Shown one piece after another: positions 1 through 64,000 of a stretch of DNA of 64,000 nt (the stretch's first letter is position 1; each line of letters starts with the position of its first letter). Both the position numbers and the translations under genes were made by a program. This DNA is from an uncultured delta proteobacterium (GTDB lineage Bacteria > Myxococcota_A > Polyangia > Haliangiales > Haliangiaceae): positions 384,001 to 448,000 of the forward strand of contig CAWKDB010000010.1 in NCBI GenBank assembly GCA_963848295.1, in the 5' to 3' direction. The notes under the pieces were generated by a model that did not search any database, was not told the origin of the DNA, and saw only the letters and a list, made by a program, of their open reading frames with translations.

Positions 1-1764
1 CTGGCCGCCCGAGCAACGCCCCGGGCTCGTCGCGTTGCCGGCGGTCAACGCGCACGGCACGCCGGGATTCAGGGCCGATGCGCTGAGCGGATACGCGGTC
101 GAATCGAAGAACGGCATCGCGAGGGCGAGCGGGGTCGTGGTCGCGAGCGAATTGCCCGCGAGGTCGCGCACGTCCTTGAACTGGATCTCGTACGACTTCG
201 AGTACGCGAGCGGCGCGAGTGGGCGCACGACGATCGCCGAGCCCGCGCTCTCGATCTCGGACGGAACCGCGATGCCGGTGCCGTCGTCGAGCTCGATGCC
301 ACCTGCCCTCGCGCGCTCGAGATCGATCGGCTCGCTGAAGATCAGCTCGACGCCTTCGTCGGCGCGCAGCTCGTCCGGCGGCGACGGCTTGGTGTACGTC
401 GGTGGCGTGGTGTCCGCGGCCGGCGTCACGCTGTCATCGGTGATCAGCTCGAGCACGAGGTTCGTCGGTGCGGTCGTGACGCCGAGCAAGCCGAGCTCCA
501 TCGACGACACCGTCTCGATGTCAAGCACGCCGTCGGTCGCGGTCACGATACCGGCGGCCTGCAAGCCGAGCACGGTCTGCGCGAGCACCGCGTTGCCGGT
601 CGGATCGATCGTGAACACCGCGACATCGAGCGTCAGATCGACGTAGAGCGGTGCGCGATCGTTCTCCGGCGATTGGTCGGCGGCTTGATTTGGATTGCGA
701 TACATCCGGCCGCCACCGTCGGTGAGCAGCTCGATCTCGATGTTGCCGGTCGAGACGCCGAGCGGAATCTGCCCGCCGAGGCTGACGTCGAGCCCGCTGA
801 TCTCGAGCCGCTGGCCTTTGCGCAGCGTGAACGCGATCGGCCCGCCGAGCGCCTTCGGATCCGACAGCTCGGTCGCGAGCACGCTCGGCAACAACGTCGA
901 GGTCTGCGCCCCGATCAGCGGGCTCGACAGATCGATGGTGTTGGTCGGCCGCCCGTTGCGCGGCGCCGCGTTGCCCGGATCGCCGCTCTGGCGGGTGCGC
1001 AGGACCTCGGGGATCGGCCCGATCGACCCGCGGCTATCGACCGGCGCGATCGCGATCGACGTCGGCGCGATCGCCTGACCGCCGCGATCGACGATCGAGC
1101 TGCCGAGCTCGAGCGTGTACGTCTCGCCGGCGAGCAGATCGGCATCGGGATCGATCGCGACGTGGATGCCGTCGGTGAGGATGTCGGCCGGCACCTCAGT
1201 GCCCGACGGATCCAGCAACTCGAACGCGCCGGGTGCGAGCACGACGGTGCGCGGGTCGAGCGGCTCGGAGAACAGTAGCTGGAGCGTCGAGCTCTCGATG
1301 ATCGGCCGATACGTGCCCGGGCTCGACGGCGCCGAGCCATTGACCGCCACGAGCGCCGGTGCCGCCGCGCGGGGTCGTGTCGTCCGGGTCGTGAACGTCG
1401 CGACCGTGCCGCCCGCCGGCACGTTCTGCGCCGCCGGATCGAGCGTCGCTTGAACGACGAGGCTGTACTGCGTGCCCGGCGCGAACGGCGCGCTGTCGAC
1501 CTCGACCGTCTTGCCATCCATCGACACCGTCGGGGTGATCGCGAGCGGCCCGTTCGGCCCGGTGATCGCGAACGACGACGCGAGCGCGCTCGCGTCGACC
1601 GCCTCGGAGAACGTGACGACGACGCGCGTCCCGACCGGGACGTCGAGCTCGCCGTTGACCGGATATGAGAAGACCACACCGGGGGCCGCGTTCTCGAGCG
1701 GAGCCACGGGACTCGAGCAACCGACGATCGCGAGTGCGATCGCGCCAGCGACGGATCGCGCCAT
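1..1764 (-). CDS. Ig-like (Big_5-type) domain lipoprotein, 3' end runs off the window
   Basis: Read manually (absent from the ORF track): ATG at 1764, MARSVAGAIALAIVGC lipobox, repeated Ig-like motifs (YPVNGELDVPVGTRVVVTFSEAVD; LLFSEPLD; LIFSEPID). Confidence 0.8.
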   Translation of the reverse strand, partial: MARSVAGAIALAIVGCSSPVAPLENAAPGVVFSYPVNGELDVPVGTRVVVTFSEAVDASALASSFAITGPNGPLAITPTVSMDGKTVEVDSAPFAPGTQYSLVVQATLDPAAQNVPAGGTVATFTTRTTRPRAAAPALVAVNGSAPSSPGTYRPIIESSTLQLLFSEPLDPRTVVLAPGAFELLDPSGTEVPADILTDGIHVAIDPDADLLAGETYTLELGSSIVDRGGQAIAPTSIAIAPVDSRGSIGPIPEVLRTRQSGDPGNAAPRNGRPTNTIDLSSPLIGAQTSTLLPSVLATELSDPKALGGPIAFTLRKGQRLEISGLDVSLGGQIPLGVSTGNIEIELLTDGGGRMYRNPNQAADQSPENDRAPLYVDLTLDVAVFTIDPTGNAVLAQTVLGLQAAGIVTATDGVLDIETVSSMELGLLGVTTAPTNLVLELITDDSVTPAADTTPPTYTKPSPPDELRADEGVELIFSEPIDLERARAGGIELDDGTGIAVPSEIESAGSAIVVRPLAPLAYSKSYEIQFKDVRDLAGNSLATTTPLALAMPFFDSTAYPLSASALNPGVPCALTAGNATSPGRCSGGQ

Positions 1765-1853
1765 TCCCTAACCGTATCAAGGCCGTGCGACCGGAGATAG
1801 CGCTTCTCGCACGTCTGTGACTCGCCGCACCGCGCCGAGCTCAACGCGTGCTC

Positions 1854-4165
1854 CAGACTTCGGGACGCTGATCTCATTGGAGTTGGGTTTCGAAGCGTAG
1901 GGGAAGGCGCTTGTGATCACTCGGCAGGATCAGGCCGCGCTGGGTAAGATGACCGAGCAGATGATGAATCGCGTCGAGCTCGGATCGATTGGCTGCGGGC
2001 GCGAGGCGGACGATGATGGCGTGTTCGGTGATTGCCACCTTTGCCGGCGCGGCGAACAGGTTCGCGACGAGCTTCTTCGCCTCTCGGGGCCGGCTCATGT
2101 GCGGTGCGGCGATCGCGGCCAGCTCGGACTCGGCGTTGGCGCAGACGACGCGGATGACGTCGATGACAGTCTTGAGCTTGCCCGTGTGGCGGACGAGCTT
2201 GCCGGCGAGCTCGGTCTCTTCGACGGCGGCGTGCTTCGGAAACAGCGGGCGGAGCGCCTCGAGCTGCCGCTGCCATTCGAGCGACTCTGCGAGCTCGCGT
2301 TCGACACGCTCGCGTCGCTTGTCGTCCGCGGCCAGCCGCGCCAGCTCGCGGCGTGCGTCGCCCTCGGCGGTGCGCCAGACCCGCAGCGCGCGCTCGAGCT
2401 TTCGACGTGCCGGGTTCGGGATGATCGTCCCGGGTGGATACGGTTCGACGCGCCGGCCGTCGAGCTGGTTGATGCCCCAGCGCTCGACCCCGTGCTTGAA
2501 GCCGTTCTCCTGGCGCCAGCGGAGCCACAGGATCTCGACGAGCCGCTCCGCGGGCAGCTTCGAGGCGGCGAGCAAGCTCACCTGTCGACCATCTTCGGTG
2601 CAGACCATGATGCGACGAAGGCGCCCGCGACCCTCGCCGAGATTTCGCAATCGGCTCTCGTGCAGCCCGACCTGTTCGCCCGCGATCGTCGCCGCTGTAA
2701 ACGCCGTCGCCGGCAGCTCGGCGTAGGGCTTTCGCTCGTACGTGACGAAGTCGAAGTGGGCCTCGCGCAGCGCCGCGAGTTGCGCGGCAAACGCACCACC
2801 GCGATCGAAGGCGAGCAGGATCGTCTCGTCGGGGCCGAGCGCTTTGCGCAGGCGCTGGCCCAGGGGCAGCAGCCACTCGGTCAGGTGATCGTGCGACGGC
2901 ACCGGCACGCGAAACATCGGCCGGCCGTCCTCGTCGTGGACGTAGTAGTCGGTCGTCCCGGGCAGCACGCGCTTGGCCTGCATCCGCCAGCCCTTTCGCA
3001 CGACATGCTTGCCCGTATACGGCCGTAGATGGTTGTCGACGTAGAAGATCGCCGGGGCGCCGTCGCTCGCTGCGGTTGCGATCAGCCGCTCGGCCATCCG
3101 TGCCTCCAGCGCGGCGCCGGCGTCGGTCTGTGCGAGCAATCGACCGAGGATCTTGCGGACCCCGCTGGCCGTGGGCACGCGCTCGGCGCGCAGCAGCGTC
3201 GCGCCGGTCGGTGTCGCGAGTCGGCGCACACCCTCGACGACGAATTGCTTGAGCGCGAGCGCACAGATCACCGCGTCGAGCGCGATCCGCAGCCCATCGG
3301 GATGCCGGCCCTCGAACGCGCGCTGCGCCTCTTCGTGCAGCCCCATCTCGCCGGCAAGCGCGAGCAAGATCCAGCAGCCGGCGTGCTGCACGAGCTTTCC
3401 GCCGCGGACCGGCTGCGCCGTCATCGGCACCTGATCCTTGTCGTCGAATTCGTCGGCCGTGACCGGATCGTCGCCGAGGTCGACATCGCGATCCGGTCCG
3501 GCGATCAGCAGTGCGAGCTGCCCGGCGATCGCGGTCGGCGCGGCCTGCCGTGCCGCCTCGACAGGGCTCCCGGCGGCGCGCTCACGACGCCAGTCGTCCC
3601 AAACGCGCCACACCGTCGAATACACGAGGCGCTGTTTGCGCGGCTGTTCGCGGTGCGCGTCGATCGGCATTCGCCCCGCGTCGAACATCGCGTACCAAAC
3701 AGTTCGCAACTCCCGCGTTACCTTCGTAACTCCTCCGCGTCGCGGTCCCAGCACCGCAGCAAACCCCGCGGCTTCTTCCTTCCGCCGCAGGCGCCGCAAA
3801 TGTTCGTCCGTGATCCCGAATGCTGTTGCCAGTCGCCCGAGGTGGAACTGATCGGTTTTCGCGAGCGTCACTGCCAGTACGTTGCGAGGGCCGCGGTCAT
3901 CGTCGTCCAGATCGAACCCGCCGATCAGCGTCCCGCCGATGTACACGCTCGCGATCGTGTCCCGGACGATCACCACCCCGTCCGACGAGAAACGCCGGAT
4001 TTCGTGGGCGGGCTTTGGCGACGGCTCAGGCAAGGCGAGGTCGAGAGCTTCCATCGTTGCCAAGACAACCGCCAGCGATCCGAAATTCCCACAATCCATC
4101 GATCTAATCGAATTCTCGTAAACCCGCGTCATTCGATCAGTTCACGAAATGCGGCCCGAACTCTG
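1854..4165 (-). mobile_element. Insertion sequence (2312 bp) with a large DDE-type transposase
   Basis: Terminal IRs CAGACTTCGGGACGC (1854-1868) and CAGAGTTCGGGCCGC (reverse complement of 4151-4165), 13/15 match; direct repeat GTGCTC at 1848-1853 and 4166-4171. Confidence 0.85.
1874..4054 (-). CDS. Putative transposase (N-terminal HTH, RNase-H-like DDE core)
   Basis: Motifs YVDNH, FDRGG, RWRQENGFK; lies inside the IR/TSD-bounded element; likely start ATG 4054 (track start 4132). Confidence 0.8.
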   Translation of the reverse strand: MEALDLALPEPSPKPAHEIRRFSSDGVVIVRDTIASVYIGGTLIGGFDLDDDDRGPRNVLAVTLAKTDQFHLGRLATAFGITDEHLRRLRRKEEAAGFAAVLGPRRGGVTKVTRELRTVWYAMFDAGRMPIDAHREQPRKQRLVYSTVWRVWDDWRRERAAGSPVEAARQAAPTAIAGQLALLIAGPDRDVDLGDDPVTADEFDDKDQVPMTAQPVRGGKLVQHAGCWILLALAGEMGLHEEAQRAFEGRHPDGLRIALDAVICALALKQFVVEGVRRLATPTGATLLRAERVPTASGVRKILGRLLAQTDAGAALEARMAERLIATAASDGAPAIFYVDNHLRPYTGKHVVRKGWRMQAKRVLPGTTDYYVHDEDGRPMFRVPVPSHDHLTEWLLPLGQRLRKALGPDETILLAFDRGGAFAAQLAALREAHFDFVTYERKPYAELPATAFTAATIAGEQVGLHESRLRNLGEGRGRLRRIMVCTEDGRQVSLLAASKLPAERLVEILWLRWRQENGFKHGVERWGINQLDGRRVEPYPPGTIIPNPARRKLERALRVWRTAEGDARRELARLAADDKRRERVERELAESLEWQRQLEALRPLFPKHAAVEETELAGKLVRHTGKLKTVIDVIRVVCANAESELAAIAAPHMSRPREAKKLVANLFAAPAKVAITEHAIIVRLAPAANRSELDAIHHLLGHLTQRGLILPSDHKRLPLRFETQLQ

Positions 4166-4907
4166 GTGCTCTCTTTGACCGCGATCGTGACCTCGGCCCG
4201 ATCGGAGGTCCCCTTGGTTTGGCGCCAGCCCACCTCGACGATGTCGAACCTGCCCGTCGCCTCGAGCGCGTGCTGCGTCTGCCGGATCGCGGCGTCGCTG
4301 TACACCTGGCCCGGCGCGACCACGCTCTTTCGGCGAATCTCCGCTTCGGACACCCTCCAGTTGCCGATGACCTTCACGCTGTCGACCGTCACTCGCGGAC
4401 CGCGCGTGATCTGGAAGAGCAGATCGACGTAGGTCAGGTGCTCGGCGGTGCCCTGCATCTGCGAGATGTCGACCATCCCGTAACCGGCGTTGCCGTAGCA
4501 CTCGCGGACGCGCGCTAGGTCACGCGCGATATCTTGCGACGACAACCGATAGCGAGCTCGCTCCTCGATCGTGAGGACGTCGCCGTCGACCGTCACGCTG
4601 GAGTCAGCGAAGCCGAGGCGCATGTAGAGCTCGCGCACCGCTCTTTCTGCGAGCTCGGCATCGGTCAGCGGCTCGATGCAGTCGGAAACGCACACCAAGC
4701 ATGCTTGGCACACCGCGAGATCGCGCTCCGGCGCCGGATCCTGCTTGTGCTCGCGACTGCGTGTTGCAGCTCGGCGAGAGTGAGCGACCGATTGCCGGGG
4801 ACCTCGAGCGTCTGCCCGTGGGCGAGGTGGAGCACCGGCGGAACGCCCGCGCGGGCCAACGCGGCGACGGCGACGAACCCGATCAGCGTGGCGGCGGCTA
4901 GTCTCAC
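4129..4907 (-). pseudogene. Secreted POTRA-domain protein, frameshifted near 4750 and 3'-interrupted by the IS
   Basis: Signal peptide in ORF 4665..4907; POTRA motifs (YGNAGY, VDSVKVIGNWRVSEAEIRR, LEATGRFDIV, VTIAVKE) in ORF 4129..4713; the frameshift could be an assembly error. Confidence 0.65.
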
Positions 4908-5004
4908 CTACGAGATCCGGACGGCGTCGGCCCCGTGCAAGTCACATCGCGGACAGCCTCTTGTGATCGGCGGCGGGCTATGGCATTCACTCGGGGCCCG
5001 AAAA

Positions 5005-5086
5005 GCGATCGTGGCGGAATTGGTAGACGCGCTGGTCTCAGGTGCCAGTACTTCACAGTGTGGGGGTTCGAGTCCCCCCGATCGCA
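5005..5086 (+). tRNA. tRNA-Leu (CAG)
   Basis: Acceptor stem GCGATCG/CGATCGC, D-loop GGAATTGGTAGAC, anticodon arm CTGGT-CTCAGGT-GCCAG, long variable arm, T-loop GTTCGAGTC; CCA not encoded. Confidence 0.95.
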
Positions 5087-5090
5087 CTAC

Positions 5091-6275
5091 CTAAGCCGCG
5101 GTGCTCACTAGGTTCTCACTACTGGTGCTCTCGGTTTTTGTCAGGCTTTTGCCACGAGCCCCCATCATCGCGAGCACGCGCGCGTCCGGATCGCGCTGCG
5201 CTTCGCCCGCCTCGCGGACTGCTTCCGGAAGCTCGCGACCGTGCGCTTCCGCGACGTGGACGTAGATCATCGTCTCGTCGATCCGCTTGTGGCCCATCCA
5301 CGACTGCAGCCGCCACGGGTTCACGCCGAACAGCGCGGCGTGGGTTCCGAACGAATGCCGCAGTGTGTGCCAGTACCGAACGGGCAAGCCGGCGCGCCTG
5401 CAGATGCGCCGAATCGCGACATCCGCTTGCTCGTCGGTCTTCGCCGTGCCGTCGCCGTTGCGCACGACGAGTCCTTCACGAATGACGGCCATCCGCTTGA
5501 GCGAATCGTAGAGCGCGGTGGTGATCGGCACGGTCCGCCGGGTACGGCCCTTCGGCGTCGTGGTCTCTCCGTTGCGCGTCTGGAAGTTGATCGTGATCGT
5601 CTTCGCGATCATGTCCACGTCCTCGCGCCACCGCAGAGCTTTGACCTCGCCGACCCGTAGCCCTGCCTCACCGGCAAGGCACACCGCCGCGTACCACTCG
5701 TCGCCCTCGACCTTCGCCGCTGCGAGAATGCGCGCGTACTGCGCGAAGTCCCACGCAACGATCTCCGGTCGCTCGACCTTGAACAGCCCCACTTTCGGCG
5801 CCTTCACCAACACCTCGCAGTCGACCGCGTACTTCAGCGGCTTGAACAGCACTGCGAGGATGTTGTTGATGCGCTTGTCGCAGAGCTTGCCGCCGGCGAC
5901 GAGATCGGCGCGAAACCGCGCGATCTCACCGACGGTGATCTCGTCGAGCGGCATCTTCCCGAACCGCGGCTCCAGATGCAGGTCGTAGATGATGTTCTTC
6001 GAACGGACTTCGGTCGGCTTGTTCTTGCGACCGATCACCCACTCGTTCCAAAAGCGGCCCTTGAACCATCCCGCAAACGTGATGACCTCCCTTTTCATCG
6101 GCGTGCGCTCGGGATGCAGGACTCGCTCGATATGCTCGAGCATCGCCTGCTGCGCCGCCGTCTTGATGTTGATGTGCTTCGGCGCGCAACCGCTAATTCG
6201 CTCGCGCGTCCCGTCGGGCTTGTGCACTGTCTCGCGATAGCGCCAGCGCCCATCTTTTCCACGTCGAACCGGCAT
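5091..6275 (-). CDS. Tyrosine recombinase / integrase
   Basis: Catalytic residues intact: GLRVGE, TPKG, HTLRH, MGH, TMIY; stop codon 4 bp from the tRNA 3' end. Confidence 0.95.
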   Translation of the reverse strand: MPVRRGKDGRWRYRETVHKPDGTRERISGCAPKHINIKTAAQQAMLEHIERVLHPERTPMKREVITFAGWFKGRFWNEWVIGRKNKPTEVRSKNIIYDLHLEPRFGKMPLDEITVGEIARFRADLVAGGKLCDKRINNILAVLFKPLKYAVDCEVLVKAPKVGLFKVERPEIVAWDFAQYARILAAAKVEGDEWYAAVCLAGEAGLRVGEVKALRWREDVDMIAKTITINFQTRNGETTTPKGRTRRTVPITTALYDSLKRMAVIREGLVVRNGDGTAKTDEQADVAIRRICRRAGLPVRYWHTLRHSFGTHAALFGVNPWRLQSWMGHKRIDETMIYVHVAEAHGRELPEAVREAGEAQRDPDARVLAMMGARGKSLTKTESTSSENLVSTAA

Positions 6276-6276
6276 G

Positions 6277-6657
6277 TCAGCCTTTCCGAATCAACGTGGC
6301 CTTGCATGACGTATCCAACCATGACACGAGCGCACCCCGTCGAAACAAGACGCGTTTCCCTAAGCGTTGATGAGGGATCACGCCGCGGCCGGCGTAGTCA
6401 TAGACCGTGTTGCGATCGACGCCGAGGAATGCGGCGACCTCGTCGGCGGTCATGACTTCTTTGTTGGCGTCGGTGACGGTGAGCGGCCGGAGTGTGGGCG
6501 CCGCGGCGTTCGCTTCGAGCTGGTTCTTGAGGAACGCGACGAAGCTGGTTAGCGAGCCGATCGCGATCCGCCGCATCAGATCGCGGCTCGTGCGTCCGTC
6601 GATCGTGATGACGCGGCGCTCGTCGTCAGCTGTGACCAATGCGAGCTTCGCGCTCAC
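6277..6657 (-). CDS. Excisionase-like helix-turn-helix protein
   Basis: MTADEVAAFLGVDRNTVYDYAGRGVIPHQRLGKRVLFRR (HTH_17/Xis-like), directly upstream of the integrase. Confidence 0.85.
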   Translation of the reverse strand: MSAKLALVTADDERRVITIDGRTSRDLMRRIAIGSLTSFVAFLKNQLEANAAAPTLRPLTVTDANKEVMTADEVAAFLGVDRNTVYDYAGRGVIPHQRLGKRVLFRRGALVSWLDTSCKATLIRKG

Positions 6658-7652
6658 GACGCGAGTCCTCTCTCGATCTCGTCGATATTGGCGCGCAGCC
6701 AGACGACGGAATCGGGGACCGACATCGATACGAATTGGGCGATAATCTTCGAGATCTCAGGATCCGTGGCGTACTTCATCAGCGCCGGCGCGAGCTTCAT
6801 CAGCCGGTCCCGTTCGGCAGGCTCTAGCAGCTCGTTGATCGCCGTTGCCTTACCGATAAGTGCTTGGCGCATCGCGACCGGGTCGACGGCCAAGTCGGGT
6901 GCGGCCGGAGCCAGGGTCGAGGCTTTCTCATCGTGCTTCCGAGCAGCGCGTCGCCAGTCCAACATGTCAGAGGGCTGCCACTTCGTCGTCGGCTCACCGG
7001 CGGGCTTGGTGCCGCCCATCATTGAAGCGACGAGCTGCTGCACGACCATCCCGACGATCGGCTGAATCGTCTCGATCCAACCCGTTTTTGTCCTCGAGAC
7101 GTCGTCGTCTTCATCGTCGTTCGATGCCGGCTCTTCGCTCGGCGCTGGCAGCTGAAGCGTTGGCGCGTTGCGAAAGAACCCGCGCGCGGAGCTGATCGAC
7201 TTGATCCACTCCGCCTGCGACTCTGCGACGGCGCGCATTGCCTCCGCGTTCGTGCGAGCTATGTGGGCGACCGCTTCGAGCGCATACCGGAGGTCGCTGC
7301 TCGTCGACGATCCGCGTGCCGGCACGAGCAACGCATCCGGCTCCGATGCGTTGCGATATTCGCGCGAGGTCTCGACCGTCGTGACGTACTCGATCACGTT
7401 GCCGACGTCGTCGAGCGCATAGATACGATAGGTATCTGCGCCGCAGCTGTCGGCGAGCTCGTCGACAGTCGTATCGAGCGGGAACCGAGCCGGCTGCTTG
7501 TCGGGACCGTTGATCGTCCGCGGCCGGCCTTTCGTGTTCCGCGAGATGCGCCAGGCGCAGGTGCCTGCCGGAACCTCGACGAGGTTGCCCTGCGCGTCGC
7601 GGGCGAGTGGTGGATGTTCGTTCGGAGTCGCTGCGGTGTTCGTTGCCTTCAT
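6654..7652 (-). CDS. Hypothetical protein, first gene of the integrase operon
   Basis: 332-aa ORF with a 4-bp overlap to the Xis-like gene; no recognised domain. Confidence 0.75.
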   Translation of the reverse strand: MKATNTAATPNEHPPLARDAQGNLVEVPAGTCAWRISRNTKGRPRTINGPDKQPARFPLDTTVDELADSCGADTYRIYALDDVGNVIEYVTTVETSREYRNASEPDALLVPARGSSTSSDLRYALEAVAHIARTNAEAMRAVAESQAEWIKSISSARGFFRNAPTLQLPAPSEEPASNDDEDDDVSRTKTGWIETIQPIVGMVVQQLVASMMGGTKPAGEPTTKWQPSDMLDWRRAARKHDEKASTLAPAAPDLAVDPVAMRQALIGKATAINELLEPAERDRLMKLAPALMKYATDPEISKIIAQFVSMSVPDSVVWLRANIDEIERGLAS

Positions 7653-7697
7653 GCTTCTAGGCTAGCGATCGACTGGGCAACGCTTGCCGATCCGCGA

Positions 7698-7788
7698 GAT
7701 CCCGGCGATAAAGCCTTCGTGGAACCTTCGTTGAAAGCTTCGCGAAACCCTTCCGGGAAGCGTTCGTGAAACGTTTCTCGCCGGCATC
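7698..7788. repeat. Six degenerate ~12-bp units enclosed by a 15-bp inverted repeat
   Basis: TTC at 7716, 7727, 7739, 7751, 7763, 7775 alternating with GAA; arms GATCCCGGCGATAAA (7698-7712) and TTTCTCGCCGGCATC (7774-7788). Confidence 0.7.
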
Positions 7789-7826
7789 CGTCCCCGCTTT
7801 CGAGGGCCATTTCACCGAGAATCGCG

Positions 7827-8852
7827 ATGTATCGGCGCGGTGAGATCGGCCAGGTCGCCCGTGCGCTGCGCGTTCTCGACGCGCTTCGCGGCTACAAGCT
7901 CGGCCGCTGGGTCAGCGAAGTCGCGAAAGACCTCGGATCGAGCGAACGCACCGTCCGCCGCGACATCACCGAGCTGCAAGATGCAGGCTTCGACATCGAG
8001 CTGACCAAGCGCGACAACCGCACGTTCGCCTCGCTCGTGAGCGAACGGAACTACTCCCCCGTCTCGATCACGAAGCGCGAGCGCTTCACGTTGCTCGCCG
8101 TGCGCAGCGTGTTTGACGTGTTGAAGGGAACGCCGTTCCACGACGACGTCCACAGCGTCATGTCGAAGCTCGAGCAGCGCATGAACACCAAGGAGCGCGA
8201 CGAGCTCGCGGCCTTCGGCGAGCGCTTCGTCTACCTACCCGACCACGGCACCAAGTCGTACGCCGGCAAAGAAGACATCATCGACGCGATCCAAACCGGC
8301 ATCCTCTCGCGCAAGGTCGTCCGCTACCGCTACGCGGACTCGCGCGGCCGTGCGCGTGACGGGTTTTTCGCGCCGTACGGAATGGTTCTCTATCGCCACG
8401 GCCTCTACGCCGTCGGCGGACGCCTCAAAGCCGCGAACGACGACGCGCAGTCCGCACAGCTTGGGGTGTTCGCACTCGAACGGTTCACCGAAGCCGAGCA
8501 TCTGCGCGCTCACGACTTCGTGATGCCGCCCGAATTCCACATCCGCAACGTGCTCCACGGCGCCTTCGGCCCACACCTCGTTGACGAGTCGGGTCCACGC
8601 GAAGTGATCGTCGAGTTCAGCCGCGAGAAAGCGCTGCTCGTGTCATCGCGAACCTGGCACGAGACGCAGCGCATCGATCAGCTCCCAGACGGCCGCATCC
8701 GTCTCACGTTCCAGACGCCTCACGTCGCGCCGGTTGTCTCGTGGATCCTCGAATGGGGACCACACGCGCGCGCTGTCGCTCCAACGGAACTCGTGCAACA
8801 AGTGAAGGGCGAGCTGGCTGAGGCACATGCGCAGTATTCGACTGAACTCTGA
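7827..8852 (+). CDS. HTH-WYL-WCX transcriptional regulator
   Basis: N-terminal HTH (VAKDLGSSERTVRRDI), WYL region (PYGMVLYRHGLYAVG...FALERF), WCX-like C-terminus (WILEWGPHARAVAP). Confidence 0.9.
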   Translation: MYRRGEIGQVARALRVLDALRGYKLGRWVSEVAKDLGSSERTVRRDITELQDAGFDIELTKRDNRTFASLVSERNYSPVSITKRERFTLLAVRSVFDVLKGTPFHDDVHSVMSKLEQRMNTKERDELAAFGERFVYLPDHGTKSYAGKEDIIDAIQTGILSRKVVRYRYADSRGRARDGFFAPYGMVLYRHGLYAVGGRLKAANDDAQSAQLGVFALERFTEAEHLRAHDFVMPPEFHIRNVLHGAFGPHLVDESGPREVIVEFSREKALLVSSRTWHETQRIDQLPDGRIRLTFQTPHVAPVVSWILEWGPHARAVAPTELVQQVKGELAEAHAQYSTEL

Positions 8853-8992
8853 GCCGAGTGCACGCGGGCCGTGATCGATAGCACCCGAGCGAGGAGCGCC
8901 CCGCGTACGATCAACCACACCGTCGCCGGCTGATCGACGCGGCACGCGTGGAAGGCATCGAGTCAGGAGTCGTCTTCAAGTACGATAGATTC

Positions 8993-10192
8993 GTGCGTGG
9001 CTTAGCGGGATGGGTAGGCGTAGCGCTGCCGTTGGTTGTCGCGTGCGGATCGCATGGCGCCAGCCACGACGCGTCGACTGCGGGCGATGCCGCTGCGGTC
9101 GATGTTCTGCCTGACACGCTGTCGGTCGTGACGTCGTCGCGCATCGGCGCCGGTTTGTTCTTCAGTTGCGCGCTCAAGCCCGATGGATCGGCGGAGTGTT
9201 GGGGATATGGCGAGAACGGCACCATCGGCAACGGGTCGACCGCCGATGCGACGCAGCCGACCCCGGTGATGAACCTCACCGGCGCGCTCACGCTGTCGGT
9301 GCAGGGTTACAACGCATGCGTGCTCGCCGCGGATCACACGGTCGAGTGCTGGGGCAACGATTTCGATGGCGAGCTCGGCGACAACGGTGCGCTCGCACTC
9401 TCGGCGACGCCTTTACGCGTCGGCACGGTGAGCGACATGGTGCAGGTTTCGACAGGGGGTGCCCAGGACTGCGCCCTCCACGCGAACACGACGGTCGAGT
9501 GCTGGGGCGGCGCTGTCTACAACCAAGATCTCCGGCCAGCCCCGATCGCTGGGTTGTCCGGCGTCATCAAGATGGCGCCGACGACCTCGGATCATCACTG
9601 CGTCGTGATGAACGATGGCTCGTTGCAATGCTGGGGCCTCGACTATTCGGGACAGCTCGGTGACGGCCAATCGGGCCAGAATGCCAAGTCAACCGTGCCG
9701 GTGACGGTTGCCGGGATCGCGGGCGCAACCGACGTGGTCGTCAGCGCTGGCGACACGTGCGCCCTACTCGCGGATCAGACGGTCTGGTGTTGGGGCGACA
9801 ACTCGCGCGCCGGTCAGCTCGGGAACGGCAGCACCGTCTTGAACAGCCTGATCCCCGTACAGGTCTCGGGACTCACCGACGTCGTCGAGATCTCGGCGAG
9901 CGACTACTACGCGTGCGCGGTGAAATCGGACGGCACCGCATGGTGCTGGGGCGACAACTCGTTCGGTTCGTTGGGCAACGGCATGACTACGAACTCGAAC
10001 GTCCCGGTAGTGGTGAGCGGGCTGAGCAACGTCGTCGGCGTCGCGTGCGGCGACGAGCATGCATGTGCCCAGCTCGCGGACGGCTCGTTCTGGTGCTGGG
10101 GTGGCAACGACAAGTATGGGCTGGGCAGCATGACGACGATGACGTGCCCGCAGGGGCCATGTTCCACGACGCCGATCAAGGTCACGCTGTGA
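8993..10192 (+). CDS. RCC1-repeat (beta-propeller) lipoprotein
   Basis: Lipobox LVVACG; repeated CAxxxDGTxxCWGxNxxGQLG; track start 8948. Confidence 0.9.
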   Translation: MRGLAGWVGVALPLVVACGSHGASHDASTAGDAAAVDVLPDTLSVVTSSRIGAGLFFSCALKPDGSAECWGYGENGTIGNGSTADATQPTPVMNLTGALTLSVQGYNACVLAADHTVECWGNDFDGELGDNGALALSATPLRVGTVSDMVQVSTGGAQDCALHANTTVECWGGAVYNQDLRPAPIAGLSGVIKMAPTTSDHHCVVMNDGSLQCWGLDYSGQLGDGQSGQNAKSTVPVTVAGIAGATDVVVSAGDTCALLADQTVWCWGDNSRAGQLGNGSTVLNSLIPVQVSGLTDVVEISASDYYACAVKSDGTAWCWGDNSFGSLGNGMTTNSNVPVVVSGLSNVVGVACGDEHACAQLADGSFWCWGGNDKYGLGSMTTMTCPQGPCSTTPIKVTL

Positions 10193-11316
10193 GGTGGGGC
10201 GGGTTGCTCGCAGTGGCGGCGTTTGGTTGCGGCTCGCCTCATCCAATGACTGGCGGTGACGGGCCAAGGCGGCCGGACGGTTCGCCCGACACGCTCGGGC
10301 CGATCGCTTCGTTGCAGATCGCGACGGGCGTGTACTTCTCGTGTGCTCGACGAGCGGACGCGTCGGTCGTGTGCTGGGGAGCCGGTGGGTCTGGCGCGCT
10401 CGGTGACGGCTCCGACGCCGACTCTTCGAGCCCGGTCGCCGTCTCGGGGTTGAGCGGCGTCGTTGGCCTCTCCGCGTCGTTCGCCGGCGGCTGTACATTC
10501 ACCGACGACGCGCTCGTCGAGTGCTGGGGCGACGATCGAACGGGCGAGCTCGGCGACAGCGGCGCGGCGAGCGATTCCGACGTGCCAGTTCAGATCGCCG
10601 ACTTGAGTGACGTCGTGCAGGTGACGACCAGTCTCGGGGTGTGCGCGCTCCGCGCCGATACGCAGGTCGAATGCTGGGGCCGCTACGCTGTCAACGGACC
10701 GATCGCGTTGCGGCCGATCGCCGGGCTCTCAGGTGTTGTTGCGATGGCTCCGCGGTTCGACGACCACGTGTGCGTGCTCATGGACGACTCGAGCGTGCGC
10801 TGCTGGGACGGTGGCGAGACCGAGTTTCCGATCGCTGGCCTTCCGCCGGCAACTGCCGTCGCGGTGGGTTTCCAGACCGCGTGCGCGCTCCTCGCAGACC
10901 ACACCGTCATGTGCTGGGGTGACAACTCCGCCGGCCAACTGGGAGATGGAGGTGCCGAGCCTGAATCATCGGTGCCGGTTCACGTGACGGGCGTGACCGA
11001 CGCGGTCGCGGTCTCGATGAGCAGCTCGTACGCGTGTGCGGTGAACTCCGATGGTACCGCTGCGTGTTGGGGCGACAACGAGCTCGGCCAGCTCGGCAAC
11101 GGCACGACGACGAGCTCGAACGTACCGGTCGCGGTGTCCGGGTTGACCAACGTCGTCGGCATCGCGCCCGCCGAGGATCACGCGTGCGCGCAGCTATCGG
11201 ATGGCACGTTCGCCTGCTGGGGCGGTAACGACCACGGCGGTCTCGGAATGCCTGCCTCGACGACCCAGGGCTCGGCCTGCGACTGCGCGACGACACCTGT
11301 CGTCGTCCCGATGTGA
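10189..11316 (+). CDS. RCC1-repeat lipoprotein, tandem paralogue
   Basis: GTGA overlap with the previous stop; lipobox AAFGC; the same repeats and C-terminus as the upstream gene. Confidence 0.85.
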   Translation: MRWGGLLAVAAFGCGSPHPMTGGDGPRRPDGSPDTLGPIASLQIATGVYFSCARRADASVVCWGAGGSGALGDGSDADSSSPVAVSGLSGVVGLSASFAGGCTFTDDALVECWGDDRTGELGDSGAASDSDVPVQIADLSDVVQVTTSLGVCALRADTQVECWGRYAVNGPIALRPIAGLSGVVAMAPRFDDHVCVLMDDSSVRCWDGGETEFPIAGLPPATAVAVGFQTACALLADHTVMCWGDNSAGQLGDGGAEPESSVPVHVTGVTDAVAVSMSSSYACAVNSDGTAACWGDNELGQLGNGTTTSSNVPVAVSGLTNVVGIAPAEDHACAQLSDGTFACWGGNDHGGLGMPASTTQGSACDCATTPVVVPM

Positions 11317-11322
11317 CACGAC

Positions 11323-11916
11323 GTGAGCGCGATGACTGCATTAACGGCTCTTCGAATCGCACAACGTGCGGCGGTGGTCGCCTTGGTGCTCGCTTCCTAT
11401 CCGCGCAGCGCGACGTCGGGGAACGTCGAGCTCGCGGTCAGTGGAGGCCCGGCTCTCGTCGTCACCAGCGGCGGCACGATCTACACGGATGCGATCCTCG
11501 GAGCGCGAGGCGGCTGGTCCTTTGGCCGTCTTTACCTGGGTCTCTCGTTTTCGTTCGTGCCGGGCGCGTCGCGCAGTTTTTCGGTGATGGAAGAGCGAAG
11601 CACCCAGTTGTTCAATGGACGCATCGCAGACCGCCTCTGGATCCCTTCGCTCGATGTCGGCTACGACCTTCACCTCGGCAGCCGTTTCGTGTTTCGTCCA
11701 GACTTACGAATCGGGTACGGCATCGACGACACAATCATCACGCCGACGCCCCCGCCCGGCGTGGGCGTCGCGGGCTCAGACCAATCGGGTCGACCTGTTC
11801 TGGCAGGGAACGTTGCCTTCTACTACGAGACCGGCAAGCTCATGGTGGGCATCAGGGCCGGCGGCATGACCGCAGCGATCGCGACTACGGAGCTCGAGGT
11901 TGGCCTGCGCTGGTGA
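11323..11916 (+). CDS. Putative small outer-membrane beta-barrel protein
   Basis: Signal peptide, amphipathic strands (LDVGYDLHLG, PDLRIGYG), C-terminal aromatic residue (LEVGLRW). Confidence 0.55.
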   Translation: MSAMTALTALRIAQRAAVVALVLASYPRSATSGNVELAVSGGPALVVTSGGTIYTDAILGARGGWSFGRLYLGLSFSFVPGASRSFSVMEERSTQLFNGRIADRLWIPSLDVGYDLHLGSRFVFRPDLRIGYGIDDTIITPTPPPGVGVAGSDQSGRPVLAGNVAFYYETGKLMVGIRAGGMTAAIATTELEVGLRW

Positions 11917-11980
11917 CGGCTCCGAAGTGTCTTTGCGCACGCCCACGCCATCTCGCCCGCAGATCTGGTTCAATCCGTGA

Positions 11981-12799
11981 TTGAGACCTGCGCGAAGCGG
12001 CCGACCAGTACTCGCAACGAGGGGTGGGGAGCACCGATGCCGAAGCCGGAAAACCAAACGCCGCGCTGCCAACGACTCGTGGCGTAAGAACGCCGGCACG
12101 ACGTACAAGAAACCGCCAACGCCGATCAAGCTCGGCCGTGGGCATTCGCGCGAGTCGATCCGTCAGATGCACGAGGCGGCCGACCGCGGTGAATGTTGGG
12201 CGCTGGTGAACCTCGGCGGCAAATACGATGAAGGCCTCTGGGCTGATGACGGCCGCATCCTTGTTCGGAAGAATCGGCGTACCGCGATTCGATATCTCGA
12301 GAAAGCCGTGGCGCTCGGCGACGTCGATGCGATGGTCGAGCTCGCGAATGTACTGTCCGCACCGCGCGACAACGAAGCACTCCGACGCGCGGGGCCGCTA
12401 TACCGAAAAGCGTATCGGCTAGGCGACCACACCGCTGCGTTCAATCTCGCATCCACGTACCAGAACCTCGGGCGCTATCGCGAGGCCGTGAGTTGGTATC
12501 GACGGGCACTCGCCGCGGGCGATCCGGACGCGTCGATGGAGCTAGCGCGTGCAGAGCTTCTCGGCCTCGGCACGCGTCGGAATGTTCGCTCGGCGATCGC
12601 GAGGCTTCGGCAGATCGCCGGTCGTCCATCGAACCGGTGGCCGGTCAACGGTGACCGCATCGAAGCGATCCTCGTGTTGGCCGATGCGCTGATAACGGGA
12701 TGGCCTGTTCGCCGAAACTATAACGAAGGACTCATGTGGCTGCGGCGTGCGGCCGATCTTGGCAGCGACGTCGCCAAGGCGATGCTCGAATCGCACTGA
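11981..12799 (+). CDS. Sel1/TPR repeat protein (start uncertain, possibly 12167)
   Basis: Sel1 repeats (EKAVALGDVDAMVELA; AVSWYRRALAAGD; WLRRAADLG). Confidence 0.8.
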   Translation: MRPARSGRPVLATRGGEHRCRSRKTKRRAANDSWRKNAGTTYKKPPTPIKLGRGHSRESIRQMHEAADRGECWALVNLGGKYDEGLWADDGRILVRKNRRTAIRYLEKAVALGDVDAMVELANVLSAPRDNEALRRAGPLYRKAYRLGDHTAAFNLASTYQNLGRYREAVSWYRRALAAGDPDASMELARAELLGLGTRRNVRSAIARLRQIAGRPSNRWPVNGDRIEAILVLADALITGWPVRRNYNEGLMWLRRAADLGSDVAKAMLESH

Positions 12800-12831
12800 G
12801 CCAGTCGCGGCGACCGTCTCGGCGTCAAGGC

Positions 12832-13200
12832 TCAAACCTCGCGAGACCGACGACAAACGAACCCGCCTGCCGTCGATGCGGAGACGGATGCTCCGATCTC
12901 TTCGAAGGCATGCCGCAGCAATGGCGTCAATCCGACCCCGACGACCTCGATCTCTGACCAGCCTGCGTGGTGTTCGGCGACAGTCGCAATGATGTCAGCG
13001 CATATCGCCTCGGTGGACAGGTCGGGAGCATCCTGGAACGACGTGACCTCGACCTTTTCCATCGTCGACGCGCCTTGCCAGAGCTCTTGAATGACGGGAG
13101 TGTTGGCGGGTGATTCCAGGATCCAGACTGGGCCAAGACGTGACAGCTCCGATAACCGCTGTCCGAATGCACGATCGACCACGATCGCTACCCTGCTCAT
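12832..13200 (-). CDS. Hypothetical protein, possibly immunity-like
   Basis: Protein-like 122-aa ORF (VAIVVDRAFG...PVWILESPAN...AEHH). Confidence 0.6.
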   Translation of the reverse strand: MSRVAIVVDRAFGQRLSELSRLGPVWILESPANTPVIQELWQGASTMEKVEVTSFQDAPDLSTEAICADIIATVAEHHAGWSEIEVVGVGLTPLLRHAFEEIGASVSASTAGGFVCRRSREV

Positions 13201-13266
13201 CGCGCTCTCCATCGCGCAATTCCGTCGCGCGGGGCGTACTCGCCTAACCGAATCTCTCGCTTTTCG

Positions 13267-14397
13267 TTAGCCCGCACCACCGCTCGTCCCATCCTGACGT
13301 TCGAGCCGCGCGACCGCGCGAGCCTTTAGTGCGTCGTCCGTGATCCTGCGAACGATTTCGTTCCAAGGCCAGAGGCCGCGATCTCGATCAATCGGCTGGA
13401 ACAAATCCGACGAACACACAAGCGACTCGAATGCGTCGATCGCAAGTCTATCGTCCTCACTGGTCGTATAGAGCCCAGCCTTCGCAAGCTGTTGCTTCAT
13501 CACCAGCGGAAACGCGAAGCCGGCGAGCAATCGGTGCTCAGGAATCGTCCATATCGACCGCGTGCGCGGTTGGAGCTTTCCATGGGCGAAGGGGTGTCGG
13601 ACCGCGTAAAGGTCTCGGACCCAGGCGTCGCGCACGGTCGGGGACTTCGCGAACTTCTCAGGGCGTGCAACCAGTCGCGAGCAGTCGCCTCGCCCATGAT
13701 CCTTCCGCGGCGCCAACGCAGCCGAAAACTTCGCGGCGAGATCATCGTCTTTCGAGTTGCAACATAGGATTCGTTGCAGCGCCCCTACTAACAACACCAA
13801 CTCCAAGTGCGGTGACATCTCTGAGCTATCGGTGTTGGCGAGGTTGAATCCCATCATCGACTCAACGAAAACGTCCGCGTCGGCATGACTGCGACACGCG
13901 AGGAGGGCGGAAAGCATCTCCACGTCGAGGACGACCGGCTCGAGGTCGACGTGACCAGGGCAAGGTACTTGATGAGCCGCGGCGGTCACATAAACGCGCT
14001 TCGCGCCGTCGACTCGACGGTTCAGCTGCAGCGAGCCGCCGCCAGGTTGGTCAAAGCGCTGGATGACAAGCCGGTAGGTGTCGCGGTTCGAATAGCCTGT
14101 GTGCGCAAAGACCTGACGCTTCGCAAGCCCAGCAAGCGCGACCATTTCGCCGAACACGAACGCGGCATTGACCTGATCGTCATCGATATCGGCGAGCAAA
14201 TCGCGCCCATCGATTGCCACGAGAGTGACTTCACGAATCGGCTGGTCTGTCCCTTCCTGATACGGCGCGGTCACTGCGTCGACGACACTCGCGCCCGGGG
14301 AGTCATCGCCACGAACATGAGGGAGCAGCACAAATTCGCCAAACTTGTGCGGCTTTGACGCGAGCCGAAGCCATGGAAAGAAAGCGAGCGCCCCCAT
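13267..14397 (-). CDS. HEPN-domain protein (ApeA-like architecture)
   Basis: C-terminal helical region with an RxxxxH motif (LYAVRHPFAHG). Confidence 0.65.
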   Translation of the reverse strand: MGALAFFPWLRLASKPHKFGEFVLLPHVRGDDSPGASVVDAVTAPYQEGTDQPIREVTLVAIDGRDLLADIDDDQVNAAFVFGEMVALAGLAKRQVFAHTGYSNRDTYRLVIQRFDQPGGGSLQLNRRVDGAKRVYVTAAAHQVPCPGHVDLEPVVLDVEMLSALLACRSHADADVFVESMMGFNLANTDSSEMSPHLELVLLVGALQRILCCNSKDDDLAAKFSAALAPRKDHGRGDCSRLVARPEKFAKSPTVRDAWVRDLYAVRHPFAHGKLQPRTRSIWTIPEHRLLAGFAFPLVMKQQLAKAGLYTTSEDDRLAIDAFESLVCSSDLFQPIDRDRGLWPWNEIVRRITDDALKARAVARLERQDGTSGGAG

Positions 14398-14496
14398 CGC
14401 GAGACTCTAGACGAGATCGGCAGCGCGGATCTCGGGCACGGGTGTATGTCGATACCGAAAACTTGACACTCGCGAGCGGCCGCGCACCATGGCTTC

Positions 14497-14772
14497 TTGG
14501 CCGCCGAATCGATCGTCGCGACAGAAAGTTCCGAACGCCTCACGTGGGATGAGGTGCGTCGCCGCTATCCAAATCAATGGGTCACGCTCGTCGACATCGA
14601 CTGGATTAACGAGACCGATTTCGAATTTCGATCGGCGATCGCAGTCGGGCACGGCGCACACCGCAAGGACGCGATCGCCGACGCGGGCACGACGCTCGAT
14701 CGTTACCTCGGCTTCGGCTGCTACTTCACGGGGCGCATTCGGGCGCCGCTACGCGCCTTCGTCGCGCCGTGA
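14497..14772 (+). CDS. Small DUF5678-like protein
   Basis: LTWDEVRRRYPNQWV...YFTG; overlaps the start of the protease gene; TTGACA at 14463. Confidence 0.6.
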   Translation: MAAESIVATESSERLTWDEVRRRYPNQWVTLVDIDWINETDFEFRSAIAVGHGAHRKDAIADAGTTLDRYLGFGCYFTGRIRAPLRAFVAP

Positions 14773-15170
14773 AGGTCACGCGCTTCGATCCGAACGACGA
14801 GCTCATCATCGTCAACGCGCGGATCTGGACGGCGCAAGGCCGGTTCGCCGACCTGCGACTCGCGTTCGACACCGGCTCATCCGAGACGCTCGTGATGCCC
14901 GAGTACACCGACGCCCTCGGCTACAACCCGCGGCACGGCGAAGCGATCACGGTGATCCGCTCTGCGATCGGCGAAGAGCGAGGCTACATGCTTCGCGTCG
15001 CACGGTTCACGACGCTTGGCTTCACGATCCCCAACTTCAGGATCCACGTGCACGATCTTCCGGATGGCTACGGCATCGACGGCATCCTCGGGCTGAGCTT
15101 CCTGCGCCAATTCAACTACGAGATTCGATCGGCTGAGGGGCGGGTCGTGGTCGAGCGCATCGCCACGTGA
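14769..15170 (+). CDS. Retropepsin-like aspartic protease
   Basis: FDTGS catalytic motif and DGILGLSFL. Confidence 0.9.
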   Translation: MKVTRFDPNDELIIVNARIWTAQGRFADLRLAFDTGSSETLVMPEYTDALGYNPRHGEAITVIRSAIGEERGYMLRVARFTTLGFTIPNFRIHVHDLPDGYGIDGILGLSFLRQFNYEIRSAEGRVVVERIAT

Positions 15171-16132
15171 GTCGGTGGCTGCTCATCGGTCTCGCGTTGC
15201 TGCCGATGGTGATGGCGTGCGGAGCCCATCGGCCGATGTCTGCGACACCCGTCGAAGGCGCCGAGGTCGGGCTCGGTTCGCTCGTTCAGTCGCCCACACA
15301 CATCTCGATCGATGTACTGATCCCTCCCGAAGGCGACGTGACCGCCGCTGTCGAGCGCGCTCGCGACGAAGTGAAAGCGACCGGCACGACCATCGCGAAC
15401 GTGCTCCCGCCGAATCCCGACGGACCAGTAGTCAAGATCGAGCTCGGGAGCATTGCCGACGAGCATTGGGATCACCACCTCCCGGGATATGCAGAGTCGC
15501 AGATCGATCCCGATGAGTTCGCCCACGTCGATCGATCGGCGGGTGTCATCGTCATCAGCGCGCGCGCGCCGGAAGCGCGCGGATGGGAAACGATCCGCCT
15601 CGTCACGAGCGCCGCGATCAATCTGGCTGCCTCGCAGAACGGCTGGATCTACGACTCGTACCGCGCCGAGCTTCACGACGCCGAGTCGTTTGCATCCTCG
15701 GTCCCCGATCCCCGCAATCCAGATGTTCGAACCATCCTGCGCGTCGTGGGCGTCGTGCCGACCAAGGGCGGGCTGGACCACATTCGAACGATCGGCCTGT
15801 GGCATCTCGGCCTACCGGAGCTGTTCGTGCCCGATGTGCCTCACGACTACCTCGACGCGACCATCGAGCTCGTTCGCGCGACGGCGCAGATATTGAGCCA
15901 GAACCACCGCGTCACGCGTCGGGGCGTCATCGAGTTGGACGAGTCGACGCTGCCGCCGAGTTGGCCGCGGATCGGCTCCGGTGGTCGATTCGTTTGGTCT
16001 GCGCGATGGATGCGCGGGCCGATCCACGACCACGCGATGCAAATCGTGCTCACGGTCCCGGGCGCGCGCGAGAAGGATCCGACGGCGCTGACATCCGCGG
16101 TGCGATCGTTCGCCGGCGGCGGCAAGCCGTAG
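15167..16132 (+). CDS. Hypothetical lipoprotein
   Basis: Lipobox VMACG; RTIGLWHLGLPEL motif resembles DUF4261-type proteins. Confidence 0.7.
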   Translation: MSRWLLIGLALLPMVMACGAHRPMSATPVEGAEVGLGSLVQSPTHISIDVLIPPEGDVTAAVERARDEVKATGTTIANVLPPNPDGPVVKIELGSIADEHWDHHLPGYAESQIDPDEFAHVDRSAGVIVISARAPEARGWETIRLVTSAAINLAASQNGWIYDSYRAELHDAESFASSVPDPRNPDVRTILRVVGVVPTKGGLDHIRTIGLWHLGLPELFVPDVPHDYLDATIELVRATAQILSQNHRVTRRGVIELDESTLPPSWPRIGSGGRFVWSARWMRGPIHDHAMQIVLTVPGAREKDPTALTSAVRSFAGGGKP

Positions 16133-16195
16133 GACGCGTGCCGCGATCACGAGGATGACTCGTCGCTCTACATCGGCGCGGCGTTATACTGAGCC

Positions 16196-16545
16196 GTGGA
16201 GACTCGGCCTCTCTCGATCGCAGACACCGAGATCAGGACCATCTACGACCTACTGGATCTGTTTCGCGTCCGACCTGGGATGTGGATCGGCGAGCCGTCC
16301 GTCACGAGACTTACGATCTTTATTGGTGGCTTCCGGAGCGGCATCCATGCGGCGCACGCCTCGCTCGATCCGGAGACCCCACCGTTCCAGGATTTTGACG
16401 ATTGGGTCGCCGCGCGTCTCGGTCGCAAGAAGAACGGTAACGGTTGGAGTCGATGCTCCTCGAAGCGTGTGGCGACGAGCAAGCCGCGTTCGAAAGGTTC
16501 TGGATCGAGCTCGATGCGTTCCGACTCGGGGCGACGGCTTCATGA
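16196..16545 (+). pseudogene. Frameshifted small immunity-like protein
   Basis: RVRPGMWIG...FDDWVAARL...GWS continues in another frame at ~16452 as MLLEACGDEQAAFERFWIELDAF. Confidence 0.55.
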
Positions 16546-16649
16546 CCCGCGCGACTGCGGTCGAGCTCCCTCCGCCTCGCGACCTCGAACGGATCTGCAA
16601 AGGCATCGCGACGCTTGACGCGATCCTCTGCGCGGAGTGGGAGTACTGA
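16542..16649 (+). pseudogene. Gene truncated by the IS3 left end
   Basis: MTRATAVELPP...LDAILCAEWEY ends at the TGA formed by the first IS bases. Confidence 0.55.
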
Positions 16650-17902
16650 AGTTGCCCCGGTTCGGTGGACACCCAAAGACTGGAGTGTCCGATGCCGAAG
16701 AAACTTCCCCCACCCCGCACCGTACCCACCTGAATTCCGCAGCCGCCTAATCGAGATGGTTCGCGCCGGCCGCTCGCCGGCAAGCCTCGCGAAGGACTTC
16801 GCGCCGTCTGCGCAGACCATCGCGAACTGGGTCAAGCAAGCTGACCTCGACGAGGGCAAGCGCAGCGATGGCCTCACCACCGAAGAGCGCGACGAGCTTG
16901 CGAAGCTGCGCCGCGAGAACAAGGTGCTGCGAGAGGAGCGGGAGATTCTAAAAAAATTCGCGGCCTGGTCCGTCCAGGAATCGAATCGGACGCCGCCGAA
17001 GCGTTCCGATTTGTGAAGACGAACCAGGCCGTGCATTGCGTCCGAACCATGTGCCGCTTGCTCGATGTCTCGACCAGCGGCTTCTACGCCTCGGTCGACC
17101 GACCGCTGTCGACGCGCGCCAAGGAAGACGTCGTACTGTCCGCGCAGCTCGAGGCCGCACACGAGGAATCGCGCGGCACGTACGGCGCGCCACGCCTCCA
17201 CGCTGAGCTCGCGGCGAACGGCACGCACGTCGGCAAGAAGCGGGTTGCGCGGTTGATGCTCGACGCCGGGCTCGTCGGGATTTCGCCGCGCAAGTCGACC
17301 TTCACGACCGTCCGAGAATCCGGATGCTCGCCCGTCGGACGACCTCGTGAAGCGCGACTTCACCGCATCGGGCCCGGACCAACTCTGGGTCGCCGACATC
17401 ACCTACGTGCCGACGTGGGCTGGCTTTCTGTACCTTGCGGTCGTGCTCGACGCGTGGAGCCGCAAAGTCGTCGGCTGGGCGATGTCGACGACGCTGCACA
17501 CCGACGTCGTCCTCGACGCGCTCAACATGGCGGTCACGCAGCGCCAGCCACGCGACGTCATCCATCATTCGGATCACGGTTGCCAATACACGTCATTTCG
17601 CTTCGGTCGCCGCTGCAAAGAGGCGGGCGTTCGCCCGTCGATGGGCACGGTCGGCGACGCATACGACAACGCGATGTGCGAGAGCTTCTTCGGCACGCTC
17701 GAGTGCGAGCTGCTCGACCGCCGCCGCTTCCGCTCGCAGGCTGAGGCGCGGATGGCCGTCTTCGACTACCTCGAAGGCTTCTACAACCCGCGTCGCCGCC
17801 ACTCAGCGCTCGACTACAAGTCACCGGTCGAGTACGAAAGGTCCTACGCGCTCGCCGCGTGAACGTTAGTCCCAACCCGTCCACCGAACCGGGGCAACTT
17901 CA
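16647..17902 (+). mobile_element. IS3-family element (1256 bp)
   Basis: Perfect 24-bp IRs TGAAGTTGCCCCGGTTCGGTGGAC; orfA HTH (~16692-17016), A7 slippery run at 16950-16956, orfB rve domain (WVADITY, HSDHG, DNAMCESFF) to 17862; extra frameshifts near 16710 and 17316; no TSD. Confidence 0.95.
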
Positions 17903-18052
17903 GGTGTGAGCGTCCCCGACGGCTACCGAGAGCCACGGTCCATTGGGCGCGCCTGTGTCCGCAACCGGCGCATCCTGCGAGTTCATCGGCGAATGCGAAT
18001 GGCAGCTCGGCGCCACCATCAACGCACCCAACGCCACCATCCGCCGCGCCAT
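17900..18052 (-). pseudogene. 5' remnant of an RCC1-type lipoprotein truncated by the IS3 right end
   Basis: Manual translation MARRMVALGALMVAPSC...WLSVAVGDAHT, then a TGA supplied by the IS end. Confidence 0.6.
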
Positions 18053-18286
18053 CACCGTCCTCCGATTCTACGACAATCCGCCCTCGCCGCGGACCTGATT
18101 ACGTCTCTTTGGTCGGGGCCGCTTCGGCGACGAGGCCCGAAGTCCGCAACCTTAGCGCGCACGACTACAGCGCCTCACAAATCCACGCCGAAGGACTAGC
18201 GAGTATGGACAGAGGACGCGTGCCCGACGCAGACAACTACGCGCGATTTCCGCGAACGGTTACAGCGCCGGCGGCATTCTAGGCTG

Positions 18287-21200
18287 ATGGATCCGGATCG
18301 CGTTGCGGCACTGACCGCCGAGCTCACGTGGCTGCGCCGGCTGGCGCGCGCGCTGGTCGGCGACCGAGGCGACGATGTCGCGCACGATGCGTGGCTCGTC
18401 GGAGTGGCGCAGGCGCCCGCCGATGGCCGGCCGCTGCGGCCTTGGCTTGCACGCGTCACGCGCAACCTCGTGCGGATGGAGGCGCGCGCCGATGGTCGAC
18501 GTTCACGCCGCGAGGACTATGCGGCCGATGCAGCCGAACCGGCGCTAGATCCCGACGCTCTTGTCGCCCGGGCCCAGGCGCAGCGCGCACTCGTCGATGC
18601 CGTGCTCGCGCTCGACGAGCCGTATCGATCGACAGTGTTACTCCACTACTTCGAGGAACTGCCGAGCGCCGCGATCGCGCGCCGCCTCGGCATCCCCGAC
18701 GGCACCGTGCGGCGTCGGCTCAAGGAAGCGCTCGATCGCCTGCGCGCGCGCTTGGGCAGTGACGAGCGCGGCCGCCTGCGCGTGCTCGCGCCGTTGCTCG
18801 TACCACTCGGCCGCGGAGCGGGTGTCCCCGCCACCGCAGGAAGCATCATCATGACAAAGCTCGCGTTGCTGATCGCGCTGGTAGTTGTTGTCCTCATCGT
18901 GTGGCGTTGGCAAATCGGCTCGAAGGGTGCCGATATCGATCGCGACGTCGCGACGGGCGCGCGGCCCGCGTGGGACCGAACCGGCGCACCAACGCAGCGC
19001 GACCGCGCCGATGTACCTGCGTGGTTCGCGGTACGAGGCGTTGGCCCGCACACGATCGCAGGTCGGGTAACCCTCGACGGCGCACCGGTGCCGAACGCGC
19101 TCGTCGCGCTGAATGATCCACTGACTCGCGCCGGCGTTCGCCCGGCGCTGCAACTACGCACCCGCAGCGACGGTACGTTCGACTTCGGCTCGCAATTGCC
19201 ATGCGCGTACTACGAGGTGACCGCGAACGCACCCGGTGCGATTGCTGCGATCGCGCACACGAACTCGTCCGATCCGGGCGCGCGCCCGACGTCGGATCAT
19301 CTCGAGCTCCGCCTACGGTCCTGCACGACGTCGATCGCAGGTACCGTTCAAGACGCTGGAGGCACGCCGATCGCTCACGCTCACGCGTTGCGCGAAGGCC
19401 TGGTCGGCGTCGACGCCGACGATCGCGGCGAATACCGGCTCTGCGTCCCGCGCGGCGCCGAACAGATCACGTACGAGGCCGAAGGTTATGGCAGCGTTGC
19501 GCTGACGATCGACTCCCAGGGCGAGACGCGGCAAGACGTCGTGCTCGTGCCCGAGGCGACCGTGTCCGGCCGAGTCGTCGCGGACAGCGACGGTCATCCG
19601 CTCGCCGGCGCACTGGTGCGCGCGAAGGCATGGCGCGACACGCCGGAGCGCCCGGCCGACACGAGCACGCTGACCGACCGCGACGGGCGATTTCAGCTCG
19701 CTGGCCTCGCGCCCGATCGCTACAACGTCGATGCGGTCGGCGATGGCGCGATGGCTGATAGCGTCGCCGTAGTCGCAAAGGTCGGCGGCGCCAGCGAGGT
19801 CGTACTCCACGCGGTCGCGCAGGCGCGGATTGTCGGTCGCATCACGAGCCGCGGCGAGCCGGTCGCCGGCGCGCACTTGGCCGCCGTGCGGGCCAATCCG
19901 CATCACTACTCGGAGGGCGCCGCGAGCCAACCTGACGGGAGCTTCGTGATCGAGCACGTCCCCCTCGGCGACGTGACGTTCACCGCGGCGCCGTATCGTC
20001 TGTTGTCGCCCGAGCACGTGAAGGTCGCTGGCGACACCTCCGTCGCTCTCGAGGTCGCCCCGCTCGCGACCGTCCGCGGTCGCGTGACGCGACACGGTCT
20101 CCCGGTCGCCGACGCCGATGTGTGCTGCATCACGACCATCGCGGGCGGAGGCGACATGATCTCGAGCGAAGGCGACGGCACGTTCGAGTTCCGCGGCGTA
20201 CGCGCCGGTCACTACGTGTTGGCGGCTACGAGCCACGATCTCGGCGCGTTCGTAGAGGCAACCGCGATCGACGTCGTCGACGACGACAAGACCATCGATC
20301 TCGAGCTCGATCTCGCGGCAACGATCTCCGGCACGGTCGTCGACCAAGATGATCACCCCGTCCCCGGTGTGCTCGTGCGATGGCGGCACGAACAGACCGG
20401 TGATCTCGGTAAGTGCATCACCGATGTCGCCGGCAACTATCGCTGTTCGGCGATGACCGGCGGTGGCTCGTATCACGTCAGCGTGTACCCGAGCAGCGAC
20501 CAGCCGCCGTTCCCGGCCGCAACCGGGCACCCGTATGCAAGCGCGAAGCTGGAGAACGGAACATCGAGCATCGACGGCGTGCGCATCGCGATCGATCGCC
20601 AATCCCTCGCGATTTCCGGTCACGTGGTCGATAGCGCCGGCAACGCGGTCGCCGATGCGCTCGTCGAGGTCCAACCGGCTGCGGTCGGCGCAACGCCGGT
20701 GTTCGACGTATGGCGCAAACGTCCGTCGACGTTCAGCGACGGCGATGGCTCGTTCACGATCTCCGGGCTGACCGAGGGCCACTACGCCGTCCACGCCCGC
20801 ACCGGCGACGGTGGCGAAGGCACGAGCGGCGACGTCGCGGCTGGAACGACGACCGCTGCCGTCGCGGTCGCGCGGCCCGGCGCGATCAGCGGCGTGCTCG
20901 TCGGCTTTGCAGCTCCGCCATTCGTCGATCTCTCGCAAGTCGACAACGCGCCGAACCGTGCGCACGCCGACATGACCGACGCCGCGAGCTTCACCCTCGG
21001 CGGGCTCCGCCCGGGCCGCTATGTCATCGGCGCGCAGACGTTCCAAGATGGTGACGCCGAGATTGTAGACGTCCGAGCGGGCGAGACGACGCCGGTAACG
21101 ATGCGAGCTCGGGGCAGCGCGGGTATCGACATTCGCGTGCTCGACTTCCGCACCCGCAAGCCGGTCGCGGGCCAGGCCTGCCATGTCACGGTCGCAGCGG

Positions 21201-21685
21201 GCGGCCTGACAAACATCTCGAACTGGGATTGGCGCACGGTTCCGGCGACCGACGCGAACGGACGTACGACGCTCGACAAGGTGCCGTCCGGCGCGGTGCA
21301 GGTGCTGTGTCACGACCCGACCGTCGCGACCTCCGCGCCATCGGCCGATATCATCTTGCCGTTGGGCGGCCACGGCTCGGTCGAGCTGCTCGCGGTCACC
21401 GCGTGGCGGCTGTGGCCGACCGCCGTCGGCATTTCTTTCGACTGGCGCACGGCCACGCCGCGCATCGCGGTGCTCGATCCGGGCGGCGCCGGCGAGAGTG
21501 CAGGCTTGCTCGTCGGCGACGTCGTCATCGCGGTCGACGGCGCGTCGGTCGCCGGTCTGAACGGCGACGGCGTCAGCTGGCTGCTGTGGGACCATGACTC
21601 GGGCACGCCGATCCGCGTCGGGGTCAGCCGTGGTGGTATCGCGATGACGTTCACCGTCGTCGGCCAGCCGCCGAAGTATCAATAG
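18287..21685 (+). CDS. ECF sigma factor fused to a TM helix, carboxypeptidase-regulatory-like repeats and a PDZ domain
   Basis: Sigma region 2 (DDVAHDAWL, WLARVTRN) and region 4 (LDEPYR...IARRLGIPDGTVRRRL); hydrophobic helix; repeated I/VSGRV..G.PV.GA..TD.DG.F; C-terminal PDZ (AGLLVGDVVIAVDG). Confidence 0.9.
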   Translation: MDPDRVAALTAELTWLRRLARALVGDRGDDVAHDAWLVGVAQAPADGRPLRPWLARVTRNLVRMEARADGRRSRREDYAADAAEPALDPDALVARAQAQRALVDAVLALDEPYRSTVLLHYFEELPSAAIARRLGIPDGTVRRRLKEALDRLRARLGSDERGRLRVLAPLLVPLGRGAGVPATAGSIIMTKLALLIALVVVVLIVWRWQIGSKGADIDRDVATGARPAWDRTGAPTQRDRADVPAWFAVRGVGPHTIAGRVTLDGAPVPNALVALNDPLTRAGVRPALQLRTRSDGTFDFGSQLPCAYYEVTANAPGAIAAIAHTNSSDPGARPTSDHLELRLRSCTTSIAGTVQDAGGTPIAHAHALREGLVGVDADDRGEYRLCVPRGAEQITYEAEGYGSVALTIDSQGETRQDVVLVPEATVSGRVVADSDGHPLAGALVRAKAWRDTPERPADTSTLTDRDGRFQLAGLAPDRYNVDAVGDGAMADSVAVVAKVGGASEVVLHAVAQARIVGRITSRGEPVAGAHLAAVRANPHHYSEGAASQPDGSFVIEHVPLGDVTFTAAPYRLLSPEHVKVAGDTSVALEVAPLATVRGRVTRHGLPVADADVCCITTIAGGGDMISSEGDGTFEFRGVRAGHYVLAATSHDLGAFVEATAIDVVDDDKTIDLELDLAATISGTVVDQDDHPVPGVLVRWRHEQTGDLGKCITDVAGNYRCSAMTGGGSYHVSVYPSSDQPPFPAATGHPYASAKLENGTSSIDGVRIAIDRQSLAISGHVVDSAGNAVADALVEVQPAAVGATPVFDVWRKRPSTFSDGDGSFTISGLTEGHYAVHARTGDGGEGTSGDVAAGTTTAAVAVARPGAISGVLVGFAAPPFVDLSQVDNAPNRAHADMTDAASFTLGGLRPGRYVIGAQTFQDGDAEIVDVRAGETTPVTMRARGSAGIDIRVLDFRTRKPVAGQACHVTVAAGGLTNISNWDWRTVPATDANGRTTLDKVPSGAVQVLCHDPTVATSAPSADIILPLGGHGSVELLAVTAWRLWPTAVGISFDWRTATPRIAVLDPGGAGESAGLLVGDVVIAVDGASVAGLNGDGVSWLLWDHDSGTPIRVGVSRGGIAMTFTVVGQPPKYQ

Positions 21686-21705
21686 AGCTTCTCTGACGAG
21701 GCCGA

Positions 21706-22080
21706 TCAGACACCGAAGAATTCCTTCAGGCGCCTATCGATCTCGACGAGGTACTTGAACACTTCTGCCGATTCCTCGGAAAGCTCGCCCGCGGTGAATA
21801 GCTTTGCCGCGCGGAGGAGATGCTGTCTCGCTTCCAACAGATTCGCGCGATACCGATCGCTGGTTACACCTTCGCCAATGATCGTCATGAGGGCGTACGC
21901 TAGGCGCGCCTCCATGCTGGCGCGAAGCGCGTCGTCGTCGTCCGGGACCTCGAGGACGAGTTTCGTGTGAACCACCACCTTTTCGAGGTCGGCGTCCTCG
22001 GCACCGTCTAGACTTGCGATCCGGACGTAAGCGTTTCCGAGATTGCGATGAACGGAAACCCATCGCTGCGACTTCGGGGC
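21706..22080 (-). pseudogene. C-terminal fragment of a helical (TPR-like) protein
   Basis: The frame stays open up to the ISAzo13 end (VHRNLGNAY...EARLAYAL) with no convincing start. Confidence 0.4.
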
Positions 22081-22596
22081 AGGGCCCTCGAATGGATAAC
22101 GTGATTCGTCACCGCGCCATCGGCCGCGGCTGAATCGTGTAGTTCCAGTCGCCGTGGAAGACGTGCGGCACGATCTTCAGCTCGCTCATCTGCTTCGGCG
22201 TGACCTTCTTCCCGGTCGGGTACCGACGACGGTCGATCGTGGCGCTGACGACGAGCCCACCGCTATTCGTGGTGTTGCCGATCAGGTTCACAACGGTCTC
22301 GTAGGTGCGGAGTGCCTTGCCGCGCCAGTTCATCGTGATGAACGAGAACAAGCGGTGCTCGATCTTGTTCCACTTGCTCGTCCCCGGTGGGAAGTGGCTG
22401 ACGTGGATCGGCAGGCGGAGCTTGTCGGCGAGGCGCTGCAACTCGAACTTCCAGACGCGCGCCCGATAGCTGTTGCTTCCGCCCGCGTCGGCGGTGATGA
22501 AGAGTTCCGTGGCATCGGGATAGCGCTTGCTGCCCATCCGCTTCCACCACGCGTCGATTGACGTCACGGCGAACACCGGGGTGTCGTGGTCGGTGG
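22081..22596 (-). mobile_element. ISAzo13-family remnant (transposase 3' part and right end)
   Basis: DHDTPVFAV, ITADAGGSN, HFPPGTSKWNKIEHRLFS, FHGDWNYTI; N-terminal half absent. Confidence 0.9.
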
Positions 22597-22780
22597 CGGA
22601 GCGCGGAGACGGCAGAGACACGACAAACGGCGCCGGCGTCTAGGCAACTTCGCGGTCGAGCGCTTCACCGACGCCGAGCACATGCGCGAGCGCTCGTTCG
22701 ACGTGCCGCCGGGCGGCGCGTGGTTCGCGATCGAGGCGCCGCGCGATGGCAAGTCGCTGCTCGTCGCGTTCGGAGATGCG

Positions 22781-23815
22781 CTACGGCCGCGGAGAGTGCT
22801 CCGGCGTCGCAGCCGCAGCCGCTCCCGGCGCTGCGGCCGCTGTCGGCGCTGGAGCCGCTACGGGAACGCCGTTTTCGTCTAACATGACGTAGGTCGGCGC
22901 GGCATCCGCCGCGGCCTTGGCTTGATCTCCGGCGAGCCTGGTTTGCTCCGTTGCCACGAACGCGGCCGACGACCCGTCGCCGGCCGCGAGCGAGGCCTGG
23001 CCGATCGCGATCTCGCGCTGCTCTTGCGCGATCGAGTCGCGGTCACCCGCGCGCGTCCATTCGGAGGTCTCGGTGTGGAACGCCGTCGCGTGGACCTGGA
23101 CGGCAACGGTCAGGCCGCTCGCGAGATAGAACTTGAACAAGGTCGCGTTGAGCTGGTTCGCCGACATCGCCCCGGAGAGGCCAAGCACCACCGCGCTGCC
23201 GTCGATGTGGTACGAGACCGCGCCGCCCGGACCGGCCATCAGCGACACGTTGGTGATCTGAGCTAGCTGGGCCGGCGTAATTCCAGCGCTGGCGGTGGAG
23301 CTGTCTTGGATCTGCGCGAACGGGACGCGCGCGCTGATCGAGAATACTGGTCGACCATCGGCCCCCACCGACGTCACGGCGGCTTCCGCGGGATGGTCAA
23401 GCGTCACGTGACTAGATGCGTTCGCCGCGCCGACAATCACGCTCGCACCCAGCGCGCCGCCGTCTTGAGCCACCCCGTCGAGCGCCGGTGGCGCGGCCTG
23501 ACTCCCCGCGAGCGCCGCCGTCACCTGCTGGACGAAGGCATTGCCGAGCGTCGAGTGGAGGCGAAACAAGATCGCATCGCGGTCTTGCGGGTAACGATGG
23601 ATCAGCGCGACCACCGCGTTCGGGTCCAGCGGCGCCGGTCCGGCCATCAGGTGGCTCAACGCCTGGACGCCGGTGCCCACCGCGGGGCCCGGTTGTGGAG
23701 CGGGCGTGGTCGCTGGGGCATGCGACGCCGGCGCGGGCATCGGAGCTTGGTCCTTCGTTGCCGGCGCAGACTGGGCCAAGGTCGACGCGGCAGGGGCAGG
23801 CACCTCCAGGCTCAT
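22781..23815 (-). CDS. Hypothetical Pro/Ala-rich protein
   Basis: 344 aa, GGAGGA RBS upstream; LHSTLGNAFVQQV motif. Confidence 0.7.
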   Translation of the reverse strand: MSLEVPAPAASTLAQSAPATKDQAPMPAPASHAPATTPAPQPGPAVGTGVQALSHLMAGPAPLDPNAVVALIHRYPQDRDAILFRLHSTLGNAFVQQVTAALAGSQAAPPALDGVAQDGGALGASVIVGAANASSHVTLDHPAEAAVTSVGADGRPVFSISARVPFAQIQDSSTASAGITPAQLAQITNVSLMAGPGGAVSYHIDGSAVVLGLSGAMSANQLNATLFKFYLASGLTVAVQVHATAFHTETSEWTRAGDRDSIAQEQREIAIGQASLAAGDGSSAAFVATEQTRLAGDQAKAAADAAPTYVMLDENGVPVAAPAPTAAAAPGAAAAATPEHSPRP

Positions 23816-23877
23816 CCAGTTCCTCCGAGCGCTTCACCGCGCACGACATAGAGATGGTTGCATGAGCTCACGAACAC

Positions 23878-23904
23878 CGATGCACTCAAATCGGGGAGGT
23901 TGCA
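23878..23904 (-). promoter_or_regulatory. Putative ECF promoter TGCAAC-N15-GCATCG (copy 1)
   Basis: Exact motif, pointing to the gene starting at 23815. Confidence 0.6.
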
Positions 23905-23929
23905 CGAGTTTCGACCGCTTACCTGGCGA

Positions 23930-24694
23930 TCACCATGCGACATCGAGGCTCGACGCCAGCGCGCGGATCAGGCTATCGACGTCGCTCGCAGCGACCCCGA
24001 CCCGTGACATCAGCTCGCTGCGCAGAGCATCGAGCAAGCGCGCGCGTGCGTCGGTGAGCCAACGAAACATCGTGACCCGGTGGACCTGATAGAGCTCGGC
24101 TAGTTGTTCGGTGCCGGTTGCCTCGACGAAACACAACCGCAGCAACGTGCGCTCGCGCGGCGTCAACGCGGCGAGCGCGGCTTGAAACGCTTCGGCGAGG
24201 TCGGCGCGATGCGCCTGCTTCGTGAGCTCGAGTGCTGGATTGCCTTCGACCGCGATCAAGAGTGCGTCTTCGGATACCGGCCGCTCGTTGCGCGTGCGGC
24301 GGCGCAGCATCAACGTCTCGCGGATCGCGATGACCTGGACCCATGCAGCGAGTGAGCCACGCGCGCGATACTCGACGATCCGCGGCTCACCCGCTGCGAC
24401 GAGCAGCTTGACCCGGACCTGTTGCAACGCATCTTCCACGAGGCCTCCGCCAGGATCGAGCCGCGCGAGCGCACCCCGAACGTCGGGAACGATCTCGGCT
24501 TCAAACACGCGGAGTGCCGTTGCGTCCCCGCGCGCGAGGCCGCACATCAAGCCGACATCGAGGCCGTAGCGCGAATCTGCAGCGATGGCGCGGTCGGCGA
24601 GCGCACGAGCGAGCTCGGTACGTTCGAGATGCAGCCCGGGCCACCGTGCGGCGGAGGCCGCGATCAGATCGTCGAGCACGTCGTCGGCGATCAT
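23930..24694 (-). CDS. Myxobacterial-type ECF/sigma-70 factor
   Basis: GDATALRVFE, QQVRVKLLV, YRARGSLAAWV, LTPRERTLLRL...LYQVHRVTMFRWL; ATGA overlap with the kinase stop. Confidence 0.85.
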   Translation of the reverse strand: MIADDVLDDLIAASAARWPGLHLERTELARALADRAIAADSRYGLDVGLMCGLARGDATALRVFEAEIVPDVRGALARLDPGGGLVEDALQQVRVKLLVAAGEPRIVEYRARGSLAAWVQVIAIRETLMLRRRTRNERPVSEDALLIAVEGNPALELTKQAHRADLAEAFQAALAALTPRERTLLRLCFVEATGTEQLAELYQVHRVTMFRWLTDARARLLDALRSELMSRVGVAASDVDSLIRALASSLDVAW

Positions 24695-27279
24695 CGCGAG
24701 TTGTGGGCCGCCAACCATTTTGCGATTCCCGACGCGTCACCGTCGTAGCTCGGACCGAGTGCGACATAGCCGGCGCGCGCGGCCTCTGCGAGTGCGCGGG
24801 CGCGAGCATGCGCGCCGTCATGCCAGAGGAGCTGCGCGAGCAGGTAGCGCGAGCCGTAGGCATCGACGTGGACGGCTCCGGTCGCATCCCAGATCTTGAC
24901 GGATTGTTCGGCGAGCGCGGTCGCTGCTCGTGGATCGCGATCGGCAAGTAGCAGCGCGATCCGGAACTGAGCGAAAGCAACCGCGGGATGGTTCGCGCCG
25001 TAGCCATGCTGCGCGAGCGCGAGCGCACGATGGAACAGCTCGAGTGCTCGAGCGCCGTGGCCCCTCTCTTGTTCGACGCGGCCGAGCAACATCGTGGGCT
25101 CGAAGACGTACGGATGATCCGGACCGAGCGCGCCCGTGCGGATCTTGATCACGCGTTCGAACAGACCGGCGGCGCGATCGAGCTGTCCCGCGGCCAGCGC
25201 GATCGTCCCCAGATCGGTGAGCGGAACCGCAATGTCGGGATGATCGGGCCCGACGGTAGCTTCGAACATCGCGACGGATCGCGAGAGCACCTCGCGCGCG
25301 TCGTCGAGCTTGCCTTGCTCGTGGAGCACCGAGCCGATGTTGCCGAGCACCCCCGCGATCTCGGGAGCGTCGATCTCGCCGTACTTCCGCTGCGTCGCGA
25401 TCAGCGCGGCGCGGTAGTGGCGCTCGGCATCCGCGTAGTTGCCGCTCGACTCGGCGGCGTTGCCGAGGGTGTTCTCGAGAGGCGCGACGAGTGAGTCGTC
25501 ACGCGGGAGACGGCCCGCCGCCGCCTCGAGCAGCGGGACGATCGCGGCCAGCTCGGTCGACCGACCGAGATCGACGAGGATCTTCACGAGCGCGATCATC
25601 GCCGTTACGCGTGCCGGATCGTCTTGCCCCCGTTCGGCCAGCGACACGGCCTCGTGGGCGAATGCCAGCGCGTCGGTGTCGTGGCCGTCGCGCATCGCGA
25701 GGTCGGCGCGGGTGTAAGCGATCGTCGCGGCCAGGCCCAGATCGGCCTTCGGGAGCGCGGCGAGCGAGGTCAGGCGCGTCATCGCCTCGCTATATCGCCC
25801 AGCCGAGCGAAGCGCCGCGGCCTCGGCGAGCTGGGTGCGGACGAGTTGATGCAGCGGAAGGTTCCACCTGCCCTGGGCGACCGGGTCATCGCAGGCGTCC
25901 GCTCGCGCGAGTTGGGCGACTGCGGCGAGTGCCTGCGCGGCGTTGCTGCGGTCGGAGATCGCGCCGAGCACGGCGGCGAGTTGGTGGCGCTGGTCTTCGA
26001 GACACGCGCCCCGCCGGTCGGCGAGCTCGGCCGACTGGGTGCCGCGCTGGCGCGAGGTGCATACGTCGACGACGGCGGTACTCCAGCCACGCGCGCGTTC
26101 GTCGATCAGCTCGATCGTGCGCGGAGCGAGCGTCTGGGTCGGTGAAGGGTCGCGCGTCGCGAGCGCCGTTGCGAGCTCCGTTCGCCGCGGTGCGCTCCAC
26201 ACGCCGCCGACCGCGGGGTCGCCTTCGCAGGTCGGGGTGGCCATCGCGTGGTCACGTTCGCGCCACCACGCGATGCCGAGCGCGACCGCGGCGATTGCAA
26301 CGACGCTGACGACGTAGCGAGGCCAGCGAGGGCGACCGCTACGCTCGAGCTGGTCGACGAGCGCGGTGATCGAAGGGTAGCGTTCCGCCGGTTGCTCGGC
26401 GAGCGCCCGGCGCAACACGCGGGCGATCCGGCCGACCTCGCGTTTGGGCGGCGCAGCGGGAGGATTTCCGAACACGGCTTGCCACGCGGTGATCGCGAAC
26501 GCGTACTGGTCGGAGCGCGCACCGCCGCGTGCGCCGGCCGCGACCTCGGGAGCGAGGTATCCAGGGGTACCGACCAGGCGGGAGGCAGGGCCGCTCGCAT
26601 CGGTCCCCGCGGCCAGCGGTGCGTCGCCATCGAGCTCGGCGATCACGGCCGCGAGGCCGAGGTCGGTGATCCGGGCTCGACCATCGCGGCCGATCAAGAT
26701 GTTCGCCGGCTTGATGTCGCGATGCACCAAGCCTGCGGCGTGCGCGGCGGCGATCCCGCGGCCTGCACCGACGACGACGCGCAGCGCCTCGCCACGCAGA
26801 CGCGGGGCTTCGGCGAGCCACGTCGCAAGATCCGGTCCGTCTACGCGTTCCATCGCGATGAAGAAATCGTCGCCGGCTTCGACGACCTCGTGTACGGCGA
26901 CAACGTTGGGATGCGCGAGCCGAGCCATCGCCTTGGCTTCGGCCACGAGGCGTACCCGTGCGCTCTCGATCGCCGCCGGGCCTCGATCGAGGACGCGCAC
27001 GAGCTTGAGTGCGACGATTCGCTCGAGTTGCGGATCGTGAGCGGCCAGCACGATCCCCATGCCGCCAGCGCCGATCCGGCCTTCGACGATGTAGCGCCCG
27101 ATCTTCGCGCCGCGCGTTGCGAGCTCGGGCGCCAGGACGGTGTTCGCGGTGGTCGACGCGCGGAGGATCGCACCGACCAGCTCGCGACAATCAGCGCAGC
27201 CGTCGAGATGCGCCTCGAGCTCGTTGCGCGGCCCGGTCTGGGCAAGCTCTGACCACGCGTCGGGCTCGGGGCAAGACAC
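24691..27279 (-). CDS. Ser/Thr protein kinase with N-terminal zinc-finger (HxxxCxxC), TM helix and TPR repeats
   Basis: HLDGCADC; IGAGGMGIV, HRDIKPAN, DLG, GTPGYLAPE; TPRs of the GPDHP type; likely GTG start 27279. Confidence 0.92.
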   Translation of the reverse strand: MSCPEPDAWSELAQTGPRNELEAHLDGCADCRELVGAILRASTTANTVLAPELATRGAKIGRYIVEGRIGAGGMGIVLAAHDPQLERIVALKLVRVLDRGPAAIESARVRLVAEAKAMARLAHPNVVAVHEVVEAGDDFFIAMERVDGPDLATWLAEAPRLRGEALRVVVGAGRGIAAAHAAGLVHRDIKPANILIGRDGRARITDLGLAAVIAELDGDAPLAAGTDASGPASRLVGTPGYLAPEVAAGARGGARSDQYAFAITAWQAVFGNPPAAPPKREVGRIARVLRRALAEQPAERYPSITALVDQLERSGRPRWPRYVVSVVAIAAVALGIAWWRERDHAMATPTCEGDPAVGGVWSAPRRTELATALATRDPSPTQTLAPRTIELIDERARGWSTAVVDVCTSRQRGTQSAELADRRGACLEDQRHQLAAVLGAISDRSNAAQALAAVAQLARADACDDPVAQGRWNLPLHQLVRTQLAEAAALRSAGRYSEAMTRLTSLAALPKADLGLAATIAYTRADLAMRDGHDTDALAFAHEAVSLAERGQDDPARVTAMIALVKILVDLGRSTELAAIVPLLEAAAGRLPRDDSLVAPLENTLGNAAESSGNYADAERHYRAALIATQRKYGEIDAPEIAGVLGNIGSVLHEQGKLDDAREVLSRSVAMFEATVGPDHPDIAVPLTDLGTIALAAGQLDRAAGLFERVIKIRTGALGPDHPYVFEPTMLLGRVEQERGHGARALELFHRALALAQHGYGANHPAVAFAQFRIALLLADRDPRAATALAEQSVKIWDATGAVHVDAYGSRYLLAQLLWHDGAHARARALAEAARAGYVALGPSYDGDASGIAKWLAAHNSR

Positions 27280-27308
27280 GCGGCGAGTGTGCCATCGTCG
27301 ACTTTTCT

Positions 27309-27335
27309 TGCAACGTCTCCAACCGACGCGCATCG
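27309..27335 (+). promoter_or_regulatory. Putative ECF promoter TGCAAC-N15-GCATCG (copy 2)
   Basis: Exact motif, divergent from the kinase gene. Confidence 0.6.
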
Positions 27336-27582
27336 GTTCATGCGCAGAACCCGATTCCCGCATTCGAGCAACGCTTGGTAATGCATGGGTCGGACGAAGG
27401 TCTTGGGAAGGTTCTTACCGTCTCGTGAAGAAGATCACCGTCGCCGTGGAAGATCAGCCGACCGGTCCTTACGGGATTCATCCGTCCGGATAAGCCGGGC
27501 GGCGGCCTCGTGCGTTATGGAACGCTGGTATCTCTCTTGAAGGAAACCGACCATGTGGACCAAACTCTCAAGCATCGGACAA

Positions 27583-27993
27583 ATGAAGCACCTACTCGCG
27601 TCACTCGCGTTCCTCGCCGCCTCTGCTACCGCGTTCGCCAATGGCACCATGCAGGATCACCACTGCAAAGGCACTGACGGCGTCTTTGACCCGGCAAAGA
27701 CCGAGAAGCAATGCGTGGGTGCCAAGGGCGAGTGGGTGAAAGACCGAACGCTCAGCGGCGTGGTGAAGAGCGGCGTGAAAAGCGCTGCTAACCCCGGCGG
27801 CATTGAGGTTTCCGACGTTACGTCGAAACAGGACTACTTCCTCGACGTCCACGGTGACGCGGTACTGATGAAGGCCGTCACCAACCTCAACAGCAAGACC
27901 GTGCGGGTCACCGGCTACGAGGTCATCAAGCCCGAAAACATGATCCCCGAGCAACACTACTTCTACGCGGTCAGCATTGTCGCGAAGAAGTAG
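27583..27993 (+). CDS. Secreted hypothetical protein
   Basis: Signal peptide MKHLLASLAFLAASATAFA; HHC...C...W mini-domain. Confidence 0.75.
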   Translation: MKHLLASLAFLAASATAFANGTMQDHHCKGTDGVFDPAKTEKQCVGAKGEWVKDRTLSGVVKSGVKSAANPGGIEVSDVTSKQDYFLDVHGDAVLMKAVTNLNSKTVRVTGYEVIKPENMIPEQHYFYAVSIVAKK

Positions 27994-28108
27994 TTTCTGT
28001 TCTTCACGTGCCCTCCCCACGCGCAACGCGCTGGCCGTAGGATCGCGATCTCGCGATCGGCGTCTCCGTCGTTGACGGCAACTCGCGATGTTCGCGACCC
28101 GACTATCG

Positions 28109-28843
28109 TTAATTCTCGAAGCAGTACAGCACGCTGAGGGTCGAGCAAGCCCGGTCGCCGTTCGCCGTCCACAGGATCGCCGGGCCGGAGGAAAGGTCGT
28201 TACCGGAACCGCCGGTGCCGCCAGCGCTCGACGTCCAGTCAGCGCAGTCGTCGCCTCCGCCCAACCGTCCAGCGGGATTCGAACCGGTCCACACGAGGTC
28301 GCCGAGCACCTCAGTCGTTCCATCGGGAAACATGTCGATCGCGTGTGCCGGGCCGTTCGCCAAGAGATCGCCGAGGCTCGAGGCCACGAGCGTCGTGTTG
28401 TCGACGAGGTTCCATGGGCCTGCCGAGAGCCGATCCGCGGCATCGGCGTGGGATGTCGAGACCCACGCAACCCAATGGCCGCCGAGCGCATACTTGGTGG
28501 CCTGCGCCGCGCACAGGTTATCGGCTCCGGCCGCTCCGGGATCGGCGCCCGTTCCGGCTCCGGCGGTAGCCAGATCGCCGTCGAGGCTGAGGTCGGTGAC
28601 GAATACTCGCGAGACCCCGAGCGCATCGACGCTGCCGTGTGCATCGCCGTGTGCATCGGTCGACGATGATGCATCCGAGTGCGAATGCGTCGCGTCTACC
28701 ATCATGTTGCCATCCGATCCACAGGCGGACTGACTCGCGGCGAGTGTCGCGGCGAGTAACGCGAGACCGACCTTGCGAGCGCTGGGTGACGGCGCGACCG
28801 GCGCAGAGCTGACAATGCGGATGCGGGGACCGAGGTGGGGCAC
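28109..28843 (-). CDS. Lipoprotein with an endostatin/C-type-lectin-like (DUF1554-like) domain
   Basis: QSACG lipobox; RVFVT...GADNLC...AWVST...VWTG...CADWT...LYCFE. Confidence 0.8.
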   Translation of the reverse strand: MPHLGPRIRIVSSAPVAPSPSARKVGLALLAATLAASQSACGSDGNMMVDATHSHSDASSSTDAHGDAHGSVDALGVSRVFVTDLSLDGDLATAGAGTGADPGAAGADNLCAAQATKYALGGHWVAWVSTSHADAADRLSAGPWNLVDNTTLVASSLGDLLANGPAHAIDMFPDGTTEVLGDLVWTGSNPAGRLGGGDDCADWTSSAGGTGGSGNDLSSGPAILWTANGDRACSTLSVLYCFEN

Positions 28844-28849
28844 ATGAGC

Positions 28850-28876
28850 CGATGCGCGCCGATTGGAGACGTTGCA
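28850..28876 (-). promoter_or_regulatory. Putative ECF promoter TGCAAC-N15-GCATCG (copy 3)
   Basis: Exact motif ending 7 nt before the GTG at 28843. Confidence 0.6.
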
Positions 28877-29098
28877 AGAAAACTCGGCGATCGCCTCGGC
28901 CGCCGGAGCGCGACGCGTGGTCAGAGCTCGCGGAGGCCCGGCGCCGCGACGAGCTCGCGAGCCAACTCGCGCATACGCACGAAGGCGCCCCGCACCGCGG
29001 CAGGCGAGGCGTTCACGGTCGAAGGCATGGTCATCGGTTGGAGCACCGAAGTAATCCAGGAGGACGCGATGGCGAGGCCGGCGATCGGCGCGCAGGCA

Positions 29099-29557
29099 CT
29101 ACTGCAGCGCGCACTGCACGAGCGACAGGTGATTGCCGTCGACCTTCGTCACCTGGCATTTGGTCGCCTTGACCGTGTCGGTGGCCTTGATCGCCTTGGC
29201 CTTGGCCGCCTTGCCGAAGTCTGCGAAGGTCAGCGTGACCGCGTGCCCGTTGCCGGCATCGGCGTCGATGCCGTACTCGCCCGCCGGATCATCCTTGATC
29301 GCCTTCGCGGTCACCTCGACGGAGACCGGCTTGAACTCGAGAAGGTCCATCTGCTCGAGGCCCGCGACCTTCGTGAAGATCTCGTCGGCCTTGTAGACTT
29401 TGTTCGGATTGTCGGTGGCCGGCTTGGCGGGCGCAACAGCGGGAACGGCGGCGCCGGGAACTGGGTTGGCGACCGCGGCGGGCGCATCGTCGCGCTTCTT
29501 CGCGCACGCGGTGAAGACAGCTGCGGCGACGACGATCACGAGCAGAGACCTTGTCAT
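29099..29557 (-). CDS. Lipoprotein, possible OB-fold
   Basis: Lipobox VFTAC; beta-rich C-terminus with a Cys pair. Confidence 0.7.
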   Translation of the reverse strand: MTRSLLVIVVAAAVFTACAKKRDDAPAAVANPVPGAAVPAVAPAKPATDNPNKVYKADEIFTKVAGLEQMDLLEFKPVSVEVTAKAIKDDPAGEYGIDADAGNGHAVTLTFADFGKAAKAKAIKATDTVKATKCQVTKVDGNHLSLVQCALQ

Positions 29558-29757
29558 GGCGGCTCTATAACATGGCGGCTTGGCCCCTACTGTTACCTTT
29601 CGACCCAAGCTCGAGCGTGCGCCGATCGGCTCGCACGGGCAGACCCAGGGCGATGTCCCGTCTGTTGTTGAATCTTGGTGACGGTTGCGGTGGTGATCAC
29701 TACGGGGCCTTCGTTCACGTTGCAACGGGTGCGTTCGTGTTTCGTGAATGAGCGCGG

Positions 29758-31458
29758 TCAGTCGGGCGCTGCGATGAACGTATCCCACGCGGCCTCAGTC
29801 GGCGGATTGCGTGCGAGCCACGCCTCGGCACCACCGCCGCGCACGCGCGCGTAGTCGGTCTCGGCGAGTGGAACAAGCAGCAAGATGCGAACGCTTTGCG
29901 CGGTGCCCATTGCGACTGTGCCGCCGTCGGCGATCACGAAGCCACCGATCCTCAGTTCCTCGATCGGTGCAGCGACCGTATCGCCGACCTTCCAACCGGT
30001 TGGCGCTTCGAGCGCGAACGAGGCCAGCACGCCGACGAGCTTCACGAGCTCAAGCGTCTCGAGGGGGACCCACGCAGCGACTTCAAACCGCGCCTTGCGG
30101 CCAAACCCGTTCGTGACGACAAGGAACCCGCGACCGTCTTCGCGTGCGCGCACCTCGACGTTGTGCTCCAGCGGTTGCCGGCTGTTTGCAGGGACGTCAC
30201 GAACGATGTGACTCGGTACGAGCTCGGCGAGGCCGCGATCGAATAGCGCCTGGTAGAGGTTCACCGCGATGTCGCCGTCGACGGAGAGTTCGCCTCTTGC
30301 AACGAGCTCGAGGTTGCCGTCGAGATCAGTGACTGCGTAGGTCGTCGCCGCACCACGGTCGTCGATCTCAAGTGGCCACGCTCCGATGGAGAGTCGCACC
30401 GGCACAGAGATCGTATCGCCCGCTTGAAATTCGCGATTGTCGCGGATCATCCGATAGCACGCGTAGAGCACGGCCTCGTGGCGGCGCGACCGACTCCAGC
30501 GATCATCGGCATTCACCGCCGCAAGCACGTCGGGCAGGCCGAATACGTCCATGCCGAACGTCGCGTACCTCGCCTCGCCGTCGCGTCGCGTGATCGCGAC
30601 ATCGAGCCAGGCCGCGAACGGCCGACACTCAGGATCGTCGAGTTCGCCGAGTGCGCGCACGAACTCGTCGATCGGTACGACGAGATCACCTGCACGATGC
30701 AGCACGACGCCCGTCGCCGAGTCCGCGAGCATGCAAACGAGTCGGCTGAGCTGGCGCATCGAGCCGTCGGGCGCCCAGCAGTCGCGCGTGTTGGCGAGGA
30801 TCGCTCGAGCCTGACGCTCGCCGCCGGGCAGGCCCATGCCGAGGCCGATAAACGAGCGACCGAGGTCGAAATCCTCGGCCACGTTGCGCGCATCGAGCCC
30901 ATCTTTCGGGAACGTCGCGCGCCCCGCGTATGTCAACACGTTGCCTCCCGGCATCGCGAACTCCAGGTCGCGCTCGACTTTCACGTCGAAGCCATCGCGC
31001 GGGAACCCGCGCGCCGCAGCCCATGTACGCACAGCCTGGTGGCCCGTCGGCAACGGCTCGCCCAGCAACACGGTGATGATCCCAAGTTGGCGCGCCGTCG
31101 CAGCAGCCTGCGCGGGCGGCTGGGTGCGGCTAGGAAGCCCTTGCTGCGCGTCGCGCGCTGACAGCAACGCATCGTAGTTCGCGTCGGCTGGAGCGAGCTT
31201 CACGACCCGAGCCTTCCAGCCGCGCGGGTCGGAAGCGATCTCCTCGACGATCACCGACGCACCGACGACGGGTTCGAAGCCTTTACACGCCGATCGACCG
31301 AACCGAAGTCCCTCGCCGCTCTCAAGCGCGAGCGTCCCGACCGCATCGGCGACCAAGAATGTCGCGATCGTCGCGCGAACCGGCACTTCGGGCGCGGTCG
31401 TGACCGGCAGTGGCGCAGCGGTCTGCTTTGTCTTACGAAACCGGTCGAAGATACTCAC
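29758..31458 (-). CDS. Multidomain hypothetical protein (DUF4261-like plus SUFU-like regions)
   Basis: YATFGMDVFGLPDV; C-terminal VVTNGFG...FEV...GDTV...LLVPL.ETD. Confidence 0.65.
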   Translation of the reverse strand: MSIFDRFRKTKQTAAPLPVTTAPEVPVRATIATFLVADAVGTLALESGEGLRFGRSACKGFEPVVGASVIVEEIASDPRGWKARVVKLAPADANYDALLSARDAQQGLPSRTQPPAQAAATARQLGIITVLLGEPLPTGHQAVRTWAAARGFPRDGFDVKVERDLEFAMPGGNVLTYAGRATFPKDGLDARNVAEDFDLGRSFIGLGMGLPGGERQARAILANTRDCWAPDGSMRQLSRLVCMLADSATGVVLHRAGDLVVPIDEFVRALGELDDPECRPFAAWLDVAITRRDGEARYATFGMDVFGLPDVLAAVNADDRWSRSRRHEAVLYACYRMIRDNREFQAGDTISVPVRLSIGAWPLEIDDRGAATTYAVTDLDGNLELVARGELSVDGDIAVNLYQALFDRGLAELVPSHIVRDVPANSRQPLEHNVEVRAREDGRGFLVVTNGFGRKARFEVAAWVPLETLELVKLVGVLASFALEAPTGWKVGDTVAAPIEELRIGGFVIADGGTVAMGTAQSVRILLLVPLAETDYARVRGGGAEAWLARNPPTEAAWDTFIAAPD

Positions 31459-31502
31459 GCCATGTGAAGTAGCACGGCTCCGACGCGGTCGTCATCGCAT
31501 CG

Positions 31503-32901
31503 CTACGCGGCCTTCGTTCGCGATGCAACGGGTGCGATGGAGTTCTCGTGATGCGCGAGCGCGCGCATCAGCTGGGTCATGCCATCGCGCGCACCTGTGA
31601 TCCTGCGGAAGCGCGTTGCGGCATCGGCGACAGCTGTCACCGTCCACCGCAAGATCATCTTGCCGCCACGCCAGCGCTTCACGCGGCGTGAGAGCTGACG
31701 GACCGAGCCCATGAGGTTCTCGATCGCGTTCGTCGTTGAGAGCTGCCGTTCGAGCTGTTTCGGGAGGCCGAGGCGCTTCACGGCGAGCGTCTCGTCGAGC
31801 CCTTCTTCGAGGGACGCCGCCGCACCAGGATGATCGTTCCGGAGACGACGCACGAGGTTCGTCAGCGTCGAACGTGCACGATCGGCGTCGCTCGCGGCGT
31901 ACGCGTCGCGCAAAGCCTGCCGCACCGACGGCTTTATCTCGTCGGGAAGCTGGTCGAGAACGTTGCGAGTCTTGTGCGCCTGGCAGCGCTGGACGATCGC
32001 GCGGTCACCGAATACGTTGCGCACCGCCTTCGCGAGTGCCTTCGACCCGTCGATCACGACGAGGGTCGGACGGTCGGTGCGGAGACCACGATCGCGCAGA
32101 TCGGCGAGCAGCGCCGTGCACGCGGCAGCGTTCTCGGTTGCGCCCTCGCGAACACCGAGCACGTGCTTCTTGCCGTCGGCGTCGATGCCGAGCGCGACGA
32201 GCAGCACGTGCTCGTCGATGTGCACGCCGTCGATCATGAGCACGCCGAGATCGAGCGCGCCGAGATCGCGACCGAGCCACTCGGCCATCTGCCGCTCGGT
32301 GGCAGCGACGAAGCGACGGCTCACCGCACTACGGCTCGTGCCACGCGACGGCAGGTCCGCCGGCAGCGGCTCCAGCGATCGAGCGTAGCGACGTGTCGTG
32401 ACGCCGACGAGCATCTGCTCGACAGCCCGCTCGCGCAGCGGATCCTCGACGCCGAACGCCGTCCACGAGGGCAATTGCACCTCCTGACCGTCGAGCGTAC
32501 GTGCACGCGGTCGTCGGACCTGCACGCGTCGACCTCCCATCACCAGCTCACCCGGAGCCGATCCCGATCGTCGAGCTTCACGCGTCGGCAGATGCGCGTA
32601 CCGCGGCCCGACGATCTGAGTGCGCTCCTCTTCGAGCATTGCGGCCAGCGCGGCGGTCCCAGCGCCGATCACGAACTCTCGCAGGTTCTCGCGCACGAGG
32701 TTCCTGAGCCCGAGGGCGAGCTCCGCGTCGCGAGCGACTTCTCCGAGAACGGTCCGGAGCTGAGGGCGAGTGGCTTCCGCGGGGCGTCTGTTCCTGGCAA
32801 TCTTCTTCATCGGCGGTTCCTTCCGGTTTTTGAGCCCCGAGAATTCTCTCGGGGTCGGTTGGACCGCCACCTCAATGTCAACAGGGATCGGGACTACGCC
32901 C
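31503..32901 (-). mobile_element. IS256-family element; transposase 31503..32810
   Basis: LMIDG, VVIDGSKAL, QRCQAHK.RN, STTNAIEN; left-end-like sequence with TTGACA and a CCCCGAGA/TCTCGGGG hairpin upstream; matching right IR not found. Confidence 0.9.
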
Positions 32902-33117
32902 AGACCCAGATCGGCGGGACTCGACATACGTTACGACCCTCGTGCGGACCGCGCTCCCTAGTGTGCGACGGTCCCGTCGAACGACGCGCTCGACTCGTCG
33001 CTCTCGTTGTAGCTCGTGCCCGAGATGTTCGCCGCGACTTCGGTTTGCGGCGACGACGTGACCGTGATCATGCAGGTCGGCGACGGCATCAGGTTCGTGT
33101 GGATGCTCACCGCCGTC

Positions 33118-33229
33118 GAGATGCGCGAGCTCAAGATCGAGCGCACCCCTTTCACGGCGACTGGAACTATACGATTCACCCACGACCGATCGTCGCGTGA
33201 CGAATCATGTTATCCATTCGAGCCCCTTA
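33118..33229 (+). mobile_element. ISAzo13 right-end remnant
   Basis: EMRELKIE...FHGDWNYTIHPR stop, then CGAATCATGTTATCCATTCGAG, near-identical to the reverse complement of 22081-22190. Confidence 0.85.
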
Positions 33230-33267
33230 CCGGAACTCGCACGTCGCCCTCACGCGAGGACTTCAGT

Positions 33268-33600
33268 TCAGTTTAGCTTCCGTGGCTTGGTGAATTCGGT
33301 GGTCTCTGCGCCAATCTTGGCGCGCTGCTCGTCCGTCATGAGCCTCTCGCAATCGGCTACGCCCACGGTTGTGTGTTTAAGCGCGGTCACACAGGCGATC
33401 ACCGCGTCCGACCAGTTGTCTTTCATACAATGGGAAACCACGGAGCCGAGTGCGTAGTCGCCCGCACTGCCGGGAGTGCCGGCCTTCAACCCATCTCCCG
33501 CATGGAGGCACCTCGAAGCGATCGTGGGAGCGACATCATCGGCATTCTTGCATCCAATCATGCCCAACGCGATCACGACAAATAAACACAAAATTTTCAT
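33268..33600 (-). CDS. Small Cys-containing lipoprotein
   Basis: Lipobox GMIGC; CMKDNWSDAVIAC...C..LMTDEQ. Confidence 0.75.
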   Translation of the reverse strand: MKILCLFVVIALGMIGCKNADDVAPTIASRCLHAGDGLKAGTPGSAGDYALGSVVSHCMKDNWSDAVIACVTALKHTTVGVADCERLMTDEQRAKIGAETTEFTKPRKLN

Positions 33601-33810
33601 ATTAAACTCCGTCCATTCAATAGATGGCGCTGCAGGTCCGCTTGGTGGCGCTCCCCATTCAGGTTGGGACGAGCATGCGTAAGCGCCGGTTCGGATCGTG
33701 TCGCGACGATCGTTTCGATCGCTACGCCGGACTTCCGAACGCGGCTCGATCGTTTTTGCGATTCGCGGCCTCTAACTTAACTTAGTGAGCGGCATTGACC
33801 CTAATTCGAC

Positions 33811-34287
33811 TCACCGCTCGTCGAGACGATGGGCGCTACGCTCGTCGATCGCTTTCTTGAGATCGTCGGGTTTGTCCTTCGGCGTGATCGTCACCGTGAT
33901 GCCATCTTTCTCATGTGTGGCCTTGGCGGTTGCGTCCTCTGGTACGTACAGAGGGCATGGTGCGATGGCAGCCCCATGCGGACCTTTGACGTTATACATA
34001 TCATCAGATTTCATTGCGAGTAACTCGTCAGTGCTTGTCTGGATCGCTGCGATAGTGTCCTTATCGTCGGAGGTGATCTTCACGACGACGTCCGAACCTG
34101 TGACAACGACCTTCGTGTGCGCGCCGGTCATCATGCCGGGACACGGTGGACCGAAGCGCAGGAGGCTCGTAGAAGCTGAACCAACAGTGGTCGATTCGGT
34201 TTCGACTTTCCGAGCGGAGTTGGCGTTCTTCCTGCACGCCGTGGTCACCGCCAGCAGCATAGTCACAAGTACAAGTGTGATTTGCAT
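33811..34287 (-). CDS. Lipoprotein with an internal duplication
   Basis: Lipobox VTTAC; two CP...V.V.IT units. Confidence 0.75.
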   Translation of the reverse strand: MQITLVLVTMLLAVTTACRKNANSARKVETESTTVGSASTSLLRFGPPCPGMMTGAHTKVVVTGSDVVVKITSDDKDTIAAIQTSTDELLAMKSDDMYNVKGPHGAAIAPCPLYVPEDATAKATHEKDGITVTITPKDKPDDLKKAIDERSAHRLDER

Positions 34288-34538
34288 GAAATATTCTCCG
34301 TCGTGAGTAGCGACTTGTTTGATCGCAGCGACATGCAGCGACGACCACGATGCGGCGCGCTGGCCAGCTCACTTGTCGGCGACCACGTCGTCGCGACAGG
34401 CACCTGGCGCTCCTTGACCTCGGCGCCCGTCCGCGTCTCGACGTAGCTGGTGATCGTGCAGTGGTGGTCCTGCCGCGCCGCGACGGCGAAGGCGGCGGTG
34501 ACGACCAGAAACGCGATGATCGAGAGCTTGGTCAACAC
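34263..34538 (-). CDS. Small secreted protein or remnant
   Basis: Signal peptide followed by QDHHC; C-terminus looks unnatural and overlaps the next gene. Confidence 0.4.
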   Translation of the reverse strand: MLTKLSIIAFLVVTAAFAVAARQDHHCTITSYVETRTGAEVKERQVPVATTWSPTSELASAPHRGRRCMSLRSNKSLLTTENISCKSHLYL

Positions 34539-34617
34539 GGTCGGTGTCCTTCAGGGAGTTACGGCGCTTCACACGCAGCACGTCGCGGTGTGGTCTATCG
34601 CGCAAATGCTGATTGCC

Positions 34618-35394
34618 TCATCGCTGCTTGCGCCCGCAAGTGTCGGCGAGCAGTGCCGGCTGGTTGCCTTGACGGAGCAATTGCTCGGCGCACGCGCCGT
34701 CGACGTTCTTGCACGACTCGAGAAGCGCCGGCTGGAATCCCGCGTCGAGCAACGCAACCGCGCAGCGTTCGTTGGTGCCGCGGCACGCCGACCATAGCGC
34801 CGGTGAATACCCCTTCTCACCCATGACGCTGAGACACGTGCGGCGCGGCGGTGGCGAGGTCGACCCCGACGTGTCGTTCACGGCACACTGCGAGCCGTCC
34901 CACGTCGAGCCGTCCGGGCAGGTCGCGTTCACGGCACACTGCGATCCGTCCCACGTCGAGCCGTCCGGGCAGGTGGCGGTAGTCGTATCTTGCGGCGCCG
35001 CTTGATCCGCGGTCGCGCCGACGCACTGCGAGCCATCCCATTGCGTGCTGTCGGGGCACACGCATAGATTATCGCCTGGTACGGCACCACCGCTGCACTG
35101 CAGCGGTTGGCAGGAGCCGCTGCTGTCGACGGTGTTGCCGAGCATGCAGTGGCACTCGACCGCGCCGGCCGGCCCGAATGGGTACGCGCCGCCCTGGCAC
35201 GGGCCCGGATCCGGCGTGCCCTGACAGGTTTGGCCGTTCCACAGCATCCCGTTGGCGCAATAGCAACCGCCGGCGACGAGCTCGGCGCCACCGCTGCACT
35301 GAACGGGCTGAGCGAACATCGCGCCTTTGCACCCCGCGAGACCGGCGAACAGGATCCAGAGGTGAGCTGCCACGAACGTGACACGTGGGACCAT
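34618..35394 (-). CDS. Cys-rich repeat lipoprotein
   Basis: Lipobox LAGC; repeated CPDGSTWDGSQC; near-perfect 51-bp tandem duplication at 34875-34925 and 34926-34976. Confidence 0.85.
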   Translation of the reverse strand: MVPRVTFVAAHLWILFAGLAGCKGAMFAQPVQCSGGAELVAGGCYCANGMLWNGQTCQGTPDPGPCQGGAYPFGPAGAVECHCMLGNTVDSSGSCQPLQCSGGAVPGDNLCVCPDSTQWDGSQCVGATADQAAPQDTTTATCPDGSTWDGSQCAVNATCPDGSTWDGSQCAVNDTSGSTSPPPRRTCLSVMGEKGYSPALWSACRGTNERCAVALLDAGFQPALLESCKNVDGACAEQLLRQGNQPALLADTCGRKQR

Positions 35395-35401
35395 CACGCT
35401 A

Positions 35402-35428
35402 CGATGCGGCGACTCCGCGGGCGTTGCA
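35402..35428 (-). promoter_or_regulatory. Putative ECF promoter TGCAAC-N15-GCATCG (copy 4)
   Basis: Exact motif ending 8 nt before the ATG at 35394. Confidence 0.6.
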
Positions 35429-35559
35429 TAGAAATCGGGTCTCATGCATCGCGCGAAACGGCGGCTACTTCACCGTGCAACGCTGCGCGGCGCCGGGCCC
35501 GCGTGGTCGATCACGTTCGATAGACGCTGCCTCGCGGTCGGCGACGTGCTGCAGTTGGT

Positions 35560-35660
35560 GTGTTCCACACGTGCGAGCGGTAGCTGTTGCTGCCGTCCGC
35601 GTCGGCGGTGATGAAGATCTCGCGCGCCTCGGGATAGCGCTTCACGCCGACCTGTTTCCT
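35560..35660 (-). mobile_element. Internal ISAzo13 transposase fragment
   Basis: GVKRYPEAREIFITADADGSNSYRSHVW matches the 22.5-kb copy. Confidence 0.8.
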
Positions 35661-35756
35661 TGCGATTCTCGACGAGCGCACCCACCGGTCACGCAACGCC
35701 GACGGCGTCGTGCTGAATCCGCTGCGCTCGCGCGGCTTGCATCTACGGCTCGTCGA

Positions 35757-36299
35757 GTGATCGGAATTGCTCCGGTCGAGCGCGACCTGAAAAAGCCGCA
35801 CCCACATAACATCATGAATGTGGCGCGAGCGCGGCACTACATCGCGCACCACCTGGGCGATTCGATGTACTTCTCGAACGTCGAGTACCTTGAAGCGGAT
35901 CTGCGCGCGATCCTGGAGCGTGCGCCCGAGTCCGGCGAGTTGCGTTTGCTCGAGATCCGGTACGTCGAGAACAGAAGGATTCCGTTCGGCATCTTCGAAC
36001 CCGTTACGGGATGGCCGGTGCGTGACGTGATCGGCCTTCTCCACTGTGAGGTACCGCTCGCCGCCGCGACCGCGCTGCAGATCTATCGCGCGTACGGCGG
36101 CGGGCCGAACGTGGTGACGCCGAAGGGAGCGCTCGTGCGCCAGGTGGTCCCGCACTTCAACCAGATCTGGCGGAGTGAGAACGGCAGCTTCATCGGCAGC
36201 GAGCCCGACATCTCGATCCACGACCAACCGTCGTCGGGCACTCGTCGCCGACGTTTGCCCGACGACTATCGAGCGCGCGATCGCCTCGATCGATGGTGA
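35757..36299 (+). CDS. Hypothetical protein
   Basis: Protein-like part of ORF 35385..36299; start uncertain. Confidence 0.45.
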   Translation: MIGIAPVERDLKKPHPHNIMNVARARHYIAHHLGDSMYFSNVEYLEADLRAILERAPESGELRLLEIRYVENRRIPFGIFEPVTGWPVRDVIGLLHCEVPLAAATALQIYRAYGGGPNVVTPKGALVRQVVPHFNQIWRSENGSFIGSEPDISIHDQPSSGTRRRRLPDDYRARDRLDRW

Positions 36300-36463
36300 T
36301 GATCGCTTCGTGAATGATGCGGGAGTGGACGAGGCCACGACCACTCGTTATAGCGAGCCGAAGTCACACCTCTCGCGTCGACACGCGCTGGCGGGTTCCC
36401 GGCTGAACATAGTGCGCAAGCGTGACTGCCGGCGACGTGTGCCCAAGCGCTGACGCGCAAGGA

Positions 36464-39214
36464 TCAGGCTACCGCGATCGGCCGAGAACCGTCCCCGCGG
36501 CCGTGCGGCACGGAACTCTTCGCCACCGCTTCGGCGAACGGAAACACGACGCGCACGATCGTGCCGTCGCGGTCGGCCAGTTCGACCCTGCCGTTCAGTT
36601 GGTGAGCGAGCGTCCGCACGATCTGCAGTCCGAGCGTTTGCGCGGCTTCGAGGTCGAAATCCGGCGGCATCCCGACCCCATCGTCGCGGACGTCCAGCGC
36701 GAGCTCGCCACCTTCCTGCGCGAGCCTGACCCAGATGCGTCCGCGGCGCTGGCCGGGGAAGGCATGCTTGAACGAGTTCGTGACCAGCTCGTTCACGATC
36801 AAGCCGCACGGAATCGCGCGATCGATGTCGAGGCGAATGTTCGGCACGTCGACCGAGATCTCGATCGGACGGTCCGGTTCGCCGCCGTAGGCCTGGCTCA
36901 GCCGCTGCACGAGGTCCTGCACATATTCGAGCAGATCGATATGCGAGAGATCCTTCGAGCGGTACAGCAGCTGATGAACGAGCGCCATCGATTGAATACG
37001 GCCCTGGCTCTCCTCGAGCCTGTTGCGCGCTTCCACGCTCGCCACCGTCAAAGCCTGTAGGTTGAGCAGGCTCGAGATCACCTGGAGGTTGTTCTTCACG
37101 CGATGATGGATCTCGCGCAGCAAGACGTCCTTCTCGCGCAGGGCCGACCGGAGCTTGGCCTCGCCGAGCTTCTGGTCGCTGATGTCGCGCACGACCTTTG
37201 ACATGCCGATCACGTGGCCCTCGTGATCGACGATCGCAGAGGTCGTGACCGAGGCGTCGAACCCAGTGTTGTCGCGTCTCACGTACACGAATTCGTAGTG
37301 GTCGAGATGCTGACCGGCGCGCACCGACGCCAGCACTTGCTCCAGCTCCCCGGTGCGGTCTTCAGAAACGAGCAACCTCGCGGGCTTCCCGATCACCTCG
37401 GCAGCCGCGTAGCCGAAGATCTTCTCCGCGGCTCGGTTCCAGCTCTCGATCGTGCCGTCGATCGACAACCCGATGATCGCGTCCTCCGACGATTTCACGA
37501 GCTCGCCGAGCCGGTGCGAGGCCTCTTCCGCGCGCTTGCGCTCGGTTACGTCCTGCGAGTAGCCAGTCACGCGCAACACGCGACCCGTCTCGTCGGCACA
37601 GACCCTGCCCTGCGAGTAGAGGGTCCGGATCGTCAGATTGGGGCGCACGATGCGCATCTCGAAAGCGAACGGCAGGCGATCCACGCGGGAGCGTTGGATG
37701 ATCAACGCGACGCGCGCGCGATCATCGGGATGGATGCACGTGACAAAGCCATCGTGGGGAACGAAGGTCGCAGGATCCTGTCCGTAGATCCGGTACATCT
37801 CTTCGGACCACTCGAGCCGATCGCGACCGAGGTCGCGCTCGAAGCTGCCGAGGTTCGCGAGCGCCTGCGAGTCGCGAAGCAACTCGCCCTTGTGCTCCAA
37901 CTCTTGATTCGCCGCCACCAGCGCGATCGTCCGCTCGCGCACCTTCTGCTCGAGCAGTGCGTGAGATTCCTGCAGCGCGCGCTCGGCGGTGAGCTCGGCG
38001 GTGATGTCGCGCACGAATCCCGTGAACAAGCGCTGACCCTTGATCGGAACGACCATCGCCGTAACTTCTGCCGGAAACTCGCTGCCGTTCGCGCGCTGCA
38101 ACGAAAGCCGTCGTCTCCCGATCAAATCGCTCGTCCCTGCGCATACGGCTTCGGTCAACGCGGCCCGAAACGGATCGCGTAGTGATCGAGGGATCAATAG
38201 CATCGCAACATCTTTGCCGACGGCCTCGCGCCCGGAAACGTCGAACAAGCCCTCGGCGGCCGGGTTGAATTCGACGATGCGGCCATCACCATCGATCGTG
38301 ACGATCGCGTCGAGCGCCCCGGTCAGGATCGCGCTCTTGCGTTGCAACGCCGTGAGGCGTTCGACTTGTAACGCCGAGAGCGCCAGCGTCATGACCGACG
38401 AGATCGAGACGAAGATCTGAAGGAAGTGCGGCAGGTGTACGAAAGGACCATAGCCGAACGTGGTCGCGAAGATCGCGAGGGCGCTGACCGTGAACGTCGT
38501 GGCGGACGCTCCGCGCGGCCCGAAACGGAGCCCGGCCCATAGCAGCAAGACCACCAGCACGTACGGCATCGGTGCGCCAGTCAGCCGCTCGGGGAGCGAG
38601 GGGGCGAACACGCAACTGCAAAGCACGAGCGTGGCGACACCGAACGCGACCACCTCGAGTGCAGACGCGCGGCGCGCGATGCCACCGTCCGGCGTTCGCG
38701 TACCCCATGCCAGCACGAGGGGGGTCACGACCAGGCTACCGGCGAGGTAGCCCCACCACCACGTCGACAACACCGACGTGAGTCGATTGGATGGAATCAA
38801 GCCCGTGGCTGCGAGCACGCAACTGTCCAAGGTCGCGGTGACGAGCGCGAGCACGACCGACAACCCGACGAGAGCGAGTACGTCTCGCACGCGATCGAGC
38901 GGCGTGCGAAAGGCAAATGCACGACGCAAGACCCACGCAGCACCCACCGCCTCTAACGCCTCGATCGTCCCGATGCCAATCCCAGCGAGCGCCGAGTGAT
39001 TGCTCGCCTCCATCGAGACGAACACGCCGAGCAGGATGCCGAGCGCCACCCGATCTCCGAGCAGCAAAACCGCAGCGAGCCCGATGCTGGTTGGCACCCA
39101 GATCAAGGACTCGAACCCGTTTACCAAATGGATCGCGAAGCTGAGCCCTGCCGTCGCGAAATACACGACGGCCACGATGGCGATCTCGGCGATATGTCGC
39201 GCGCGTTTCGACAT
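36464..39214 (-). CDS. MASE1-PAS sensor histidine kinase (HisKA_2 type)
   Basis: Multi-TM N-terminus (LRFGPRG), three PAS domains, EIHHRVKNNLQ, NELVTNSFKHAF, DDGVG. Confidence 0.95.
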   Translation of the reverse strand: MSKRARHIAEIAIVAVVYFATAGLSFAIHLVNGFESLIWVPTSIGLAAVLLLGDRVALGILLGVFVSMEASNHSALAGIGIGTIEALEAVGAAWVLRRAFAFRTPLDRVRDVLALVGLSVVLALVTATLDSCVLAATGLIPSNRLTSVLSTWWWGYLAGSLVVTPLVLAWGTRTPDGGIARRASALEVVAFGVATLVLCSCVFAPSLPERLTGAPMPYVLVVLLLWAGLRFGPRGASATTFTVSALAIFATTFGYGPFVHLPHFLQIFVSISSVMTLALSALQVERLTALQRKSAILTGALDAIVTIDGDGRIVEFNPAAEGLFDVSGREAVGKDVAMLLIPRSLRDPFRAALTEAVCAGTSDLIGRRRLSLQRANGSEFPAEVTAMVVPIKGQRLFTGFVRDITAELTAERALQESHALLEQKVRERTIALVAANQELEHKGELLRDSQALANLGSFERDLGRDRLEWSEEMYRIYGQDPATFVPHDGFVTCIHPDDRARVALIIQRSRVDRLPFAFEMRIVRPNLTIRTLYSQGRVCADETGRVLRVTGYSQDVTERKRAEEASHRLGELVKSSEDAIIGLSIDGTIESWNRAAEKIFGYAAAEVIGKPARLLVSEDRTGELEQVLASVRAGQHLDHYEFVYVRRDNTGFDASVTTSAIVDHEGHVIGMSKVVRDISDQKLGEAKLRSALREKDVLLREIHHRVKNNLQVISSLLNLQALTVASVEARNRLEESQGRIQSMALVHQLLYRSKDLSHIDLLEYVQDLVQRLSQAYGGEPDRPIEISVDVPNIRLDIDRAIPCGLIVNELVTNSFKHAFPGQRRGRIWVRLAQEGGELALDVRDDGVGMPPDFDLEAAQTLGLQIVRTLAHQLNGRVELADRDGTIVRVVFPFAEAVAKSSVPHGRGDGSRPIAVA

Positions 39215-39223
39215 GGCGTGCCG

Positions 39224-40945
39224 TCACGGCGGGCTCGGCAGCGAGAACGCAAACACGGTGCCGACGCCGGACGTGCTCTCCACGCAGAGCTTGCTGCCAT
39301 GCGACGCGATGATTCCATTGGCGATGAACAAGCCGAGCCCTGCTCCTCCGCGCCGGTTCTGCGCGCGCCAGAAACGCTCGAACAGGTGCGGGATCTGATC
39401 TGGCAGGATGCCGCAGCCGGTGTCGCGAACCTCGAATCGCACGGTCGTTGCTTGCAGCTCGGCGCTCACCCTGACGGTGCCATGCTCGGCTGTAAACTTG
39501 AGTGCGTTGCCGATCAGGTTCGACAGCACCTGTAGGATCCGCTCTCTATCGCAAATCACCCGAATGGTGTCATCGCGCATGTCAGCTGTGAGGTCGATCG
39601 ACGCCGCGTCGGCGTGCATTCGAAACATCTCGACGGCCTCGTCCACGAGCTGCGCCGCAGAACAAGCCCGAGGGTCGATCGCGAGCATGCCGCCGTTGGC
39701 ATTGACCGCAGACGCATCGAGCAAATCACCGATCAAGCTATTCATCCGCTTGGCCGAGTGCACGATCCAGTCGCCGGTCTCTCGTACCTCGGGATGCGCG
39801 AGCAGCGACCCCGCGCGCAACATGATCGCTCCGAGAGGAGAACGCAGATCATGCGACACGATCGCGAGTACGTCGTCTCGCATGCGGATCGCCTGCTCGG
39901 CCTTGCGATAGAGCAGCGCGTTGTCGAGCGCCATGCCGAGACGCTGCGCAAAATCCTCCGCGAAGGAGAGGTCGGCGGCGCCGTAGGGTGCGCGTGATCG
40001 TCCTGCGACCAGCACGAGCCCGCCGAGCCTTCGATCGCGTGCCACCAAGGGGACGCTCAGCAACGAACGCAAGTCGAGCGCGCGCAGCACGGCGCGGTGA
40101 TGGTCACAAAGCGAGTCGAGGAGCGTCTGGCCCACATGCTCGATCTCGATCACGAGCTTCGAATGCTCGAGCGCGTCGAACAGGCGCGTATCATGGCACG
40201 GGCAACTCGCACGGTTGTGGTCGCCAAGGTCCGGGTCGGGGTACGCATGCGTGAACGACTCGAGCTCGTCGCCGGTATCGGCAAGGTGGACGAGGGTCCA
40301 ATCGGCATAGCGTGGCACGAGTAGCTTTGCTGCTCCGCGCGCGACAGTGTGATAGTCCAGCGATGCCGCCATGCGCGCCGTGGCGTCGGCAAGGAACTGC
40401 TCGAGCTGCTGTCGCTCCGAGCGCAGCCTGTCGGCGGTGTGGTGGTGCAGCGCCATCGTGATCGCGGCCGTGAGCTCGCGCTCGCGGAACGGCTTGACGA
40501 CGTAACCATAAGGCTCCGTGACGCGCGCGCGCTCGAGCGTTCCGTCGTCGGCGTAGGCCGTCAAGAAGATGATCGGAACATCGCGCACCGCGCGGATCGA
40601 TCGCGCAGCCTCGATGCCGTCGACGTCGCCGTTCAGCTTGATGTCCATCAGGACGAGGTCGAAGAGGCCCGTCATCGCACGATGGACCGCTTCCTCGCCC
40701 GAGTACGCGACCACCGCGACATGGCCCATCCGCGCCAGCACCTGCAAGATGTTGAGCGCGACGAGGTGCTCGTCCTCGACGACAAGGATCCGATCGGTCG
40801 TCGGTGTCGCACAAACCACACCAGAGCGCGCGGGCAACAACGGATCGAGTAACGGGGATGGCGCGGCACCGTGGCTCAGATCTGCCGCGCCCAACCCGCA
40901 GCCGAGCTCGTCCCGGAATGTCGTGACGAATGATCTGGTCGTCAT
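39224..40945 (-). CDS. Hybrid receiver-GAF-histidine kinase
   Basis: ILVVEDE...DLVLMDI...KPF; GAF; VSHDLRSPL, NLIGNALKF, GAGLGL; start uncertain. Confidence 0.92.
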   Translation of the reverse strand: MTTRSFVTTFRDELGCGLGAADLSHGAAPSPLLDPLLPARSGVVCATPTTDRILVVEDEHLVALNILQVLARMGHVAVVAYSGEEAVHRAMTGLFDLVLMDIKLNGDVDGIEAARSIRAVRDVPIIFLTAYADDGTLERARVTEPYGYVVKPFRERELTAAITMALHHHTADRLRSERQQLEQFLADATARMAASLDYHTVARGAAKLLVPRYADWTLVHLADTGDELESFTHAYPDPDLGDHNRASCPCHDTRLFDALEHSKLVIEIEHVGQTLLDSLCDHHRAVLRALDLRSLLSVPLVARDRRLGGLVLVAGRSRAPYGAADLSFAEDFAQRLGMALDNALLYRKAEQAIRMRDDVLAIVSHDLRSPLGAIMLRAGSLLAHPEVRETGDWIVHSAKRMNSLIGDLLDASAVNANGGMLAIDPRACSAAQLVDEAVEMFRMHADAASIDLTADMRDDTIRVICDRERILQVLSNLIGNALKFTAEHGTVRVSAELQATTVRFEVRDTGCGILPDQIPHLFERFWRAQNRRGGAGLGLFIANGIIASHGSKLCVESTSGVGTVFAFSLPSPP

Positions 40946-41131
40946 GGATTTGTTTACTCCTCTGGCTTCGCACGACAACGCCTTTGGTTTCGAATGACAA
41001 CGCAGGCACTGCGGAAGCCGCCACTCGCGACATTCAGTCAATTCATCACACCGTATTGTTTCCGAACACCGATGTGAGCTCCTTGCGCAGGTGCAATTTC
41101 TTGGCCGCGACCCGCGTGTCAGAATGCCAAA

Positions 41132-41518
41132 TCATCGCGCGATCCCCTCGCTGGTACGCGCCCCGATAAGCGAGTCGACCGTACGGGCGAACACGTCGAT
41201 ATCGAACGGCTTTCGCAACATGCGCACGCGTCGACCGAGCCCTGCAACCTGCGCGGCGATCGCGTCGTCGCGCAGTGCGGTGATCACAAGAATCGGCGTG
41301 GCTAGCCCGGCATAACGAGCGGAATGACTTGCCTGTAGCCCGGTCATCCACGGCATCGAGACGTCGGTGATCACGAGATCGAAGTCCTCGTCGGCTAGCG
41401 CATCGATGAGCTCTGCGCCGTTGACCGCGGTTTCGACGTCATAGCCCCATTTCTCGAGCATCTCGACCAGCCCGAACAGCAGGTCCAGATCATCATCGGC
41501 AATGAGTATTCTGAGCAT
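41132..41518 (-). CDS. Single-domain response regulator
   Basis: ILIADDD, DLVITDVSMP, KPF. Confidence 0.92.
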   Translation of the reverse strand: MLRILIADDDLDLLFGLVEMLEKWGYDVETAVNGAELIDALADEDFDLVITDVSMPWMTGLQASHSARYAGLATPILVITALRDDAIAAQVAGLGRRVRMLRKPFDIDVFARTVDSLIGARTSEGIAR

Positions 41519-41659
41519 GTGCGGATCGAATGCAATACTCGCACCCTCCAGCTATTGATCGACGCTCCGAGCGTTCCGCGCACTCACTGCGTCGCGCGCC
41601 AAATTTGCGGCTCTCGACTCGGGCCGCGGCCCGAGGTGGGAGAGATGTCGTCGACATCT

Positions 41660-42772
41660 TCATAGCCGATAGTGGAACTGGAACAACGCATAGCCCGACG
41701 TTCGGCCACCCGAGCCGAGCGCGGTGGTCTGGATCCGATTCGTGAGCAGCAGTTCCCAGTGCGAGCTCGTGAACCAATGAAGATTCGCGTCGAACGCCTC
41801 GAGATCGACGTTCCTGACGTGGACATCCTCATCGTACTGGGAGAGTCCGATGTCGAGCATCCACGCGTCGTGGAAGAACCACGTTCCCATCAAGTAGCTC
41901 ACCAGCTGATCCCGCACGCCGCCTGCCGTGAATGTTTGATGGACCACTTGGCCCTCGAGCTGGAACAAGAGACTTGCAGGCTCGAGCCACAGCTTAGCGG
42001 TCAGTCCGCCGGCGGTTCGTGCGTCATCCGGGCTCTTCGCATAACGACCTTCAGCGCCCAACGAGAATATCTTGCTGAGCCGGGCTTCCGTATATAGCGC
42101 TGCGCCGTTGCCATGCTCGACGACGTCCTGCATCGGATCGTGGACGAATGCGGTGAAGTGAGCTTCCCACTTCGGATCGACATACTCGAATGCAGCCCCG
42201 TACGTCTCACCGTACAACGGCGTCTGGCCGTACTGGCGCGTGAAGTCGTTGTGCTCGGCGAAGCGCAACCCGAAGACGGGCATGAATCTGCCGACGCGAA
42301 TGTACAAGCCGCTCGAGCTGTCCGGGGCCTGTTGCCACATCAGGTAGTGCTCGCGCAGTTGCAAGTAGGTCAGCGGGCGGCTGCTGTTGCCTTCTTGCAC
42401 GCCGAGTGTGGCGTAGAACGAAAACGCGCCGTCGCGCGCGTCCGCCGCGCCCTCCGCCTGCATCGGAAACGCGCCGAGATGCGGCCCGAGGTCGTCGATC
42501 AGTCCGAGGCCGCCGCGGAAATCAGCACTGACCTCGAGCCAGGTCGGCCCGACCAACTTACCGTGTCCCGCCTCCGGCGCGCCGCCATATGTCGATCCCG
42601 TTTCGGCGACCGCGAGCCCGTTCTCGCCGAGCAGACCGCCTCCCGCGGGCGAGATATGACAACTCGAGCACGTCTGATCCTTGCTCAGCTGAAATTGCGG
42701 ATACGCGACCGCGATTGTCGGCGCTGCGACGATCCAGCAGAAGGCAATGACCGCCGCGAAACGCGCGGGCAT
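41660..42772 (-). CDS. Cytochrome c-porin fusion (N-terminal CxxCH plus beta-barrel)
   Basis: Signal peptide, YPQFQLSKDQTCSSCH, IRVGRFMPVFG, amphipathic strands, terminal FQFHYRL. Confidence 0.75.
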   Translation of the reverse strand: MPARFAAVIAFCWIVAAPTIAVAYPQFQLSKDQTCSSCHISPAGGGLLGENGLAVAETGSTYGGAPEAGHGKLVGPTWLEVSADFRGGLGLIDDLGPHLGAFPMQAEGAADARDGAFSFYATLGVQEGNSSRPLTYLQLREHYLMWQQAPDSSSGLYIRVGRFMPVFGLRFAEHNDFTRQYGQTPLYGETYGAAFEYVDPKWEAHFTAFVHDPMQDVVEHGNGAALYTEARLSKIFSLGAEGRYAKSPDDARTAGGLTAKLWLEPASLLFQLEGQVVHQTFTAGGVRDQLVSYLMGTWFFHDAWMLDIGLSQYDEDVHVRNVDLEAFDANLHWFTSSHWELLLTNRIQTTALGSGGRTSGYALFQFHYRL

Positions 42773-43149
42773 TACTCTAGACCTTCGGCGCCGGCTGCGA
42801 TCCAGTTCGTGATCAGATCGATATCGGCCTGAGGCAGCGGCGCGTCGGGCGGCATGATGCGCGCCGAGTCGGTCAGGACGGTCACGAGCTCCGAGCTCCC
42901 GGCCAAGCCTGGCGTGACCAGCGGCTGACCGCGTTGCTGAGTCTTCAGCGAGGCGATCGCAGCATCGATCGTGTCGAACGCGAGATTGTGCGCACGCGTC
43001 TCCGATGAATGACACGCTGCCCGACCGCAGCTCGGGACGAGGATGGCCTCGATAATGTAGTCCGCGGTTTCCGGTCTTGTATCCGGCCCGCTCGCGCACG
43101 CAGCGATCGCACCGATCGCGCCTACGGCAAGTACGTCTCGGAGGTTCAC
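42772..43149 (-). CDS. Monohaem cytochrome c lipoprotein (planctomycete cytochrome c-like)
   Basis: Lipobox IAAC; CGRAACH; distal MPP; WIAAGA. Confidence 0.8.
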   Translation of the reverse strand: MNLRDVLAVGAIGAIAACASGPDTRPETADYIIEAILVPSCGRAACHSSETRAHNLAFDTIDAAIASLKTQQRGQPLVTPGLAGSSELVTVLTDSARIMPPDAPLPQADIDLITNWIAAGAEGLE

Positions 43150-43320
43150 GCCGGCGACTCTAGCTGCTCGCCGAAACAACCCTCGACAGGATCTCGCGCA
43201 CGGATGATTAGCAATTCGTAAACGATCCGGAGTTCGCCACGTCTAGGCCGGCCGTGCGCAACATGCGCAACGCTGGCTTCCGTTCCATCACGTCCGCTAT
43301 TCGATCGATCGTCGCGGAGG

Positions 43321-43863
43321 CTACAGGTGCGCGATGCCCTGAGCTCCCCCGTGGCACGCGGCGGAGTTGCAATCGCCCGTCGCCGCCGTCGAGACCATGA
43401 ACTTCGTGCTTGGACAAAGGCTCGACTCGACTTGGATCGGAAACGCGGCCGGAAGATACGAAAAAATTTCCGTTCGTACTGACGATGATCTCTTGCTTGC
43501 CGCCGTTCGCGTCGGCGATCGTGACGGTCGCGTTGTTCGCCGGCGTAACGTTGTCTGCAAGGTTCAGTGTGCCGGCGATCGAGAAGCCGTGGTTGTGGCA
43601 ACTGCCCAGGCAGTCTTGGCCGGGATTGTGGTGACCATCGCCGTGCAGAATGTTGGCCGGCGCGCAGGTTGGCACAGCGTCGGTGATCATCGACGCGTCG
43701 CGCATCACGCCGTCGAGACTCGCATCGTGGGAGCCAAGCGCATCGCCGTGGTGCGTTTCGCTCGCGTCGGCTTCTTCGTAGACCGTCGGCTGCCGACATG
43801 ACACCACGATTACAGCACGATCACCGTAGCAATTCGCGCCGCTGCCGCGGCGACGCGGCTCAC
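43321..43863 (-). pseudogene. Dihaem cytochrome c lipoprotein with apparent frameshifts (~43812 and the A6 run at 43461-43466)
   Basis: HNPGQDCLGSCH and CNSAACH lie in different frames; paralogous to 53912..54427; may be an assembly error. Confidence 0.7.
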
Positions 43864-44657
43864 CATTGCCCGGCGATCGCGATCCCGTCGGTCGTCGGCG
43901 CGATCACTATCGAACGAGGAAGCGTGCCCAAGAGTCTTGGCACGAAATGGCCCGCGAGCGCACCGACCGCGGCACCTACAAGGACATCGCTCGCGAAGTG
44001 CTGGTCGGCGGCGATCCTCAGGTACCCGGTCGTCGCAGCTAGGGTCAGGCCGATCGCCCAGATCGCCGGCTCGTAGCGCGAGTGGCGGCGGTGCGCGACC
44101 TCCCCCGCGCTCACGGCGAGTGCGAAGCCAAGCGTGGTGTGGCCGGAGAAGAACGAGAGATGACTATCGACCGTCGGGTTGATCGGGGACGTCGCAAGAG
44201 CTGCATACGGACGTTCGCGAGCTGCGGTCAGCTTCACGGCCTGATCGAGCAGCGCGCTGTAGGTCGCCGCTTCGAGGATAGGAAGCTCGTCATCGATCAC
44301 GCGTGCCCAATGCAGGTCATCGTCGCTGTACGCCGACAGGAGCGTGAGCCCGACGGCAGCCAATGGCGCGGCGACATAGCCGCTCGCGGTACTCAGCTCG
44401 GCGGCCCGCGTCGGCGAGCTCCAGACGAGGTGCTCGCGGACATCCTCGTCGAAGTCCGGCACGGCGCACCATCGACACGCGGTCGGCCCCGTCGAGCTCT
44501 CGAGCGCGACCGAGCCCGCGTAGATCGCGGCGCCGGTCACCACTGCGATCAGATGATGAATGCGTCGGCGACCCTCGGGACCATCGGTCCAACTGTCGGC
44601 GTGCACTGCGTGCGGCGAGATCAGCAAGAGAGCAAACGCGAGGACCAGACTGCGCAC
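43860..44657 (-). CDS. PAP2-family phosphatase
   Basis: KLTAARERP, SFFSGH, RIAADQHFASDV. Confidence 0.92.
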   Translation of the reverse strand: MRSLVLAFALLLISPHAVHADSWTDGPEGRRRIHHLIAVVTGAAIYAGSVALESSTGPTACRWCAVPDFDEDVREHLVWSSPTRAAELSTASGYVAAPLAAVGLTLLSAYSDDDLHWARVIDDELPILEAATYSALLDQAVKLTAARERPYAALATSPINPTVDSHLSFFSGHTTLGFALAVSAGEVAHRRHSRYEPAIWAIGLTLAATTGYLRIAADQHFASDVLVGAAVGALAGHFVPRLLGTLPRSIVIAPTTDGIAIAGQW

Positions 44658-44911
44658 GCTTCACCGTAGGCCCATTCGTCGAGAGGTCGGGTTAAGCGCC
44701 GATAAAGCAGCGAGTTTGCCGAGCTCGCGCCGTGCGCGCGAACATCAAGGAGTCGCGTCTCGCCAGTACTTCGTGCCGCGTTCTGCCGCGTTGCGGTCAG
44801 CTTGTTAGTTACGCGTGTTATGTGCCCGAACATAAATTCGCCGACGGTGTACTGAACTTGCGCAGTCGGATTTCGTTTTTGCAACGGCGACGTTCACGCT
44901 ACGGTGCTCGT

Positions 44912-45148
44912 GTGTTTTGCAAATCTACGCGGCGCGGTCTCGGTCGCTGGTTGATCGCGCTCTGTCTTACCGTCGGCTGCAGTCATGTTCGACCAACACA
45001 GCGCGCTCGGCTCGCGAGCCCCGCGATGCAGTTCGAGATGGACCCTGTTGCCGACGGGCAGCGCGCCGGCATCCTCGAAATCACCGAGGGCGCGACGTTC
45101 CCAACCGCGGGACCTGGCGCCGCTGGCGCGGGTTGCGGCTGCAATTGA
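44912..45148 (+). CDS. DUF4266-like lipoprotein
   Basis: VGC lipobox, VRPTQRARLA..M, terminal GCGCN. Confidence 0.8.
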   Translation: MFCKSTRRGLGRWLIALCLTVGCSHVRPTQRARLASPAMQFEMDPVADGQRAGILEITEGATFPTAGPGAAGAGCGCN

Positions 45149-46554
45149 AACTCGCGATCGCGATCGCGGTCGGCGCGGTGATCGTTCACGCGCCACATAT
45201 GGCAGACGCCGATCCACCACCCGACGCGTCGACCGCCGATCCCGCTTCACCGCCGCTCGCGCCACCGGGGGCCACCGCGCCGTCGACGCCCGCACCGTCG
45301 GCCGCCGCAGCGACGACCGCGCCGAGTGCGACGAGCGGACCACCCGGCGACGACGCGACGACGGTAACCCCCGAGGAGATCGAGCACGGGCTCGACGGCC
45401 AACCACGGACACCCGCGTCCGATGCCAGCACCCCGACGACCGGCACGATCCGCGTTGGCGGGTATCACGACAGCGATCAGACGACCGTCTACCGTGCGCT
45501 CGGCGCGCTCGCGCATGATTTCGGTCGATGGTCGTTGAACAGCAGCTTCGGCGTCGACGCGGTCACGAGCGCGTCTGTCGACGTGCGGTCGTCGCCGGCG
45601 CTCAGCAAAGTCGATGTCGTGACGAGCGCGTCGGGGCGCAGCTCGAGCTCTGGCGGACAGATGACCGACACGCGGTATCAGCTGACCGGTGGAGCCGGAT
45701 GGAATGACAGCAAAGGCGCCACCGCAAGCTTCACCGGCGCGGTCGCGAAGGAGAACGACTACGCGAGCGTGAGCGGAGGGTTCAACGGATCCTACGACGT
45801 ACTCGATCGAACGCTGACGCTACTCGGCGGCTTCACGCTCACCGACAACTGGGTTTCGAGCGTGCTCGACCCCACGCTGCATCACAAGATGGTCGCGGCC
45901 GGGTGGTCGCTCGGCATGGCGCGCGTGCTCACGCCCGACGACGCACTCCGCGTGCGCTACGACGGCAAGTTTGGCGACGGCTACCTCTCCTCGCCGTACC
46001 GCGACGTGCGGTTCGGCGATTGGACTGCGGTCCTCGGCATGCAGCAGATCACGTTCTCGAACACGCTCGGTAGTGCCGCCGGCTTGCCGGAGCACGAACC
46101 CGAGACGCGGCTCAGCCACGCGGTCGTATTCGAATGGGTGCATTCGCTCGCGACCGGCGTCGCGCTCCACCCCGAAGTCAGGCTGTCGCACGACAGTTGG
46201 AACTTGAATAGCCTCGGGGCAGGACTCGATCTGCGGCTAGCGAGACCGACCTGGCGTTTGCAAGCAGGCTATCGCTTCTACCTCCAGGGCCACGCCGACT
46301 TCTTCGAAGACAAGTACACGCTCGCGCCGAGCGCGTACACGTACTACACGTCCGACAAGGAGCTCGGCGACCAAGTCGGGCACATCGTGCGTTTCGACTT
46401 TGCTCACGTCGTGATGGACGCGGACGGCCCGAATGACAACCGGCTGCTGTTCACGTTTCAGCTCGACCTGATGCACTACAGCTACCCGGGCTTTCTGCTG
46501 CTGTCGTCGCGCGACAGCGTGTTCGGCTCGATCGGGCTCAGCTGGGAGCCATAG
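45145..46554 (+). CDS. DUF3570-like outer-membrane beta-barrel protein
   Basis: YHDSDQTTV, VDAVTSASVD, ENDYAS, GYLSSPYR, YRFYLQ..ADFF, SDKEL; follows DUF4266. Confidence 0.8.
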   Translation: MKLAIAIAVGAVIVHAPHMADADPPPDASTADPASPPLAPPGATAPSTPAPSAAAATTAPSATSGPPGDDATTVTPEEIEHGLDGQPRTPASDASTPTTGTIRVGGYHDSDQTTVYRALGALAHDFGRWSLNSSFGVDAVTSASVDVRSSPALSKVDVVTSASGRSSSSGGQMTDTRYQLTGGAGWNDSKGATASFTGAVAKENDYASVSGGFNGSYDVLDRTLTLLGGFTLTDNWVSSVLDPTLHHKMVAAGWSLGMARVLTPDDALRVRYDGKFGDGYLSSPYRDVRFGDWTAVLGMQQITFSNTLGSAAGLPEHEPETRLSHAVVFEWVHSLATGVALHPEVRLSHDSWNLNSLGAGLDLRLARPTWRLQAGYRFYLQGHADFFEDKYTLAPSAYTYYTSDKELGDQVGHIVRFDFAHVVMDADGPNDNRLLFTFQLDLMHYSYPGFLLLSSRDSVFGSIGLSWEP

Positions 46555-46958
46555 GCTCCAGACGCCTGCGCACTTCGCCGTCGGGCCCTCTCTTCGCGCC
46601 CATCGGCGCCCCGATCGTGAACTGCGTGCCACATCGGTGCGCAAATCACGGCCAGCGGTGTCGGGTCGCTTCCTGCTCTCGACACGCTCCGATCTCGGAT
46701 TGTCGTCGAGGACCGTATGCCCCACGACTCGCGCCTGCGCGCTGCGCCCAACGAGTTGCGGCTGCAACATCATCAAGCTTTGACTGAAATCGAAACCGAA
46801 TATCATGTCTGGATCGCGTGAGCCGTGCCGGCTCGATCAGAGTCAACCGAGTCAACCACCCACCGCGATCACCGCTTGGAGCAAGCCTCAACTGGCGCGA
46901 GCAATGCAAATCGAACTGCGCGGGTGACGAACGCACGGTTCGCCCCCCAAGGAGCCGC

Positions 46959-47462
46959 ATGTTGCAGCTGAGCGATGACGAGGACAACGGCTTTGACAGC
47001 GAGCCGACGGACGTATCACTGGCATTACCTCGCGCGCGTATCCTCGTAGTCGACGACGAGCCTGTGTCGCGCGACGCGATTGTCACGAAGCTTCGCTTAG
47101 ATGGATACGATGTATACGTGGCCCGCTCGGGCGACGAAGCACTCGTCATGCTCGCAACGATGCGGTGCGATGGTTCGCCCACCGGCGACGTCGATCTCCT
47201 CGTGCTCAACCCGCACATGCATGGACGATGCGGAGTCAACGTCCTCCGCGAGCTTCGAAGTGAGCAATCAACGATCCCTGCATTGTTTATCGCCGACGGT
47301 CCAGATCCCGGGCTGTTCACGATCGCCGCTTTGCTCGGCGCACGCGTCATGTTGAAACCGATCGATCTCGACCGGCTAGGCGACGCTGCGATCAAGTTGA
47401 TCCTGGCACGACCGCCAAGTCTTCTTTGGGCCACGCTGGAAACCCCGCGGTCGAGAACCTGA
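46959..47462 (+). CDS. Atypical response regulator receiver
   Basis: AGGAG RBS; ILVVDDE...DLLVLN (Asn at the usual phospho-Asp position)...KP. Confidence 0.75.
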   Translation: MLQLSDDEDNGFDSEPTDVSLALPRARILVVDDEPVSRDAIVTKLRLDGYDVYVARSGDEALVMLATMRCDGSPTGDVDLLVLNPHMHGRCGVNVLRELRSEQSTIPALFIADGPDPGLFTIAALLGARVMLKPIDLDRLGDAAIKLILARPPSLLWATLETPRSRT

Positions 47463-47723
47463 TCGGCTCGCTCCGTGGGCTGCATGAATCAGTCGGTCCG
47501 ATTCTCCGTTGCGGAGCGACTCAGTATTTTGACCGTCACGCCGATCCCGACGTTCGTGCCGGTGCGCAATCTAGCGGAGACCGCGGCGGGTTTCATGTGC
47601 AGATCGGGGAAGACCTCGACGTACGGAACCTGCACAAGACGTGCGGCGAACCGGCTCAGACGAGTTATCCGCTGTAAGCAGCCGAGGACAGACAGTGACA
47701 AGGCGCGGTGGTTTGCTACCGCG

Positions 47724-47894
47724 ATGAGAAGAGCGGACGGGCTCTACGATATCTCGCGGCGCAAGTTCTGTGCGGTCGCGGGGCTGACGCTGGTCGTCGG
47801 CTGTATCGACAGTGATGGCAGCGTCGTCCAGACCGGCCAGCTCGGCGACAACCTATCGCAGACCGTCGCCGCGTCGGTGAGGTTGAATTCCTGA
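47724..47894 (+). pseudogene. Short Tat-signal ORF, probable remnant
   Basis: ISRRKFCAVAGLTLVVGC followed by only ~30 residues. Confidence 0.45.
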
Positions 47895-47923
47895 TGCCGC
47901 TCCTCGCCGGAGCTGGAGGTCGT

Positions 47924-48424
47924 ATGAAGTCCGTCACAGCTGCTGTCGCGATGCTCGCCGTGATGGTGCTCGGCGAGGTCGCGCGTGCCGAGGTCAAGCA
48001 AGGCGATCACTTCACCGAGCTCGACGCGGTCACCGCCAAGGGCAAGAAGTTCCGGCTCAAAGCCATGGCCGGCAAATGGGTCTTGTACACGTTCGGCGCG
48101 AGTTGGTGCCAGCCGTGCCACAAGGAGCTGCCCGCTTACGACCGGATCTCGCCCAAGCTCGCGGGCAAGGTGCTGTTCGTGGCCGTGAACATCGACGAGA
48201 AGGTCAAGGACGGCCAAGACTTCCTCGACTCGCTGAAGCTTCACCACATGTTCCCGGTGTTCATGTCAGACGGCTCGAGCGCCGCGCTCAAGGCGTATGA
48301 CCCCGACCACATGCCGTCGACGTTCGTGATCGATCCGACCGGTATCGTCCGCTATGTGCACTACGGCTTCGAACCGGGCGACGAGGACAAGGTCGCCACT
48401 GCACTGCTCGGTCTGACGAAGTAG
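47924..48424 (+). CDS. TlpA-family thiol-disulfide oxidoreductase
   Basis: Signal peptide, ASWCQPC, MPSTFVID. Confidence 0.92.
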   Translation: MKSVTAAVAMLAVMVLGEVARAEVKQGDHFTELDAVTAKGKKFRLKAMAGKWVLYTFGASWCQPCHKELPAYDRISPKLAGKVLFVAVNIDEKVKDGQDFLDSLKLHHMFPVFMSDGSSAALKAYDPDHMPSTFVIDPTGIVRYVHYGFEPGDEDKVATALLGLTK

Positions 48425-48434
48425 GAGTCGCCTC

Positions 48435-49778
48435 ATGCGCCGCGTTACCCCCTGGCTAGTCCTCGTGTTCGTCTTGCTCGTCCCCGCGCTTGCGAGTGCG
48501 GATGACGGCAGCTTCGAGAAATACCAACAACGCGGATACTTGTGGATGTTCCTCGGCTCGTTCGGGGCCGGGTTTCTAACGTCGCTGACCCCGTGTGTCT
48601 ACCCGATGATCCCGATCACCCTTGCGATCTTCGGTGCGCGGGGAAAAGACGTGTCCAAGAAGCGCGCTCTCGGCCTCGCTACTGCCTACGTCAGCGGGAT
48701 GGCGGTCACGTATGCCGCACTCGGCGTGGCCTTCGCGCTCCTAGGCAAGGGCGCGAACTTCGGCACCCAACTCTCGAGCCCTTACGTCGTCATTCCGCTC
48801 GTACTGCTCTTCGTTGCCCTCGCGCTCTCGATGTTCGGCTTGTACGAGCTCAACCTCCCGTCGTCGATCCAGCAGAGGCTCAATCGGATCGGCGGCAAGG
48901 GTCCCGGTGGTGCATTCGCGATGGGGCTGGTCGGCGGGTTGATCGCCGCGCCATGCACTGGACCGTTTCTCGCCGGACTTCTCTTGTTTGTGTCGACGTC
49001 GGGCAGCGTTGTCACCGGCGGTTCACTGCTCTTCACCTACGCGATCGGCATGGGGGTCCTGTTCTGGGGGCTCGCCGCGTTCTCGCTCTCGCTACCAAAA
49101 AGCGGCGCATGGATGGAGCATGTCAAGTCGATCGCCGGGCTCGGCTTGCTGTTTGCCGCGCTCTACTACCTGCGACCCCTCTTCCAGCCGATGCGGACGT
49201 TCGCCTCCCCCGAGCCATGGTTCCTCGTCGCGTCGCTCGCGACCATCACGGTCGGGCTCGCGCTCGGCGCAGTTCACAAGTCCTTTCACGGGTCGGGCCG
49301 AGAGAGATGGCGTAAGGCGAGTGGGGCCGCGCTCGTGATCGTCGGAGCGTTCGCCGCGTACACATGGACGCTGACTCCGAAGCAGCACTTAGGATGGATC
49401 GTCGACGACGAAGAAGCCGCATTCGCGAAAGCTGCGGCCGAGGACAAGGGCGTGATGGTCGACTTCGGCGCTAGCTGGTGCAGACCATGCGAAGACATGG
49501 AGCTCGTTTTCGACGACGACGATGTCCGTGCGGCGATCACGGAGAGCTTCGTACCACTCAGGTTCGACGTCTCCGACGGCAACGACACCGATCTCGAGCG
49601 CAAGTCCCGTTACGGTGCGGACACGCTCCCAGCCGTCATTTTCATGTCGAAAGAACATGTCCTGCTCGCGCGCGTCTCGGAGGAGATGAAGGCGGACCAG
49701 ATGTTAGACGTTGTTCGCCCGGCAGCGGCCCGGACCAAGGGCCGGCCCCCGGTCATGCCTGCATCGAAGCAGCAATGA
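48435..49778 (+). CDS. DsbD/CcdA-family membrane protein with a C-terminal thioredoxin domain
   Basis: LTPCVYPMIP, AAPCTGP, PKSGAWM, DFGASWCRPC. Confidence 0.92.
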   Translation: MRRVTPWLVLVFVLLVPALASADDGSFEKYQQRGYLWMFLGSFGAGFLTSLTPCVYPMIPITLAIFGARGKDVSKKRALGLATAYVSGMAVTYAALGVAFALLGKGANFGTQLSSPYVVIPLVLLFVALALSMFGLYELNLPSSIQQRLNRIGGKGPGGAFAMGLVGGLIAAPCTGPFLAGLLLFVSTSGSVVTGGSLLFTYAIGMGVLFWGLAAFSLSLPKSGAWMEHVKSIAGLGLLFAALYYLRPLFQPMRTFASPEPWFLVASLATITVGLALGAVHKSFHGSGRERWRKASGAALVIVGAFAAYTWTLTPKQHLGWIVDDEEAAFAKAAAEDKGVMVDFGASWCRPCEDMELVFDDDDVRAAITESFVPLRFDVSDGNDTDLERKSRYGADTLPAVIFMSKEHVLLARVSEEMKADQMLDVVRPAAARTKGRPPVMPASKQQ

Positions 49779-49813
49779 ACCGCCCGACGAGCTCCGGCCG
49801 ATGATCGTTGTGG

Positions 49814-51955
49814 CTAGAGCCGGGTCAACGGAGCAGTCAGCCCGAGCGCGATCGCGATGTGAACGAGCATCGTGACGAGCAACACGACGGAGAACGGGAT
49901 GTGGACCTTCTTCCATGACCGCAACAGCGCCTTGCCGCGCGGCGCGAGGTCGTTGCGCCGCTCGAGGAACACCACGCGATCGATCCGCCTGGCGATCTGA
50001 CGCGCGATCGCGCGTGGGGCAACCGAGCGCAGACGCCGGCGATAACTGCCGCGTTTCCACCATCGGCGGATCTCGTCGGCCATCACCCACGCTAGGAGCC
50101 GCACCAAGCCGAAGTTCCACGTGCGCTCGCTGTGCTGGGTCTCGACGTCGAGGATCTCGTACGCGAGGTTGCCGGCGGCCGGATGGTCTTTCGCTAGCTC
50201 GGTGATCGCACGGCGACCCTGAAGAATCGCGAAGTCGTTCTTGTTCGAGATCGAGGGCACGAACGTGTAGAGGTACCGACCGATGAGGCCGGACCCGACG
50301 ACGGCTACCATGCTCCAGAACGGAATCGACACCCACGTGGTCAATCGCATCGCGGAGTGCAACACGATGAACATCGGTCCGACGATGCCGGTCATGATGT
50401 GGACGTCGAGCCAGAACTGATTCGTCGCGGTTCGCTTGAACCACCCGAACCGCCGCTGCAGGAGATACGCCATCGATAGCACCATCAGGGCCGTACCGAC
50501 GTAGCCGCAGGTCAAGGCGAGCTTCGAGCCGGCGAGAAAGCTGATGTTGAGCCGCGCGATCTCCGGCTCGATGTTCTCGTAGTGCGTCATCAGGTAATAG
50601 CTGGCCGACCAGGTCGGGTGCCACCAGCGCAACGCGATCTCGACGGTGACGACGAGAAGCGATCCGAGTCCGAGTAACCACAAGAGCAAGCTGAGCTTGC
50701 GGACACGAACGCGCGCATCACCGGAATCGTGAACGCCGAGGCCTTCGACGAACGGCGCCTCGGGCAACACGACGAGCTTGCGGCCACGCTTCGTCGGGGC
50801 GCCCGGTTCGGGCCGCTCGCGAAACAGCGTCGCCGGCGACAGCTCGATCAGGGACCCGGTCGGACATGCTGATACGCATGCTTGGTCGCCATAACCGGCG
50901 CAGTGATCGCACTTGTTCGCGATCCGTCGCGCTGGCGCCTTTCGGCCCTTGCCCGGGCCGAACGCGAGCGAGTTCTTCTTCTCGAGCCGCGCCTTGAACT
51001 GCGGGTTGAAGCTCGGCATCTCGGGTTCGGCGACGTTGACCATGTCGATCGCGCCGTACGGGCAAGACAGCGCGCACAGGCTGCAACCGATACACTTGTC
51101 CTCGATGATCTGGATCTCGCCGGTCTTCGCGTCGCGTTTGATCGCGTCGTGCTCGCACGGCGACAGGCAACGCGCGTCGGTGCAAGTGCGACACGTAAAT
51201 ACGAAATCGAGCAGCCCGAGCTCGTAACCACCTAGCGTGAGCCGGCGCGCGCCGTGACGCTCTTCGCACGCGTCTTCGCACTGCTTGCAGTCGATGCACA
51301 GGTCGAGCTGGCGGACCCGCACGATCGGACCCGCGACCGACATGCCGTTACGCGTGTAGAAATCGAGGATCTCGTGCTTGATACCGGTGATCGAGCGCAG
51401 CCGTGCATTCGTCAGCGCGACCGCTGCCGCGATCGACCGATCTGTGCCAGGAGCATGCTGCGCGAGCCAGGCAACCGCCTCGCCTCCGATCATCATCGCG
51501 ATGGCGCCGGTGATCGAGAAAGCGTGAACGCGGTCGTCGCTGGTCGCGCTCGCGATCGCTTGATAGTTGAACAGCTCGCCGGCGTGGAACAGCGCGAGGT
51601 TCTGCTTCGCCGCGCGCGCGAGCGGCCCCGGGGGCAGCAACGTACCTTCCTTCTCGCCGATCGCGGCGTCGCGTTGCGGGCGACCGCGCTCGGCGAGCGT
51701 CGCCGGATCGAACACGCCGATCGAGATCTGGCCACTGACGACAAAACACAACGCGCTGGTCAGCGCCGCGGGTGGCTCGAGGACCGTGTCGCGCGCTACC
51801 TCCAGCCGGCAGACCAAGCCGGCGGTGACGAGTTGGCCGAGCACGCGGTCCGGCACTTCCGAGAGTAGGCCGATCGCGCGCAGCGCCGCATGCGTTGCAT
51901 CCAACGGCGCGGCCGTGTCGCGCTCGCGCGCGGCGGGTTCGACCGTGACCGCCAT
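49814..51955 (-). CDS. cNMP-binding-like / 4x[4Fe-4S] / di-haem-b transmembrane fusion protein
   Basis: N-terminal cNMP-like fold (FVVSGQI, GELF); four Cys clusters of DmsB/NrfC type; TM domain with two H-x13-H pairs. Confidence 0.8.
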   Translation of the reverse strand: MAVTVEPAARERDTAAPLDATHAALRAIGLLSEVPDRVLGQLVTAGLVCRLEVARDTVLEPPAALTSALCFVVSGQISIGVFDPATLAERGRPQRDAAIGEKEGTLLPPGPLARAAKQNLALFHAGELFNYQAIASATSDDRVHAFSITGAIAMMIGGEAVAWLAQHAPGTDRSIAAAVALTNARLRSITGIKHEILDFYTRNGMSVAGPIVRVRQLDLCIDCKQCEDACEERHGARRLTLGGYELGLLDFVFTCRTCTDARCLSPCEHDAIKRDAKTGEIQIIEDKCIGCSLCALSCPYGAIDMVNVAEPEMPSFNPQFKARLEKKNSLAFGPGKGRKAPARRIANKCDHCAGYGDQACVSACPTGSLIELSPATLFRERPEPGAPTKRGRKLVVLPEAPFVEGLGVHDSGDARVRVRKLSLLLWLLGLGSLLVVTVEIALRWWHPTWSASYYLMTHYENIEPEIARLNISFLAGSKLALTCGYVGTALMVLSMAYLLQRRFGWFKRTATNQFWLDVHIMTGIVGPMFIVLHSAMRLTTWVSIPFWSMVAVVGSGLIGRYLYTFVPSISNKNDFAILQGRRAITELAKDHPAAGNLAYEILDVETQHSERTWNFGLVRLLAWVMADEIRRWWKRGSYRRRLRSVAPRAIARQIARRIDRVVFLERRNDLAPRGKALLRSWKKVHIPFSVVLLVTMLVHIAIALGLTAPLTRL

Positions 51956-51957
51956 GG

Positions 51958-53904
51958 CTAACCCGGCGAGCTTTCGTCGAGCGCGGTGACCGCAGTTCGC
52001 GTGTCGCCGGTATCGAACGGGTTCGGGCGCTTCGACTCTCCGACCGCGAGACGATCGCCGAACGCTTCGATCTCGCCGGTATCGAACGCGAACTGCTGCG
52101 CGATCGGCCGCTTCGGTGGTGGCGGTGGGACGCGCCGCGGCTTCGCCGAGGTCGGCCGCACCGGGCCCGCACCAACGAACGTGCTCTCCGGGGCGAACCG
52201 ATTGCCGCGCGTGACGCTCGTCGTCGCGGAGTCCCCGAACGGATTACCGGTGATCGCGGGAACTGCGCCGGTGGCGCGCCCCAAGCTCGCCGACGACGGC
52301 ACCGCACGGCGGGCGAGCCGGTTCACCGGAATCAATGGATCGGTCTTGGTCTTCGGCTTCGTCGCCGGCTTCGCGCTCGAGACACGCTGGAGGTCGGAGA
52401 TCTTGAACACACCCGAGAGATCGCTGACCGCATCACGCAGCTCGTCGCGAATCTGACCGACCGCGGCCCGGACCTTGCGCGGTGACGGTCGCGCGCTCGT
52501 CTGCTGGGTGCCGCGCACGAGTGCGATCGATTCGTCGGCCGTGCGCGGACACTCGCTCGCGTCCGGAACCAAGCGACGGACGACCTCGTCGGACGCGCCG
52601 AGCGTGTAGAGGTGCGGTCTCTCGACGAACCGCACGCCGATCGCTTCCAGCCATGCGACCGGAGTATCCGCGCCGATCAGCACGAAGGCATGCTGGTTCG
52701 CGATCGCCGAGGTCGAGCCGTCCTTGAGCTTGATCTCGACACCGTCGCCGGTGAACTGCTGCACGTTCGACTCGAGAAGCACGTCGAGCTTTCCGGTGCT
52801 CGTCATCTCGGCAAGTCGCTTCTGATTGCCTTGTTTGCACCGCTTGAACCCGTCGCCGCGATACGACAGCGTGACCCGCGCCCCGACATCAGACAGCGAC
52901 AGCGCCGCTTCGACCGCCGAGTCGCCGCCGCCGACGACCAACACGTCGCGATCCGCGAACTCGGCCGGATCGTCGAGCAGCGACTGCACCTTCTCGAGGT
53001 TTGCTCCAGGTACGGCGAGCAGTCGTGGCTTGCCGCGCAACCCGGTCGCTAGCACGACGCGGTGTGCGCGATACGTCGCGACCGTAGTCTTGATCGTGAA
53101 CATCCCGTCATCGCCACGCACGACGCCCTCGACCGCCTCGCCGAGCTTCATCGGCAGCCGAACGCCCTCGACGACCTGCTGCCACGCGGCGACGAGCTCC
53201 TCTTTCGAACCATCGAACACCGGCAGATACGACGCATTCACCGCGGTCGACGGCTCGGCCATGAAGTGTTTGCCCTTGGGATAGCGCGACACCGTCGAAG
53301 AGATCACGTGCTCTTTCTCGAGCACGACACAGCTCAGCCCGCGCTTGACGCAGGTCAAGCCGGCCGACAATCCACCCGGGCCCGAGCCGACGATCACGAC
53401 GTCGAGCACGTCTCCTCTCGCGCGCTGCGGGTCGAGCTGACCCGCGATATGCTCGATCACTGCGCGTCCGAGATTGGCCGCGTTCTTGACGAGCGGCTTG
53501 CCTGCGACCTCACCGATCAGGTATTGGCCCGGCACGCCGGTCTGGAAGTGCTCGTCGAGCTCGGGCACGGTCAGCATGCGCGGTGTGCTGCCCGCGCGGT
53601 ACATGACGAGTGCCATCGTCGGACACGAGTTCGCGCACTGCTCGCACTGGACGCAGTCACTGAACCGGCTGACCTTGACCACGTGGTTGACGAGGTCGAG
53701 CACTTCGGTCGGACAGACGTCGATGCACGCCTCGCAGCCGATGCACCGGTCGTCGTTGATCGAGTGGAGCAGCGGGATCGCGGCCTCGACGTTCTCGAAG
53801 CTCGCGAGCCTGCGATAGCGCGCGCGCCGGTCGTCCATGATCGCGCCGAGCCCGAGCAGCAGCACGGCGACCGAAGCGATGGCGATGGGGATGATGGGAT
53901 CCAT
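51958..53904 (-). CDS. Membrane-anchored 2x[4Fe-4S] FAD/NAD(P)H oxidoreductase (thioredoxin-reductase-like)
   Basis: N-terminal TM; CIGCEACIDVCP, CVQCEQCANSCP; GSGPGG, ATG, GGGDSA; low-complexity tail. Confidence 0.88.
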   Translation of the reverse strand: MDPIIPIAIASVAVLLLGLGAIMDDRRARYRRLASFENVEAAIPLLHSINDDRCIGCEACIDVCPTEVLDLVNHVVKVSRFSDCVQCEQCANSCPTMALVMYRAGSTPRMLTVPELDEHFQTGVPGQYLIGEVAGKPLVKNAANLGRAVIEHIAGQLDPQRARGDVLDVVIVGSGPGGLSAGLTCVKRGLSCVVLEKEHVISSTVSRYPKGKHFMAEPSTAVNASYLPVFDGSKEELVAAWQQVVEGVRLPMKLGEAVEGVVRGDDGMFTIKTTVATYRAHRVVLATGLRGKPRLLAVPGANLEKVQSLLDDPAEFADRDVLVVGGGDSAVEAALSLSDVGARVTLSYRGDGFKRCKQGNQKRLAEMTSTGKLDVLLESNVQQFTGDGVEIKLKDGSTSAIANQHAFVLIGADTPVAWLEAIGVRFVERPHLYTLGASDEVVRRLVPDASECPRTADESIALVRGTQQTSARPSPRKVRAAVGQIRDELRDAVSDLSGVFKISDLQRVSSAKPATKPKTKTDPLIPVNRLARRAVPSSASLGRATGAVPAITGNPFGDSATTSVTRGNRFAPESTFVGAGPVRPTSAKPRRVPPPPPKRPIAQQFAFDTGEIEAFGDRLAVGESKRPNPFDTGDTRTAVTALDESSPG

Positions 53905-53911
53905 GGGGCGC

Positions 53912-54427
53912 TCAGAGATGGACGCGGAAGTCAGACGTGTGGCACATGGACGTGTTGCAGTTCGCGCCGGTCTCGCTGTCGACCTGGTCGAGCATCGGCA
54001 GCACGGTCGGGCACAACGACACGAACGCATACGCGGGATACGTGACGAACCCGTCGGTCGTGTAGAAGTTGCCGCTCGCTCGGCTGATCGCGGTCGCGGC
54101 GTTACCCATCGTGTCTTCGACGTAGATCGTCGCGCCGGTCGCCACCGTCCGCCCGGTCACGTCGGTGTAGATCGTGCCCGCAAACACGAAGGGCGTCCCT
54201 GGCCCGCTCTGACTGTGGCACGCGAGACAGTCGTCCCCGGCCGAGCCGTTGTTTCCAGCCGGTCCGCTGCACGTACCGTCGCTGCCATCGGCCGGCATCG
54301 CTGGTTGATCGCACGCCGGAATCGGAACGCGTGACGCCGCATCGAGATCGGACTGGCCGCTCTTCTCGGTCAGGTCGCCGGAGCAGCCGCAGAAACCGGA
54401 CACGCAGATGATGACCAACCTGTTCAC
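53912..54427 (-). CDS. Dihaem cytochrome c lipoprotein
   Basis: Cys lipobox-like N-terminus; CLACH and CNTSMCH. Confidence 0.75.
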   Translation of the reverse strand: MNRLVIICVSGFCGCSGDLTEKSGQSDLDAASRVPIPACDQPAMPADGSDGTCSGPAGNNGSAGDDCLACHSQSGPGTPFVFAGTIYTDVTGRTVATGATIYVEDTMGNAATAISRASGNFYTTDGFVTYPAYAFVSLCPTVLPMLDQVDSETGANCNTSMCHTSDFRVHL

Positions 54428-54576
54428 TGCGCCTAGCGATTCGTGCAACCGCCGTTCCGGTCGCCCGCACCGCGAACCCATCGTCTGATCGGCCTCGGAC
54501 TGTACGTCCTCCACACAGTCGTGCGGGGGCCGCACGATCGCTGACCGCGAATGTCGAGCAATTCCCGTTCTTGGTG

Positions 54577-54592
54577 TGGTGCGCATTCTGCT
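54577..54592 (+). promoter_or_regulatory. Possible sigma-54 promoter
   Basis: TGG-N10-GC spacing: TGGTGCGCATTCTGCT upstream of the GTG at 54606. Confidence 0.45.
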
Positions 54593-54605
54593 AGGGAGCC
54601 AGACG

Positions 54606-55904
54606 GTGAAACTCCCGTGGGGGCTAGTCACGCTTGTTGGCGCGCTGTCGGTAGCCGGTATCGCGGTCGCCGACACGCGCCACACGACCGAGCCGGTCGT
54701 GCTGCGCAAGAAGGCGGGGGAGAGAGAGACCGCGGTCGCGAACCTCCCGGCGAATGCTGCGGTGACGGTGTTGTCGGAGCAAGGACGGTGGGTGCGAGTT
54801 CGCTATGGCTCGGTCGAGGGCTACATCACGCGCACGACGATCGACGAGCCGGTACCCCAGCTGACACCGACCGCGGGGTGGAGTGCGGCGCGCCACCCCG
54901 GTGACGCCGGCGAGGTCACCGATCTGTTCGTGCAGACCACCGTAGCGAGTCGGTTGTTCGCGTCGCCTTCGACGGGGTCCGCCGCCATCGCCGAGCTGCC
55001 GAGCGGGACCAAGCTCAGCATCGTCGACGCGGCGAGCACGCCGGGTTGGATCCACGCTCGCGATGACGGTGGCCACGACGGTTGGGTCGCCCGCGCCGAG
55101 GTCAACGACACGGGCAGCGGTGTTGTCGTCGACGCGAGCAGCATCCACACCTCGAACGTCGGCGCGCCGTTCGTGCGCGCACTCACGCGAATGCACGGCG
55201 AGCTCGGCGTCGGTTATCGATCGCTCGGCATGAACATGACCGCGAACCAGGTCAATGGCTTGACCAACTATCTCGCCACATCCGACGCGATGGCCGCCGT
55301 CGGCGCGGTCGAGGCGTCGTGGACGATCGCCGGGCGGATCTACGTCGGGGCCGATGCGCGGGTGGAGGTCAGTCAGTCGTCGCCCGGGCTGGACTATCCG
55401 GGCCCGACCAACATGCCCGGCAAGATCCCGTTTGACACGTTCGAGGCCGACGCCGGCGGCGAGCTCGGGATCCACGCGAACGAGCTCGTCAACGTCGCGG
55501 TCCACCTCGGCGGCCACTACGATGCGTTCCTGCCGGACGACGTCAACAACGTCGGGATGCTCCCGCGCGAGAGCTTGGTCGGTGCGACGGTCGGTCTGCG
55601 CGCCGCACTCGTGCCTCCACACAGTCGCTTCGCCGCAGCCGCGCGCTTCGATGTGCTCGCGATCGGCTCGCGCGCCCAAACGACTGGCCTGCAAGACGGA
55701 ACCGACAGCCGCGCACATGCCGTGTGGGGGGGGGCGACGCTGAGCTACCTGATCGGCCGCCACATCGCGATGTTCGCGGGCTTCGATCTCGGCTGGGCGT
55801 CGACCCACTGGAACGGCCCATCCGCGCGCGAGCCCGGTGTCACGAACGCGCATCGGGTCGACACGTCGCAGCTCGTTCAACTCGGAGTCAGCGCCGCGCT
55901 GTAG
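54606..55904 (+). CDS. Protein with two SH3b domains and a C-terminal beta-barrel
   Basis: GRWVRVRYGSVEGYI and GWIHARDDGGHDGWVA; amphipathic strands in the C-terminal half. Confidence 0.75.
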   Translation: MKLPWGLVTLVGALSVAGIAVADTRHTTEPVVLRKKAGERETAVANLPANAAVTVLSEQGRWVRVRYGSVEGYITRTTIDEPVPQLTPTAGWSAARHPGDAGEVTDLFVQTTVASRLFASPSTGSAAIAELPSGTKLSIVDAASTPGWIHARDDGGHDGWVARAEVNDTGSGVVVDASSIHTSNVGAPFVRALTRMHGELGVGYRSLGMNMTANQVNGLTNYLATSDAMAAVGAVEASWTIAGRIYVGADARVEVSQSSPGLDYPGPTNMPGKIPFDTFEADAGGELGIHANELVNVAVHLGGHYDAFLPDDVNNVGMLPRESLVGATVGLRAALVPPHSRFAAAARFDVLAIGSRAQTTGLQDGTDSRAHAVWGGATLSYLIGRHIAMFAGFDLGWASTHWNGPSAREPGVTNAHRVDTSQLVQLGVSAAL

Positions 55905-58217
55905 ATGATGCGGGCAGTCCTCCTCACGTTCGTCGCCCTGTTCGGGCTCGTCGCGGCTTCCGGCCGCGCCTACGCCGATATCTTGAAGTCGTCTCCCGGC
56001 GAGCTCGCGAAGAGCCACGCGGATCTCGATAGCCAGGACAAGTGCACGGCGTGCCACGAGCCCGACAACTCGATCTCCGCGAACAAGTGCCTCGGCTGTC
56101 ACGACCACCAGAACATGAAGAAGAAGATCGACGCGGGCGAAGGGTTCCACGCATCGCCGAAGGTGAAAGGTCGCGACTGCAAGCTGTGCCACCAAGAGCA
56201 TCGCGGTCGCGGCTTCGACTTGATGGGGTGGGCCGGTATCGGCGGCCAGAACGCGTTCGACCACAAGCTCACGACGTTCCCGCTCGACGGCAAGCACGCC
56301 GCGACGAGCTGCACGAGATGCCACACGACGACGAACCGTCAAGGCCTGCGCACGTTCCTCGGCGCCGACAAGCTGTGCGGCTCGTGCCATGCGAAGGACC
56401 AACCCCACGGCCAGGTCCGCGCGCTCGTCATGCAATGCGGCCGGTGCCACACCGAGGCCGAATGGAAACCGCAGAAGGCGACGCTCGACTTCGACCACAA
56501 CGACAAGAAGCAAGCCGCGATGGCGCTCGAGGGCACGCACGCCGATGTCGCTTGCTCGAAGTGCCACACGAAAGCGGCGTTCAAGCTGTCGCGCCCGGGT
56601 GACACGTGCGAGCAGTGTCACAAGAGTCCCCACGACGGACAGCTGTTCTCGACGAAGGCATGCTCGCTCTGCCATTCGCCGGTGCTCAAGTCGCTCCGTG
56701 AGGTCCAGTTCGATCACAAGAAGAACACCGGCTATCCACTCGTCGCGAAGCACGCGGCGCTGGCGTGCGAGACCTGCCACACCAAGGCGCTCGCGCTGAG
56801 AAAGCCGAACGGCGCGTGCGAGAGCTGTCATCAGAAAGACAACAAGCACGGGACGCGGTTCTCGAAGTTCCCCGCGTGCGCGACCTGCCATACGCAGCGC
56901 TCGTGGACCGCGAGCTATCAGTTCAACCACCGGACGAACACCGCGTTCCCGCTAACCGCAAAGCACGCGACCGTGAGCTGCCGCGCTTGTCACCGCGGGT
57001 CGCGGCCCGACGACTTCGAGCGGTTCGACATCAAGAACGGCTGCATGAGCTGCCACCAGCACAAGAAGGCGCACGGTGGTCAGTACAAGGAGAACCAGTG
57101 CCTGACCTGTCACAAGGAGGCAGGCAGCCCCGAGATCCGCCGCGAGCAAGCGATCGAGCAGTACCACGGGCCGAGCTCGAAGTTCCCGCTCGTCAACGCG
57201 CACGCGACGGTGAAGTGCGAGATGTGCCACATCAACGACGTCTATCAAAACACGCCGCGAGAGTGCGGCGTCACGTGTCACGAGGACTCGCTGCACAAGG
57301 GCACGCTCGGCCAGGAATGCTCGCGCTGTCACGAGCCCGGGCAATGGCCGGCCGTGCGCTTCGATCACAAGGACGACACGAAATGGCCGTTGAAGGGCAA
57401 GCACGCGGAGGTCAAGAACTGCGAGTCGTGCCACCCGGGGCGGGTCTATCACGGCACGCCGACGACCTGCGCCGCCTCCGGCTGCCACAAGAACGACGAC
57501 GTACATCAAGGCCAGCTCGGCACGGCGTGCGAGCGGTGCCACGACGAATCCGGCGCCGTGCTGTTCAAGCACAATCGCGATTCCAAGTTCAAGATCGACG
57601 GCGGCCACGTCTCGCTCGTGTGCGGGGCGTGCCACAAGACCGTCGCGTTCAAGCCGGTGCGGTCGGACTGCTTCGGCTGCCATCCCGAGCCGGCGATCCA
57701 CAAAGGTCGCTACGGTACCGAGTGCGAGCGGTGCCACTCGACCACGAGCTTCGGCGACATCAAGGCGCAGCACGACGTGGGCGACTTCTCGCTCGACGGT
57801 GCGCACGATCAGGTCCCGTGCGCGAGTTGCCACCCGCACGGCGAGAAGCTGCGCGGCTCCGGCAATTTGTGCGTGAATTGCCATCGCCGGGACGACATCC
57901 ACCAGGGCGCGCTGTCGCCGCGCTGTGGTGAGTGCCATACCCAGCGCGCGTTCGCGCCGGCGCGGTTCGATCACCTCAGCGTCGGTTGTTCGCTGATGGG
58001 GTTGCACTCGACGTTGCCGTGCGCGGACTGTCATCGCAATGGCAACTTCGGCGCGGTGTCGCCGATGTGCATCAGCTGCCATCGCAACGACGCGTTGCGA
58101 GTCGCGCAGCCCGATCATCGATCGAACGGTTACTTCGATTGTGGGTCGTGCCACAACCCGACGGCGTGGCTGCCCGCGCGAGCCAAGCCTCTCGGGCGTG
58201 AGACCGTATGTCGATAG
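55905..58217 (+). CDS. 30-haem periplasmic cytochrome c (c3/c7-like tri-haem repeats)
   Basis: Signal peptide; hand count of 28 CxxCH, 1 Cx3CH and 1 Cx4CH; repeated FDH...FPL.G.H. Confidence 0.93.
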   Translation: MMRAVLLTFVALFGLVAASGRAYADILKSSPGELAKSHADLDSQDKCTACHEPDNSISANKCLGCHDHQNMKKKIDAGEGFHASPKVKGRDCKLCHQEHRGRGFDLMGWAGIGGQNAFDHKLTTFPLDGKHAATSCTRCHTTTNRQGLRTFLGADKLCGSCHAKDQPHGQVRALVMQCGRCHTEAEWKPQKATLDFDHNDKKQAAMALEGTHADVACSKCHTKAAFKLSRPGDTCEQCHKSPHDGQLFSTKACSLCHSPVLKSLREVQFDHKKNTGYPLVAKHAALACETCHTKALALRKPNGACESCHQKDNKHGTRFSKFPACATCHTQRSWTASYQFNHRTNTAFPLTAKHATVSCRACHRGSRPDDFERFDIKNGCMSCHQHKKAHGGQYKENQCLTCHKEAGSPEIRREQAIEQYHGPSSKFPLVNAHATVKCEMCHINDVYQNTPRECGVTCHEDSLHKGTLGQECSRCHEPGQWPAVRFDHKDDTKWPLKGKHAEVKNCESCHPGRVYHGTPTTCAASGCHKNDDVHQGQLGTACERCHDESGAVLFKHNRDSKFKIDGGHVSLVCGACHKTVAFKPVRSDCFGCHPEPAIHKGRYGTECERCHSTTSFGDIKAQHDVGDFSLDGAHDQVPCASCHPHGEKLRGSGNLCVNCHRRDDIHQGALSPRCGECHTQRAFAPARFDHLSVGCSLMGLHSTLPCADCHRNGNFGAVSPMCISCHRNDALRVAQPDHRSNGYFDCGSCHNPTAWLPARAKPLGRETVCR

Positions 58218-59818
58218 CGCGGGTCACAACGCTCGCGCTTGTCGCGCTTCACGGCGTGGCGCTCGCCGACGGCGACGCGACGACGACCGGCGTGACCACC
58301 ACGGCTCCGGACACCGACCCACTCGACGTCCGGCTGACGCTGTCGTCCTTCCTTTATCAACAGAGTGGCAAGGACGCCGCGCCGATCGTCGACTCCGGCT
58401 CGACGCTGCAGAATGCGAGTCCGGTGCGCCGCGTGTTCGGCGACATGCGCGGCGAGATCTCGGACTCGGGGTTCGCGCTCGACGGCCGCGTGCGCGAGAC
58501 GACGACCGACGACTATCAATCGGGCGCGGTCGGCGGAAGCGAGTACGAGATCCGGACGCTCGACTACCGGCTCGGCTCGCGCGCGACAAACCTGACGATC
58601 GGCCGGCAATTCATCTCGTCGGTCGGCGAGACCAAGGTCGACGGTCTGTCGTTCAACCACGAGCTCGCCTCGGCGCTGTCCGCGACCGTGTTCGTGGGCG
58701 CGTTTCCGCAACTCGGCTCGCGCTCACTCGACACCGACTACATCCACTTCAAGGATCCGATCACGGGCGGCAACGAGGCGTTGATCGTTCCAGTCGTCGG
58801 CGGCGTCGGCATCACGTATCAGACGCTGAACTATCACGGCGACCTCGGTGCGGCCGGGCTGTACGCGCCCGAGTCCCTGCCCGACGCCTCGGCCGACGAG
58901 AAGTCGCGCGTATTCGCGGCCTCGAGCGGTTACTGGCGCCCGGCTTCGATCCTCGACATCTATCACTTCGCACTGCTCGACGTCGTCGGCGCCGACGGCG
59001 TCAACTTGACCGACGGCAGCGTCGGCATCGACCTACGCCCGATCTCGAACGTCGTGTTATCGGCGAGCGCGATCCACATCAGCACGGACCTCCTACAGAT
59101 CGACGCGCGCAACTACCTCACCGACCCGGACCCGAGCGCGATCGGTGTCGTTCAGAACAACGTCGCGCTGCTCAAGATCGCGAACGATATGGTACGGGGC
59201 TCGGCCAGCGTCTCGTTCGCGGAGCGGCGGTTCGAGATCTCGGGCTCCGGCGGTCTCCACGTGCGGCCGAGCGTGACGGTGCCGCTCCCGCTGTCCGACG
59301 GCACCACCGGTGAGCTCGTCATGCCGGAGGAGCGTTCGATCGACGCGACCGTCACGATCCTCGATCGCCGTTCGATCGCCGGCCTGCGAATCGCGGTGTC
59401 CGGCAGCATCATCGATCCGCTCGGCACGAAGACGCCGAATCGCTCGCGCGGCACGGTCGGTCGGTTGTCCGCGAGCCGGACGTTCGCGCTGCAACGCGGC
59501 CAGATCGAGGCCGACGTCATGGCCGAGTCGTTCGACGACATCGGCAGCGCGCAGCAATGCTCGACGTATACGAACCCACTCGCATGCTACGGCACGGCGC
59601 ATACGACCGCAGGCCAGGCCGGCGCGCTCGGCTCATGGCGCGTCGGTCGCGAGTGGCTCGTGCTCGCCGACTTCCACGTCGGGTATCAAAAGATCGGCTC
59701 GACGTTCGTCACGATGGACCCGACCGATCCGTCGTCACCGCTCGTCGACATGCCGATTCACTGGCCGGGAGTCATCTCGGTCACCGCGTTCGCACGTGTG
59801 CAATGGCGGTTCCGCTAG
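58208..59818 (+). CDS. Putative outer-membrane porin
   Basis: Signal peptide, LTIGRQF, KVDGL, many amphipathic strands, terminal VQWRFR; lies between two multihaem genes. Confidence 0.75.
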   Translation: MSIARVTTLALVALHGVALADGDATTTGVTTTAPDTDPLDVRLTLSSFLYQQSGKDAAPIVDSGSTLQNASPVRRVFGDMRGEISDSGFALDGRVRETTTDDYQSGAVGGSEYEIRTLDYRLGSRATNLTIGRQFISSVGETKVDGLSFNHELASALSATVFVGAFPQLGSRSLDTDYIHFKDPITGGNEALIVPVVGGVGITYQTLNYHGDLGAAGLYAPESLPDASADEKSRVFAASSGYWRPASILDIYHFALLDVVGADGVNLTDGSVGIDLRPISNVVLSASAIHISTDLLQIDARNYLTDPDPSAIGVVQNNVALLKIANDMVRGSASVSFAERRFEISGSGGLHVRPSVTVPLPLSDGTTGELVMPEERSIDATVTILDRRSIAGLRIAVSGSIIDPLGTKTPNRSRGTVGRLSASRTFALQRGQIEADVMAESFDDIGSAQQCSTYTNPLACYGTAHTTAGQAGALGSWRVGREWLVLADFHVGYQKIGSTFVTMDPTDPSSPLVDMPIHWPGVISVTAFARVQWRFR

Positions 59819-59884
59819 TGCGGCAAGCGCACGGTGCGCGCACAGGTCGTACACGCCAGGGATGCGCTGGCGCGGGCTTTCGCC

Positions 59885-59900
59885 TGGTCCTTCGTTTGCT
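59885..59900 (+). promoter_or_regulatory. Possible sigma-54 promoter
   Basis: TGGTCCTTCGTTTGCT (GG-N10-GC) upstream of the GTG at 59914. Confidence 0.45.
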
Positions 59901-59913
59901 CCACGCCAAGGCT

Positions 59914-62900
59914 GTGCGCGCGTCTACAGCATTCGGCGTCGCGACGCTCGTTGTGCTCGCGGCGTGCAACCTGGGCAACCACGAGCCGTCCGAAGCCGGC
60001 GTAGGTCAGCTGCCTCCATCCGACGCCTGCTCCGGCGTATGCCACGGCTCCGGGCCGAGCATCGCTCCGCCGCGCGATGCTGAAGGCAACAGCCTGACCT
60101 CGGCGAAAGGCGTCGGCGCGCATCAAGCCCACTTGCTGGCCTCGTCGCCCTGGCACGCGACGTTCACGTGCGTGACGTGTCACAAGGTGCCCGCCCAGGT
60201 CGGCGACCCCGGCCACATCTTCAACTACGGCGCCGATGGCACGCCGATCCCGATCACCGGTCCGGCGGTGCCCACGTTCACCGGGCTCGCGGTCGGCGCG
60301 CTGTACGACGAAGACAGCGGGACCTGCACGAACACGTACTGTCACGGCGACACCCTGCACGGCACGAACGCGACGACGAACATGGTGATGGGCGACGGCG
60401 GCGGAACGCTGACCAAGCCGGTGTGGACCCAAGTCGATGGCACCGCAAACCAGTGCGGGTCGTGTCATGGCCTGCCGCCGCCGGCGCCGCATCCGCAGAA
60501 TCAGGACTGCGGTCAGTGCCACCAGTCGATGAACCCCGGCGACTTCGCGGCCGGAAAGATCTCCTACCCCGCGCTCCACATCGACGGTGTCGTCGAGGTC
60601 GCGTCGTCCGAGGCGTGCGATTCGTGTCACGGCGGGAGCGGCCAATACGCTCCGCCCAAGGATGCCCACGGCAATACGCTGACGACCGCGCCCGGCGTCG
60701 GCGCACACGCGCAGCACATGACGACGTCGTCGACGTGGCATGCACCGATCGACTGCAACGAGTGTCATCAGGTGCCGGGCAGCACGACCGACTTGACCCA
60801 CCTCGACGGCATCGACGAGGTCTATCTCGATCCGACCGTCCCGGTGCCCGGTTCGACCACCGGGACCACCGGCGGCAAGCTGCAGATTCCCGGCGCGGTG
60901 TGGAACGCGAACAACTACACGTGCTCGAACACGTACTGCCACGGCGGCGGGACGACGACTCCGCTGACCGGCGGCGCGACCGTGACGCCGTTGTGGACCA
61001 AGGTCGACGGCACCCAGAGTCAATGCCAGTCCTGCCACGGCTTCCCGCCACCGACGCCCCATCCGCAGGACTCCGACTGCGGCAAGTGCCACCCGACGAT
61101 GACGGCGGGCGACAACACGACGATCACGTATCCGGCCAAGCACATCGACGGCAACGTCGACGTCATCAACGATCAACCCTGCAACAACTGCCACGGTGAC
61201 AAGAGCGCGACGCCGGTCGTTGGCGACAACATCGTCAACGCTCCGCCGACCGATACCCACGGCAACACCGCGACGAACCTCATCGGCGTCGGTGCCCACG
61301 CGTCTCACATGCAGGCGTCGAGCTGGCGCGCTGCGATCGCGTGCACGCAATGTCACACCGTGCCGACGTCACTCGAGTCGATCGGCCACATCGATCACCC
61401 GCTGCCCGCGTACGTCCGGTTCGGATCCCTCGCCGGCTCGACCGCGGTCTGGAACGAATCGACGTGCAGCAACACGTACTGCCACGGTGCGACGCTGAGC
61501 TACATGGGCGTCGGCGCCGGCGGCACCGCGACGACGCCGGTGTGGACGAAGGTCGATGGCTCGCAGAGCACGTGCGGATCCTGTCACGGCTTGCCACCTC
61601 CATCGCCGCATCCGCAAGACGCCGACTGCGGCAAGTGCCACAACACGATGACGCCCGGGGGCGGCTTGGTGATCACCGATCCGACGCGTCACATCGACGG
61701 CAACCTCGACGTCGACGACGACAAGCCATGCAATTTCTGCCACGGCAACGCCAGCGCCACGCCGAGCTCGAACAGCGACCCGGTCAACGCACCACCGCTC
61801 GATACGCTCGGCAACAGCTCGACCGCCGATCGCGGCGTCGGCGCGCACCAATCGCACCTCTCGCCGTCGAATCTATTCTTCAAGGCGATCGTATGCAGCG
61901 ACTGTCACACCGTGCCCGCGACGGTGAACTCGGTCGGTCACATCGATCACGCGCTACCCGCGTACATGAAGTTCAGCGCGCGCGCCGGCTCGAGCCCGAC
62001 GTGGAACGGCGCGATCTGCAGCAACGTCTACTGTCACGGCTCGAGCCTTACCGACGGTAGCACCGGCGCCGGCGGCTCGGCGACGTCGCCGATCTGGGCG
62101 AAGGTCGACGGCTCGCAAGCACAGTGCTCGTCGTGTCACGGCAACCCACCGCCCGCGCCGCATGCGCAGGATCCCGACTGCGGCAAGTGCCACAACGACG
62201 TCACGCTCGGCTCGCCGACCGTGTTCAGCGATCCGACGCGTCACATCGACGGCAACCTCGACGTCACCTCGGATCAGCCGTGCAACACCTGCCACGGCGA
62301 TAGCACCGCCACGCCCACCGGCGGCGGTGACCCGGTCAATGCGCCGCCGACCGATACCACCGGCGGCTCCGCGCCGACGCTGCGCGGCGTCGGCGCGCAC
62401 CAAGCGCACCTCACCGGTGGATCGACGTGGCACGCGGTCGTGAACTGCGTCGAGTGCCACGCGGTGCCGACCTCGGTCGAGCCGCATGCGAGCCAGCCGC
62501 TGCCGGCCTCGATGGCGTTCAGCGGCGTCGCCGCGACCGGGACCGGGACGACCTGGGACGGCGCGAACTGCAGCTCGTATTGCCACGGCTCGACGCTCGC
62601 CGCCGGTGGCGCCGATACGTCGCCGGACTGGACCCTGGTCGATGGCTCGCAAGAGCAGTGCACGTCGTGCCACGGCAATCCGCCGCCCGCGCCGCACCCG
62701 CAAGATGCGGCCGACTGCGGCTCGTGCCACATGGACGTCATGCTGGGCTCGCCGACCGTGTTCACCGCTCCATCGATGCACATCGACGGCATCGTCGAGG
62801 TCAGCCAGGTTCATCCGGCCGGCTACGACCAGGTCGCGATGCACGGCTACGACTACGACAAGCAGGGCCAGACCAACTGCGCGACATCGGGCTGTCACGG

Positions 62901-63648
62901 CACGACGCTGCTCGGTGGCTCGACCGGCGGCCCGTCGTGCTCGACGAACAACTATAACGGCGGCGGCTGCCACTCGACGACGATCGCGACCGGCTACACG
63001 TGGCAGACCCAGTGCACGTTCTGCCACGGCGATATCACGACGCCGTCCGGCAACGGCGCGCCACCGCAAGGCGTCGAAGGTGCCACCGCTCCGACCGATC
63101 CGACCGTCGGCGCTCACCAGATCCATCTCGGCGCGACGCTGACCCACGCCACGTGGGACTGCACGATGTGCCACGTCAAGCCGACGTCGGCGACGAGCCC
63201 TGGGCACATCAGCGGCAACGGCACCGACACCGCGAAGATGACGTTCTCGACGCTCAACCCATCCGCGACGTACAACACGACGGCGTATACGTGCGGCACC
63301 ACGTATTGCCATGGCAACGGCCAGACGACCGCCACGTCGCCGGCGTGGACCTCGACCACGGCTCTGACCTGTAACTCGTGTCACAAGACGCCAGCCCCGG
63401 GCGGCTCGGCGTCGGGCATGTCGGGCGAGCACAGCACGCACATCGGGGACCAACGGATGAAGTGCTCGCAGTGCCACTCGACCGTGGTCGACACGACGCC
63501 GAACATCATCAACGTGCTGCTTCACATCAACGGTACGAAGGACGTCAACTTCTCCGGGGGCGGCACGTGGACGCCGTCTGGTACGAGCGGTTCGTGCTCC
63601 GGCCTCGGCGGCAACTGCCACGGAACCAAGAGCTGGAATGGAGGGTGA
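59914..63648 (+). CDS. Giant multihaem cytochrome c lipoprotein (CxxxxCH...CxxCH repeat family), up to 33 haems
   Basis: Lipobox LAAC; hand count of 23 CxxCH, 2 Cx3CH, 6 Cx4CH, 1 Cx6CH, 1 Cx9CH; five tandem penta-haem units. Confidence 0.92.
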   Translation: MRASTAFGVATLVVLAACNLGNHEPSEAGVGQLPPSDACSGVCHGSGPSIAPPRDAEGNSLTSAKGVGAHQAHLLASSPWHATFTCVTCHKVPAQVGDPGHIFNYGADGTPIPITGPAVPTFTGLAVGALYDEDSGTCTNTYCHGDTLHGTNATTNMVMGDGGGTLTKPVWTQVDGTANQCGSCHGLPPPAPHPQNQDCGQCHQSMNPGDFAAGKISYPALHIDGVVEVASSEACDSCHGGSGQYAPPKDAHGNTLTTAPGVGAHAQHMTTSSTWHAPIDCNECHQVPGSTTDLTHLDGIDEVYLDPTVPVPGSTTGTTGGKLQIPGAVWNANNYTCSNTYCHGGGTTTPLTGGATVTPLWTKVDGTQSQCQSCHGFPPPTPHPQDSDCGKCHPTMTAGDNTTITYPAKHIDGNVDVINDQPCNNCHGDKSATPVVGDNIVNAPPTDTHGNTATNLIGVGAHASHMQASSWRAAIACTQCHTVPTSLESIGHIDHPLPAYVRFGSLAGSTAVWNESTCSNTYCHGATLSYMGVGAGGTATTPVWTKVDGSQSTCGSCHGLPPPSPHPQDADCGKCHNTMTPGGGLVITDPTRHIDGNLDVDDDKPCNFCHGNASATPSSNSDPVNAPPLDTLGNSSTADRGVGAHQSHLSPSNLFFKAIVCSDCHTVPATVNSVGHIDHALPAYMKFSARAGSSPTWNGAICSNVYCHGSSLTDGSTGAGGSATSPIWAKVDGSQAQCSSCHGNPPPAPHAQDPDCGKCHNDVTLGSPTVFSDPTRHIDGNLDVTSDQPCNTCHGDSTATPTGGGDPVNAPPTDTTGGSAPTLRGVGAHQAHLTGGSTWHAVVNCVECHAVPTSVEPHASQPLPASMAFSGVAATGTGTTWDGANCSSYCHGSTLAAGGADTSPDWTLVDGSQEQCTSCHGNPPPAPHPQDAADCGSCHMDVMLGSPTVFTAPSMHIDGIVEVSQVHPAGYDQVAMHGYDYDKQGQTNCATSGCHGTTLLGGSTGGPSCSTNNYNGGGCHSTTIATGYTWQTQCTFCHGDITTPSGNGAPPQGVEGATAPTDPTVGAHQIHLGATLTHATWDCTMCHVKPTSATSPGHISGNGTDTAKMTFSTLNPSATYNTTAYTCGTTYCHGNGQTTATSPAWTSTTALTCNSCHKTPAPGGSASGMSGEHSTHIGDQRMKCSQCHSTVVDTTPNIINVLLHINGTKDVNFSGGGTWTPSGTSGSCSGLGGNCHGTKSWNGG

Positions 63649-63651
63649 CAC

Positions 63652-64000
63652 ATGAACAGATCGCTGCTGCTGATCGCACTCATCGCTGGGTGTCAATCCG
63701 GCTCATCGACGAGCGGCTCTGGGCTGCCGGCGGCGAGCAGCTGGAATGCCGATCCGACGGCCGCGACCGCCGCGCCGATCGGCGCCGCGCCGCACGGGAC
63801 GATCCATACCGACGTCAACAAGCTCGGCCTGCCGCCGCCGGACCCGCACCGCACGATGGATCCGACCCACCACGTGCGCGGCGTGATCCACGCACCGCCG
63901 GATGCGAAGGTCGCGGCCGGCACCGCGGTCTTCGTCGTGGCAAAACGGACCGATGCGTCGGGCGCGCCGTCCGGACCGCCGGTCGCAGTCCGGCGCTTGA
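63652..64000 (+). CDS. Lipoprotein with a CcmH/CycH-like Ig domain (partial)
   Basis: Lipobox IAGC; VRGVI...AVFVVAKR...GPPVAVRRL; open to the window end. Confidence 0.65.
   Translation, partial: MNRSLLLIALIAGCQSGSSTSGSGLPAASSWNADPTAATAAPIGAAPHGTIHTDVNKLGLPPPDPHRTMDPTHHVRGVIHAPPDAKVAAGTAVFVVAKRTDASGAPSGPPVAVRRL

Follow-up and report, generated by a model that had tools for sequence, protein, structure and literature searches.

A myxobacterial gene cluster with a predicted PCC3-type porin-cytochrome conduit and NADPH as candidate electron source

Described conduits and the layout of the cluster

Porin-cytochrome conduits of the PCC3 and PCC4 types have been predicted since 2017 (PMC5566968), and a 2025 preprint still treats PCC3 as untested. 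PCC3's inner-membrane protein was described as a stand-alone polypeptide of ~300 aa with five helices, helices 3 and 5 carrying a WX3HX13H motif and helix 4 an SGXXG motif (PMC5566968). Median haem numbers are 21 for the periplasmic cytochrome (21-27) and 34 for the outer one, with a record of 85 in one protein (PMC5566968, PMC10734462); PCC3 cytochromes use 22-39 aa per haem and the Leptothrix porin is given as 22-stranded. In the ptd operon, a FAD/NAD(P) oxidoreductase, a cNMP-FeS protein and a ferric-reductase-like protein are encoded beside a porin; PtdC is described as flavohaemoprotein-like and hence may not belong to the family of the flavoenzyme treated below (10.1101/2023.11.21.568154). 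The inner-membrane electron source of PCC3 and PCC4 is the question addressed by the cluster considered here, which lies at the end of a 64,000-nt stretch of DNA (the window).

All eight open reading frames of the cluster proposed in the sequence-only reading were located, and together they hold 65 haem-c motifs, 52 of them canonical. They form two divergent operons separated, as that reading had it, by 54428..54605, i.e. 178 nt between the likely starts of C and D, in which a sigma-70-like promoter was sought and none was found. The makeup of both operons also agrees with the earlier account. On the minus strand lie A (49814..51955), an inner-membrane FeS/His protein of 713 aa, B (51958..53904), a membrane-anchored 2x[4Fe-4S]-FAD/NAD(P)H oxidoreductase of 648 aa, and C (53912..54427), a predicted dihaem lipoprotein of 171 aa. 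The plus strand encodes D (54606..55904; 432 aa), with a signal peptide, two SH3_3 domains and a barrel-like C-terminal part, the predicted periplasmic 30-haem cytochrome c E (55905..58217; 770 aa), the predicted outer-membrane β-barrel F (58208..59818; 536 aa), the predicted 33-haem lipoprotein G (59914..63648; 1244 aa, with a likely GTG start in a frame open from 59557) and the CycH Ig-like lipoprotein H (63652..64209, extending 209 nt past the window end; 185 aa, Ig_CycH PF23892). Gaps within the operons are short, with 2 nt for A/B, 7 for B/C, 0 for D/E, -10 for E/F, 95 for F/G and 3 for G/H. On its flanks, this copy of the cluster has DsbD, TlpA and CycH-like genes.

The closest homologues of F bear Kofleriaceae or Myxococcota names, which fits the probable myxobacterial lineage suggested earlier. 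Among the sequencing runs listed as containing the sequence, one is a soil-metagenome DNA run (share 0.58), possibly that of the source sample, and none is an RNA run. A literature search, with subscription journals mostly outside its scope, found no paper on a window-type cluster in Kofleriaceae and, in the text accessible within the same scope, no proposal of a direct NAD(P)H feed to PCC3.

The outer-membrane wire

E contains 28 CxxCH motifs, one Cx3CH and one Cx4CH (30 in total; 25.7 aa per haem), and G contains 23 CxxCH, two Cx3CH, six Cx4CH, one Cx6CH and one Cx9CH (33; 37.7 aa per haem), the last two being the least certain of its putative haem sites. In 1000 shuffles, CxxCH arose on average 0.44 times in E (maximum 3) and 0.21 times in G (maximum 2). 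A lipobox (LAAC) predicts G to be a lipoprotein; it consists of about six repeats of ~185 aa and belongs to the Geobacter CxxxxCH/CxxCH family (TIGR01904/PF09698). A search for sequence relatives of E and G in the PDB returned none. The sequence-only reading had implied that cytochromes of this size were novel. This is not supported, since the PCC3 medians and the 85-haem record given above make E and G ordinary in size for the PCC3/PCC4 family, and 65 haems cannot be called exceptional.

The porin-like character of F, proposed from sequence, is borne out by its structure model (pLDDT 75.8), which is all-β with ~22 long strands by manual count and finds membrane barrels as top structural matches; Pfam and NCBIfam gave no match. 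OpdQ (Z 16.4) and MtrB (6r2q_B; Z 16.2, rmsd 5.9, 357 aligned) score alike, and this tie indicates generic barrel likeness alone. An assignment of F as MtrB orthologue was thus rejected, as the MtrB match is level with that to an unrelated porin. The C-terminal part of D resembles small OpcA/autotransporter-type barrels, a lead at the level of features.

The cluster matches no characterised complex but fits the predicted PCC3/PCC4 family (PMC5566968), and we regard it as a predicted PCC3-type conduit. With loci L178 and L179 taken as PCC3 from layout and lineage rather than from He 2017's own sequences, E is homologous over its full length to betaproteobacterial periplasmic cytochromes of the PCC3 type and shares 33% identity over 633 columns (E 5e-88) with the 24-haem protein encoded at a PCC3-type locus of Rubrivivax. 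Its 30 haems are a little above the published range, and its length per haem is within it. An adjacent predicted barrel, with about 22 strands in the window, and a giant, repeat-rich, G/T/A/S-rich second cytochrome (33 haems against a median of 34) complete the likeness, and in Rubrivivax and Ideonella, homologues of B are encoded next to the PCC3-type loci or close by. In contrast, G is a TIGR01904 lipoprotein without true similarity to the 63- and 34-haem PCC3-type outer cytochromes, which lack PF09698 (best E 0.006-0.024). F is also shorter than the 727-847-aa betaproteobacterial PCC3-type porins and was aligned to two of them with an hhalign probability of 0.2% (a porin profile of 2 rows), against 95.6% (E 1.3e-8) for Gemmatimonadota/FCB-type barrels; the latter match the betaproteobacterial porins weakly (17%). 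Moreover, the cluster adds B, C and D, and its host is a member of the Myxococcota, whereas PCC3 hosts are Proteobacteria.

The plan of periplasmic cytochrome, barrel and lipoprotein cytochrome is shared with MtrCAB and the Geobacter Pcc systems (OmaB-OmbB-OmcB, Ext), and G falls into a motif family named after Geobacter. Nevertheless, TIGR03508 gives E 39.7 bits, short of its cut-off of 192.2, homology to decahaem MtrA/MtrB or OmaB/OmbB was not found, and the cluster has no CymA/NapC gene.

The flavoenzyme and the membrane protein

B starts with a hydrophobic helix followed by two CxxCxxCxxxC motifs, a Pyr_redox_3 FAD domain and a low-complexity C-terminal tail of ~200 aa with little conservation. 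Its FAD domain has a TrxR-type fold, with Bdr (YpdA; E 3e-48) and TrxR-type ferredoxin-NADP reductases as nearest relatives. A function as thioredoxin reductase was rejected, as the CxxC disulfide is missing in 38/38 aligned homologues. Arg348 is kept in all 38 of these and Arg354 in 37 (numbering from residue 2), in a pattern that we take to be one for NADPH binding. Among 8 pattern matches in viral contigs, there were zero relatives of B. The neighbouring C has one CxxCH and one C-terminal Cx4CH motif, a lipobox-like Cys15 and no Pfam match, and it stays adjacent to B or A across the loci of relatives.

A was analysed by domain and motif searches, homologue alignment and a structure model. 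It combines a predicted cNMP-fold domain (residues ~18-200), which a fold search added to the earlier description and whose nucleotide pocket looks degenerate, with a 4x[4Fe-4S] domain (220-364; PF13247) and a membrane domain of five predicted helices, four of them above the hydropathy cut-off and helix 4 (H543-570) from the structure model only. The 16 FeS cysteines, in four groups, are kept across the 17 full-length homologues shown. The membrane domain has exactly the two WX3HX13H motifs, at 515 and 681 (His519/533/685/699), and the one SGXXG, at 555, of the PCC3/PCC4 inner-membrane protein, all preserved among 52 aligned homologues, and it is predicted to bind two b haems. Unlike its ~300-aa stand-alone counterpart, it is fused to the cNMP and FeS domains. 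A quick tree, whose deep branches are weak and of which the starred clades alone were used, places its membrane domain within a clade of Myxococcota (SH-aLRT 100), separate from the 15 PCC4/ptd-type rows. The N-terminal half of A, with PF13247, shares 32-34% with proteins of the PCC4/ptd-type loci L111 and L130, and B is a further likeness to these systems. PCC4/Ptd cytochromes, in contrast, have 4, 5 and 10 haems and include no outer one, compared to 2, 30 and 33 motifs in the window.

In enzymes of the NOX/ferric-reductase type, a flavin on the cytoplasmic side supplies two b haems in the membrane. Their membrane domain has the same two-HX13H pattern (PMC5566968), and with four candidate haem histidines in A, the pair of B and A may work by analogy to these enzymes. 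They would differ from NOX in that the dehydrogenase is a separate protein of TrxR fold with FeS relays, and in that electrons would go to a cytochrome wire instead of O2 or a chelate.

Several features of A could also be read in favour of a quinone-coupled conduit, in which its b haems pass electrons to or take them from the quinone pool and quinol is the donor to E, while B and the FeS domain of A serve as an entry branch from NAD(P)H to quinone or as a side branch with a regulatory role. The FeS domain resembles subunits of the DmsB/HydN/NrfC type in domain searches. Such subunits are often paired with quinone-reactive anchors. Sub-threshold Pfam matches of the membrane domain went to DUF4405 in 34/52 homologues, Ni_hydr_CYTB in 17/52 and Ferric_reduct (PF01794) in 4/52 (best E 0.01), so that cytochrome b561-type families are commoner than Ferric_reduct, with a lean towards a hydrogenase-type cytochrome b. 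In fold searches with full-length A, cNMP and FeS domains filled the lists, and no fold of the ferric-reductase or cytochrome b type was among the matches listed; a PDB sequence search with the membrane domain gave nothing, and the A profile gave chance hits alone. In the model of He 2017, this membrane protein is a cytochrome b that acts on quinones (PMC5566968). Nevertheless, helices 3 and 5 carry the His pairs of A at opposing faces, as a through-membrane wire requires, and quinone coupling alone leaves the fusion of the membrane domain and the flavoenzyme linkage described below unexplained. We therefore consider it unlikely, though deserving of attention, as the main route.

Conservation, linkage and gene fusions

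The sequence-only reading had expected both operons to be conserved together. This applies to the seven genes A-G, which form a full set in 14/16 fetched same-genus loci, and not to H, found in 1/16. As DsbD and TlpA adjoin the cluster in 0/16, all three were rejected as core parts. D marks the cluster type of the window. Among 40 B-family loci in GTDB, the membrane protein was found in 32, a multihaem cytochrome in 32 and either in 36, compared to 0/40 for TrxR-like control loci; these counts, like those of co-occurrence, include related genomes and are hence not independent observations. Neither partner was present in 4/40 loci, one of which (L126) had full 10-kb flanks. Among 16 genomes outside the genus, homologues of A, B and F occur together in the same 7 and are absent from the remaining 9. 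At three loci (L028, L191 and L199), B is away from A yet within the cluster, beside F/G.

Three kinds of fusion connect the same modules. In an Anaeromyxobacteraceae genome (L107), B and the membrane domain form a single ORF; in the two PCC4/ptd-type loci named above, FAD, cNMP and FeS domains are joined in one ~800-aa protein with a separate membrane protein; and in A of the window, cNMP and FeS domains are joined to the membrane domain. Together with the linkage, these fusions support the predicted direct feed from NADPH. Some related membrane proteins, at two plasmid loci (L176 and L177), instead have a small cytochrome and a 2Fe-2S redox protein as neighbours. What is new here is the myxobacterial layout with cNMP and 4x[4Fe-4S] joined to a haem-b domain, the Geobacter-type CxxxxCH lipoprotein in place of the PCC3 outer cytochrome, the SH3-barrel protein and a shorter paralogue of the cluster.

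This paralogue, consisting of A, E and F, is present in 23/24 genus genomes in a housekeeping neighbourhood. Its B gene lies at a different site of the genome and no outer cytochrome adjoins it, which implies that a surface terminus is not obligatory. A view of the C11 paralogue as a proven pseudogene was rejected, since frameshifts also occur in neighbouring genes. Such a distribution would suit a function in envelope reductant supply or redox sensing, in which A-E-F and B serve the cell's own periplasmic or surface substrates or report the redox state outside, with regulation by the cNMP fold and by FHA domains of sister clusters and with G as an add-on capacitor. The haem-copper oxidases of the host, the two cNMP or four FHA domains encoded by sister clusters, and the thiol-redox neighbours of the window copy (DsbD, TlpA and the CycH-like genes) point the same way. 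Yet these neighbours are not conserved in the genus, and two repeat proteins with 63 haem motifs between them, plus a dedicated large barrel, seem too much for thiol or sensor chemistry, which makes this function distinctly improbable. The same genome has a NapC/NirT-type gene within another multihaem cluster, so that a parallel quinol route exists.

Proposed route and direction of electron flow

Electrons from cytoplasmic NADPH are likely carried outward over both membranes by the conduit, probably without use of the quinone pool, a reading to which we give about an even chance. Electrons would pass from NADPH to the FAD and 2x[4Fe-4S] of membrane-anchored B and, via a presumed A-B contact, to the 4x[4Fe-4S] of A. 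The N-terminal helix of B is directly followed by basic residues, and A lacks a signal peptide and has basic loops on the cytoplasmic side; hence, FAD and all six FeS centres would lie towards the cytoplasm, near the inner haem. From there, the inner haem b (His519/His685) would reduce the outer haem b (His533/His699), which would in turn deliver electrons to E, possibly through C. E would then pass them through barrel F to a putatively surface-exposed G and on to an extracellular acceptor, for example Fe(III)/Mn oxides or humic material. Outward flow from NADPH costs membrane potential instead of conserving it, and the conduit is therefore read as a redox valve or metal-mobilising reductant supply rather than a respiratory chain.

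Conceivably, electrons could run inward, with Fe(II), reduced humic substances or a cathode as donor and NADP+ (or NAD+) or ferredoxin as acceptor, as was first suggested for the PCC3 of iron oxidisers. PCC3 is known from Fe(II) oxidisers, its transcription is above the mean in Sideroxydans CL21, and porin-cytochrome wires may be reversible; in the ES-1 proteomics, in contrast, the PCC3 extracellular cytochrome was undetected in all conditions listed. The cluster has no energy-coupling subunit. NADP+ reduction from such donors is uphill, and inward electron movement opposes the membrane potential. We thus regard inward flow as very unlikely.

Returning to export from NADPH, a more general proposal can be made tentatively, at somewhat less than even confidence. 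PCC3-type wires may be fed directly from NADPH by a two-part, NOX-like FAD/FeS/haem-b chain, with a core of A-E-F and B that is near-universal in the genus and an accessory version with a 33-haem Geobacter-type surface lipoprotein; the system would be non-respiratory, spend membrane potential and possibly be controlled by the cNMP fold.

The general idea is not confined to this window, since related parts have been published. Within ~14 kb, however, the cluster brings together a candidate flavoenzyme, a predicted haem-b protein to which an FeS relay is fused, and the whole outer wire, which makes the choice between NADPH and quinone as source directly testable. If the proposal is true, extracellular electron transfer need not be a respiratory process, and myxobacteria that are abundant and respire O2 would become candidates for the reduction of metals or humic matter.

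Gene content and the predicted barrel

All eight open reading frames that the sequence-only reading had assigned to two divergent operons are present and tightly spaced, A, B and C on the minus strand and D to H on the plus strand, and the divergent spacer lies at 54428-54605 (178 nt), as claimed. The proposed figure of about 65 haems agrees with a count of 65 haem-type motifs in the cytochrome E (30), the lipoprotein G (33) and the lipoprotein C (2); 52 of these are CxxCH, and a shuffled-sequence control gave no more than three CxxCH. The open frame of G begins at 59557, and the GTG at 59914 is its likely start because the lipobox (LAAC/LGAC) is conserved in the six orthologues displayed; G would presumably reside at the cell surface. 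The inner-membrane protein A combines sixteen conserved FeS cysteines and a helical membrane domain with a cNMP fold at residues ~18-200 (structural match Z 12.2, rmsd 3.5, 135 aligned). D carries two SH3 domains and H a CycH Ig domain; the C-terminal part of D is placed near OpcA/autotransporter barrels by the Atlas, which is a lead only. The flavoenzyme B ends in a low-complexity, Pro/Arg/Thr-rich tail of about 200 residues (window:51958-52600), whose length is kept in orthologues and whose sequence is not; it may serve in phosphorylation or in interactions.

No family match was obtained for F, and its suggested porin-like nature is supported by an AlphaFold2 model built on 78 sequences, which is all-beta with about 22 long strands by count (pLDDT 75.8, pTM 0.70). 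The best-scoring structures in the comparison are membrane barrels, OpdQ (Z 16.4, rmsd 6.9, 268 aligned) being tied with MtrB (Z 16.2, rmsd 5.9, 357 aligned). Where a homologue of F carries a taxon name, it is Kofleriaceae, Myxococcales or Deltaproteobacteria/Proteobacteria, and judged by these labels the host probably belongs to the Kofleriaceae (Myxococcota). F also matches barrels from Gemmatimonadota/FCB-type clusters.

Conservation of the cluster and its core paralogue

The SH3 protein D marks the window type and occurs in 22 of 91 genomes of the genus, the source genome (G000; 7.8 Mb, 85% complete, with the window at C10:384001-448000) counted. Loci were fetched from 16 of the other 21 D-bearing genomes, and 14 of the 16 hold A to G, at least partly, so that both operons are conserved together, as the sequence-only reading requires; 13 of the 14 keep the window order and one has B relocated between F and G. 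One further locus has A to F with B moved and no G within the fetched stretch, and the last is truncated by contig ends. One of the 16 loci has H, and none has DsbD or TlpA beside the cluster. Of the metagenome loci with a relative of F, 42 in all, the window type accounts for 34 and a paralogous type for 8; every one of the six window-type contigs that extend to A contains all six genes from A to F, and the remaining contigs stop short of A.

The paralogous A-E-F operon lies at G000:C11:493660-500532 without G or an adjacent B, adjoins a MoxR/VWA cluster and recurs in nearly all genomes of the genus. Its A and E are frameshifted in the G000 assembly, and since two adjoining genes are likewise frameshifted, assembly indels are suggested. 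A stand-alone B paralogue (G000:C10:3682807-3684630; 50-56% identity to B) is its probable partner. In tallies that include the unpublished genome G010, A, B and F each have homologues in 23 of the 24 further genomes of the genus, a different fragmented genome lacking each; outside the genus, all three occur in one and the same set of 7 genomes out of 16. A phylum-wide draw of 201 genomes, in which five candidates were scored for each, yielded full-length A in only 5; hence, the fused form is lineage-restricted. By these conservation data, the core system belongs to the genus as a whole, and the window copy is an accessory version of it.

Immediately left of A (window:44917-49778) are a DUF3570 protein, a response regulator, a TlpA-like thioredoxin and DsbD, which are not conserved by the cluster in relatives; a 91%-identical TlpA copy lies at C10:4125154, close to a DUF3570 paralogue. 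At window:1800-43000 the GC content is 62-65% in many bins versus 68% for the contig, and some ORFs there presumably represent transposases and an integrase. This suggests that the cluster borders on a mobile region.

G000 encodes 27 ORFs with at least three CxxCH, some being overlapping frames of one gene. A second multihaem cluster (G000:C10:4198026-4206203; ORFs with 10, 12, 3, 13 and 27 motifs) includes a NapC/NirT-type gene and a TIGR01904 cytochrome and is probably a quinol-fed counterpart. Cytochrome-barrel-cytochrome-like clusters lie at G000:C10:3649913-3653771 (11/10/4 motifs) and G000:C2:778400-782959 (15/18 motifs).

The flavoenzyme and the relation to PCC3, PCC4 and ptd

The nearest relatives of the FAD domain of B are Bdr/YpdA and TrxR-type ferredoxin-NADP reductases, and CxxC is absent from 38 of 38 aligned homologues. 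Basic residues are kept in B homologues, which we take to be a mark of NADPH preference. Charge distribution predicts a cytoplasmic location for the catalytic domains of B and the FeS domain of A. The split points of the domain set (FAD, cNMP, FeS, haem-b membrane domain) differ between lineages: cNMP-FeS is fused to the membrane domain in A, and FAD-cNMP-FeS are fused in the loci L111 and L130. On an Anaeromyxobacteraceae contig, a single ORF (L107:471-2693) followed by a 20-haem cytochrome joins a membrane anchor, 2x[4Fe-4S], an FAD domain and a membrane domain with two WX3HX13H motifs, and reads as a one-protein version of B plus the membrane part of A. A GTDB linkage scan covered the best 80 of at least 177 confirmed loci, 40 B-family and 40 TrxR-like controls, divided at an HMM E-value of 1e-60 chosen after a gap from 1e-43 to 1e-65 had been seen. 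Within these 80, B-family loci had a membrane protein in 32/40 and a multihaem cytochrome in 32/40 (both in 28/40, neither in 4/40), and the controls had either partner in 0/40.

All three motifs by which He et al. (PMC5566968) describe the PCC3/PCC4 membrane protein, two WX3HX13H and one SGXXG, are found in A. Two betaproteobacterial loci with PCC3 layout were recovered. The Rubrivivax locus comprises a membrane protein, 24-haem and 63-haem proteins and a porin, with a divergent B homologue next to it; the Ideonella locus runs from a membrane protein through 24-haem and 34-haem proteins, a porin and ccm genes to a B homologue. The 24-haem proteins of both loci are matched by E over almost their full length (33%; E 5e-88 and 1e-79). 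No match exists between G and the outer cytochromes of these loci, nor between F and their larger porins. The window cluster lacks two PCC3 features, a stand-alone membrane protein and a homologous outer cytochrome, and is for this reason not filed as a plain PCC3 member. The ptd operon, which resembles PCC4 and is described as being of unknown function, comprises a porin, an FAD/NAD(P) oxidoreductase, a 4Fe-4S cNMP protein and a ferric-reductase-like membrane protein (bioRxiv 10.1101/2023.11.21.568154). Table 6 of He et al. lists "other redox proteins" of ~800 aa alongside 308-aa membrane proteins and 9-haem cytochromes (PMC5566968); compared by size alone, they agree with the FAD-cNMP-FeS proteins of L111/L130. 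In a quick tree, window-type and core-type membrane domains share one Myxococcota clade (SH-aLRT 100), separate from the PCC4/ptd type and three proteobacterial PCC3-type rows. PCC3 function was still described as unverified in a 2025 preprint (10.1101/2025.02.27.639646). Other publications place Myxococcota at the head of the list for novel multihaem clusters (10.1101/2022.03.26.485925) and report a Lentimicrobium cluster of 61 and 20 haems (PMC13013709); related papers are PMC10734462, 10.64898/2026.05.27.727921, PMC11492766, PMC11429942, PMC11475568 and PMC4245776. The literature surveyed gave no description of the cluster's layout or of a direct NAD(P)H feed, and supplements may bear on both.

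Related architectures occur elsewhere. At L064:4787-10875 (genome G023; similar in L066, L079, L088 and L096), a third myxobacterial arrangement has a membrane protein with two cNMP domains and FeS, followed by a protein of 1250 aa that combines four FHA domains, 6-7 CxxCH motifs, FeS and an FAD domain, and divergent genes for 15-haem / probable barrel / 15-haem proteins. Plasmid pEMTOL02 of Emticicia oligotrophica (Bacteroidota; NC_018749.1:78197-90781) carries a related complete operon in one run (ccsA, membrane protein, B, two cytochromes, barrel, GW/SH3-like gene) and, being a plasmid of a cultured strain, is a practical test system. Plasmids of Alteromonas macleodii and Bradyrhizobium BTAi1 encode related membrane proteins with a 2Fe-2S redox protein and a small c3-type cytochrome, the set in Alteromonas lying directly upstream of a NiFe-hydrogenase cluster.

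Proposed electron route

Taken together, the window cluster is real and conserved, a variant of a porin-cytochrome kind so far predicted only. It would work like a porin-cytochrome conduit built on the PCC3 plan and equipped with redox parts of the PCC4/ptd type. The route we favour, at about an even chance, would run from NADPH via B, A, E, F and G to the outside; that such NADPH export is independent of quinone is a more tentative proposal. Against this route counts the published PCC3/PCC4 model, which is quinone-linked (PMC5566968). For the membrane domain, weak Pfam matches favour cytochrome b561-type families over the ferric reductase domain, and the core A-E-F paralogue has no adjacent outer cytochrome, both of which also count against it. 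Outward flow from NADPH is downhill and spends membrane potential. The host has haem-copper oxidases, and in such a host this expenditure would suit a redox valve or metal mobilisation.
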